A program made the translations under genes and the position numbers. Below the pieces are notes generated by a model. The model saw nothing but the letters and a program-made list of their open reading frames with translations. It had not been told where the DNA came from and ran no database searches. Below, in pieces: positions 1-64,000 of a DNA stretch of 64,000 nucleotides; the stretch's first letter is position 1, and each line of letters begins with the position of its first letter. Source of the stretch: Antedon mediterranea (taxonomy: Eukaryota; Animalia; Echinodermata); assembly GCF_964355755.1 (NCBI RefSeq), contig NC_092675.1:801812-865811 (forward strand), given 5' to 3'.

Positions 1-3000
1 GTGCAGGACATGTCACCATCTGGTTTGTAGGTACCAACTGGGCATGGCTGACAAGACCCATCCAAGCCTTGCTCAACACCAGCTTCGTCACAAGTTACTA
101 AACAATAATAAGACAATAATAGTTTTAAGTGAGTTTGTTCATTTTATTTAAAAAAATAAACATTATAATGAAGACTACAATCTTATTAAATTTACATTTT
201 ACATTTAAAAACTTTATTTTACCCATAGGGAAACTCGGTTAGCTTTATCAATTGGACATACATGAGATATTACAAGAAATATAAAGTTTAGAATAAACGA
301 TATATAAAGACAGTATGTCACAATTAAAATAAAAAGTAAATAACACTTCTGTTCTTACCATTGCAATAACTAAGTAGTGGAGCTCCCAGCAACTCAGTAT
401 TGGTTCCAGAGGGGCATGCTGTACATTCAAATGAACCAATCTGGTCTTGGTAGAATCCAAGAGGACAAGGGGCACATTCCATGCCATTGAAATACTCACC
501 AACCTCACAAATATCTAATTAAGAAACAGTTTAATATTAGCAGTGCCACTGATGGAGATACAATAGTAGTAATTATGATAGTAAGTAAGTACTACAACAC
601 CAATATATGTGATGGTTGAAATTCAATGATCATGTGTCACTTCAGTCATTATAGCAAGAGTGCATATTAGACCTCAACAATATCAACAACAAAAAACATT
701 GCTACAAATGAAAAATAAATGCTTTAGAATTTAGACCATATATAAGTAATAATCATATTCATTTATAGGCCTATATAATTACAGATCTATACAGTAAAAT
801 CAATTGGAAATCTAACCTTTACATTGTGTGACATCGATAGAGGTAAGACCCTGTGTGGTCATTCCATTTGGACATGCTGCACATGTGACTTGTCCAGTTT
901 CGTTCTGATACGTGCCTTGTGGACACTGCACACATACATCTTCAGCAGTATCATGGTATTCACCTTCAGGACAGAGAACTTGAATAAAAAATAAAAGACA
1001 GAGAACTTGAATAAAAAATAATAGACAGAGAACTTGAATACAAATTTTAACATTTCGTAGAATACAGTAATGTCACATTACTGCCGTTATAATAAGCAAT
1101 ACTGACAGAATGTTCATACAGTTAATTTTGTAACAGTTTTAGAAGCTATTTTAAGCTTTTATTAAAATAGAGAGGTTACATATAGACAACTTATTCTTTT
1201 GTAAAACACTGCTGAAGGATCCTTTGTACACCTGATGGGGTCACAACAAGATATTGCTTTCCAAACCTACCACACATTTCTCCACTAAGAACGGATCCTG
1301 AGTTACAATTCAAGTTGGTAGAAACAACCAAATTACTAGTGTCCACATCACCACCTGTAGTTGTACTCAGATTACCAGCAGCTGCTTGCTCTACCAGTAC
1401 TTCATCAATGGTACGACCATCAGCTGCTGTTGTTGTTCTGAAAGAGAAATCAAAATTGATATGATAATATGTGATTTAAAAAAAAATGTGCACCACCTAC
1501 TTGACAAAACTAAGGAAATCATAAACAGACAATATATTAGAACACACCTCGAATGTTGTGGATTTTTGCACATTCACCATAAGAACAGATTTTAAAAATG
1601 AATTAATTATAATCATTTCTGAAACCATTTTGGTTGATGTTATTAAAGAAAATACATATTAATTTCTACATTTTACATGATGTACTTTTTACCCATTTGT
1701 ATTAATAGCGACTGTAACTGTTGCCGCTTGGCCCACAGTCTGACGTCTGCGCCTTCTACGAGCAGTAGAGTCGCACTCAACTACCACACCTGCCGTTCCA
1801 AAATCACAAACTGGAGCTCCACATACACCTAGGAACATGTTGAGCTCATTCATAACACCTTCAAACTCACTGACAAGGGCATCAATTGTTTCATTGTCAC
1901 ATTGACCAATGGTGTATTCTAAACTGAGGTCAACTGTTGCACCTGGGTTTACAGATTCTGAAATAGATATATTTATTAATTTTTTACGGCTTTACCACGT
2001 TGAAACACCGGTTCTCGTCAGATCACCAAAGTTAAGCAACGTTGGGCCTGGTTAGAGCTTGGATGGGAGACCATCTGGGAATAGCGGGTGCTGTATACGG
2101 AGCTGGGGTCCCGTTAGGCATTTGAAATCAGCACTGCTGACTCTTATGGCAGCCCCTGCATCTAGTATCTGCCTCAGACCTCTGGTCAAGGTGGGCACTG
2201 GACGAGAGAAGCCCTTGATCAATGTCAGGACCAATCAAGGTGCTTTAAACTCTCCTGGCTTTGTTTGTATCAAACCTGTTAGTGGCGGTAATTATCGCTG
2301 TTGGTTTCGATTGAATAAAATAAAAAAAAAAAAAAAAATGAGCAACTGGAGAGAATCTTAATTTTAAATGATTATAATTGTATAGTGATTTTTAAACTCT
2401 TTTAATCCAACTTACGTGCACACCCTGGAAAGATAAAAGGTTCATTTGGTCGTCTTGTATCCCACACTCCTTCCTGAGCACACACGTAGTAAGGATTTGG
2501 TAATGTTGTAAACTCATAGCCTGCGTTGCATCCAATTGTGCAGAATACTCCCCACTGCCAGCTTCCACATGCACTCAAACCCTGGACTGGAGGTGCAGGT
2601 CTCATACAATCAAAAGCTAAAGAAACATTTTTAAAAAGTAAATGATTATATCACAGTGACAGAAAGAGCGGTTAATTATTAAGAGCTTGAAGTGGCAATG
2701 CGGGGATGTGAGAATTATATTTGTTTCTCTAATATTCAATTTTGCAGCTTCTGTGCCAATGACATCACAAACTACCTTGTCTCTCTCTCTCTCTTCACGG
2801 GAAACGCCAAAATGGGCAAAGCTAGTTGACCGATCCAAGGAAGTCTTTTTGTATCTGAATGTACATAGTAAATTGCACCAAAAAGTATATTGTTTGATTG
2901 CATGCTTGGTTGTGCCATGTTTTAAAAGCACTGCATTGTAACATACATATGTAATAACTTACGCAGAACATAGAGTTTAAATTGTGATATGATACTGTTG

Positions 3001-3202
3001 TATGCTGCATCATAGGCCACATACACAATTAGATACTCGCCCCAGGAGAAAATCTGACCAACTCTATGTGACCGTGTAATGTTTACAACAGCAATGTTAT
3101 CCGAGAAAATTGGCTCAACCCATGTTCCAACAGATAGTCGGTCAACTTGGTTAACAATTCGGGTGTCTTCTGTTTGGTAGACAACAACTGGTGGTTCCTT
3201 AT
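1..3202 (-). CDS. Giant gene: second HYR, sushi-like, furin-site exon and further Ephrin_rec_like exons
   Basis: Exons 2963-3202 (HYR), 2416-2616, 1693-1957 (contains ARRRRRRQ), 1271-1437, 817-978, 359-514 and 1-97 ([10 protein letters not shown]). Confidence 0.85.
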
Positions 3203-6200
3203 CTGGTGTAAAATAAGTAAAGAATATTTTATTTTTTCTGTAATTTATTCAAAGCATTAAGTGGGATGACTCGCACTTGTATACTTTCACATCAAACATT
3301 GCGATTACTGTGTATCTAGAGCGCATTACCATTGAAACCGACTAGAAACTCTGATAGGATCACATTCACATTAATCAATCAAATAAAAAAGTAAAATATT
3401 TAAAAAATAAAATTAAGTGTGACCTTCTGCTGATCTTAAACACCAGCGTTATGTGTCAGTACCTTTCACATTGCATTGCATTCCTGGTGTCTCTTTGGTG
3501 TGTTTCAAGAGCAGATTGCATTCAGCTGTTCAACCCTGGTGTTTAGAACTCTGGGGTTTTTTGGTTTTTTTATTCACACCAAACAAAATGTTGGTGATGA
3601 GACACTATAGCTATAGCTATACCCAGGTTATGTCAGGGTTTTCTTAGCATTTTGTTTAATACAAAACTCTTACCAATTGGTATGTCACAATTTGTTCCTT
3701 GATAACCTTCTGGACAAGAAGAACTTCCACATTCAGAAGGCACAATCTTTACCACTTCTCCATCTAGATCAGCTGCCATAGTAACCCACTGAATCAGATC
3801 TCCCTGTTCCCAGATGTCAGAGCAGTTCTGTGATCGCAGTAAAATCTTATCAGCACTCAGAACAGTGCTAAACAGGTTGAGGTAAGTGATTTCACCAATA
3901 AATTCCATTCCAGGAATAATCTCACCACTTGTGGAAAAGTCTTGACCAAGAATAATTCTAACACTAACAACATAGATACAATTATGTTTGATTTAATATC
4001 AATAAAGCTTCATTCAATGCTTGAATATTTGACATATAAGCAAACATATTCATAAATTCTATTCTTATTGTCAATTCTAAGAAACTACTTCTTTTAAGAA
4101 AGTGGATAAGACTAATGAAACAAAACTTACAAAGGAGCTATAGTTCCACCAGAACCCAAATCTTGAATTGTTCCAACCACTTCTCCATCTAGATACATAG
4201 TCAGCTCTGATAGGCTGGACCAGGTACAGGTTACACAGTGCCAATAACCATCATTGATAGCAACATCATTAGAAACCTCATTAATATCAAGAACCAATAC
4301 ATAGATATTCCTAGACATGGACAGATTACAAAATGTAATGTAATAATCAATTTTGTCTTGATTAAAAATTGAATCATACTTTTGTTTAGAAGGTGTTTAT
4401 TTACCCGTCATATCCAAAGAAACGCAGAACAGCTCCCTTACTTCCTGGTACTGCAAATCTTACCCAGAATTCCAATGTGAATGAAGATAAACCAAAGTTT
4501 ACAATTGGTGAATAGGATATGGATGAGTTACCATCAAATTTTAAGTCAAAGTTTGGTGATTTGGCTAAAATAAAAACAATATTTAAAAAATAGTGATGTT
4601 AAGAGAATGAATGAATAGAAAAGGAATGAAATTCTTAAAATAACAGAAAACAATTATGATCCACTCAGTGTTATCTGTACATCAGGTTATTCATTAAACA
4701 AACACGATACGTGTGGACTACTGCTTAAAAATTCCCAGTGAACTCTGCACAGCTCATGTGAGCTCACAATAGGTCAACTTTCGCAAAATTAGATAGTGGG
4801 TTGGTATTCCAGTTTTCAGTTATATTACGCATACTACTGTTCAAAATTATATTACCTATTTCGCAATAGTAGCCTTCATATAAAATATCACATTCGCATG
4901 TGAAGTCATCAATCCCATCAACACATGTCCCATCATGCTCACAATTTACTGCAGCACAATCATCAATGTTGATTTCACAGTTCTTTCCCGAGTAGCCTTG
5001 TAGACAAGTGCAGTTGTATGTGCCGGGCAAGTTGACACAACTTGCTTCATTTTCACAAGGTGATTCTAGGCACTCATCGATCGATATCACAATGCGTTCC
5101 ATTCCAACCTACAGTAAAAAAGAAAAGATTTCTCACTAATCTGAAAACAATAAGAGGCATGTTTTTTGGAAAGAAAGTTTCAAAATATTGACTTGTTTTT
5201 TTTTTCATTTCATAAACATCCAACAGCAAAGTATAACCAAATACTGGATGGATAAACTCTATCATACATAAGTCTTCAGGCTAATGAAGTGGAGTAAACA
5301 GTCATGAGTTACGACCCCAACAATGTTGGTCGGGATTTAACTCAGGATTAGAAGGCAATGTTAACCACTAAGCTACAAAGGAGTTTGAATGTTGAATTCT
5401 TGAAATGTGTCTTATGTGTCCTACATTCTCTTTACCCAGGTTTATTAGTGAGTATGCATCTATTTTGTAAAATGTGTTTCAATCAGACAGATGTCACTAC
5501 ACTGATTTCACACCATGTAAATGTACATACCAATGTTACAGACACATGTGAACCCATTGAATAGATCATTGCATTCAGCATCATTGAGACATGAGTTAGC
5601 AGCACAATCGTCAACATCAACAGTGCAATTTACACCTTCCCATCCAGCAGGGCATCTTGGAACAAAGAAGATAATTTATAGATTAATAAATGAAAATTAT
5701 AAATCAGATTTCCCAGGATATATGGGAGCCACTTTCCTAAAGCTCTTTCTACACTATCAAACTAACAAAAAGTTTGCCTAAATATGGTAATGATATGACA
5801 TAATCGTGTCCATTATGGTTACATCACATATTTCTTTGTCACATAAAGTTTGATAGAGTAGACAATACAATATCTTTACCCATAGTATATTACTTTGCAT
5901 GTTCGTTAAAATACTTACGAGCATCTATAAGAATTAACCAGTGTTGTACAGTTTCCATTATTTTTACATGGTTCTAAAAGACAAAGATCAACCATCAGCT
6001 CACAGCTTTCACCATAGAAACCAGGAATACATGTACAATCACGCCCATTGACAACATCCGTGCAGGTTCCATTATTTTGGCATGGATAAAATGAACATTC
6101 ATCGATATCGATCTAAAGATAAATAGTATTTAAATGATTTTTATTTATATATACATAAGCTGGATGACAGTTTCTCAATGCAGTTTAAAAGGCATTCAAT

Positions 6201-9200
6201 TTATACCCGAGTCACACAAAATTGACAAATTGTTACAGGGATATCTTTACCTCGTTACAACTCTTTCACATGCTAGTTGATCACAATGCGCATATGTATT
6301 GATACAATGTATAGAGCGTAAATAAGACTCCTAAAAACAACTATTTTCCCGACTTGCCATACCTCACAATTTTTGCCTTCAAATCCTTGATAACATAAAC
6401 AGTGGTAATCTTCTTGTTCTATCAGTAGTGTGCAGTTTCCAGAATTTTTGCACGGTTCTAACAAACATGGACCATCTGGATTCCCGCACAATTCTCCTAA
6501 CAAATGAGAAAAAAACAGATGTTTTTGAGATATTGACATTAAAATAAAATTGTATAAAAATTATATTAGATCTAAAGAATAAAGAATGTTTAAAGAAAGT
6601 TAGGCCTAGAAGTTTAAGAAACTCACAGGTGCTGGAATGTGTTGGGACATAACACAAACAAATTTCAAATTATAATTAGGTAATTGTTACAGTAAGTAAG
6701 TATATTTCTTCATAATACAACATACAGTACAGGTATTATATGTTGTTAACATATAGTGTTGTTGTACTGGTGTTTCATACATCTACAGGATTTAAATCTA
6801 AGACATCAATACTATTCAGCAACTAATTGCCCTCACGTTCCAAAAGTTTCTAATCTTCATCATGTTATTCAATGTGTAATTAGATGCAGTTAATTTCAAA
6901 GATAATTAGAGATTATATATAAGTTACAAAAGAATGAATAAAAATGTAATAACAATGATCATCATAATAATGTAACTGATTTTAGTTCTGATCTATAATC
7001 TGTATATTTCAAAACAACATTAAATGTTTATAATGAACCAATAAATTGATCTTATCTTACCGGACCAGCCAAAAGCACATTCACACATAAATGAGTCTAA
7101 TTGGTCAATACACATGCCACCATTCTGACAAATTACCTCAAGGCAATCATCAATATTATGCTGGCAATGAGCGCCCTCATAGCCTGCGAGACAGGTGCAT
7201 GAGTACCCATTGGTGAGGTCAGTGCATGTTGCATTATTCCGACAAGGTGAAGATGAACATTCATCTACAATTTTAGAAAATAATAATTTAATTTATGAAA
7301 TTACAAAAAATGGTGATTTTACTATTATTTAGGAGTTATTTCTAATATGTAAATTTTAGCAGTCTTAACAGTATGTAAATTTACAAACACAATACGTAAC
7401 CATATACACGAATTATTTAGTGCCAATGGTATGATCATTAGAAATTAAATATACAGTCAATATCTATCCTGGTATACAATTGGTACGCATGTTTGCTGCT
7501 AAACTACAGTACCAACAAATGACTATACGCCTATATAAAAATTGATGTTTATTTACCCTTGTTTATTTCGCAATGAATGCCTGTGAAACCAAGTAAGCAG
7601 AGACACTCATATCCTTTGAGTCTATCATAGCATGTTCCATTATTAAAACATGGAGAAGATGCACATTCATCCACGTTGACCTCACATTTATCACCTTTAA
7701 AAAATGCATGCATTTGTTGTTTATTATTATACTTAGGTGTTATGAAACAGAAGAATGATAATTGGAGGTTAAAATAAAAATCAAATCACAAGTGACAGAA
7801 CTCATGCAGCAAAAATGTTCTCTTTTATTGATAAAGAAGTTGAATTCTTTCTTTGCTCTCCTAAAAGTGGATGTGTCCAAAATTTATTTATTCATATGGT
7901 TTCACGTAAAATGTTCTACCACTAACCTGCATATCCAGGTGGACATTCACATGCAAAATAAGCTCCTTGATCTACACAGGTGCTGCCATGCAAACAAGGT
8001 TCAGATTCACATTCATGAGTCACATGTACACAGTTATCACCATAGAATCCAGGCAAACATTCACAATAGTATGACTCTTCTATGTTAAAACATGTTGCAT
8101 TGTTCATGCAAGGGGCACTAGCACATTTGTATGGAATTTCACATGATTGTCTGCAAGATTGAAAAAATGTTACATTAATAGAATAACGCAAAAAGGAATA
8201 AGCTTCTACTCCATCATGGGTACCTTTATATTGTATCAATAGGCCTATAATCATTTAATTGTCCATTCGTATAAGAAAAAAAAATTCAAAATACAAAATA
8301 GGAATCAATTATTTGTATAAAAAATGCATTTGATAGAGTCACAGTGTTATTTTTCTTTATTTAATGATAGTATTAATAATTATAATAATATTAATAATCT
8401 AATTTTCTAACATTTTAGGTTAAACAACCATAACACAATATTCTTACCCTCGGTAACTATCTCTACACTGACAGTATGCTACATGATCAGATACTTCACA
8501 ATTTCCTCCATTAGCACAAAATAAGCCTTCACAGGGACCTAACAAATGATGTTAATACCAATTGTTTAAATAGTTGTAGTAGTTTTAGTATTTTTTTTAA
8601 TTCAATTTTTTTAATCAATAAAGAATTTTCATACTATAGCAGAACAGATTTTGAACACCAATTATCGTTGTATCTCCAAGATACACGATTATATTTAAAA
8701 ACAATAAATCCAACTTACTATAACATTGACTGACATTGGTAGATCCTGTGGACAATGTAGCCAGATAGGGATCACATTCAGTACAATTCCTTGACCCTTT
8801 CAGTGACTGGTGGTAATGCATGGAACATCTAATACATGGCTTGAAACCTGTTGTAGAGTAGGAACCAGGCTCGCATGGTACTGAAACGGTAAAAAGGCAA
8901 TTGTTAGGAAAACATTTATAAAATCATATCATAATAAATTGATAAAAAACAAAACACAATATATAATTATTAAGCATATATAAACAATAAAGATGAGGTG
9001 AGATTAAATAAAAACAACCTGATGCTTGATATGCAGAAATCAGAATTTATTCATACTTTTGATAAACCGATCAAGAAATTATAAATTATGCATTAGTGTA
9101 TATGTGCATGTTTTTTTAAATGTTTGCATAGCGAGTGCCTCTCACTCCTGACGACTATCAAATGCATTAGTGTATATGTGCATGTTTTTTTAAATGTTTG

Positions 9201-12200
9201 CATAGCGAGTGCCTCTCACGCCTGACGACTATCAAATGCATTAGTGTATATGTGCATGTTTTTTTAAATGTTTGCATAGCGAGTGCCTCTCACTCCTGAG
9301 GACTATCACATCATAAATTGATCGAAACTTTAATTAACAGTTCTTTTCTGAACTACAACTATATCTACATATGTGGTGTACCACAAACATATTGTGTATA
9401 TTGGTATTCAAAATAGTCATCTGGTTGTTGTCCTAGCCTACCTTGACAAGAGTTAGGTCCAGTTGCCGGCTGGACAGAGTTTACTCCTTCTGGACATAAA
9501 CTACATACAATGTTGCCATAGCCCTCTGCATATGAGTTTCCTGGGCAGACAGAACATGGTTGGTAGCCATCAGTTGAATAATACCCTGGGCTGCATTGTG
9601 CTGGTAAAACATAAATAAAAATTGTATTAATTTTTTATCCAAGATGGCACATCAGATTTTCTTTCAAAAAGTAATTTATTTTAGTATTAATGGTTCTGAA
9701 TCGTCTTCCCCTTAATAAAAGCAATTGCCATAAACTTGTAATAAATTACTATAACCTACATCCTAGCGTTGTAAATAGATCAACATCACAGAATTAATAT
9801 GATTTTTTAAAGTCATGATTCAATCTCCAGATCCTGATAAATCATAGAGATATTATAGTGAGGACGATTAAAGTATATTGATCGTAATGTCGAGAAGCTC
9901 AACAGTTCTTTTCAGAACTATATTTACGTGTCTGCAAACTTTACTATCAACATAGTGCTAATATCTCTATGGTTTAATGAATATTCACCACACAAACAAA
10001 CAGCCTCTCTAAATGTTAATAATATTACTTACAAATACATTCAAAAATGCTCTTCCGCTGTATTTGTAGAGTTGTATGGCCTTTTGGACAAGCGGAGCAA
10101 GAAGTTTCTCCATATAACTGTTGGTATGTTCCAAAAGGGCAATTGACACAAGTTCCATTTATCTCATATGTTCCTGGCGTACATTGTACTGGAAATAAAT
10201 ATTATTGGAATTTTAATAGGCTCATCCATCATGCAAAGTCTATATGTCATCTTGCCTTTAATTGGATTGTTTTTATCGCCAATTCCATATATCAACACAA
10301 TTTATATTAATCAATAAATAGGCAAAAAACTTCTTAATATTAGTTTATATTTGTTTTTATATTTTATAAGAGTATACCCACTTTTGTTCTTGTTCTTCAC
10401 TTTTTCTGGTTTTTTGTCTAACTTTTTGCAATTATTATTTGGCTTTAAAAGAAAAAACTAAAACTGCAACCTATCTTTTAAATAGTATAAAAACATACTT
10501 ACAGCAGAAACTATCTCTGTAAGTGTATCCAGGGTCACATTCTATGATAGTATCCTCCAACACTGGTCCAGAATCAATAGTCAAGTTTAAGCACTGTGCT
10601 CTGTATTTGACATCAATATTTGACCACATCTCATAGTTTGTTTCTGTGTAGTAGTCAAGTACATGCTGCCGACACTGTGTAAGTTCTTCAGTAGAGACAT
10701 ACCTGACGTTTGCACCTTTGTATCTCAATCCTACAACAGCACTAGCCTACATATTTAAACAAATGACTTTAGTATAAGCATAATATAATCTATATGGATA
10801 GTAGTTAATCACAGTCACATTTTTTGGTACTTAATTTACTTTTTTTGCAGTACGCAACACCATTATACATTTACAAATTAGTGCTTATGCCTATTAAAAC
10901 ATTTATTAGGTTAGTAAATTAATTATATCAAAGATGAAAATGTAGGTCTACCTGAAACTGTTTGGTTCTATAGATTTATGTAATATATGAACTTTAGTTT
11001 GTAATAGACGTAGAGGGCAAATACAGTACATTATATTTAATTCAGAATTCTTGCACTGACCTTTGTGAAATCACTAATTTCTCCAATCTGCAAGCACAAA
11101 TATAATACAAATATTAAGTTATATATTAATTAACAGTATTTTATTGGTGGTTAAATCTGGTTAAACATTATATAACTGATTGATGGCAGCCAGAAAATAT
11201 GCATTATTTTTTTTTTCAAATTCATCTTCAATCTTATACTTTTACCTTTTATTTCCTATAATTTGTCTTCTGTATATTTTGTGATCAACAAAAAACTATC
11301 CAATATCATGCAAAAAGTATCGAAGCATACCTGATTGATGTGTTGATTCATTGAAAGGGTAATTGCCACTGACACTTCTACAGAAAAATTAGCAGCAATC
11401 CGTTGGCAGACTTCTGAACTGAAGAGTACATCTACAAGTGATTCTTGGACTAACAGGTTAAGATTGGCAGCATAGTCAGGTACGCATTCATTGTCATTTG
11501 TGCCGTTAGCGGAATAATTGGCTTGTATGATGTCCTCTTGGACTGGAGGTTCTTCAACTGGAATACGTAGGTAATAAAATGTATAATCACAGCCCTGTAA
11601 CTATTTTATGTTTATATTCTACGACGATCAGTCAAGCAATTCAAGTATTGAAGTGATCAATCAATCAAATTAACCTTTCTTTCTCTTAAGGTAACGGTTT
11701 TATGTAGTAAAGCAAAGTTAAGAGGGGCAACATCTTGGAAAGCAAAAGTTTCTAGAGTTCTGTCAAGAAACAGAACATACTGAAATATTTTTTGAATATA
11801 GTTCAATTCAAAAATTTGTTTCCCACAAGACAAATCTTTTTGTTAGTTTGTTTTATTGGTTTCACCACACATTTTAAAATAAAAGATAAAAATTACAAAT
11901 TGCAAAAAGAAAATTACAATAAACAAGAAAAACACAAAAATGTGCGGATGGAGGTCAAAATAAGTTGCGGACAACTTTAAGTCGTGACCACCAGTTAAAA
12001 AAAAAAAAAAATGAAAGTATACAATAGCAGTCCGGCTTACATTAAAAATACAGAAGCTTAAATTGCTAAGACAATAGTACAATTACAAGATGAACAATAT
12101 GATAAGGTATTCAATTCAATTAAGCGAAGAAGAAAGGAAACGAGAAGAACAGGAACAGGAGATTTAGTTACCATATGCTGCGACCAAAGACTTTTTTAGG

Positions 12201-15200
12201 TTAGATTTGAACAAAGGTAGATTAGGAAGAGATTTTAATGAAATACTTAATAAATTCCATAGTTTTGGACCATTATAAAAAATCGATTTTCTTCTTAAAT
12301 GAAATGTATGCTTTTCAGATAAAATATTTGTTTTAGCAAATCTTGTATTGTAATTGTGAATATCAGGTTGTTGTTTAGGAAATAAAGAAATAATATGATT
12401 TGGTAAAGAGTGATTTTTTAGACGATACATAAAAATATAAGTTTGTAATTTGTGTAAATCAAATACATTAAGTATATTAAATTTATTAAATAAGTTTTTG
12501 GTGTGAGCTATTCTGGTTGACCCTGCACAAATCTTGATAACCTTTTACATGACTATATAAAATCTGGCAATACAAATATGCATTTTACATTTAAAACGAC
12601 ACACTAAAAATGTAAAAATAATTCTTTATAATTAATAATATAATATTTACTTGAACAACCAGGAGTAAGAGGATCAGGTGTCCATCCAATTCCTTCCTGA
12701 CAAAAATATTCGATAAATGATGACGGAGGATCATACACAAATTTAAAGTCGTTCTCTTGACATGCAATGTTACATCCAAAACCAGCACCAAGAGGGCCAA
12801 ATGTAAAGGTTGAACAGCTCTTGTAACCATTAACAGGATCTTCTAAACTCCACTCAGCACATTGTACAGACACTAGAAATTATTAAATATCATAAATGAA
12901 TTACACAGTACAGTACTAGGAGAATAATCGAACCCTAAAAGCTTCCCATCATGCATTGGAGTGATTTTCAATTATGGTTTGTATGTGTATGGGATGCGTA
13001 TAGCTAGTGTAAAAATTGTTCACTTCTTTTATACAACATACATATCAGATATAGACATTGCTAATTATGTTTATAATTAAAAAACTTGCACTGATGAAGG
13101 GCTAGTGTTGCCCGAAAGCTCTGCTAATTTTTCTGGCTGTTTTACATTATCGTTTTGATTTGGCCTTGGCTTATTTTATTTTGTATCCCCATTGAGATCC
13201 AGCCACTGATAACCACATTGTCATTTTTTCAGTAATTTTTGAATTTAATTTTTTTTAAACATGCATCCTTACCATTGACAAACACAACAAACTCACAGGT
13301 CACAATATTGTCAGCAAAATCTGCTGCAGTAACTGTAACAGTCTGGTATGAGCCTAACTTCACCACTGTCCCATTGACAGGTTCATAAGTGACGTATCGC
13401 ACTGCGTCATTGTCTGATACAAGTATCGATGGCCAGAACATTGGAGTGGTGATAATAGGAATTTGATTTTCATCACTTACGGGCGATTCAATAACAATCA
13501 AGTCATGACATTCAAGTAATGGTGGCTCCTTGTCTATAAAAAAATGATTATTCAAATCAAATCACAGTTATTACAGTCTTACAATATAAATAATCAATAA
13601 TACAAAAGTATTTTATTAATGTCACTAACATTTAAAACACATATACTTTAAAGATGTATTGTCCCTCAAAAACATCACTTTGAATAGGCCATTTTGCAGT
13701 TTCACTTCCATAAGAAAAACAACGGGGGAAAAAAATTATTTCACCTATAAAAAGACAAAATAAACAGTTAAATTACCCAAAAACTCATTGTCTTCCAGAC
13801 AATTTGAAAATTTTTTGCTTTAAATTACATTTTTCTCAGGTAAATAAATTTTTTCCAGACCCAATTTTTTTGTGAGAGTGAATAACTATTATGTGACATT
13901 AAAATAACATATTAAAAAAAAAAAAAAAATATTTGTTTAGGGGGACAATATATCTTTAAGTGTGCCAAGAAGGGTCAAAAGAGGTTGGAAGACCACTGTC
14001 ACCACAAGGCGTGCTACACCAACACAGCTTAATATAAATATTCATTAATAAAACAGGAATAGCTTTAAAAGGGATCTATTAATTTTTCAACATATAATTG
14101 CTAAAATATTAAAACACTGAATATAAAGAGATTAATTTATTCAATGAACATTATATATATTTCATTGAAGGTAAACAAAAAATGAAAAAAATTCTGTAAA
14201 TGTTTTTGTATTCTTTTCTGTTACTTGACTGTCATAAAAGGAGTAATGAAAATATACTATTTAGTAATTAATTTGTAAATTGCTTTATATTTGTGGACTG
14301 TTTGAAATAATATATTATATTACATATTTTCACAGCAAAATATACACTATATTGATATGGCAACTGTACTAGACTACAAAAACACTTATAGAAGATGCAT
14401 TAAAAGATAATTACAAGCTATGATAAATTGATAGATCAATTTAGACAAATTGCTTTAGAAGTACTTTAATTATATCATCATTGTTACTTTATTTAAAGAC
14501 TATCTCAAAAATTAAATGCTTTAAAAGTTTCATTAATTCAAGAGGATAATTTACTTTTCACAAAACATATTATTGCAAAGATTTTGATTAGTAATAGGCT
14601 AAAACGTTATTACGTCATTGAGGACTATAAAACACTTTAACATTCAACAACATTTAGTTGAGTTATTGAGTTCATATTTGAAGAAGAAGAAGAAGAATAC
14701 TATAAAGTATGACAGCTACAGTAAATCTCCTCTACAGTATTATTGGGTCTCTAGGCTTATCCACTAACGGTTTTGCAATTTTCATTCTGCTACGCTTGAA
14801 AAACCGGTTTAACTCTCCAAACATTTTAATTCTGAATCAATGCATTATTGATTGTATGGCATCATTATTTTCGATTTGTCAGTTCGTGGATGTAAGTCTA
14901 GGAGATTCGTTGTGGAAGTCTAAAATTAAGGCTTGGCTCTACTGTTGTTTGTGGTTCAACCATTACATCTTTTGGTCGTGCATTTTTGCCTCAACAGCTA
15001 ATCTTGCAGTCCTCACAATGGATCGCTACTGTTCGGTGATATACCCGTTGAAATATAGCGCAAAAAAGAATAATAAATGGATCAAGGTAGCTTTGATGTT
15101 ATTTCCGTGGATCTGTGGCCCGTTAGCGGTAAGTTACTGGATCATGGTGCACAGAGTTGGTGACAGAGAGTGCATAGTAGAGTGGTCAAATATTAACGCT

Positions 15201-18200
15201 CAGAGAGCTTCAGGAGTATTTACTTTTCTGTACATGGAAATTGCCCCAGTTACTTTGATGGCATTTGTATACTACAAAATTTTTCAGTCACTAAAAAGTC
15301 GAGTCGGAGAAAGTAGTGCTATTGGGAACGCAAACAGTGCAGCCAGGAGACTCAATGTCATCAAGACAATGGCACTTGTAAGCATCATATATGCAATTTG
15401 CTGGACACCAAATCAAATAGTATTCTTTTACTATCTGTTGGGTGGAGACTTGGATCTTGATGGAATTATGTATTACGGTACAATAGCTCTTTCTTTGTTG
15501 AACAGTGTTGTGAATCCTATCATCTACACTTTCAAGTATAAAGATTTCCAAGAAGGTTTAAGAAAGACTTTGTCATGCCTTTTCAATCGTAGTTAAGGAA
15601 CTTTCAACAATTGAACAAAATTCAACAATAAGGACCGTTCGATTTGCATTTCCTCGACTGATAACCTAGGCGATTTGCGCACGAAATGTCCACTTAAATT
15701 TAAACATTCAAATTATGTGTGGATGAGTACCACCTCTAATACAATTTAATTAAATCCATAGTAAATTTATGTGAATGAGAACACAACAATAAAGTATTAA
15801 AATACAAAATTATGTGTCCTTATTTTTAAAATAATGTTTATAACTATAATCGGCCACTGTTTTCTATGACAACTGAGTAATCTTTTCATCTGCCATTATA
15901 GACAGATGACTTCTGTTCGGACTCTAATAATGGAGATTCTAAGTGCTGGAGAATGGAGCCGTGTAAATAGTTCATCTGAATTTCTTCTTTAAAGATGTAT
16001 TGTCACCCAAAAAATGACTTTGAATAGGTTATTTTGTAGTTTTAATAAAGTTAAGTTAGAAAAAAATGGGAAAAAACAATGTTTTCACTTAAAAAAATTT
16101 AAATTACAGTTTTTCAGATAAATTTCTTTCGATTGATTTTTATAAAAATAGATAACTATTATGCAACATTAAAATGGCATATTCAACCAAATATTTAGAT
16201 TTTTTTTTTAAGGTGTCAATATATCTTTAATGGTTATCTTAGAATATTTTATAGACCATTTTTTGTGTAAGCGCTCAGAAACATTGTATTAGGTGTTATT
16301 ATAAGATTACCTTTATTATTATTATTAACCATTGAATTATAATTTTTTAGATTAGATTTTTGCTGCCAATGATACAAATTGCAATTTACCAAAATGACGT
16401 GGATTAAGGCAGAAGACACAATTAAGCAATCTACAGAAGTTCCTGCCAATTTTTTACCTTGAGAAGTAATTCTCGGTTGCAACATCACAACCTCCAGATC
16501 ACTGAAATTCCTGACGCCAAGCTTCTCCACAGTAGTTATAAATACAATTATCATCCTATTGGTGCTGTACCTGCTTCTATACTGGAGATGAATTTAACCC
16601 CTTTGTCAGCACAAGCTCGGTGGTCTAGAGGTATGAACGCCTGGCTAGTGATCTGGAGGTTGTGGGTTCCAGTCCCACCCATTAATTTCATCCAAATTGT
16701 TCAACATAATCATAGAGCATATCTGATTTTTCTTGATCAAACAGAATCTATGGGGTTTTTGGGGACTCAAAAAAAAAAGAAGGAAAACAGAAGGAAATGA
16801 AAGAGAGGCAAGCAAACCCTATAAATTGGCATTTCAAATGTAAGCATGCAAAATTCTGTCTGACAAAGCACCATTCTCATTTTTATTATATTATATTATT
16901 TTGCATCACAATATCGTATAGTGGATAGACGGTTACTTCTTACACTTTGCATTGTGTTCATCTACCTCAAAATTAAACATAACTTATATATAGATAGTAC
17001 TGATATACATTTTTACAATAAACAACAGTAGCATAATATGATAAAAGTATACAAATAATGTTTATGAGGTGAACAATTAATTGTTATATTTAACGAGGTA
17101 GAGTCACATTGTTTTATAACACACCTAGTTTATTAAAGTAAACTTTTATTTAATCAATCTGCTGCTAAGACTTGCATTTCGCCTTTCTCATTATTAGAAC
17201 TATGAGATACTTTTTTATATTGAAACGAAATCCTCATTGAGCCTGCAAAATAGTATGCAATGTAAATGTAAACTTTCTCAGTTTTCAGTTCAAATGTGTG
17301 TTATGACCCACAGTAGCCATGACAGTGCATTGCCAATAAGAAGACAAATTCCGAATCTTTTCAAATAGTGTTTTTTTATCATGTATGTGTATGTTTATGT
17401 ATGTTGAAGGATGAAACTGTCAGTCAGGTCAGTCACTAATTTTGGTTTGTCAATTTTTAAAATAACATCTGAAGGATGTGTTTCATTGAAAGGTATTGAT
17501 TTAATATATTTATTTCAACCACATCCAACAGTGAAAAATTGCCAATTACAGGATGCCTTAAAACTCTTAAGATATAAATATAGATATTAAATAAATAAAA
17601 TGTTAACTTTTAGTTAAACCAGTTGACAAGTACTTAGTTGAAACGTAGCAAGTAAGTACTTGTCAACTGGTTTAACTAAAAGTTAACATTTATTTATTTA
17701 ATATCCATTGAAACCAGATGAAATTTTTTGAGAAAGTATAAATATAGAATTAAAAGAACATAAAAATACAAAACATGAAACATAAAAAATGGCAAACTTA
17801 AATCGATTTAAGAACTTTAGACTTAAATTGGACAAAGTGTAAAAAAAATATCGATAGTCTTATCTTAATATCGATAGTCTTATCTAAATATCGAAAGTCT
17901 TATCTAAATATCGATAGTCTTATCTAAATATCGATAGTCTTATCTAAATATCGATAGTCTTATCTTAATATCGATAGTCTTATCTTAATATTGAAAGTTT
18001 TATCTAAATATCGATAGTCTTATCTAAATATCGATAGTCTTATCTTAATATCGATAGTCTTATCTGTATCAACAATAAGAACACTTTCAAACATAAATTT
18101 TAAAAACATCTACTTAGTAAACTTGAAGAACAACAAAGTCATGCTTAGATCCTGAGCAAAATATTTTCAATCACTTTAGTTTGTTTATTTCTATTTCATA

Positions 18201-21200
18201 CTTCTTCGTTTTCTTTCTTAGTTTTGTGCTTTTTTAAATTCTTTTTTAAAAATATTATTTCATCATCTATTCATCTTCATATGTTTCTCTTTTGATGTTT
18301 TATCATTAGACTGTTACTTTATATATTGACCTCTGTTTTAAAAAATATGTAGGCCCTACAGGTATGATGTATGGATTTGAAAAAACAAGAGTAATATAAT
18401 AATCTTGCATATACAAGCAATATTAATTAATTACTTTCATAGAAAAAACAAAATAAAAAAATATATATCTATATAGTATACCAGGCCACTGTTACAAGAA
18501 ATGACACTAACAAAGTTGAAACGTATGTTGGACTGAAAATACTTTTAAGTGTAGATACAAGTCTGAGTTTTTATTTTTCATTTATATCTATATAAAGCGA
18601 TTTTAATAGGTTTAAAATATGGATACCTCTAAAACCTTTTACAATAACAAAAGATTTACTGTCTGACTGAATGTCATATTTAATTGAATGTATATTTCGA
18701 GGGTGGTTTTTAAAAGTGTATTGAAAAGAAACAATTATACAGCCTAATGTTGTTCAACATTATACATTACTTGATGATTGATTTCTGTAAACGCTTTTAC
18801 AGTAATCTTAAACTGAATTAAATGAATATAGCATTAAGTACCTTACAGGATATTAAAGCACAGACTTAATGATAATACATAATTGAGTAAAGCCTAAACT
18901 AAAACAGCCAATACACAATGAAAGTTTAGCTTTCTTTCATATATCTGCCACAGCTTAGTAAAGACATAATCAGCAGAGTTAGAAGATAGATTTCATAGTG
19001 GAAATACAACTGAAGTAAATATATGGCATCAACTAGTACTTTACTATACAGCATATTTGGTTCTTTAGGATTGTTCACTAATGGTTTCGCAATATTCATT
19101 CTCCTACGTTTGCAGAATCGATTTAACTCACCAAATCTTTTAATTTTTAATCAATGTGTGGTTGATTTCTTGACATCTTTCTTCTCAATAATTCAGTTTG
19201 TTGATAAATTTAATAATCCGTTGCCAGAGTCACCAGTGTTGGCGGCCATCGTTTGTAGTAAGTACTTCTTCTGGTCTTGCATTTTTACTTCAACTGGCAA
19301 TCTGGTTGTTCTAACAATTGATCGCTATTGTGCTGTAATACATTCTTTAAAATACAATCATGTCAAAAACTACAAGTGGGTCAAATGTGCTGCTCTAGTC
19401 ACACCCTGGATTTGTGGCTTTACTTTTATTCTTTACTGGGTTGCAATCCATAGAGTCGTAGATGGAGTTTGCTTCCAGAAGTGGCCAAGCGTCCAGTTTC
19501 AGAAATTGTTTGGATTTTTGAATTTCTTCTACATAGAGCTGGCTCCACTTGCTATTATGCTATTTGTATATGTTAGAATCTTTAATTCTCTCAAAACACG
19601 TGTCGGAGAAAATAGTACAACCAGAAATGAACACGGAAACACTGCCAGAAGAATGAATATTATTAAAACCATGTTGATCGTCGGCGTCATATACATGATC
19701 TGTTGGACACCAAATCAGATAGCGTTTTTGAATTTTACTTTCGGTGGTCAATTTGATTTCAATGGTATTTTCTATTACGTAGTAGTGGTACTTTCTCTAT
19801 TTAACAGCTGTGTAAATCCTATCATTTATACTTTCAAATATAAAGATTTTCAAGAAGGACTGAAGAAGACTTTAGTATGCCTCTTGCCAAGAGATACAAC
19901 TTAAGACCCAACTGCAGTTCTACAAGTTATAAACGTTTCAGTCAGACATTCATTTGTAAAATCTAAAAACAATTAGTCTTATGTTTACGATGTGATAGGA
20001 CAGAATTTGAAAGGTGTTGGACATTAAAAACTTTAATTTATTAATGTTTAATAGCAAGTCTGGTATTCTGGTCCATTTTAGCCCCTGTTCAACCTTCCCT
20101 TCCTTAAGAAATTCAAGAATATACCTTTCAATAAAAGATCAACTACAGTAACTAATGCTAATAAATTGCATAGCATCTTGATTTAAAATCTATTGGCAGG
20201 TACTGTAGGTTAGTTTTAAACTTGTTTTCAATAGATCACACAATATATATTTTCATAATAGCAACTGCAGAAAGTCAATGCTTATAACCATCTTCACTGT
20301 AACCTATATCAGGGCTCCTAAGTCACATAGATTCAGCATATTGCATTATACTAGTAGGCCTATACAACGACTTGTATATACATTTGATAATATTTGTATA
20401 AAAATTGTATTCAATGTTATTCTCATAAGATACATCATTATGTAATTAAAAAAATGAGAGTTATTTTAAAAGAGTCAAAATGTATTTCAAGAGTAGACCA
20501 ACAAAAAAAAAGTAATGAATAAATAAACAAGGCCAACAGCCATTAAGTCGCGTGCTACAATGCATAGTGATACCGGACCGACAGACAGACCGACAGAAAG
20601 ACCGACAGACAGACAGACCGACCGACCGACCGACATAGTGAACTATACTGACCAAAATTACTGAACATGTTTAAAAATGTTGAAATGTTTGAAAACATTT
20701 ATATTTTTTTAATTTACACGTGCGTAGCCTGTCACTTTTGACGTGCTCGTATAACGTAATTTCGAGTTGAAAAGTAAGTCAAGAAAACAGAAATCGGGCA
20801 AAAAGAGTGCGCAATAACATTTAACGCGCAGTGCGCGCGCAAAAATATGCGCACTCATGGCAATTTTGTAAACGCTTAAAATTGCCTGAAACGTACTCTT
20901 ATTTCATTGAAATTTTGAAAATTTTAAGCGCGCGTACGCATGCGTTACATGTGCTACGCACGTAATTGTATTGCCATATGATGATTTATGCCCTGAAATT
21001 TATGAGTACCAAATTTTATTTAATTGTGATTCATGGTTGTGAAGATATGATTACAAACGTGATTTCGTTAAATCGTGCGTAGACCGCGTAATTTTTTATT
21101 GCGCACCGTGAAAACATAACCACATTGATTCCTGGCCATAAGGAATATACTGTGAAAAATTGACCTAGCTAGATTAAACTGATATCAAGATAAGGTCAGA

Positions 21201-24200
21201 AAGCGATAAAACGCATAGTGATACCGGACCGACAGACCGACAGACAGACAGACAGACCGACAGACCGACAGACCGACCAACCGACCGACATAGTGAACTA
21301 TAGAGTCGCTTCCACGTGACTAAAAATAAAGAAAAAGTGTTAAATGTTTTATTTGAAGTTTTTTCACTCATTGGTGTAATTATTGGTCCACAAAAAAAAA
21401 ACAACAGATAATTACTAATGGATGATATATCATATCTACCAAATTTAAGGCAATGTAGAATAGTTTGAAAATATAATTTGAATTTGGATAACGTCATAGT
21501 ATAAAGTTGGCAAGTTTGACAATATATATACAAAAACTTGTATACTGTAGGTAAATGTATATAGGTATACCAATTGTTCAATTCTTCTACCGCCATCTTC
21601 ATTATTCGATAAATTAATTGCAAATATCATAGGCCTACCTGAGTAGATTCTTTTTATTTAATTTGAAAATTGTGGGTCAAATTCATAAAAGTACCAGGGT
21701 CTGGCATGAGTGGTGGAATGGTTTTATAAAGATTTTTTTAATAGCGAAAGTTTTATGGTGTTTGTCAGTATGTAATGATGCATGAAAACAGTATCCATGA
21801 AGACGGTTATGTAGGAGAATAGTTACAAATTGAATTATATATAGATACTGATTTTCTTAAGAACATACTTTGAAAATACTTTAAAAGCTTTTCAAGGGAA
21901 TCTTTAATAACCTAATATTGTTCACATATTTTAAATAAAAATGTGTCCTTGAATAAGTAACAAGATCAGCAAATTCTAAAGTCTTAATCATTTGAAAGCC
22001 ATTAACAAAGTATCTATAATTGTATGCAATTTCCTATATCTATTGACAAATGAATATATATCGATTACAGTATGATTGAGAAGACCAGGTCCATGAGAAG
22101 ACACTTCATGAGACTATAGGGTGCTCTGTGATTTGTTGACAGATTACTATTTAATTATTAATTATTTAGGCATTATATTGCCAAGGATAAACTTATACAA
22201 AGAAAATTTATTTGGAAATTGAAACCAATTGAATTAAAAAAACAATCTTTGTCAGTGGAGTAGTTTTTTGTCGTGAAAAAAAAATCCTTACCATGAGATC
22301 GGTAACCAAGCATCTAAACTGCTTGAAAGCTAAAACTTCACTTCAGATAAGTTATGTAGATTGAATTGAATTACCGAGATCATAGTAATTTTCTACTTTG
22401 AAAACATTTTAAAAGCTTTTCAAGGAAATTTTTAATAACCATATTGATTACATTTTATAACGGAAATTGTATCCTTGAGTCAATTTAGACACATAATTGG
22501 CATGATGCTTACAAACAAATTGTTTAAGTTTGAGTATAATATATATATAGGCCTACTGAATGTAGAATATAATGAAAATGGATGTAAGATGAAAGTTTGA
22601 TTCATGGTTTAATACACTTACGAATTAAATATATGAAATACGTTGAACCAATAAGCAGCAGAGTTCTGGAGTGGATGTACCAGCATACTCTATATGAGGC
22701 AAAAAAAAAAAGAAGTTGCCTGCGACACGTAAAACAGTAGCTTCTTGACTAAGAGAATATTTTTTTTCTGGAAGCCTAAGCCACACTTGAATAAAGTGAC
22801 ATCAGAATTAAACAAGAGACAATAGAAAAACATGGCAGCAATAAATGCAGTACTTTACAGCGTGTTTGGATGTCTGGGATTGTTCACAAATGGTTTCGCA
22901 ATATTCATTCTTCTACGTTTACAGAATCGATTCAACTCGCCAATTATTTTGATTTTAAATCACTGTGTGGTAGACTTCTTGACATCCTTCTTCTCAATAA
23001 TTCAGTTTGTTGATATATTTACCACTCCGCTACCAGAATCACCAGCATTGGCGATCATTGTTTGTAGTAAGTACTTCTTCTGGTCCTGCATTTTTACATC
23101 ATCCGGCAATCTTCTTGTTATAACAATTGATCGCTACTGTTCTGTAATATATCCTTTAAAATACAATAAAGTTAAAAACTACAAGACGGTCAAAGGTGCT
23201 GCTCTAGTCATACCCTGGATTTGTGGCTTTACTTTTATGCTTTACTGGCTTTTAATCCATAAAATCGAGGATGGAGTTTGCATTCAGAAGTGGCCAAGTG
23301 TCCAGTACCAGAAATTGTTTGGTTTTCTAAATTTCCTCTACATCGAACTGATTCCACTTATTATTATGCTATTCGTGTACATAAGAATCTTCATCTCTCT
23401 TAAGACACGTGTCGGAGAGACCAGTACCGCAAGAAATGAAGCAAACACTGCCAGAAGAATGAACATTATAAAAACAATGATGATTGCTAGCATTACATAC
23501 ATGGTTTGTTGGACTCCAGGCCAAACATCATATTTATATTTTACTTTTGGAGGTTACCTAGATTTTGATGGAGTTCCATACTACATTGTGGTGGTATTTA
23601 CGCTATTAAACAGCTGTGTAAATCCTATAATATACACCTTCAAGTATAAGGATTTTCAAAAGGGTTTGAAAGAAACTTTTTCATTCCTACAACAAAGAAC
23701 AGAGAACTAAAAAGGTTAGGAAGGTAGTAACACAACATTTTTTTGTAAATTTGTAATTAAATGTGATGTGGCCATATTATATGGACATGATGATGTCGTA
23801 TCACTACCACAGTTAAGCATATCACTACCATATTTAGGCACATCACACTTTTTTGTCAAACTAGTTTGATAGTATACATACAGAGCTTATTAGCCGTGTT
23901 CTGATCATGCGCACAATTACTATTCCCTCGACAGAGGTGCGTATCGATTAATTTAATTAATTTATTTTTAAAAATTTAAAACATATTTATACAGGATAAA
24001 AACCTATAAGGTATTGTATATGTAGTACCTGTTTTACATATGGTCCTGTTTATAAAAAATTAAAGGTTAACAACAATCTTTAAAACTTGCTAAAACAATA
24101 AAATAACAATACTAACATATATGTACATTTACGATAAAAGGATTAAAAATGCTAAATATTCAGATACCATGTCCTGTCACAGTTTTACAATTCTTATTAT

Positions 24201-27200
24201 GAATTGATTGCAGGCATCAAGTTGAGCAAGTTAAAAATGTGATACCAACAAATGAATGAATAAATAAATAAATAAATAAACAATATTATTTACTCCAAAA
24301 CAGATGATACATGTATATGATTCATAAAATGTAATATAAAAAGAAGCAGTAGTGCCAGTATGATGGTGTCCCTTCCTTTAATGAGTGTATGCGAAAATCT
24401 ATCTATGGCTTCATGCAACGTATGTTGAATAGTTGTAATATTCTTGTTGCTTGTGTTTGCACACATGTTAAACATTAAACTAAAACATGTATAGTAGAAG
24501 TATCCTATATATTTAAGCTTAGAGTTTGTGAATTTTCTTTTTTCTTTTTCTGTTCGTACGTTTGTTGATATGGATGAGATTTTTCCGAAATAAAAATAAA
24601 TTGAATTGAATTGAAAAAAATAAATAGACATTATGACATAGAAATTATCAATTTTATCTATAATTGTTAGATAGTGTGTTGAGTTCTTTTATAACTAAAC
24701 ATGTGTAGATTTTTTGTTTTTGATCTTTTTTTATTCCAAATTTTGGCACTGTTATAGCTGATACTGTTTTGTATTATTCTTTTATTTAATAGTGTAATGA
24801 AGTTTAATTTATATTAAATTCACAATGTTTTCTCTTTCTTATGCCATACTTATGAATAAAGTAATAGAAGCTGTTTATTATGAAACTGAAGGGTTAATTT
24901 TACAGTTCCGTGATGTCCTAGGCTGGGTTGAAAAATGTGTAAATAGTACTAGTCCGGCTTGATCATTGCTATCGTTATTTATTTTCAACAATTTAAAAAC
25001 TCAGTGACGTTACATGACATCGACTGGAATGTGGCTGTGCGCCAATATACATGATATATGCGCGTGACAGCGCCGTGACAACGAAAAGCCGCTAATGCTA
25101 TACGCGCAAAATGACCTGACCTTGAAACTGAATGATTCTAAAGACTTACCAACACAGATCGGTATGCTTGCATTCCATTCTGGTCGTCTGAACCCAGGTG
25201 GTGAATTAAACATTGTCACTTCCATTTCTTCAGTATACCTCTCTTGTGCCTCTGTAACATCCATGACACCATCAGTAACCATATTTTCAGTAATTTCTTC
25301 CTCTGAAGAAAAAGCAATGATCAATTATAATTAAATTCATAATATTAGGCCTAATAGAATTAGGATATAAAACACTTTTTCAGTAACAAATTGATTTTGT
25401 GCAAATTGAACAATGACACCTGGACACCACTTGTGATCATAGTAGTATTGATGCCATGTAAAGAGTTATATGTATGCTGTGAACAGAAATTTAAATACCT
25501 GTAATGACTGGATACTCTGTCTGTTGAATCTGCCTTCGACGTCTGAAGGGGAATGCTGATAAATAATAATAAAACAAATTGAACATGAGCTTAACAGTAG
25601 TGGCATGTAGTGTTAACGTTCTTTCCCTTTCAGAAACACAATAAAGGCTCTGCCAAAAATAGTGCCACTTTTCTTGATATCTTTATATTGCACTCTGTAA
25701 TTTAACTTCTTTTCTTTTTAACTTTTCTTTTTATTCACTCACTTTTATTTACATTCTTCATTACAACACATCATAATCGTTAATAATTATCATTGTAGTA
25801 TTTCATTATTATATTTCAATAAAAACTGTGTAGTGAAATAAACGTACGATTTTCAACTGGAGTTTCACAAAATCTGCCTTCGTAATCAAACCCACACTGA
25901 CAGAAAAAATCACCGCTGCCTACTAGACAAATTTTACCATTCATACACGGGTTAGGATCACAAGGGGAACCTGCAGAAACATCAATGAGAAAAAAATAAT
26001 AACTTCTATAAGTAATAGAAAGTGTATTTTTTGCATGAAATAAACATTTTTTGCTTGTACATTAAAGTAATACAGAACAATACTTTGAAAAAATAAATTT
26101 ATTGTGAGTAAATGTAGATTGAGAAAGACACTAAAAAGCAAAATGTAAATACACACTAAATGTAAATTCAATTCTTACCTTCGGTAGTGGGTATGGCTGA
26201 GGAAAGATGACCAAAGGTGATATCTATCTGGGGAGTTGTCCATGGTGCAGTGGATGCTTTATTTTCTGAAAAAAGAAAAACAGTAAATTTCTTGAAGAAT
26301 GGCTGTGTGCTTCTAGTTGAAACAATTGTTTATTTCATGGGTATCCACATAGTAGCTGGTATTTTTATTTCTATAGTACCTGGTATTGCTGTTGTAACTG
26401 GTACAAGTATTGTTGAAGGAACTGGTATTGGTGTAGATGGCAGTCCAGAACTGGTTATGTCTGGACTAGTGAAAATGTTGAATTTCGTGGTCATCATATT
26501 TGCAGCAGTTGTGAAATCTTCTGATTGTGTCGATAGTAGTAAATGTTCATTGGTGCTTGCTGTACAATAAAAAAAACATTATTTATATTAATTTAGGGCA
26601 ATAAAGCTGATAAAAACTACAATGAATTATCTCTACTAAATGTAGCAAATTGGATAGGAAACATAAAGATTGTACAAGAAAGTTAATGTAACTCACACAT
26701 AGGCATTTCTTCACAGATTTGCCCATAGACTCCTTCTGGACAAACACATATGAAATCATCTTCATTTGAATAGCATTGTCCTTCATTAAGACATGGCTCA
26801 TTATCACAAGGATCATCTTAAAAGAGAAAAATAAATCAGAATCCCACATGTCAACAACAACTAAAATGAAAGCACTCGGAAACTGAGTGAAGTACATATC
26901 AGGGAAAACTATATTCAGAGTAAACGGGCTCAATACTTGATATTTTAGATACTGAGTGAAGCACTTGGCAAAACAGGGAAAACTACTGTATATTCGGAGA
27001 GAGAGAGGGGTCAATACTTTATAGTGTTTTGTTTCACTTTTTGACAATCCCGTCTACCCCTAAAGTGCTCTGTACCTTTACTTTATTATTTATAAAAGAC
27101 GAAATTAATTAAATGGAATATTTTGGTTAAAAGAATACAGTGGGAGTGCTATTTAATATCTCATATGGAAGATACAGGTAAGCTAAATTTTAATATAATA

Positions 27201-30200
27201 AGCTTTTCCTGAAAATCAATAGCAAAATTCTATTTTGCCAAGTAAAAAGAATCATTAAAAAATATAAATATCAATACAGGGTTGATCTTCTTCACAGTCA
27301 TGGCCGCAGTATCCGGGTGGACAATAGCATAGATATGTGTTGTTGTCTTGTTCCATGCAAATACCATCATGAAGACATGGATTAGGTTCACAAGAAGAGG
27401 TACCTGTCAATCAATAAGTCACTAAATCAATAATTAACTAAGCATCAACAAAACAGAACTAATAAACAAGCTGAAATGAAGACTTTTTGGTATGAAATTG
27501 TCTTGAGACATTGGCCGAAGATTACATTTATTTATATTTTTTCTACTGCCTTTTTGAATTTTTGTATTGCTATATATGAGTCTGTATAATAAAGATTTTT
27601 TGAATTGAATTGAATCAACAAACATGGAAAGAACTAATAACAAGAATAGGGCAAGAATTGAAGCATGGAAATAACATGAAGTGGTAAATCCAGTTTGGCT
27701 ATTATTTTTCTAAGATAGATTATTCAAATATGGAAATAGGTTTGGTGGTACGAAATGTACTGAATATTACCTTCTGTTGTGCTGTAGAGGGCTGTAGGTC
27801 CGAATGTAGGGGTCATTCCATCAATAATACACTGAATAGGGTCCTCTTGTTGTGGTCTGAAGCCCGGTTCAAGGCACTCATACCAAACAATGGTACCAAC
27901 ATCATAGTTGGATGTTGATTGATATTGGATGGCATTATTAGGTGTTCCAGGGTCTTCACATTCTGTTGCTGAAACGTTAAAAAAATACCATTTTTTAAAT
28001 TGCTTTTGTTGTTACTGAAGTTGATGTGCTCTTAAAGTATTAAGATGAAAATTTCGACCATCAAGAAATAATAAATATGAAGTATGCTTACGTTGACAAA
28101 TACAATCTGTTCCATTCCACCAGCCAAAGCCCCATCCCCAGCCCCATCCCCAGCCATAACCCCATCCAATGCAACCAATACCGGCTCCATCTCCTCCACC
28201 TCCACCACCCCCTCCTCCTCCACCACCTCCATCACCTTGTTCTCCAGTACAGGCACAAATTTCACCTTGACCTCCTCCACCACCTCCTCCTCCGCCTCCA
28301 CCTTCACCCCAGCCTGTGCCTGGAGGACATTCTACAAGAAAATCAATAATAGTGATCAATATATTATACATTTATTTAAAAATCTCTTGCTCTCTTTCTA
28401 GAGCTTTGTTATTGTATACCTTCACAATAGCCAGGGCTCCCACTCCATATCCCATTTTCAAGGCAGTACCTCACCAGAGGTCCATGGTACCCATATGTTT
28501 CATCACATTTGGTATATGCTTCACTTCCAAACGTTGTAAGGTTATTCTGGTATGTTACACTGCCATACTCAGGTGCCATCATTGCTCCACAATCAACAAC
28601 TGTAAGAGGAAAAAAAAATTTGTATCGGAAAACTTCCCTTAATTAACATAATAATGAATAAAACGTGTATAAAAAGTAGGTATACTTAATTTCCCTTTAT
28701 TTATTTTATCCCTTTTGACCCCAAGATTTATTAAACTGTTACAGAAATACATGGAAATGATTGGCTGTATCCTACTTACTTGTGCATTTTGGTTCAAAAT
28801 CTGACCAATCATAATGATTGTTACCAGTGTCCTCACAAATACGATTACTTGGTCCTGTAAGCGTATAACCTTCATGGCAGTTGTAGCTAACTTGTGAAAG
28901 ACAAGAGTAAGACTCCAAAATAGGCTCATAGAAGCCATCATCCACTTGTGATGGTGGAAAACATTCAATACCTATAAACAAGATTGGCATTATGGTACAT
29001 ATTTTAAAATGCAAAAATTCTGTGTACTACATTACTTAAACACGCATATTTATCTTGTAATTGTATGTTTCTGTCCAAGAATTTTCCATTTTATTTCATA
29101 TCCACAAAAATTAAAATCAATCGTGTGCAATATAATAAACTAAATTCATATTAAAGGCATGAAAATGGAAATATAAGTTCGACCTTTGGTTACTTTTTTT
29201 GTGTTACCCTGAATTCATTCTTTGTAATTTATATGTTGTGTTATTTTGTGAATTCGAATAAAGAAATAAAATAACAATTAAAAAAAAAAAATATATTTTA
29301 GTAAAAATATGTGATTCTCCAACAACTCATACAGAACCTGTACATAAATAATACCTATACAGCTTGGAAATTCAGAATCAAAGCCATCACTGCCACATGA
29401 CAAGACAGCATCATCACCAACAAGCTCATAGCATGGATCACAACGGAACTCTATAGTATCTCCCATAGGGATGGCGATGTCAGTAACAACCTCAACTCCA
29501 TCGAGTACAATAGTGCCTATATAGTTGTATGTTTTATCAGGAAGAATAACTACGCCATTCTCAATCTTTACTGGAACTGGGCAAAGGTTAGCTACATTCA
29601 AAATAAAACGTTATTTTTTAACCGTTAGCAATTCTATATAAATAGTATGATGCTTATCTATTTCATGCAACAATACTAAAAAAAGAAGTAAAGTATGATT
29701 AAAGTTGGTTATGATAATGATCCATGGTTAAAGTCACTTACAAACACACGTTTTGCCAATAACATAGCTGTCTTCATTTGAGTAGCCTGACTCGCCTGGT
29801 GGTAGATAGTAACCATTGGTTCCATTCATAACATAGAGATCATATCCTGGTTCACATGAACAGTTATAGCTTGCTGGATAATTATGACAGAGTTGATTAC
29901 AGTCATTAAGGTTTTCATCATCGCATTCATTGATATCTAGAAGAAAAAAAGGAAAATCCGATTTCTCAATAAAGAACTTTTACGAACAACTTCAATCAAG
30001 ACAAGACTTTTTGTAGGCTTTGGAAGTTATTAAAAAAAAGCACACGGTGCCATCGTCACCACTGTTGGGTTCACTCTAGATGCTTAGAAATTGAATCGTC
30101 AGACCATCACTTACCAGTTAATCATTAATCCAACCAATTAAGTTATTACATGTGAAATGTGTCAGAAGACACAAGAAACATTTTGGCCAGTTAGGTTCGC

Positions 30201-33200
30201 TTTACACACTTTGCATCATCATTCAGATGAAATGTGTATCATTGATTTGTTCATTTGAGAAAAAAGATAGTCTATTGGTTCGTTTAAAGACTCAGGGAAA
30301 GTCTAGGACTAAAGAATATTTCATGAGTAAAGTTTATCTTTATTGGGATTAATACAGATGTATAGGTTTTTAGTACTGTTATTCAAAAATAGATACACTA
30401 CCATCGCAGGTTGTTATGTCTTGTCCGTTATTAAATTGATAACCAGGTGGGCAAATACAAGAGTACGATCCTTGAATGTTGCGACATGTAGCAAGACCTT
30501 TACATCTGTTATCACCCTCACATTCATTTATATCTAATAATAAAACAATGTTAGGATATTTAAAATAAGAAATGTTGAATGAGCTGCAATGAACACTTCT
30601 TCATAATACAATATAATATACTAGTAACTTTAATTTCTAGAAAATTTTAAATATTTTTTAATCAAATTGTTTGAACTCTTTTCCTACCTATGCAACTTGG
30701 GAGTGGATCATCCCATGTTGTGCCTTCACATTTGACAGTTCTATCGGCGCCCTCGGGTAATTGGTAGCCTCCGTAGCACAACGCAGTGGTTGTTTCACCA
30801 ATGGTAAATGGTGCGCTCGTGGCCAAGTAAGTGGTAAAGTCATTGTACTCAGGAACCGGGCAATTAACAGCTTAAAAGAGAATATAATGGAAATTTTTAT
30901 AATACCATCCAAACAAACTATTTTCACATAATTGTATGTAGCACAGCTATTAAGCCTACGGGGCTACTATCTATATATTCTGTTTTGGAAGGGTGTACAA
31001 ATTGATAGTGATTGGTAGTTATGTATGACTTCTCACAAGAATGAATCATAAAAAAAACAAAACAACATAGACATATCATTGTGTCACTTAACATTGACAC
31101 CTAAAAGAAATGGATGAGAATAAAATTTGAATCTTGAATCTTTGAAATATGTAGTACCAAGACCTTACCGACACACGAAGGAGGACCGGAAGACCATTCA
31201 GCGTTATCTTGACAAACACTATATGTTGATCCGCTTGGACTGTACCCAGGATCACATCCATAACTAACAGGCGAGTTTATTGGCCAGACTTGGCTGCTGG
31301 TGTCAACAATGTATCCATTCTCTGGAACAGTTGGTTCATTACAAGAAGCCACTAACAAAATAAATAACAAATTAAAACAAATATATATTCTGTATGTTAT
31401 GTTGTATTCTCATTCACTCAATAATTGTTATTCACTATATAAACCAATGAGGGCACCATCATCCTTTGTTGAAATATCACATTAATTAACATAATATTGC
31501 TGTGTCTACATGCAGTAGGAATCTGCAATTTTTCACTTTTTTCCTTCAAGCATTCCCATATTCTGTTATTTCAGTAGGGATAGAGTATATCTCTTGTTTG
31601 TTTTACAAATCGTAAACTAATTTGAAAAAAAAAGTGTGATGTGCTCAAATATGGTATAGTGATATGCCGAAAGATGGTACATCATCATGTCAATATATGG
31701 GCATATCAAATGAAGTTTGAGACTGTAGACAGAGCTTTAGTTTGAAGCACATACAGGTACATCTAGGATATACTGGTCCCCATGTGGTATCAGCTTGACA
31801 ATAAACAGATGCTGTGTTTTCAATCTTGTAGCCAGCATTGCATTCATAGATTGCTTCTCCACCATACTCCCTACTGGAAACTGCTACCAGTCGACCATTG
31901 CTGATGGTGCTTGGCTGTCCACAACTTATTTCTGTGATAGTCCAGGAAGAGAAAAGTTTTGTATATATATATTTTTATTTTGAATTATGTCTTGGTAGTT
32001 AATAATTGTTAACTTGTTAAAAAGTTTGGAAACATATCTATCAATAAATATTGTCATAGCTAGAACTTTAGAATACGTTATGTGCACAGTATTGCGTACA
32101 TATATTGCATACACATTTCCAAACCTTACGCTAGCTGAACTGCAAAAACTTCATTGTCATAAAGTTTTATAGATATTTGCTACAGTTGGGTAAAATAATT
32201 ATGGATGTACTGTTAAAAATGTTTAGATAAATAAGGCATAAATAAGATACCAATGAAAAATGGTACCAACCTGTACATGATGGTGGGGCACCATGTCCAT
32301 CATAGACATAGCTCCACAATCCTTGGTAGTCACATGTTATTGTATTATAACTTGCATCAGGATTATAATAACCATTTCCACATGTGATAGCGACAACTGC
32401 ACCCCAATTCCGGGATGTTGTACTCAGTGTGGAGCCATCATCTAAGTTCAACTGAGGGCAGTCTAATTTCAGAAATAATTGTACAGATTAAAGCAATTGC
32501 TTTCTTTATTTAATTAGTATTTTCACCTACAAATTGTAATGGAGTTATAGCTTGGTGAATAATGCTCTTGCCTTTCAATCACAAGATCCAGGGTTCAATC
32601 CTGACCAACTTATTGCTTATTGTTGTTACCCACGATTATATACAACTCTACTGAAGCCTTAACAACTACACTCCCTAAGATTTAGTTTATGATACACTTC
32701 CTGGGCCCTAACTGGTGAGTAAACGTGCTGTTCTAATATACCATTTCTGGAAAGGTTTTATATTATCATTTGAATCTTTCAGACCTCTATTTTCAATAGT
32801 TTCCAAAACCTAGTTCTTGCAAATGGTTTCAGAAGATTTGAAGAAATATTACATTAATTAAAATAGAATGGACTGACCTTTTGAATACCTAGCATAAAAT
32901 CCTGATTTTGTTCTACTTCTGCTAGAGACAAATAACAGTGAAAGTTGTGGTCCAGTGGTGTAGATGTCTCCAGGCACATGATCTCCTCTACTACTTCCTG
33001 TCACTCGCGTGATAAAACCACTAAAAACATCACCACTATCATAAACCTAGGAAATGTATTTAGTTAACATTGTGGCATTGAAATAAACTGGCTAATCCTT
33101 GCTTACCATCTTGAAAATACATTATTTCAAAATAATTAAGAATGAAAATAAAGTGAATACAAATAAAATACTTATTTGTAATAGGCAGATGAAATTATAT

Positions 33201-36200
33201 ACACTGTCTTGATTCTCAAACTTTACATTTACTAGAAAATTTTAAATTACAAAATATAGACGTACATTTACATAGTCATCCTGAGTTCCGTCCTCAAACT
33301 CAATCTGCTCAAACCGGAGTGTGAAAGCTTCTCCAGATGGCTCAGTAATAAACCAAGAACACTGGATATCTTCTGGATAATCATGGACTCCATATCCTGG
33401 AGAGGTTATTTCTCCATACCCATAGGAAATATCTATACCCTCACAACCTGTTAAAGAGATAATAGTAAGTATAAAGATATTTCTGCATAATTAATATTAT
33501 TAAGTATATGATTTCAGTAAACGGTAGTGAGAAAATAGGAAAACACACAAATTAATAATACAAGGCAACATAAAAAACCAATGATCATTTCAATAAAATG
33601 TTAATTCTTAACTTCTTACCTAACCAGTATTTGGCGGTGAATCCAAAATATGTCGTCAGAAAATTTGAGTAAAAATTCACCATCATGTACTTGTGTTTGC
33701 CAGAGGAGATAATCACACGTGGAAGTTTATTACCCGAAAACCAATCAAATAAATGTTTATTATCTATTTTCTGTTCATCATATACAGTGACGTAATCAAG
33801 GTCGGGTTCGGTTTTAAAATCCAGAAACTTTTGGAAAAAAATTACAAAATTGTAAAAATTAACTTTTATAATTAAGGTCACTTTTCATATAAGCATATTG
33901 AGTATATGCTTTGAAAATAAAATATTTGAATAAAAAAAAACAGGTTTTATACTCAAAATAATTAGCTTCTTTATGTTTCTTCGAGAACAAGTTTAAATAT
34001 ATTCTAGAGAAAACGAATTCACTAAAATCTCTATTTTTAATCATTTTGTAAATGTGTCCTTTGTTGTTGAAATTGAAATAAAAACTTGCACCAATATAAA
34101 TAAGATCAACCAACTTTATTATTATCATTTTTAAAAATAACATTTAACTACTTTTTATATGTATTTTTAATATTTGTTTTTAATGTAATTTTGTTGTATA
34201 AAACTGAACTTTGAAAAACATTACACAAGTTCTGAAAGTGTATAAAGTATAAAGAATAAAATAAATAAATTCCCTTTTGACAAATTGCAAACAAATGTGA
34301 AAAAAGATTGATTTCTCCACATATATAAAACAATAAACTTCAAATGTTTAAATTGTGAAGGAAATATGTTTGATTTAATAAAAAAGTGTAAAGTGTAATT
34401 ACACCTTTACATGTAGTTAACAAATCAGGTAAACATATTGAATAAATATTGATTTATCCACATATATAAAACAATAAACAATTAAACATTTGTGAAGGAA
34501 AGATGTTTAATAAATAAAAAATACATTATAATACCTGAAGTGTAATTACACCTTTACATGTAGTTGTAATTAGTTCAGGTAGACATATACCACTGTTACT
34601 TCCACTTCCACTGTCGCTACATTTATCACTCTTGCTACCTTTGCTTGAATGACTGGTGATTGAACCATCTACCTCAACTGCACACGTTGTAATGATCCAA
34701 TAACAGCGAACATTATTTGGATAGTTCAATCCCAGCAAGTAACCAGGACTATTTAAGTACTTTGCTGTGGTGGTTGCTTGAACATTTCCACCACAATTAT
34801 CTTCAACTGCATAAATAGAGAAATGAAAGCCTAATGTTTCATTGAAATACACGGTCACTTATAATTTTACATAGTTGTACTGATAAGCAATTTTTAATAG
34901 CATAGATTCTTGCCATTTAAAGAGCTTGTTAAAAATTAACACTTAGTTAAAAACTCATAAACATTCAGTATATACCCAAACACACCAGGCTACTTTCTAA
35001 ACTTTTAATTAATTAATCCACTACTTTTATCATGAATAAAATGCAAAGTCATTTAAAAGGGCGGCGCTCAGGATTTGGCTGTGGAGTAGCATACTCTCAA
35101 AATGTTTACAAAAAGCTGACCATGCAATAGAACAATTTAACATCACCATTAAATATCATTAAATGTGCAATAGAACTAATAATGAATGACACATTGTACA
35201 AATTAACCAATAAACTTGCCTGCTTCCCAGTTGAGTCTAAATCCAGTGTAACTGACTGCCTGGTTTGATTTGAACGTCACAGTTGCAGAGTTGCTTGTAG
35301 TCAATGGCACATTCTCCTGGTCACTTGAACCGGAATATTCTGAAAGCCAACTGAGGTCATACACTGTCACCACATCATAGCCTTGTTGCAGGTCCAAGGT
35401 ATCAAACTGAAGAAGAATTATTATTATGGCGTTTTATTGTGAAAATAAATATTAACAATATAATATTGATTTTTAAAGCTTATCGGATAAATAGAAAAGG
35501 ATAGTGAAGATTTAGACCTGTAAAATATGGAATATAAAAAGAATATAGTTGTGAGCTGGTAGCTAAAGAACATTAAATAAGAAAGTTCAACCTAACCATA
35601 ATATGGAAAATAACTCTAAAAGTTAGGCCTATGAATGATTAGGTATATTATATGCACAACTTAAACACTCAACTGAGTGTATGTGTACAGTAGGTTTTGT
35701 ATCCAAGCTTCTAAAAAAATTGACAAAGGAACAATACAAATATATTCTGATGTCAATCGTTGCTGTGTACACACACTATTCTTTCTTATTTGTACATTGT
35801 CTATTCATCAAGCGTGTCCAACAGTTTTTCATGTTATGACCAGAACTTGGATTACTTTTTTTCTTTTTTTCCTTAGAAGTTTTGTTTGATTAGAGGGAGA
35901 GAAGTTCATTTGAAACCTGTACACAAATGTTTTAATGTCATCTGAGAAGTAAAATATCATATTTATGAAGTGCATGTAGTCAAACATGTTCTTTTCAATA
36001 ACATTATCTAACATACAGTTGCGACCAACATTATCAATAGGAAGAAAAATGTAATAATGCAATAGTTACAATATCATTCTTTATTTATTTTTATTATTTA
36101 TTAAGGGCAGCATACTTTTAAGGTATTTTTACAAAAATAAAGGATACTTACTGTACCTTTTAAACTAACTAAGAATAAGAATTGTCTCCACAATTCTTCA

Positions 36201-39200
36201 ATTATGTAGGCCTATTTATTTATTTTTATCCATGCAAAATGAAAAAGAAACCATTGAAAATAAGGTTTTACGAAAGAAAAAAGAAATTATTTTTGATTCT
36301 AGCATCATTCTAGAGTTCATTGCCTTAAATAGAATATGGAATATTTAACTGAAACCAAATTTCAAAATAATAGAACACAGTAACCACCCCTTCCCAATAT
36401 TTGACCCCTTATTGTCATTTGTTTGCCAGTCTTCGTCTATAGATCAATATTTACAGAATGGGCTAACAAATCATATTCCTTAACTTTAGGTCAGATGATG
36501 ACCCAGTTGAATATACTTTTAAAAAACAAAAATTTATACTTTAAAAAAGTTATGGTATGTACACATATGTACTGCATGTTTTTGTGCATCAGCAGTGGTC
36601 TTTAAATGTAAGCCACCAATTCATTGAGACGGTTATTAGGCCTACCACAAATGTTTTTTTCATCGTGTCTGTCTATATCATAATTAAGCAGAATTGATAG
36701 ATAAAGCAAATACATAAAGTGTACATTTTCTTACAGTAAATGATATTTTGGTACCAACTGGAGTCCTTATGGCCCAGGTGCATTCTAGTAGTGGTGGATA
36801 TTCTATAGGGTACCCTGGACTTGAAATGCTACCTGATATTCCGTCGATGTAACTACCACAGGAACCTGAAAAAAAAATTATTATTACGTCATATGTTTTA
36901 TATTCAAATAATTTAATTTCAAGTCCATGTTGTTGTCGAATACTTGGCACAACTTGAAATGATTATGAATATTTAAAAAAAGTGACTAAAGAAAGAAATA
37001 AAAAATAAACTTTGAGTTTCCAGAAATAAAATTAATATTCTATTTCAAATAATTCAAATAAATAAATAAATAAAAAAAATCTCCTAAATGACTTTCTAAA
37101 GGATATCTTTAAATATTTATTGACTTAAGTAAGATACTTTACTTTTCTCACTTAAGTAAGGTTGTTGAATACATTCATTCATTCATGCCCGAAGGCTTTT
37201 CTTCAATAACTAGGCCTCCAGCCATTTTAACATAAAAATCATAACATTTAACGAGGGTTTTATAATACATCTCTATACTGGAAAGCATAATAAACCACTG
37301 AATAAACCACTGTAGTACTGTAGAGTAGTATATAGAACAATACAAAATAACCCATTTTTTAGCTCTAAACTTGTATTTATGAGCCAGAGACAGTAACAGT
37401 CAAAACAAATATCTTACCAGTACATGACAACTCATCCGCACTGTCTGTGCAATCTGATGTTCCATCACACACCCAAGAAGGTGAAATACACTGGCCACTA
37501 GTAGGACAGCGAAATTCACCTAAAAGAATTTTTTCATTTTATCAAATGTTCAGTAAATTTGTTAAATTCAACAACTTGATTAATAAATATCAAGAAACTG
37601 AGTTGTTCTAAAGGGAGTTAAACCAGAGTAGAGATTCTATTTTTTAACCTCATATTGCCATTTTATGTTGTTTTATGGCAATAAATAAGGAGTTGGTCTA
37701 AGATTCAAAAATACTTTTACCCTGTTTCACACAATATGGAGTGGAGTTGTGGCTTGGTGGTTATAATGCTTGGCTACCACTCCAAGGGTCCTGGGTTCAA
37801 GTTTTTCTAAGGACAAAATTACAACTCCGCTCCCAAAGACTTGTAATAAGACTTTGTTTATGTAGAGCATTGTATATATGTTTATCTTGCGAACCTCTGA
37901 GGGTCCCTAATAATCAGCAATTGCTTGATGGATAATAATTTAATGGCAATTTAATTATACTTACCAACTTCACAAGCATCCAGTTGGCAAACAAAAGGAT
38001 TTAAGTTATTGCAATCGGCATATTCCCATTTATAGCTTTCCTCTTCAAGAATCATTTCGGCACAACCCTCCAGTCTGTCCACTGGCTGCAGGTCAGCCCA
38101 CTGACCATTGTATGTTGTGGATGAAATACCATCAGACCACATATAATTACCATTTGTACCCCAGAAGCCTAGAAATTATAACATTTGTATTAAAATTAAG
38201 TTCATGAGTCAACAAAGGTGTGTGCTATTTAATATTTAAGATCAATAGGCATGGGTTGTTGTATACTATTCGTGTACAAACAAACTCCATGATGACATTA
38301 TAAAATGTTTGTACGTTATCATTCAAACAAAAACAAACTAACATACAAACATACCTCTTTTCCTATGTAATATTAATAAAACTTTGTTCTGGTCAATTCA
38401 GAGGATAATAATCTGAAGTACAGTAAGTATGTGAACTACCATATACTTTTCAATTATGGTACGTACTTCCCTAGGTCTCAGGATTAAGATCTATTGTAAA
38501 AACTAGATCTTCATCCATCACTATTATACACTCCTTCAACCCACTCTATTGACATTTAACCTGGAAGTCAATTTTCCACAATGTACTTTGAACTATTTTA
38601 TTATAAATTTGTTATTCAAATGTTACAGATGTCTACGTACCAACCCAAATTGTGGAATCATCATAAATTCCGGTTGCATTTTCTGCGATTTTGGCTGCTA
38701 TCAGATTATCAGAATAATCATTGATAATCACTATATGTGCTCCAAATCTAAGGAAACAAATTAAAATTAAATAAAGTTTTTTCTCTTTTTTTTTCATTCA
38801 AAGAGCATTATTATTATATTATTATTTGACTTTAGGCATTAATTGAATGTCTGCTCAGACAGACTGATTTAATTTCGTTTTACTGTATCTGTTTGCAAGA
38901 TAGTGAAATACTACTGCAGTAGGCTACTTACTGTTGACATACATTTTCAGCATCCTGCCATGGTAACCTGTTAGAAAATGCCTTAAAACATCTACCAACT
39001 TCTAGAATCCACCCTTCAAAAGCAAAAACCAAAAATGACTGTCAAACACATTCATCAACACATAGTTCGAGTTAGGCACACAGGCACAGAACAAATTCTA
39101 AACTGCCCGGTGACGGTGAAAATGTATTAATTAACTTGAAATGATAAGATGAGAAAATCTGTGAGATTTCCCAACCAAGATTCAAACCCGGAACCTTCTG

Positions 39201-39945
39201 CTTGATGTCATAACTAGTGCTTTGGTACAGTATTGTTCAAACTTGATTGGAAACTCTCGAACAGAAGGTGTAACGGGCTACTCCTTCAAAAAGATCCTCT
39301 CTTTTATTTTTTAAGTGTAGACTTGCCCCAAGTCTGTGTATTCATTGTCTTTTTTTTAATTTATTTGTTTTTGTAAACAATGATGTTTATTGTTTAAAAT
39401 GGGAAGTAGTGGTACTTTGGATTTTTGGATCTTTCTAACTAATAGGATAGGCCAATACCATTTTTATTCCTCCTCAAAATTAAATTGAAATATGGCACCA
39501 TTCACAATGGATGGATGCAGAAGATTGGGCCGTTGGGCCACAAATTTGTTGAGATCCATTAATTAATTGAGATTAGTTAATCCAACCAGTGTATAGCCTA
39601 TATTACCTTCTGAGCATTGAAATTCGATAACATCATTTGTTATCGTGTTTCCCAATTCCACTTGCTGAAAAAAATAGTAGAAGAATACTTTATAAATAAG
39701 TAATCAAAACACAGATGGAAACAATGACACAATCATCTGAAGGGGTAGAGAGAGGTGAAGGTGAGTGTCAAATGACTCTCCACATCCACATTTCTTTGGA
39801 AATATATACTGCCACACACATAATTGTCGATGAAAAAAAAGTAAAATAAACTTACACAATCTACCTGACCAGCGTTCAAGATCAATACTATACAGTTTAT
39901 GAATAAGAGGTCCTTTACAAAGGATGACATTCTAGACATACACAT
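1..39945 (-). CDS. Giant multi-exon extracellular/cell-surface protein, Uninflatable/SVEP1-like; 3' end lies outside the window
   Basis: About 50 exons with ag/gt boundaries read by hand, mostly phase 1, giving the order SP-CLECT-LDLa-CUBx3-sushi/EGF-HYR-Ephrin_rec_like-EGF array-pentraxin/LamG-HYR-Ephrin_rec_like. This matches the known Uninflatable architecture except that no FA58C domain was seen. One exon has a 2-bp frameshift (see findings). Confidence 0.85.
970..1043 (-). repeat. Three 27-bp tandem copies spanning a splice acceptor
   Basis: gacagagaacttgaata starts at 970, 997 and 1024. On the - strand each copy reads ttcaag|TTCTCTGT. Confidence 0.9.
1983..2338 (+). mobile_element. 5S rRNA-derived SINE (SINE3-type)
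   Basis: 1983-2097 matches animal 5S rRNA (tacggc..taccacgttgaa..caccggttctcgtc.gatcacc.aagttaagcaacg...tggatgggagacc..ctgggaata..ggtgctgta), with the A box and C box retained. No oligo-T terminator follows. A GC-richer body of about 215 bp then ends in AATAAA and poly(A). Confidence 0.8.
3674..4564 (-). CDS. Giant gene: pentraxin/laminin-G domain (3 exons)
   Basis: Exons 4405-4564 (FTLEFWVR), 4131-4310 ([14 protein letters not shown]...MYLDGE) and 3674-3963 (IILGQD...[11 protein letters not shown]...GDLIQW). Confidence 0.85.
4856..8538 (-). CDS. Giant gene: Notch-like EGF repeat array (8 exons)
   Basis: Exons 8448-8538, 7927-8150, 7557-7694, 7061-7264, 6363-6496, 5919-6112, 5531-5655 and 4856-5108. 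Repeated DIDEC..PC.N.GTC.D...Y.C.C..GY.G..C motifs. The last exon is frameshifted. Confidence 0.9.
5742..5862. mobile_element. Short MITE (copy 1 of 3)
   Basis: Degenerate TIR gctct.tctacactatcaaact ... agtttgatagagtagac. Related copies lie at about 23760-23887 and 31600-31737. Confidence 0.6.
8719..13533 (-). CDS. Giant gene: HYR, sushi-like, linker and three Ephrin_rec_like (TKE) exons
   Basis: HYR exon 13273-13533 (DKEPP...VSDND...[15 protein letters not shown]), then 12651-12872, 11331-11557 and 10503-10746. TKE exons 10033-10188, 9442-9600 and 8719-8880 (CxxCPxGTY motifs). Confidence 0.85.
9088..9308. repeat. 74-bp tandem repeat, 3 copies
   Basis: atgcattagtgtatatgtgcatg...gagtgcctctcac.cctgacgactatca starts at 9088, 9162 and 9236. 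Confidence 0.9.
11830..12545 (-). mobile_element. 5'-truncated non-LTR retrotransposon 3' fragment (CR1/L2-group)
   Basis: ORF 12164-12430 contains HNYNTR...[11 protein letters not shown], the same C-terminal motif as the RT ORF at 45608. A T-rich 3' UTR follows. Confidence 0.7.
13088..13124 (+). ncRNA. Minimal hammerhead ribozyme motif of Penelope-like element type
   Basis: GCA-CTGATGA-A-GGGC(TAGTGTT)GCCC-GAAA-GC-TC-TGC: intact CUGAUGA/GAAA/UH core, 4-bp stem II, short palindromic stem III and 3-bp stem I. Confidence 0.7.
13652..13955. mobile_element. TTAA-flanked MITE (Kolobok/T2-type), copy A
   Basis: TTAA|AGATGTATTGTCCC ... GGGACAATATATCT|TTAA: terminal inverted repeats with AG..CT ends and a TTAA target duplication. 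Confidence 0.8.
14709..15596 (+). CDS. Intronless rhodopsin-class 7TM GPCR (copy 1, 295 aa), nested antisense in the giant gene's intron
   Basis: Seven hydrophobic segments; TM1 N, TM2 D, DRY, TM4 W, CWTP and NPIIY. In-frame TAA at 14703-14705 just upstream. TATAAAA near 14626 and AATAAA at 15788. Confidence 0.95.
   Translation: MTATVNLLYSIIGSLGLSTNGFAIFILLRLKNRFNSPNILILNQCIIDCMASLFSICQFVDVSLGDSLWKSKIKAWLYCCLWFNHYIFWSCIFASTANLAVLTMDRYCSVIYPLKYSAKKNNKWIKVALMLFPWICGPLAVSYWIMVHRVGDRECIVEWSNINAQRASGVFTFLYMEIAPVTLMAFVYYKIFQSLKSRVGESSAIGNANSAARRLNVIKTMALVSIIYAICWTPNQIVFFYYLLGGDLDLDGIMYYGTIALSLLNSVVNPIIYTFKYKDFQEGLRKTLSCLFNRS
15993..16226. mobile_element. TTAA-flanked MITE (Kolobok/T2-type), copy B
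   Basis: TTAA|AGATGTATTGTCACC ... GGTGTCAATATATCT|TTAA. Internal sequence is colinear with copy A and in the same orientation. Confidence 0.8.
17583..17705. repeat. Near-perfect inverted repeat (54/53-bp arms, 16-nt loop)
   Basis: Left arm gatattaaata...ccagttgacaagtactta (17583-17636) is the reverse complement of 17653-17705 apart from one indel. Confidence 0.9.
17847..18065. repeat. 20-bp minisatellite, about 11 copies
   Basis: Unit aatatcgatagtcttatct(a/t). Confidence 0.95.
19023..19904 (+). CDS. Intronless rhodopsin-class GPCR (copy 2, 293 aa)
   Basis: DRY, CWTP, NPIIY and seven TM segments. Paralog of 14709-15596. In-frame TGA at 19011-19013 upstream. Confidence 0.95.
   Translation: MASTSTLLYSIFGSLGLFTNGFAIFILLRLQNRFNSPNLLIFNQCVVDFLTSFFSIIQFVDKFNNPLPESPVLAAIVCSKYFFWSCIFTSTGNLVVLTIDRYCAVIHSLKYNHVKNYKWVKCAALVTPWICGFTFILYWVAIHRVVDGVCFQKWPSVQFQKLFGFLNFFYIELAPLAIMLFVYVRIFNSLKTRVGENSTTRNEHGNTARRMNIIKTMLIVGVIYMICWTPNQIAFLNFTFGGQFDFNGIFYYVVVVLSLFNSCVNPIIYTFKYKDFQEGLKKTLVCLLPRDTT
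20525..21327 (-). mobile_element. DINE-1/Tsp/Helentron-like non-autonomous element with (GTCY)n microsatellites
   Basis: The - strand begins tttttagtcacgtggaagcgact (short stem-loop) and ends ...ccttgtt. Two direct copies of gcatagtgataccggaccga(caga/ccga)n catagtgaactata (20562-20647, 21213-21302) bracket a CpG-rich core. Confidence 0.6.
22832..23710 (+). CDS. Intronless rhodopsin-class GPCR (copy 3, 292 aa)
   Basis: DRY, CWTP and NPIIY. Closest to copy 2, with many silent third-position differences. In-frame TAG at 22823-22825 upstream. Confidence 0.95.
   Translation: MAAINAVLYSVFGCLGLFTNGFAIFILLRLQNRFNSPIILILNHCVVDFLTSFFSIIQFVDIFTTPLPESPALAIIVCSKYFFWSCIFTSSGNLLVITIDRYCSVIYPLKYNKVKNYKTVKGAALVIPWICGFTFMLYWLLIHKIEDGVCIQKWPSVQYQKLFGFLNFLYIELIPLIIMLFVYIRIFISLKTRVGETSTARNEANTARRMNIIKTMMIASITYMVCWTPGQTSYLYFTFGGYLDFDGVPYYIVVVFTLLNSCVNPIIYTFKYKDFQKGLKETFSFLQQRTEN
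23760..23887. mobile_element. Short MITE (copy 2, same family as 5742-5862)
   Basis: Shared core ggacatgatgatgtc.tatcactacca and terminus agtttgatagt.....cagagc. Confidence 0.55.
25150..27403 (-). CDS. Giant gene: EGF exons, Ser/Thr/Pro-rich mucin-like exons and furin-site micro-exon
   Basis: EGF exons 27278-27403, 26697-26816 and 25848-25970. S/T/P-rich exons 26380-26559 and 26179-26265. 57-nt exon 25499-25555 ([12 protein letters not shown]). Exon 25150-25302 precedes the large intron. Confidence 0.8.
27771..32462 (-). CDS. Giant gene: sushi (CCP) and calcium-binding EGF exons plus one Gly/Trp-rich exon
   Basis: Sushi exons 32271-32462, 31755-31931, 31169-31351, 30688-30870, 29355-29591, 28780-28971, 28420-28599 and 27771-27968. 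EGF_CA exons 30402-30533 and 29742-29936. Gly/Trp exon 28092-28331. Lengths are multiples of 3, phase 1. Confidence 0.9.
31600..31737. mobile_element. Short MITE (copy 3, same family)
   Basis: gtgtgatgtgctcaaatatggta...catcatcatgtc...agtttga...gtagacagagc. Confidence 0.55.
32878..36865 (-). CDS. Giant gene: three CUB domains (6 exons)
   Basis: Exons 36735-36865, 35220-35406, 34535-34806, 33620-33827, 33266-33447 and 32878-33046. Motifs CG...SPGYP..YP...[11 protein letters not shown] and GF. Confidence 0.9.
37418..37519 (-). CDS. Giant gene: LDL-receptor class A repeat exon
   Basis: Translates as [32 protein letters not shown], with the typical CDG..DC.D..DE motif and ag/gt boundaries. Confidence 0.9.
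37965..39945 (-). CDS. Giant gene: signal-peptide exon and C-type lectin domain exons
   Basis: Exons 39865-39945 ([27 protein letters not shown]; ATG options at 39945, 39939, 39930), 39607-39664, 38932-39013 ([27 protein letters not shown]), 38641-38747 (GAHIVII...IWVG) and 37965-38168 (WSDG...CAEM...[15 protein letters not shown]). Phases are consistent. Confidence 0.85.
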
Positions 39946-41380
39946 TCGTATCTGCTTAGACAAAGAATCTGGTATTAAGCCACAAACTGCCTTGTATTAT
40001 TACTTCATTAAATTCCGATTTTTAATGAAGTCTTCTGGAAAATGTGATATTTTTTCCCTGTTGTGAACACACACTGGATGTGGTATGCATAGTGGCCTAT
40101 AGGCTAAAGACACAAAACAGCGAATTTAGGCCCTATTATTAATATTTGTTTACCGAAATCCAAAGAAAAATTAGCCAAACAAGTATTATTGTCACTGTAT
40201 TGAAGATTTAACCAATCAGTAACAAGCAAATATTTATTGTATAACAACGTTTAAACATATAGTCCACTTAACGTAGGCGGCAGGACCAAATTGTCTTTCT
40301 TTCTTTCTTGTGTCATGTAGGCCTACTTATTGAAGTTCAATGAGATGATTGTTCCATTCCTAACATTTTGATTGATTTTGATGTCTGTATTTTTAAATAT
40401 TTTGGTTTTTTTTCTTTTTCACTGGTGTAATTTTGTTATTCATTGTAAAGGTTATACGTGTGTGCAGAGAAACAGTAAAACTGAAAACATGTCAGCTAAG
40501 ATTTAGAATTGGAACCACACACAACAACATAAATTGAATAAAACAATACAAAAAGGATCATAATAGTCGACATCTTTAAAAAATCGTGATATAAAAATAT
40601 AACAGTGTTATAAACTGAATTAGGATTGCAGATACAACAGGCCCCGACATGCATTAAGAAGTACACTTTATTTGAAAGTTAGGTCTGTGGTAAACCATGT
40701 CTTGTCAGAAGAAAATAATGATTGAGTTATTGTTGTATATATTGTTAAAACTGTATACAATATTTAAACAAAGACATCCCTTTTTTTAATAGTCCAATTT
40801 GTGTATACGAAATAGGCCTACTGTTGTAGATACGTTATATAACGTTATCCATAATAATAATAATAATATTATGTATATTATACATTATACCATGATTTTG
40901 ATGAATTACAGCGATACATCAGCTGGTACCATCACAAACTGGGTAAATAAATAGTAAAAAATGAACATGCAAATAAAATGATGAATATTATGTATGTATA
41001 AAATCGCAGCATTGATGTTACGTAAGGTTGATATCGATGAAATACCTAGTTAGTGCCTGGAAAAAGAAATCTACAAAAAAGTTCATGAACAAGCAAACAA
41101 AAGGTAAAACAATCTTTATAATATAATACATCATTAATTTAAATCTACTGGCGATTGTATTGAATTCGATTGCAAGTTTATCGATAAAAGACGCTCTATT
41201 ACAACCTAATGATCGTAATGCCGATTATATAAGTCGGTGAATTAAGTCATTATTATTCACCAACTATGCCACCAACCCGCATTAAATACCAAGTATGCAT
41301 TGTAATTAATTAGTTTATCAGGTATTCTTCATTGTAAGGTGTGAGACAACAAGGGAAGAACGATAATAATCAGTGAAATC

Positions 41381-43621
41381 ATGAGGAATTTGGGATTTGC
41401 CGATGTATTTTGTTTGTCTGTATTAATGGTGTACGTTTCCGTTGGCACAGCCAGATGCGCTTCCGCTTGTAAGTATTGCAGTTTATTTCTAGAAGAGAGA
41501 CTACCATTTAAATCATTATAAACATTATAAATGACGTCTGTATAGAGTACATGTACATATAGCTATTGATTGATTGTTGTAGTTGTTTATATAGCGTTTA
41601 ACCGTTGTTTAGTCTTATAATATTTTTGAGCTTGTCAACAAAACGAATTTCCCATGTGAAGCAATACAGAGAGTTAAATAAAAATATGTTTATTGTTATA
41701 TTTTTGCAGATCGTAACCCGCTGAAGGTGAGTAAAATTGTTAATGTTATAGAGAATTGCTTGTTTTTTTTCAACGTTAGCTATTGTGCCTTGGCACAGTT
41801 AACTAATCGTCACTGTGATGAATTTGGATGATTCGTAAATTGTGATATTAACAAGATTATAATACGAGGTTTCGTTGGTCCTTTAAAATATCATTATGAA
41901 TACCAACATAAAATGTTATAGTTTCAATAAATTCAGAACAGGAAACACCTAGTTGTTTTAAAGTTCAACGTTAATTGAACACAAGATATAATTCTTAAAT
42001 TTAGTGATTGTTTTTATAATCAGTACACTCAACATATGTAGGCCTATGATATGTAGAGTCATTTTGTTGCAATTTTTTGAAAAAATAACAGTGCAGTTTG
42101 TTGAATAATGGTGATAAACTGTGCAACAATCATGAGTTAGGCTTTTGTCTTTCATCTTTTGTCGCTACCATAATATGAGAGATATAATTACCATAACGTT
42201 AACATTAACTCTACTTAATAAATACTGCAAGAAAGCAGTCTACTTTAATTTACATGTTTAGTGTAAGACATTATAAGACATACACTTTACAATATTCTTC
42301 TCTATGTTTAAGTCAAAATCAACACCTGTACTGTACGCCAGTTGTGAAGTACGGCCAAATGCAGCATTGGATCTCGAACTAGCTGAAACAAATGACGTAA
42401 ATGGACGTATTTTCCTGACACACGAGGTAGGTAGATATATTCTCACATGATCCCTGTCTTATCAACGTCGATTTGTTAATATAAAATAGGTAGATTGTAC
42501 ACTATTCCTTTCAGTCATCCTGTGACGTTCCAAACAAAGTCACCGGTTCAAACGAAATATGTTAAACATAATATTATTCATTTTGTATTCAAAGTTGGGT
42601 AAAGACATTGAAATCCAAGTGGAACTTGAAGGGTTAGATCCCACAGGATCTCTGCTTCACGGTTTCCATGTGCACGAGTATGGCGATTTAAGCGATGGGT
42701 GTGACTCAACAGGTTCACATTTTAATCCTTTTGAACAGGATCACGGAGGACCAGACGATATTATTCGGTTTGTTTTTTAAATCCTTATTTACAGAACTGA
42801 TTTGATTCTCTCATTGCTCCTTTGAAAACAATGGTATATTATTACTATACTATTATTATTAGGCATATTGTTTTAAATTGATTTAAACAATATACTGGTA
42901 ATTGCGTTTAAAAGACTTCTTTTCACTGGATAACGTAATACAGAAATCGCATAAACTTAAGTAGCGCTTTCTCAGGAGCAGTTTTGTGGCGTGTAAGTTC
43001 TTTTTTAATTTTACTCATAACATCGTTATTGTTTGCTTTCAGACATGTTGGTGATTTAGGTAACATTGAACGCGACGCATATGGTCGGGTTTCTACCACT
43101 ATAACTGATGATCTGGTGTCTCTTTGGGGGATGAACTCAGTTTATGGAAGAGCTTTCGTGGTACGCCCTATATTTTAATAACATCAATGTTACATTCAAC
43201 TATTAAACACAGCTGTCAATAAAATTAAGCGGATTTGTGCTATATTAGGCCTACATGATGTGTAATTCATAATAAATAAGATTATTTCTTCGCTTTACAA
43301 CATTCGTCATCTTTATGTCAAATCCTCTCCTCCAAGAGTTACACATGGCATTGAAATTAGTTCTATTGTAAACCAGTCTGTAAATGACCATGAATCACGT
43401 TTGACGAACTGGAAATCGAATCAAATTGTCAAATTATTCGTTCACAGTTTAGTTTACTAAGATAATTAGGCCTATATAACAATACTGTTTGTTACTTGTA
43501 GATCCATGCCGACGAAGACGATCTTGGAGATGGCGGGTACGATGATAGCCTGACGACAGGACATGCCGGTTCTAGGCTTGCCTGCTGTGTCATTGGTCGT
43601 GCAACAACTGACGATGAATGA
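41381..43621 (+). CDS. SOD3: Secreted (extracellular) Cu/Zn superoxide dismutase, 6 exons
   Basis: Exons 41381-41468 (signal peptide [24 protein letters not shown]), 41710-41726 (17-nt micro-exon), 42313-42426 ([16 protein letters not shown]3-like), 42595-42767 (HGFHVH, GSHFNP, HGGP), 43043-43160 (RHVGDLGN) and 43502-43621 (IHADEDDLG...[13 protein letters not shown]). All Cu/Zn ligands and the catalytic Arg are present. Confidence 0.93.
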
Positions 43622-44262
43622 ACAGTTTGGTATGCCGTGCGTTGTTATGCAAATGAGTTTGTGCAGGTGTAGTGAAGATGGTATTGTTAGTCATTCGCGG
43701 TCAACACGCCACACTGTTAAATGTTTTTAATCTTTATTAGAAATTCAATTCATGTAAAGACACAATTTTCTGGACGGGAACCTAGCTGCTTCCCTCTTTT
43801 AGTTTGCAAAATTACAATCTCGAATAGAAGTCCATCTGGAAAAGAAGCCCACCCAAAAGTGTACTAACAAATAAGGAGCACTTTTCGCATCTTTTTTGGG
43901 GTTTTTAATGGATAAATGAATGCCATACAACTTTGTTTCTGATTTTTTTTTTTTAAAGCCCCTCTTGTTTAGGCACAGGCCTGATATTTTCAACCCTCTA
44001 AATATCTCTCCTTCAAAATAAAAGAAAAACAATATTTATTTTATATAAAAAAAAACATTTCTATATAGATGTTTCAACCCAATCTACTAGAACTGACAGC
44101 ACTCAAACCTGAGTTCCATTTTTTCGGCCAGGAACCTATGCAGCTCTATTTTTCAAAATTGTCTTTGCTCAGCACCAAGCATGGTGGGGTACTGAAGATT
44201 CTTATACATGTTGTTTGAAAAAATAATAGATGTCATTTCCGGAGACCTTGCAGCTCTATTTT

Positions 44263-44785
44263 AAACAGTTTTGTATGCCGTGCGTTGTTATGCAAATGAG
44301 TTTGCGCAGGTGTACTATGGGGAAGATGGTATTGTTAGTCATTCGCGGTCAACACGCCACACTGTTACATGTTGATGTTGTTAATCTTTTACATTAGAAG
44401 ATTGTTCAAACCATGTAAATAAAACATTTTCCGGCCGGGAACCTAGTAGCTCCCCTCTTTTAGTTTGCAAAAAGTAATCTCGAAAATAACTGCATGTGGA
44501 AAAGAAGCACACCCAAGAGTACTAAAAATGAAGGAGCACATGGGCTTCTTTTCGAGGTTTCATAGAAGTCTATTTAATGAAAAATAATGCCATGCAATTT
44601 TGTTTCTGATTTTAAAAAAGGTCCACTTGTTTAGGCCTGACATTTACAAACCTCAAAGTATCTCTCTTTCAAAATAAAAGAAAAACAATATTCATTTTGT
44701 TTATTTATTTCTTTGTTATTTAAACAAAAATACCCGTAGAGGTTCGAACCCAACCTACTAGAACTGGCAGCACCCAAAGCTGAGC
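44263..44785 (+). repeat. Tandem duplicate of the SOD 3' UTR/flank (43621-44110)
   Basis: Colinear near-identity from aacagttt.gtatgccgtgcgttgttatgcaaatgag through ctactagaactg.cagcac. Confidence 0.9.
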
Positions 44786-45607
44786 ATTATCCGTTAGGCC
44801 ACAAAGTAGTACTGTACATGACTAAACAGCTGATAATAGTCTATTTATACGTGTATTACGTAATTCATCATAAAAATCCCATTAACCTTGTTGGATTTAA
44901 AATTAAAATTGTAATGATAATAGTATAATCATGCAAGTACGAAGAAATAAATACTGGCAAATAAATTTTAATTTAAAAATCATGATAAGTTTTTTTGTTT
45001 CGTTTTCTTTCTGTTTTTATACTTGTACTATTATTGTTGCTCTTTTGGCGCTCCATAGAAACAAAAACATTGAGCATGGGGGAGCTCGAGGAGTTACATT
45101 GTCATTACAGTATACAAAGAAACACATCTGTAAAATCATCAATTTAAAGGATTTATTTATTTGTTATTATGTGTTTCTCCTTCTGAAAGTACTTATAAGT
45201 CCTAATTTTAAAGTGTGGTGTTCAGGATAAAGTTAGTCAACAAATTTGGAGTCAAAATACAAGAAAGGCAGGTGCGTAAGAAAAACATCCTCTGAAGCAA
45301 CACAATGGAGTAAATATATACCAACAAACAACCCGTCAAGTTTGTTTGTTGTAAAGAAAAAATATACATTTACTCAACGGGCGAAAATAATGTGAGTTTA
45401 TCTATGTTTTGCGGTAGTATTAAATTATATTTATGGTAATAAATGAAACCTACTGTGTTTAAAATTATGTATGGATAAACAAGTATTGTTTTTAAGCTGT
45501 AGTATATCTTAGTATTTGTAATCTTAGGTGTTGGGTCTTAGCTTTCGTGATCTTAGGTCTTAGGGGGTCTGAGCTTTCGTGGTCTGAGCTTTCGTGACAC
45601 CCCAAAA

Positions 45608-46988
45608 TTGCCCCATTATGGAATAAGAGGCGTGGTTCTTGATTGGTACCGAAGCTACCTTAGAGAAAGACAACAATTTGTACAAATTGGGAAGTGTCAG
45701 TCTGTAACCATAATAATAAAACAAGGCGTTCCACAAGGGTCAATCCTTGGACCCCTGCTGTTTTTGATTTTCATAAATGACATGTTTTCTGTAAGTAATG
45801 TCGTTGATTTAATAATGTTTGCAGATGATACGAATATGTTTTTACAACACAATGATATCGTCACTGCCTTTACAATAATGACAAATGAACTAAATAAAAT
45901 TGAGAAATGGTGTAAAACTAATAGATTAACTATTAATACAACCAAGACTACGTATATGTTATTTAGTGGAAAGAATACCAACATTGACACATCCCAATTT
46001 GTACTTTCAATAAATAGAGTTTCAATAGATAGAGTAGGCCTACCATATACTAAATTTCTCGGTGTCGTCATTGATGAGAAACTGAACTTTAGACACCATA
46101 CAAATGCAGTTTCTTGTAAAGCATCCTCAATAATTGGTGCCATGTGTCATATAAAAAAATTAGTATCTACTGAAGTGTTACTTACCATATACAAGACACT
46201 TATATTACCAGTGTTGACATATGGTATTATTGTATGGGGTGCGGGGAACAAAGACAATTTGGATCGCCTTCTATTGCTTCAGAAAAAAGCTCTTAGGATC
46301 ATTTGTAAGGTAGACTTTCATCATCCCTCTTCTCAGCTCTTTGTGAAAACGGGCACATTTAATATATTTGATTTGTATAAAAACAGTGTTTTAAATTTTA
46401 TGTTTAAATACCAAAAAGGACAACTTCCAAAATGTTTTAATTCTTTATTCAGTTTATTTGATAATTATCATACATATAACACTCGAAATAAAGACAATTA
46501 TTGTATAAAATTAAAATCAACTAATATGGGTCAGCAAAGTATAGCATATAGAGGACCTAAGCTATGGAATCAACTTATAAGAAATATAAGAGAGAGTGAA
46601 AATATATCAATATTTAAAAAACTATTACTAAATAAATGCATTAATAGTTATAAAGAAACAATATATCTATGCGAAAACAACATTTGTAAAATATGTCTAA
46701 CTTTAACTTAATTACTTACATTTTCGTATATATTCTGAGACTGATGTATATATATATGTTATATTATAGTACGTTGTATTTTCCTTCATTTATTTACTAC
46801 ATGAAAACATTTTTTGTAATATATTTGTAAATTTATATTTTAAGTTAGGGTGCCACAGATTAAAAGCTTTGCTTGCTTGTGGTTATCCTGTTTTTCACAC
46901 TTTATTGTACTTAATCCTTTATTTATATTTTTAAGAATGTTGTGTGAAAAATAAAAGAATCAATCAATCAATCAAAAAAAAAAAAAAA
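45608..46988 (+). mobile_element. 5'-truncated LINE (CR1/L2-group): RT domain, C-terminus, 3' UTR and tail
   Basis: Open 367-codon frame with GVPQGSILGPLLFLIFIND and FADDT reverse-transcriptase motifs. 3' stem-loop near 46848-46889, then AATAAA, (aatc)n and poly(A). Confidence 0.92.
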
Positions 46989-46995
46989 CCAAAAT

Positions 46996-47280
46996 GATCA
47001 GTCAGCTCAGTCGCCTGAGCGTCGTGTTCACAACACGTATGTCGTGGGTTCGATTCCCACGCTGGTCGGTGGGTTCGATTCCCACGCTGGTCGGTGGAAT
47101 AGAGTTAAAGGCAGGCGGCCACTGTGTTTGGGGTTCACAGAATTATACGTCCCCCTTTCCACCACACATCATGAGGCGACAACATCAATGCATCTGGTGA
47201 TGTGCTGGAAACGACCCCCAAAAGGCTGTGGCAGGGCCTTAGTGCTGAGGCAGGGAGAGCACATTTAACATCTTTTTTTT
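46996..47280 (+). mobile_element. tRNA-derived SINE with a duplicated T-arm/B-box
   Basis: Cloverleaf head 46996-47068 (acceptor stem gatcagt/gctggtc, A box cagctcagtcg, B box ggttcgattccc). The 25-nt T-arm is repeated at 47069-47093. A GC-rich body follows. Confidence 0.75.
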
Positions 47281-48515
47281 TAATTTAATTTTTTTTTTCA
47301 ACCTGTATTCGATCTCGTAAATGTTATGTTTGCCGCCCTCAATTAAAAAAATGAATTTTATATTTTCATCGCAGGTGTACGAAACGGTTTGGGTATGTCG
47401 TGCGTTGTTATTTAATGGTTGTGCAGGTGTAGTGTCAATTCGCGGTCAACACGCCACACTGTTAAATTTGGATTTTGTTCATCAACGTTGCTAGCTACAT
47501 TGGTAGCGAAAATGTCCCATTCATGCAAAATATTGTATTGTAAAATGTTATGAATAAACGTTTATGGTCGCATTGTCCCCAGAATAAATGAAAATATTAT
47601 TTTAAACAGATAGTTTGTCAACAATGGTTTTTGGATGGGGTTAATGGACAGTGAAATAAGAACAATTTGCAAAGATGCCGATTTCTAGACCAATTTTGAA
47701 GCTTTGACTAATTCCGCCGCCGGGCTAGGCCTTAGGCATATACGAAGTCGAGTTTTTAAAGTAGAAAACCCCACCTACAATTTTGAAGTCGCGTCTGGAT
47801 AGTTGACATTTTAACATTTAATATCATAATTATCATAGGTGATTATGTATAGTAATAAGTATAAGTAAAAGTGCAATTCTGGGCTCTATTTTCATTATTA
47901 GCTCTGCCTCAACCATGGTGGGCTAGTACTGGAGATTTAATATTTAATTTCATATTTCAATGAATAGGTGCACTTTCCGGGGAGACTAAATAAGTATTTA
48001 TCTTAGACAAACGCAAGTTATTAAAATCACTGATATGGCTTAAAACTATTTTTTTCTTTTGCATTACGGATGGAGTAACCGATATTGAACATATTGAAAT
48101 ACGTTAATAATAATAATAATAATAAGATTTATATAGCGCACATATCCACAAAAAGGCTCAAGGCGCTTGTGAAAAACCATGAAAAAACATATAAAAATAC
48201 ATTACCCCCATTCACGTTATGAATAAAAGTTTACGGTATGGCCGCACCATTCCAGAATTTATATGTTTTAAACAGATAGTTTGTCTCAGTTCTTGAATGG
48301 GGTTAATGTAATTTGTTTCTCTCCACAAACAAGAGTAACATGGCACTGGCATTAGTCTAAAGATAAATAATGGCACCATGTTTGAATGAACTGGAAATCG
48401 AATCAAAGTTTTCAAATTATTCGACCAGTTTTCTTACTAACAATAGAAACATGATAAATGTTGCTCTTTCACTTCCACCAAGATAATTCATAATTTTTGT
48501 TACTTTACTTTGTAG

Positions 48516-48617
48516 ATTCATGCTCGGTATGGTAGTCTGACGAGGCATGTAGCTACTAGACTTGCCTGCTGTGTTATTGGCCGTGCAACAAGTGACGATG
48601 ATGATGATCAAAACTGA
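48516..48617 (+). CDS. Duplicated SOD terminal exon: alternative last exon or relic of a tandem paralog
   Basis: Acceptor ttactttgtag, then open frame [33 protein letters not shown], with AATAAA at 48633-48638. The upstream intron (48340-48440) is homologous to SOD intron 5 (43345-43460). Confidence 0.65.
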   Translation: MHARYGSLTRHVATRLACCVIGRATSDDDDDQN

Positions 48618-48817
48618 ATGAATTGTAATGAAAATAAAACTAAATTTATTTAACGAAATTAGATAAACATAAAAGATTAATATAGCCCTATCTTAAATAA
48701 TAAAATAATTTACAGAATTATAATTGTGAAAAAAAATACTAGTTCATATATTGAATTAAATACAACGTAAAAAATGTTTAGAAACAAAAATACATTTGAA
48801 ATATTCAATAAATGTGT

Positions 48818-51277
48818 TTATGCTTTTTGTGATGTAATAACAACTTTCTCTTCTTTCTGTTCACCAGTCTTCCGTTGAGTATCTGTGCCATTCAACTGAT
48901 CTAGTTCAGGTATCTCGTCCTCTCCAGAGTGATTTATGTCCTCATGTCTGTCTTCGTATCGCCTGTTTTGCTGGTAATAACCTCGACGTTGATCGTCCTG
49001 CTGACGACTGAAACCATTACCTTGATGATCCCGTCGATAATGTCCTCTTCCTCTTCCACCGAATCGTTTGTTATAGTATTCATAATATCCAACTACATCT
49101 TGTGATTGTTCGTTATAACGACGATCTCGTTCGGTGTTTCTTCCTCCCCTGTGGCTGCTACCACCATAACGTCGAGTGGCCCAACTATCTCTTGGCTGTG
49201 CTGCTCCGTTCAAGTGTTGCTGCTGATGAATCCGCTCGCTTAGATCACTGATGTTGGCTTTCTGTACGTTACAGTCGTCGAAGAGGAGCTGGTGACTATT
49301 GGTGAGATGATCGAGTCTGGAATTTAGGTAAGGTATCCACTGTCCAAATTGAGTCTCCAGCACGGTTAGACGTTCGCTCATTGTGAGTAGGTCTACACCT
49401 ATTTGTTCGTTTGTAAGAATTGGAGCCCAGCATACATCTAAGTTTTAAACATAAATATATATATGCGCGGTCATAAAACAAATATATTAATTTACATTCA
49501 ATAAAAAACGAAAATTCAAAACAGTTTATAAATATTTAAAAAATAGTTAGGCCTAATATAGTTGTATAATTGTAACATATCACGTGGAACATTAATTGTT
49601 AACCGGAATATGAAGAACTAACCCCCATCGGCTGTCGAGTACTGCACGTATTGGGTTGTTGGGTCACTGCTTACAGGGATAGCGGCTGTTTGTTGTTGAA
49701 AATCGTGTGTACTTCTTTCGATAGCGTTATTTGTTACTGAATTTTCCGATTCGTCGGGAACTTTCATATGCTCAGACTCAAAACGGTTGGTCTTCTCTGG
49801 TTCTAGTGCAGCAGTAGGTATAGCCTTAAGACGTGTATCATCCTCTACCAAATCATTTGCTATCTGGTGACAAACTGTCGTCTTCTGAAGAGTTTTAGTT
49901 TGATCCATGGATTCCTCAACTTTTGTTTGTGAATAAGTAGCTGATGTTTGGGTGCTTGTTTGAACATCTTGGTTGACTTTATTATTGGTTACTTCCGCAA
50001 CCTCTACTAAAGGGCAACTCTGGGAAGACTTTTCAGTACTATCGATCTCATTCACCACCAATGCCTGGTTATTCACGGCAGACCAGTCAAAAACAGGTTG
50101 GTCATTGACTCTGGATAAGTCCGGCTAAAATAAAAACAAAATCGTTTAAAAAAACAAATTATTGTTAACGAGTAGCGACTTTAATCTGAAAAATAGGTTG
50201 GGGTGTACTAGAACCGCTAATAGAGGTTAAAACCCAGTTTGTATATTGCAAAGACCAGTCAAGCTACATAAACGACTTCCAAAGCTAACAAACCTTTTCA
50301 TCAATCTTTACATCATTTTCGTCATCGGTTTGATGATATCCTTGGCTACTGTCACCTAACGACCTCTGTGCGCCGACGACGGTCACTGCATCTGCACCAA
50401 CGATCACGTATTCATCTTCCGTGTTTGATGCAGAGATGTGTGGCTCAGGACCTGCAGTGGTTGAATTTTCGTCGTATTGCATTCCATCCAGTTTCTCCTC
50501 TTCGTCACAATGCTTACTCAAGACATTCCCATCTTGGTCGTCCTTTCCGTCGTCATCGTCGGTGTCAATTTCTTCATCAGGATCTGTTGCATCATTGTTG
50601 TTGTTGCAATTCTGCCGGAGAAGAAATAATTAGACTTGTAGGCGTGGTATAAAGGAGAAAGATGGTAGGCAATTACATAAAAAAATAGATAAAGAATATA
50701 GAATATTAAGTTAGCTAGTTAGGCACGTCCCCAATGCAATCAAGGATAGCCTAGGCCTAGCCTATAGTAGTATGGTAGGCTAATGATAATTTACCGAGTT
50801 TAACTGAAGTTGCAGATAAGGAGTGTTGAGTGAGTTGTCCTTCTTCCTGGGTCCAATTTCTGTAAAATCATCGTCTAATCCGAAAGAAAATGATTTACTT
50901 GTCCCAATGATCCTTCCATTCTTGCGGGAGTCTGCGTAAACGAACTTAAATTGACCCACTTCTTGAGATGGCATCATGGTATCTTCTGGAACGGAAGAGA
51001 GATCAAATTTGACTTGAAAAAGGACAGACCATCTGTAACGAACACATTCCTTCGGTATAGGTTGAAGACATAAGCAATCTTGAAGAATTTTGCCAGCCGC
51101 GGTGGCTGGTAAAATCCCGACAACATTCCGATCCAATAGGCGAGAACGTTGGACACGACATTGGACTATGACTGAGTTTCGGATGCTATACGTGCGTCTC
51201 ACATGTTCAAATTCTACTTCCTGTCTTCTTTTTCGTTCAAGGCAGGTTGCCTTTTTATCATGTTGACTTACAACCAT
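48818..51277 (-). CDS. SKICH-domain protein (CALCOCO/TAX1BP1-like N-terminus) with acidic disordered middle and RGG/Tyr-rich tail, about 640 aa, 4 exons
   Basis: Exons 50795-51277, 50294-50611, 49623-50124 and 48818-49437 splice in frame (1923 nt). The N-terminus VEFEHVRRTY...VVGILP...GQFKFVY...GRIIGTSKSFSF matches the SKICH pattern by eye. Confidence 0.75.
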
Positions 51278-51713
51278 GATTATGTAACTCCCTTTGTTGC
51301 TCAATCAATGCAAGTGAAAAGAAGTGCCGGGCCCTATCATGTACAATCAAGCAGCCACTACCAAAGTAATGTTTTTGTTTGATCCGTCCAAATGTTTTAT
51401 TCCAAAGTGAACACGTGTAGAACATAAAAAACAACGCTCTACGGGTACGCGCATGGATTACGCGCTGTTGCCCGATGAACATGCATCGTCAAGGAGATAA
51501 AGGATTGTACTTTAAACTAAAAGCAATTGTACTGTAAAACATAATAATATAAACATTTGTGTAGCGTTGTCTATAACTGTTGCACGTTACTACCTATTAA
51601 TTTTAAGTATCCGTTATTTGTTGTAGAATCATCAGATTTACCTTTCCATTTTTACAATTAATGTTTCATCAGACATACCGACTGAACTTTTTTTTCATTG
51701 TTTATTGGCTCTC

Positions 51714-51790
51714 TGTGCGCATGCCCAGTTCACAAATTCCCATTTAGACTCTCTTTCCATACGTTCTTTGGGGTGTGCGCATGCCCAGTC
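51714..51790. promoter_or_regulatory. Paired NRF1/P3A2-like motifs in a CpG-richer promoter region
   Basis: tgtgcgcatgcccagt occurs twice, 60 bp apart, upstream of the SKICH gene. A - strand donor-like site (aag|gtaaat) near 51641 suggests a 5' UTR exon. Confidence 0.5.
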
Positions 51791-51899
51791 CGAGAAAAAG
51801 AAAACTAGTTATAAGCTACCGCGCGTTATAGTTACCTTGAATATTATAATTGCCTAAAGGCGCGGCGCAAAAAAAAAGAAGAAAATCTTCGACATCAGT

Positions 51900-53080
51900 T
51901 ATGTAACTCTAAAGGTTCACTAAATAAGTTAGAAAATTTACAATACCAAATGGCTAGAATTATTTTGAAGGCACCAAGAAACGTCGCGAAAGCGGCATTG
52001 ATTGGTGACCTAGGATGGGAGACACTCTACACCATCCAAAATAAATTTAGGATGTCCTATTTTAACAGAATTAAAAATATGGACGACCAAAGGTGGCAAA
52101 AACTACTATGTAGATCTATAATGGATGTAGAAGATAAGGTGAAATGGAAGTGGATTAACCATATCAAAGATTTATTATGTAAATTTGATTTAGGAAATAA
52201 GTTTAATTTAAATCCGGAAAGTCAATGGTTCAAGAGTTTTACACATGCCAACTCTCTAGAAAATATCAAGGAATGGTTAGAAGGTGCAAAAACAAAGTCA
52301 ACCCTCTCCGAATATTTGAAATATAAACATGAACCTAAAGCAGAGACATACATGTTTGATATGGTGAATTTTGATTCCATTAGTTTAAAGTTTAAAGCGA
52401 GGTCTAACTCTCTTGATTTAGAAGGTAGAAAAAATACATGGTCAGAAAATGAGACTGGTTTTTGCAAGCTATGCAACAATCAGTTAATTGAAACTACAGA
52501 CCATTTTCTACTTGAATGTTCAAACCTTAAAAATGTAAGAGAAACACATTTTAACTTACTAAAAATGGATTTATTATATTGTGGTTATGATACATTCTGG
52601 GAAAATTTTAGAAGTGGTACAATCGAATACCAACATCATATTTTACTTGATGACCTTTATTTAGAATTTCCATTTGAGAGAATCGGTGAAATTGTAGACT
52701 ATCACTGTAAACAATACTTAACTGCTGCATGGAGACATAGAAAGACTACACTTAATATATAATATATAAATATTTACCGCCCACCATATTATCTACTAAC
52801 ATTATTTTACCATTTATCTAATTCAATAATATATTATATATATATTTTTTTTTTTTTTTTTTTTTTTTTTCCTTCAAAATTATATAATGTAACCTAAATC
52901 TAAATAAAATAAATAAATAATACAGTACTAAAAATAAGACTAAATAGTATAATAAAAATTGTATCACATTTAATTAAATTACAAATAACTATTAATATTA
53001 AATATAATAAGAACAAATAATCATATAAAAGTTGCATTTATTTTAATAATAACAGTATAATAAATCAATTAGCAGTTATA

Positions 53081-53111
<31 letters not shown>

Positions 53112-53417
53112 TTTTTAGTAATAATAATGATAATATATTCGCTTAAACTTGAAAATATTTATAATACTGATAATAAATAGATAATAACATTAACTCCATC
53201 ATATAGGTTAAGTATTGTTCGATATGTAAGATTACCTTGTTTTTACTAATTTCATTTTACTTGTATAATTCGCTTCTTAGTTAAGACTTAAATGTTATTT
53301 TTTGATACTTTTCTTTTTGTTTTTACATTGCCTTGTAAATGAACGCACCGTCTTATAAACGTGTGCCGCTGATACAAAAGCGTTCGTTCAATAAATTTAT
53401 CTTTATCTTATCTTATC
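51900..53417 (+). mobile_element. 5'-truncated LINE: C-terminal CCHC zinc-knuckle region, long 3' UTR and (ttatc)n tail
   Basis: ORF 51950-52762 with CKLC...ETTDHFLLEC. 3' stem-loop gaacgc...gcgttc, AATAAA and ttatc repeats. Possible target duplication atcagt at 51894 and 53414. Confidence 0.8.
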
Positions 53418-56400
53418 AGTGACGGTTTCAAATGCTATGTTTGCTGCCACCATTTAAATGCAACTTGTGTCAAAGGTTATGTTGTAAAATTATAAGCTGG
53501 AAGAGTGGGAAATTTGATCATCACAGGCCTTCTTGGTTTTCGACATGACAATCTTCTTTAGATAAATTAAGGTAAGTTACAATATCAATCAAAACAATTT
53601 GTAATGATAACACTGACATGCTTATATTAGAGGCCTAGGACTTACTACTTTATTGTAGGTAGGCTAGGCCTAGGCTAGGCCTACTCTAGCTAGCTAGCTA
53701 GTAGGTACTCTCTAGTAGGCCTACTACTCTTCTCTTTTATAGTGTAAAGTATGTACAGTACTATCAGTAGAGACTATTTGTTAGTATTATAATAAAATAA
53801 GTATAGAGTAGTAGTAGTAGGGCCTATACTAATGTTATTGAGGTTTCAGTCAGTCAGCAGTCAAGTAGGCCTATCATACAGTAGTTCTATACTAGCCTAG
53901 GTTACATAGGCTAGACAGTACTATAGTATTAAGTTTAGGAGGCCTCATTATTGGCATTGACACTTCTTGCACCAATTTTGGACAATAAATAAGGTTTATC
54001 GCAAAATAGCGTGCACTACACAACATGGTGGAAAGGATTTGGGAGCAAATGTCAAAACGAGTATGTGAATGTTGTTTGTACATACGCATAGTGACGTTTG
54101 CTCCCAAACCCTTCCCTCGCAAAATCAAGTTTTTCTAAGATAAACCTTATGCATTCAAAAATGTCCAACATGTTTGTACAGTACGTGTGCAATTTGAACG
54201 ATTTGCGAAAATTTAAATTGCACAAGGATTTCTATGCGCAATTTGAATCAAAATACTCAATTAAAAATACCCACCACAATTTGAAATTGTGCAAGAAAAT
54301 CCTTGCGTAATTTGAAAATGCGCAAGAAACTTTTGCGCAATTTGAAATTGTGCAAATTACGCATAGCATGTGCCTACATTAACTGTATATCTTGTGCCTG
54401 TAGGGGCCAGTACGTATGATTTATTGCAGGCATTATTCAAACAATGCGGGGTGTTTATGGTTCAAGTGTCTAACTTCAGATTTATAAAAAAAAGTTTATT
54501 CACTTATTCATGTTTGCCGCATTTCTTTATCATACAGTATTTTATATTTGATTCGTTAATGGTTCAATGTATGCTGTCTAAAGATATAAATAAATTTATC
54601 CAAAGTTATTCTTATCTTACTTCATTTTTGCCTCTATTTGGTCTTATTAGAAAAAAATAATGATGATGTGAAAGAAAATTTATAGAGGTGTTTATTGGTT
54701 GGACGGGGAGGGGGGGAGGTGGGTTTTATTTAAAGTGGGGCGTTTATTCAAATAAATATGGTAAATAAGTTTAGATTAATTATTAATTGTTTTATTTTCT
54801 TATTAAAGAATGTCAACTAAAACTGTAGAAGATCACATTGTAGTTTAATAAACTTTTTAGTATGATTAAAAATAATTGAATTATCCCTGTGTGTGTAACA
54901 AACATTGAGGGATAAAAAAAAAGTTTAAAAGTAGGTTAATAATTAAAAATTTGGGTTGCATCCAATACTTGACTGAATTGATAGACAATTTCCCAGATAA
55001 ATAAAATGATGAGCAAAAACAGATTAACAATGTCAAGAAAATCTACAAACATTTCATCTCTTTTTTAACAACTAATATCTTTATAGCATTAAAAGGAAAT
55101 TATGACTGGAAAATTGAGCATTGTCGCGAAAGATTTCTAATGTTTCAGCTGTGCACGGTGTCCATTTCAACAAGATCTGACAGGACAAAATGTGTATTTG
55201 TGTGGTTTATGTAAAAGGCAATTTAAAAATAAGCGACTTTTAAACAATTTAATTTAATTTAATGTCAATTCAATACTGTATGAATTATGTTAGAAGCTAA
55301 TCAGTATAAATTGAGTTGATAATAACTTACTGACATTAAATAGCCTTATGGCATTTAGCCAAATATAATGTGATGTTAATCTCTGAGTGAGTGGTTCATT
55401 ATTTTTCATAGTATATTAAATTTCAATTTGGAAGGTAATCATGTTCAGCTTATTTATTATTAGGAAGAGTATTTGTGGGTATACTGTTCAGGTTATATTT
55501 TAACTGTAACTGTACCTACAGTACACTAGTACTAGTAGTGTAATATAATCACTCTTTATAATAATTATATTTATTTTAATTTAATTTTTATTGTTACATG
55601 TTTATGTCTTGTCATGATGTATTTCTGTGAGGGTCCCAAATGATCAACTTCGGCTGGATGTACAACCCTTGTAAAATATTGTTGAAAAAAATAAATAAAA
55701 TAAATATATAAATAAATAATAATATCAAACTATTTAAATATACATTAAGGTCATTGGTTCAGTTTGTACTCATTAAAAAAAATAATCCTCTCTGCAAAAT
55801 CCTAGTCTATACCTTGATAAAGGTAATACTAAAAGAATGTTATCAATAATGTTTTTGGGTTTACAGTATACTGTCTCTCACTCATTGATTGGAATTAATA
55901 GGCATTTGGCGGTTTCCAGGTAAAAACAGTACTAGACTACCAACACCTCTGTACAGTACTGTACTGTATGTGTAATCTGATAATAATATACAGTAATAAA
56001 AAATGTGTTGGTAAACACAGTATATATTTTTTTAATTATATGAAAATTAATGAAGAGTGCGGGATGAAGAATTAAGGAGGACTAAGAGTTTAGAATTGTG
56101 AACGTGCTAGACCTAATTTTCCATCGTTTTTGCTTGCCTACAGTACTGTATGGTACAATACAGCAACTCCTCGGAGAGATTCAGGTCTGCATTGAATACA
56201 GTACAAAACTCTCAAAATGTCCCTTTCACCACCAATGAGAGTTGAGCCTAGTACAGTAAACCTATATTATTTATTGTAGTTTATCCTTTAAATCATGTTG
56301 GTATAGACTTAGCTACAAAGCATGTTCTTAGTACATGTTAAAGAGACATAAAAGATGTTTTACTTATAAATCTTATTTCTTCTTGACAGTACAAAATAAA

Positions 56401-56730
56401 TATATACAGAATGGATTCTTAAATCAAATGAAAATGACTTGAGATTATGTTCTGCTGGATCCGAAAAGGTTAAAGTTCAAAGACTGGTCATCTCAGTTAT
56501 TATGCCTGTCGTTATTTAAATGATATAATATTCAGAAATATTTTTGGTTTTTACAATTTCAGATTTGGTTAGGTTTACATCAGTGATATCATAGTGTTGA
56601 CCAAACTAAGTAGACAAAACAAAATAATATTACCTGACCTGAAAAATTTAATTAATTAATAAAACTTAATTATTTAAATTGACACCTGCTTAGTCACAAA
56701 GTTACATAACATTATAATAAAAGTACAGGA

Positions 56731-57382
56731 CATGGTAATGTTAGTATACAACATGGTAATGTTAGTATACAACATGGTAATGTTAGTATACAACATGGTA
56801 ATGTTAGTATACAACATGGTAATGTTAGCATACAACATGGTAATGTTAGTATACAACATGGTAATGTTAGTATACAACATGGTAATGTTAGTATACAACA
56901 TGGTAATGTTAGTATACAACATGGTAATGTTAGTATACAACATGGTAATGTTAGTATACAACATGGTAATGTTAGTATACAACATGGTAATGTTAGTATA
57001 CAACATGGTAATGTTAGCATACAACATGGTAATGTTAGTATACAACATGGTAATGTTAGTATACAACATGGTAATGTTAGTATACAACATGGTAATGTTA
57101 GTATACAACATGGTAATGTTAGTATACAACATGGTAATGTTAGCATACAACATGGTAATGTTAGCATACAACATGGTAATGTTAGCATACAACATGGTAA
57201 TGTTAGTATACAACATGGTAATGTTAGTATACAACATGGTAATGTTAGCATACAACATGGTAATGTTAGCATACAACATGGTAATGTTAGTATACAACAT
57301 GGTAATGTTAGTATACAACATGGTAATGTTAGTATACAACATGGTAATGTTAGTATACAACATGGTAATGTTAGTATACAAC
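56731..57382. repeat. 21-bp minisatellite, about 31 copies
   Basis: Unit catggtaatgttag(t/c)atacaa with a single variable position. Confidence 0.97.
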
Positions 57383-60096
57383 TTGCTTTAAATGAAAATA
57401 AATTAATATTGGAAAAAAAGCAGAATTAAAAAAATGAGTAGGTTCCACACGATTCTCCATACTACTACAGTATATCTTAGATTTCTCGAGTACCTGTAAT
57501 ACAGCATCACATGGGTTGCACGGCTGCCTAGTATCATACAGTAAACCATGATACACATAAGATTCTGTATTGCTGAATTTTTTATACTGCACAAATATTA
57601 TCGTACTATATCAGGAATATCTATGATCAATTTTCAGGAAAAAAAAGTTCTTACGTATGATTTAAAAGTAGTACTAGTAGTAGGCCTACTGTATGTAAAC
57701 TTATTTGTTATTATTTTGTTAGACAGTGATGATAATATAATTATTCCTTCAATTCAATATTTTTAGTGCATTATCCTTTCTCCTTTGGATTAAATGACTT
57801 ACAAAGATACTTTAATTTGCGGACAGCCAAATGAATCGATTACTGTCTCACAGATGTGAATTTTAATTGGCTGACCTACATTAGACTGTTGACTTAATAA
57901 GGACAGGTGTAAATGGATTGGCTTTAGAAACTATTACCTGGCTTGAGTATCTAATTGTCCAGTTTGCTGACCTTTCCAAATGAATTTTAGTGTAGAATGA
58001 TCAGAAGCTATTTTGTACTGTTTGATACAGTACTGTGGCGTAAATATTTAGATACTTCAATTTAAAAGCGTGTACCAAAATTGAAAATGATTTTTATATT
58101 CATAATTTTGTTTGACCACTATGGTAAAGTTCAACAAAATGATCTTCTCTTATACCATACTTTATTATATAACCAAATAAAATGTTTTGGACTTTAGAAT
58201 ATTTACATATGGATATTAGTAAACACAATTGTGGTAACCATTGAAAATAGAGTTTAAAGTGAGAAGAAATCCCCAAAACCACACACCTACCACGGTAGAC
58301 TCCCAGGAAGATTTTATGCTCTTTTTTTGTTAAATTGTTGTTTTCCTTTGTTGATGATTGAAAGCGATGACATTGACAGTAAACTTTTAAATCAAACAAG
58401 CAGAGAAAATGTTGAGAAATGTAGATTGAGATGTTATGGATACAGGAATCAGAGTAAAACAATAGGTACAGTATACAGTAGATACAAATGGTAATAAATA
58501 CAAGGGTCAAATTGGAATCCAGTTTATCGGATTTTTAAAATATAATTTGGGAGGACTAAACCTAAGGCCTACAGTAGAAGGGATGGCTATTTTTTGTTAT
58601 GCTACATACAGTATAATTTGTTTCTACTAAGCCTTGTTTGTATTGTTTCATCCTTTATCCCCATCATGTTCATACATACAGTACAGTACCACTCATAAAT
58701 GATTGTTTTATAATCACATTATGGTGCCTAGAAATCAAAGATATGACATGACCCAAATTATATTGAAAATATTGTTTTTGTGACTGTTTATATATACAGA
58801 ATAGTTTTGATTACCAATGTCTCATTTTATCAGTAGACACTGCTATCGAGTCAAAAACTCCTCAATTTTCTATTTACTGAAATTAGTACAGAAAAGTGAG
58901 AACCTATTGTTGATAGTACAATCTTTGTTGAACTGTAAGTAAGGCCCCTAAACACAGAATTAGGACACTTTATTGATTACATTTCTTTAGATATTTGTGT
59001 AAGCAGACGTTAATCTACATTTAAGCATTAAAACTTTGAAATGACATATTTAATTTAGGAATTAAGAACTATTAATATCCTTTTCATGTAGTTTCAAAAT
59101 TGAAAATCTATTATACAACTTCATATCATTTCCTTTTGTTTATTTTCCACATATGTTTCCATGGAGATCTTTTGAAAAAGCCCTTTCTCTTAGTTCAATT
59201 TCAACTTCTCAAATCTCTTTGTCATTTTTAAATGTCTTCTGTTATTGAATTGATATCAATATTTTGTTGAATCACATTTTTAAGATAGATAGATCATATT
59301 GTTTGATAATTACAGAGCAGGTGATAAACTTACCGAGTAATAATTCATATTTCATCGTGTTTACTTCCGATTTTTTTTGTATTTTATTCTTTCAATTAAA
59401 AAAAAAATCTGAATTACTATATACAACTAAAGCACATGTAAGAAACAGTTTTTGAACATGAATTTACATTAAAAAATTACATTCATTCAAACCAGAAAAA
59501 AAAAATAACATTAATCTGACTGTAAAAATACAGTATAGTAATAGCTAAGCAAAAAATAAAAACTAAAAGCTGAGCTTTTAAAAAATTTGGTCAAAATAAT
59601 AATATTTAGTTGTATAAATATATACCTAGTTATGCATTCAAATTATTCATAGAACAGTATAGGTACTGTACGGAAACTGTTGATACCTACAGCAGTAACA
59701 ATGCACACCTATATTGTAAAAATATCTATAAATTGTTAAAATTGTTAATATATCGTAGATACATCTTTAAAATACAATTACAACAAATTGAATACATAGT
59801 TCAGAATAATGAATGTTTATGAATTTAATTCGCTGCTTCCACCTGTAATTAATGTTGAAGGCTAGATGATGGGAAGCTTGCCATTAAAAAATACATCACT
59901 ACACTCTGATTTGGTTGTGGACTAAAAGAGACTACTTTAAATGAACCCGAAACAACAGTCGCCAACCTTAATTGGCAGAAACTAACTGGTGCCATGTTTT
60001 AGAAAATAGAACCAAAAAATAGATTTTCTACCATGCAATATAACTATGACTGAACAGTACATGATACAAAATTAACAAATCAAATGGCAAAGGTGA

Positions 60097-60787
60097 TGTA
60101 ATAGTATAGGTAGGCAAGATTGTAATGTTGTAATAGTATAGGTAGGCAAGATTGTAATGTTGTAATAGTATAGGTAGGCAAGATTGTAATGTTGTAATAG
60201 TATAGGTAGGCAAGATTGTAATGTTGTAATAGTATAGGTAGGCAAGATTGTAATGTTGTAATAGTATAGGTAGGCAAGATTGTAATGTTGTAATAGTATA
60301 GGTAGGCAAGATTGTAATGTTGTAATAGTATACAGTAGGTAGGCAAGATTGTAATGTTGTAATAGTATAGGTAGGCAAGATTGTAATGTTGTAATAGTAT
60401 ACAGTAGGTAGGCAAGATTGTAATGTTGTAATAGTATAGGTAGGCAAGATTGTAATGTTGTAATAGTATAGGTAGGCAAGATTGTAATGTTGTAATAGTA
60501 TAGGTAGGCAAGATTGTAATGTTGTAATAGTATACAGTAGGTAGGCAAGATTGTAATGTTGTAATAGTATAGGTAGGCAAGATTGTAATGTTGTAATAGT
60601 ATACAGTAGGTAGGCAAGATTGTAATGTTGTAATAGTATAGGTAGGCAAGATTGTAATGTTGTAATAGTATAGGTAGGCAAGATTGTAATGTTGTAATAG
60701 TATAGGTAGGCAAGATTGTAATGTTGTAATAGTATAGGTAGGCAAGATTGTAATGTTGTAATAGTATACTGTAGGTAGGCAAGATTG
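60097..60787. repeat. 32-bp minisatellite (with 37-bp variants), about 21 copies
   Basis: Unit taatagtataggtaggcaagattgtaatgttg; some units carry a 5-bp insertion. Confidence 0.97.
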
Positions 60788-63700
60788 TTCAGGTATGCTT
60801 GTTTATTCTTACAGTACCTTAATCTAAATACAAATGTCAATGTTTGAATCTATTTGCAATGTAAAACACCCATGATTAACACAAATGCAATATAATTTTA
60901 AAGCACATAAAAAGAAATTGTGAATTTGAAGGTTTAATACTTTCTAATCATGCAAGTCTTATCACGCAAATTTACAAAGTAAGGACCCAAGGCAATTTAC
61001 ATTATTAGTCCCCCATCATTTGAACAAATTGCCCAAGGAACTTGTGATCCCAGGGGTATGTTTCACAGAATCTCATTAGTGCTCAAGTAAGTCTTAAACT
61101 AAACTCCCAGGTACTTATTTAATCCATCAGGGTGCATAGAGACAAAGTAGATAAAATGTCTTGCCAAAGGATAAACAAAATGGCTTCCCTGGGAATTGAA
61201 CCCCCGACCTTTCATTGAAGGACCCAATTTTGCTGTTGCTACACGAGAAACATTGTCCTACACAATGTTAAGTTTTTGGAATTCTTATCCAAACATGAAT
61301 CAAAAAAATTAACCGATGTCGGCTTGTCTCACTTCAGATGTGGGTTTCACAGCTCATACCACTTTAGGAATAGGGATGTTCAGTGTCTTCTCAATTTGAG
61401 GGGAATATTGTCAGTTTATCCAAGTAAGCCAGACTATTGTAGTAGAATGAACAACTTCACTATTGTAAGACTGAAACAATCAAAATTTAAGAACTAAATA
61501 AAAAAACGTAGTCTATATTTAAAATTAAATATATTATTTAAATAATCATAGATACATTTAAAAATTATAATATTTTACAATATTCAAATAATGAACTTTT
61601 ATGAGTGAAATGGTACAAATAATTTCATGAGGTGAAAGATAAAAGTTTGTATTTTTACGAGGCAAACATCCATTGAAATGGCAAGAATCTACTCAGTGTG
61701 TTTTATACAGTATTCTATTCCAAAATCTTAAAACAATTTTTGTTAGAAGATACAAACACCTGGAAATTGTATTAGTTTGAACTTTGATATGTTAGTCTTC
61801 CTATAGATGGCCGAAAAAGATATTGAATTTCTCAGATCCACCATAAACTTTACAGTCTGTATATTGATTATGATTGTTTATTGATTAATAAAGAACAAAT
61901 GAAAAATGACAACCAGGAATATTCTGATAAAGGTAGCAATAGCATTGACCTGTATTGAACTCAATTTTGAATGTTTGTTTTTATATTATTTCTTAATGAT
62001 TCGACTGTTAATATGACATCAATACAAATTTGTGATTTTGCTTCTTATAATTTATAGGTTAGCTATAAAATACATCCATAAAAACGTATTTAACATAGTA
62101 TAATCCTGCAATGCACAACTTACAATAGCAACCTAATTAGAGATATTCTATCCATCCAAGAACACTGTGTAATTAGGTTTGAGGAATTGAGCATACAAAT
62201 GGGCCATAAGGGAGCTTCCTAAATCCTGGGCTATAAACTGAATTTCTCCCTTGATGTTTCGGATATGCTAAACAATATTCAGGTTCGCTATTGTTGGAGA
62301 TCTGTTCTCAGGGGACAGAAGTGTCAACCAAATTCACTGTCTCATGAAATTAAACTACTTTCCATTTTTGTGGATTTATTTTCTACATCATCATCATACA
62401 TTTTGAATTCTTCGCTTCTTCGTCTCTCCAGAGAAATGTGTAAAATTTAAGAATTCTTTTCATAATTGCATTGTATTGTAAATTTGTATGATTTGTATTT
62501 TATGTGGTTGATGATATACAGTATTATACATAAATTGGTTATATAAATTGAATAATATACAGTATGTCTGTATTTCAATTTAAAAAGATTTCAATTAAAC
62601 AATTTATTCAGGGTTTCTGATTAAATTTTCTGCTACAGTAGCTACAGTAATGGAAAATCTTTTGTAATTGATTTTTCCCGGTTACTTTCCACTTGTAATA
62701 TTTTTTAGGATGTTTCTCTAAATAAATTGTATTGTATTGAACCAGGATGTCAACAATAGCAATAGCATCCCACAATGCACAAGAGAATTGCAAGAGACAT
62801 GGATTCAACACTATCTTGCCATAGTGGTTAAATCATTAGGCAAGATACTTTACCCTCATTACACCGTCCTTCAGATTGGACATAAAGCTGTTGGTGCCAT
62901 GTTCATACACATTTTACACTACTCAAATGGAGTAGATGGAATCGTCTGCCGGTGTGCTGATCATGAAGACATTAGGGTGTAGAGTGCCTAACCTACAGTC
63001 AGTTTCTTCTGAGGACGATTATTAATAATACTGTACATTTAGAACACCAACTTTAGGTAATTATATTAAAATGCCATGTCACAAGTACAGGTTTTGGTAT
63101 TATAAAATAAACAAAATACATTGATGATAATAACAATATTATTGTAATCACATAATTATGCTAAGAAATTCTTTCTTTACAATAATATTTTCGGTAATCT
63201 CTTGTATGTGTTTCTTAATCCTTATTGTGCTCCTATTAATTACTCCCTATTTCACACTGTCTTCTCATCATGTAATGAGAATTTCCCAAGACAGCCAATC
63301 ACTACAACCATTAGACCTAACTGTTAGAATTTCATATCTATCAATTAAAATGGATTACTGTAGCCCAGTTATCATTTAAGATCTCATTAATTGCGCTGTA
63401 CATGAGATACATCTTCACCAATCAGCTAATGGTCACTTGACCAGTAGCCAATAACCATGTAGTAGGTCACTGTTTAATTTATATCAAGTAATACAGTATT
63501 GCTTAATAATAGTTACTACATTGTTCTGTTTTAAATCATGTTAGCAAGTGTTATCATTGCTAGTAATCCATCACCTGAACAATCATCCAATGGTCACTTC
63601 TTCCCACAGTCATTCACTTTAGGTGTTTTATTGGCCAGATTAATGTAAAAGTTTGTCGGGTAACAATTTCATAGGATGATTCATCACTCAATTGGTCAAC

Positions 63701-64000
63701 AGATTTGTTCACTCATTTGTTAATCCAATCGTCAATTTGATATCCTTTTTCAGGGGTGCTAACTAAAATGACCCTCAGTCTGGGGGAACAAGATATAGCC
63801 TGGGGGATAGTAGCTATGGCATATTTTGTCTACAAAGCAAATGATAACACAGCAGGCTACTTTAATGTAACACTGTCCTTGCCGCTTGTCACTTACATGG
63901 CCAAAATGAAGCTGGTTGTTTTTCCATTCAAAGATATTATTTTTGAAATAATTTTTAGTTACAAGTACAGTAAGAATAAAACAACCAAGAAAAAATTTAA

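What the first reader, a model, noticed from the sequence alone, without database searches (positions are those of the whole stretch)
48818..51277. SKICH protein with multiple LIR-like motifs and an RGG/Tyr tail instead of ubiquitin-binding zinc fingers
Seen: a divergent SKICH domain is followed at once by DDDFTEI, and later EDEYVIV, FDWSAV and CWAPI (aromatic-x-x-hydrophobic; the first two have acidic flanks). A short heptad-like segment (MSERLTVLETQ...ISDLSERI) and an R/G/Y/Q-rich tail (YGGSSHRGGR, RFGGRGRGHY) follow, with no C-terminal zinc finger. Known: the SKICH proteins NDP52, TAX1BP1 and CALCOCO1 are autophagy receptors with LIRs, long coiled coils and C-terminal zinc fingers; RGG/Tyr regions bind RNA and promote condensates. 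Inference: a possibly undescribed autophagy receptor for RNA granules or germ-plasm-like condensates.
Basis: partly seen in the sequence, partly recalled or inferred. Interest (0 to 1): 0.75.

Follow-up and report, generated by a model that had tools for sequence, protein, structure and literature searches.

The report
Feather-star SKICH protein, Arg/Tyr tail
A feather-star gene encodes a protein that starts like the known autophagy receptors (a divergent SKICH domain and two acidic docking-type motifs) but ends in a predicted coiled coil and an arginine/tyrosine-rich tail instead of zinc fingers, so it likely delivers some non-ubiquitin cargo for degradation, although no binding has been tested.

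Summary
The gene is real: four exons on the minus strand give 640 aa, identical to RefSeq XP_071952714.1 of the crinoid Antedon mediterranea (uncharacterized). The only relative found is in the crinoid Anneissia japonica, annotated there as two halves. SKICH is supported: Pfam 23.6 bits in Anneissia (cut-off 23.4), 18.5-19.9 here, and ESM Atlas TM 0.55-0.66 to SKICH proteins. My own AlphaFold model of the domain failed. Of the four LIR-like motifs, EDEYVIV is kept (EDEYVFV). DDDFTEI loses its aromatic (EDDLTEL) but still fits the FIP200-Claw consensus. FDWSAV and CWAPI lose the LIR core. There is no zinc finger in either species. The tail is Arg/Tyr-rich rather than RGG: one RGG here, none in Anneissia, but 13 of 13 aromatics are kept. 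By eye, the SKICH surfaces that bind FIP200 and NAP1 look remodelled. Best reading: a crinoid, ubiquitin-independent autophagy adaptor (0.45); RNA granules as cargo is a guess (0.17). No spliced RNA, binding or oligomer evidence was obtained.

The parts
50795..51277 (-). Exon 1 coding part (aa 1-161): start codon, SKICH domain, post-SKICH motifs
   Evidence: model equals RefSeq XP_071952714.1
50882..51226 (-). Divergent SKICH domain, aa 18-132
   Evidence: Pfam PF17751 18.5-19.9 bits here, 23.6 in the ortholog; ESM Atlas; 80 of 115 residues identical to the ortholog
50855..50875 (-). DDDFTEI, aa 135-141: LIR-like here, EDDLTEL in the ortholog; both fit the FIP200-Claw (FIR) consensus
   Evidence: consensus from PMC7946963 passages
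50801..50821 (-).
   Evidence: Atlas structural alignments to CALCOCO1-like models run to aa 154-157
50294..50611 (-). Exon 2 (aa 162-267): acidic linker (net charge -29 over aa 133-270)
50399..50419 (-). EDEYVIV, aa 226-232: best LIR/FIR candidate, EDEYVFV in the ortholog
   Evidence: 6 of 7 identical, the only such 7-residue window in aa 162-421
49623..50124 (-). Exon 3 (aa 268-435): Ser/Thr/Gln-rich linker, 19% identical over aa 285-421
50074..50100 (-). QPVFDWSAV, aa 276-284: F-x-W kept (QPTFNWADS) but the LIR core is not
49624..49656 (-). TQYVQYSTADG, start of a conserved block aa 423-438 (14 of 16 identical) that spans intron 3; role unknown
48818..49437 (-). Exon 4 (aa 435-640 and stop)
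49211..49411 (-). Predicted long helix / coiled coil, aa 444-510, with heptad pattern and RLTVLE (RhxxhE) at aa 457-462
   Evidence: 44 of 52 identical over aa 454-505
48950..49198 (-). Arg/Tyr-rich low-complexity tail, aa 515-597 (18 R, 10 Y, 12 G of 83)
   Evidence: pLDDT mostly under 50
48645..48650 (-). AATAAA, candidate polyadenylation signal about 170 nt after the stop

Best explanation
This is a four-exon crinoid gene for a 640-residue protein with an N-terminal SKICH domain and no zinc finger, which likely works as a ubiquitin-independent autophagy adaptor derived from a CALCOCO/TAX1BP1-like ancestor. SHOWN: the parts, their order, and their conservation in a second crinoid. INFERRED mechanism: (1) the acidic motifs EDEYVIV and DDDFTEI, in a disordered linker, would dock on ATG8/GABARAP and/or the FIP200 Claw domain; (2) the SKICH domain probably does not recruit the FIP200 coiled coil or NAP1 as NDP52 and TAX1BP1 do, and would bind another partner, as argued for CALCOCO1; (3) the predicted helix at aa 444-510 would oligomerise the protein (dimer or trimer), making weak motifs multivalent; (4) the C-terminal half (block 423-438, helix, Arg/Tyr tail) would choose the cargo in place of ubiquitin-binding zinc fingers, most plausibly through multivalent Arg/Tyr contacts with a condensate. 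Which cargo, and whether RNA is involved, is not shown.
For: SKICH at the N-terminus, as in the CALCOCO family and unlike the 5-phosphatases where it is C-terminal (the latter recalled); the Atlas's top 8 of 10 structure rows are CALCOCO-type or unnamed SKICH proteins (TM 0.59-0.66), with 5-phosphatases at rows 9-10 (0.55-0.56). Acidic motifs follow the domain where the family's LIR/FIR lies (PMC7396842, PMC8363153 passages). Both motifs fit the published FIR consensus in both species, and they are the only two matches after SKICH in the ortholog's N-half. EDEYVIV is 6 of 7 identical against 26% linker background (P 0.0016 as a pre-named site; about 0.016 by hand against the 39% of aa 162-225). 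Zinc-finger loss recurs in the family (PMC4599966 passage), and CALCOCO1 is a receptor that binds no ubiquitin (PMC7396842 passage). Tail aromatics 13 of 13 kept against 51 of 83 overall, P 0.0008.
Against: Only two species, so conservation tests are weak. Over all 243 linker windows, 0.39 windows of 6/7 identity are expected by chance. Two of four proposed LIRs are lost and a third loses its aromatic. The family's LVV motif and the long coiled coil directly after it are absent: about 280 poorly conserved residues intervene. By-eye register on paper-given TAX1BP1 residues puts non-aromatic residues at Y63/Y64/F66/W68 and Thr at A114. SKICH also occurs in non-receptor proteins (bioRxiv 10.1101/264085 passage). 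Acidic Tyr motifs fit other short-motif classes too (recalled). Arg conservation in the tail is not above the tail's average (14 of 18, P 0.09), aromatics tend to be slow-changing anyway (4 of 8 kept in the linkers), and one assembled allele changes tail Tyr588.
Confidence: 0.45

Rival explanations
1. It is a signalling or membrane scaffold unrelated to autophagy: SKICH localises it or binds an unknown partner, the acidic tyrosine motif is a kinase, SH2 or sorting site, and the conserved block plus helix binds the main partner.
For: SKICH in SKIP/PIPP serves membrane localisation, and NAP1-binding residues are not kept outside NDP52/TAX1BP1. The receptor-type SKICH surfaces look replaced here. 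The strongest conservation is at aa 423-438 and 454-505 (88% and 85%), not at most of the LIR-like motifs.
Against: Two acid-flanked motifs fit the FIR consensus in both species and lie in the family's usual position. The closest structural look-alikes are CALCOCO-type.
Confidence: 0.27
2. It is mainly a condensate or RNP-building protein: the helix and Arg/Tyr tail drive self-assembly or RNA binding, and the SKICH and LIR-like motifs are leftovers or only tag the protein for its own turnover.
For: Tail composition and the kept aromatics match the Tyr/Arg grammar of phase separation (abstract of bioRxiv 10.1101/2024.02.15.580391).
Against: No RNA-binding domain is detected and the RGG is not conserved. 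The SKICH is 70% identical between the two species, so it is not a leftover. The tail's net charge is only +8 over 92 aa.
Confidence: 0.18
3. The full-length fusion is not the main product: transcripts end in or read into intron 2, giving a short SKICH-plus-motif protein, and the helix/tail half is made separately.
For: The ortholog is annotated as two genes split at exactly this intron, its N-half ending by read-through. Intron 2 has the least consensus-like donor by eye (GTTTGT), an in-frame stop and an ATTAAA. No spliced read was seen.
Against: Intron 2 is only 169 nt with a strong acceptor and an in-frame join. All three RefSeq records for this locus, the 640-aa one and two sharing a 540-aa sequence, span it. 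Homology in the ortholog's C-half starts right at the beginning of exon 3.
Confidence: 0.08

Closest known systems
CALCOCO family receptors: TAX1BP1, NDP52/CALCOCO2, CALCOCO1
   Same: N-terminal SKICH, acidic hydrophobic motifs right after it, and a predicted coiled coil. Like CALCOCO1, it lacks a ubiquitin-binding end and seems to lack the FIP200-binding tyrosines (PMC7396842, PMC10945755 passages).
   Different: No LVV motif. About 280 poorly conserved residues lie between SKICH and the helix. The helix is about 67 aa, against a coiled-coil region given as aa 145-513 for CALCOCO1. There is no zinc finger at all, and an Arg/Tyr tail instead. Sequence similarity is too low for phmmer to link them.
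LIR/FIR motifs of optineurin, CCPG1, NAP1 and NDP52
   Same: DFTEI / DLTEL and EYVIV / EYVFV fit acid-hydrophobic-x-x-hydrophobic (PMC7946963 and PMC8363153 passages).
   Different: Binding is untested. The consensus is short: 7 matches after SKICH here against 3.1 expected (P 0.03), and only 2 are kept in the ortholog.
C. elegans SEPA-1 (P-granule autophagy receptor)
   Same: Functional analogy only: a lineage-specific receptor that promotes phase separation of its granule cargo (PMC6971693 passage).
   Different: No homology was found or tested. Its link to germ granules is experimental; here there is none.
FUS-type Arg/Tyr low-complexity regions
   Same: Tyr and Arg rich, aromatics kept while Gln, Gly and His vary.
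   Different: No RGG repeats, no RRM or zinc finger, and only about 83 aa long.
SKIP/INPP5K and PIPP/INPP5J SKICH domains
   Same: Same domain family (Atlas rows 9-10, TM 0.55-0.56).
   Different: No phosphatase domain here.

Membership tests
SKICH domain (PF17751) | Match to the Pfam profile at its cut-off | tested here: met
   The ortholog scores 23.6 against a cut-off of 23.4 over profile 1-103. The window's own domain scores 18.5-19.9, below the cut-off but over 2-103 of 103, and is 70% identical to the ortholog. The full 640-aa protein gives no Pfam hit.
SKICH domain (PF17751) | Ig-like beta-sandwich fold | tested here: inconclusive
   The Atlas's own model aligns to SKICH proteins at TM 0.55-0.66 in 10 of 10 rows, feature score 0.91 (one source, predicted models). 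My AlphaFold model had pLDDT 41; Foldseek ranked NDP52 SKICH first and second but at E 1.7-2.1; VIA-align best Z 2.8.
CALCOCO family (TAX1BP1/NDP52/CALCOCO1) | N-terminal SKICH domain | tested here: met
   aa 18-132
CALCOCO family (TAX1BP1/NDP52/CALCOCO1) | Atypical LIR (LVV) in the linker after SKICH | tested here: not met
   No LVV in either sequence; DFTEI/DLTEL and PYLQL/PYLEL stand there instead
CALCOCO family (TAX1BP1/NDP52/CALCOCO1) | Long central coiled coil directly after the LIR | tested here: not met
   aa 162-421 is acidic or Ser/Thr/Gln-rich and 19-39% identical; the one confident helix is aa 444-510, in a model of exon 4 only; the linker itself was not folded
CALCOCO family (TAX1BP1/NDP52/CALCOCO1) | One or two C-terminal zinc fingers (often lost in the family) | tested here: not met
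   No C-x2-4-C in either species; last Cys at aa 490; both proteins end with a similar VVIxxQK stretch
CALCOCO family (TAX1BP1/NDP52/CALCOCO1) | Descent from the CALCOCO gene (tree placement) | not tested
   No canonical SKICH sequence came back from the searches, so no tree was built
NDP52/TAX1BP1-type SKICH | FIP200 coiled-coil and NAP1 binding surfaces | tested here: inconclusive
   By-eye register from paper-given residues suggests Y63/Y64/F66/W68, F99 and A114 are replaced; no proper alignment was possible
Selective autophagy receptor (functional class) | LIR-dependent ATG8 binding and lysosomal turnover with cargo | not testable with these tools
   No ATG8 sequence was on hand; needs bench work
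Selective autophagy receptor (functional class) | Oligomerisation domain | not tested
RGG-box RNA-binding proteins | Clustered RGG/RG repeats | tested here: not met
   1 RGG and 4 RG here, 0 RGG and 3 RG in the ortholog; one shared RGRG

The most novel reading that the evidence does not exclude
Crinoids rebuilt a TAX1BP1-like receptor into a ubiquitin-free receptor for RNA condensates: a trimeric coiled coil presents Arg/Tyr tails that dissolve into RNP or germ-plasm-like granules, while tandem LIR/FIR motifs recruit FIP200 and ATG8 directly. It would be a SKICH protein that reads its cargo by condensate chemistry rather than by a tag; none was found described in the searches run.
Probability: 0.17. 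Interest if true: 0.75.

Novelty: new variant of a known kind. Interest (0 to 1): 0.48.

Why it matters
How autophagy picks out RNA granules and other condensates without ubiquitin is only partly known; SEPA-1 in C. elegans is the named case in the review passage read. A natural protein that swaps the zinc fingers of a CALCOCO-type layout for an Arg/Tyr tail would be a compact test of whether condensate partitioning plus a LIR is enough to make a receptor, and it can be assayed in ordinary cell lines. It also shows the SKICH domain diverging to the edge of detection while still under constraint, which suggests such genes are missed in invertebrate annotations. Its reach is limited: it was found in two crinoids only, and zinc-finger loss alone is already known in the family.

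Tried and rejected
No whole genome is held for the window, so a canonical TAX1BP1-like gene in the same animal could not be looked for. Homolog searches returned only Antedon records and the two Anneissia halves: 2 of 213 candidates, 2 of 257, 1 of 1456, and 3 of 1.84 billion representatives, of which P0005 is a repeat protein with a 36-residue match and was dropped as chance. One search used a single sequence, not a profile, so distant relatives may be missed. Two metagenome scans found no relative among 199 and 332 pattern matches. PDB sequence searches gave only chance hits or none. AlphaFold on the SKICH with a two-sequence alignment gave pLDDT 41 and no usable fold match. The C-terminal half has no Pfam, Atlas (best 0.76) or Foldseek match. 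Expression: no RNA holder listed; the one run guessed to be RNA gave short low-depth contigs with no splice joint; a control laying on another stretch did not complete, so whether that run is RNA stays open. Complex prediction of the helix was not available, so there is no verdict on the oligomer. Rejected as LIRs: FDWSAV and CWAPI (core lost in the ortholog). Rejected: an FFAT-like motif (none with my recalled pattern); a LINE ORF1-derived coiled coil (considered because of RhxxhE, but no Pfam hit, and PMC13060782 notes many RhxxhE coils are dimers). The scan's own index held nothing on this protein.

Full report
Gene. The region holds four open frames on the minus strand. Of the splice combinations tried, three gave a full-length frame, and the model 51277-50795, 50611-50294, 50124-49623, 49437-48818 gives 640 aa with GT-AG introns of 183, 169 and 185 nt. 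This protein equals RefSeq XP_071952714.1, 'uncharacterized protein' of the crinoid Antedon mediterranea; two further records share a 540-aa sequence that starts at Met101 and lacks most of the SKICH domain. Two runs of unrecorded kind from one sample each carry a single unspliced contig across the gene with no indel in the coding part. Of 10 coding differences seen in the three runs laid, 4 are silent and 6 are not; both in exon 1 are silent, none falls in aa 423-505, and one changes tail Tyr588. No spliced read was seen, so the junctions rest on the sequence and the RefSeq model.

Relatives. Three word-based searches and one full phmmer search returned only Antedon records, two Anneissia japonica proteins and one chance repeat hit. 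The Anneissia proteins, LOC117114390 (296 aa) and LOC117114404 (413 aa), are each listed with a contig of 1,160,598 bases and match aa 1-267 and aa 270-640. The first ends by reading through the position of intron 2. I read them as one gene split in annotation; their DNA was not seen. All conservation statements therefore rest on two species.

SKICH. Pfam PF17751 matches exon 1 at 18.5 bits (E 0.003) and the trimmed domain at 19.9, below the cut-off of 23.4, and the ortholog at 23.6 over the whole profile. The ESM Atlas ranks a SKICH cluster first by features (0.91, 202 of 256 shared, family on 49% of members), and all 10 structure rows are SKICH-bearing clusters at TM 0.55-0.66, CALCOCO1-like first. 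Against this, my AlphaFold model failed (pLDDT 41), Foldseek put NDP52 SKICH on top only at E 1.7, and VIA-align and PDB sequence searches found nothing. The domain is 80 of 115 identical between the species. I take it as a real, very divergent SKICH. Using residue numbers given for TAX1BP1 in PMC10945755 (passages and section 7) and bioRxiv 10.1101/264085 (passages), a by-eye register anchored on WVGI/VVGI and on G97, E98, Q101, I111 and P117 places Cys, Leu, Leu and Ser/Pro at Y63, Y64, F66 and W68, Lys/Gln at F99, and Thr at A114. If that register is right, neither the FIP200 coiled-coil surface nor the NAP1 surface is kept, as the papers report for CALCOCO1. This is inference, not an alignment; the papers' supplementary alignments were not seen and bear on it.

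Motifs. Bare LIR cores are at chance level after the domain (5 against 4.6). Cores with two acids before them are not (2 against 0.13-0.17, P about 0.01, pattern chosen after the fact). In the ortholog EDEYVIV is EDEYVFV, DDDFTEI is EDDLTEL, FDWSAV is FNWADS and CWAPI is CWGVA. EDEYVIV is the only 7-residue window in aa 162-421 with 6 identities; P is 0.0016 for a site named in advance, but 0.39 such windows are expected over the whole linker. Both acidic motifs, in both species, fit the FIP200-Claw consensus of PMC7946963 (passages). So there are two candidate docking motifs, one of them possibly FIR-only.

C-terminal half. The best-kept stretches are aa 423-438 (14 of 16) and aa 454-505 (44 of 52). 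A model of exon 4 gives one helix over aa 444-510 with pLDDT 75-89 in most blocks and low confidence beyond. Hydrophobic residues fall in a heptad pattern with one break, and RLTVLE / RLCALE matches the RhxxhE motif, which PMC13060782 describes as enriched in trimers but also found in dimers (passages). The oligomer could not be modelled. The tail (aa 515-597) has 18 Arg, 10 Tyr and 12 Gly in 83 residues against about 4.5% Arg and 2% Tyr elsewhere; Tyr 10 of 10, Phe 2 of 2, Trp 1 of 1, Arg 14 of 18, Gly 6 of 12 and Gln 1 of 9 are kept. Aromatic conservation exceeds the tail's average (P 0.0008) and Arg does not (P 0.09); aligners anchor on aromatics, so this is suggestive only. The single RGG is not kept. 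No zinc finger exists in either species, and the similar C-termini argue that the true end was found. This half matches nothing in Pfam, the Atlas or the PDB.

Mechanism. The most economical reading is a crinoid adaptor of CALCOCO-like layout that would dock on ATG8 and/or the FIP200 Claw through the acidic motifs, oligomerise through the helix, and choose cargo through its C-terminal half without ubiquitin (0.45). Rivals are a non-autophagic scaffold (0.27), a condensate or RNP protein whose motifs are incidental (0.18), and a split or short product (0.08).

Comparison with what is known. PMC7396842 (passages) defines the family as SKICH, LVV-type LIR, coiled coil and one or two zinc fingers, and shows CALCOCO1 working without ubiquitin binding. 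PMC4599966 (passages) reports repeated zinc-finger losses and a single CALCOCO gene in the leech. This protein meets the first feature and fails the other three, so I do not file it as a member; it works like one at best, and its descent was not tested by a tree. NDP52 is listed among factors that alter retrotransposition (table row of PMC4982230), and SEPA-1 is a granule receptor (PMC6971693 passages), so granule autophagy itself is not new. PMC8363153 and PMC9582228 were read as passages. Searches for SKICH with invertebrate and LIR motif (4 papers), SKICH domain with evolution, TAX1BP1 and echinoderm (43 papers with three of the four terms, 25 listed), SKICH with RNA-binding, granule and autophagy receptor (3), TAX1BP1 with Apostichopus (3), Antedon mediterranea with genome (12 of 57 listed) and SKICH with RGG (3) showed, from listings alone, no paper on this protein or layout; the library lacks most subscription papers.

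Verdict. This is a real, constrained, unannotated architecture, a new variant of a known kind, seen in two crinoids and untested in function. Interest 0.48.

Noticed in passing
window 45557-46711 (+) and 51815-52762 (+): LINE-type reverse-transcriptase fragments on both sides of the gene (RVT_1 E 6.8e-15; zf-RVT E 0.00028, below cut-off). High-depth repeats also lie at about 48000-48270 and 51750-52000.
   Followed up: partly
window about 1200-37000 (-): Many short frames with EGF-like, Sushi, HYR, pentraxin and CUB-like sequence, resembling a large SVEP1-type extracellular protein (name recalled). Sushi and HYR pass Pfam's cut-off, pentraxin falls just below it, and the CUB-like frame tested gave no hit. 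Whether it is one gene was not tested.
   Followed up: partly
window 14706-15596, 19014-19904, 22826-23710 (+): Three intronless rhodopsin-family GPCR frames (7tm_1, E about 1e-30) in tandem on the opposite strand, apparently nested between exons of the large extracellular gene.
   Followed up: partly
window 28012-28371 (-): A frame with poly-Gly runs and a GW repeat ([16 protein letters not shown]) among the exons of the large extracellular gene.
   Followed up: no
window 56730-57382 and 60097-60768: Tandem arrays: 21-base unit, 31 copies, 98% matches, open in several frames; and a 32-base unit, about 20 copies.
   Followed up: no
window 50125-50293 (intron 2, -): Read-through ends after two more residues and the intron holds an ATTAAA; the ortholog's annotation breaks at the same intron. 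A short SKICH-plus-motif isoform is possible.
   Followed up: partly
window 50975-51277 (-): Two RefSeq records start at Met101 and so would lack most of the SKICH domain while keeping both acidic motifs, the helix and the tail.
   Followed up: no
window 49438-50794: The three introns are of nearly equal length (183, 169, 185 nt).
   Followed up: no
window 49604-50050: One low-depth contig of run X1 ends exactly at 49604, next to a possible second donor at 49603; an in-frame stop lies before it. Probably chance.
   Followed up: no
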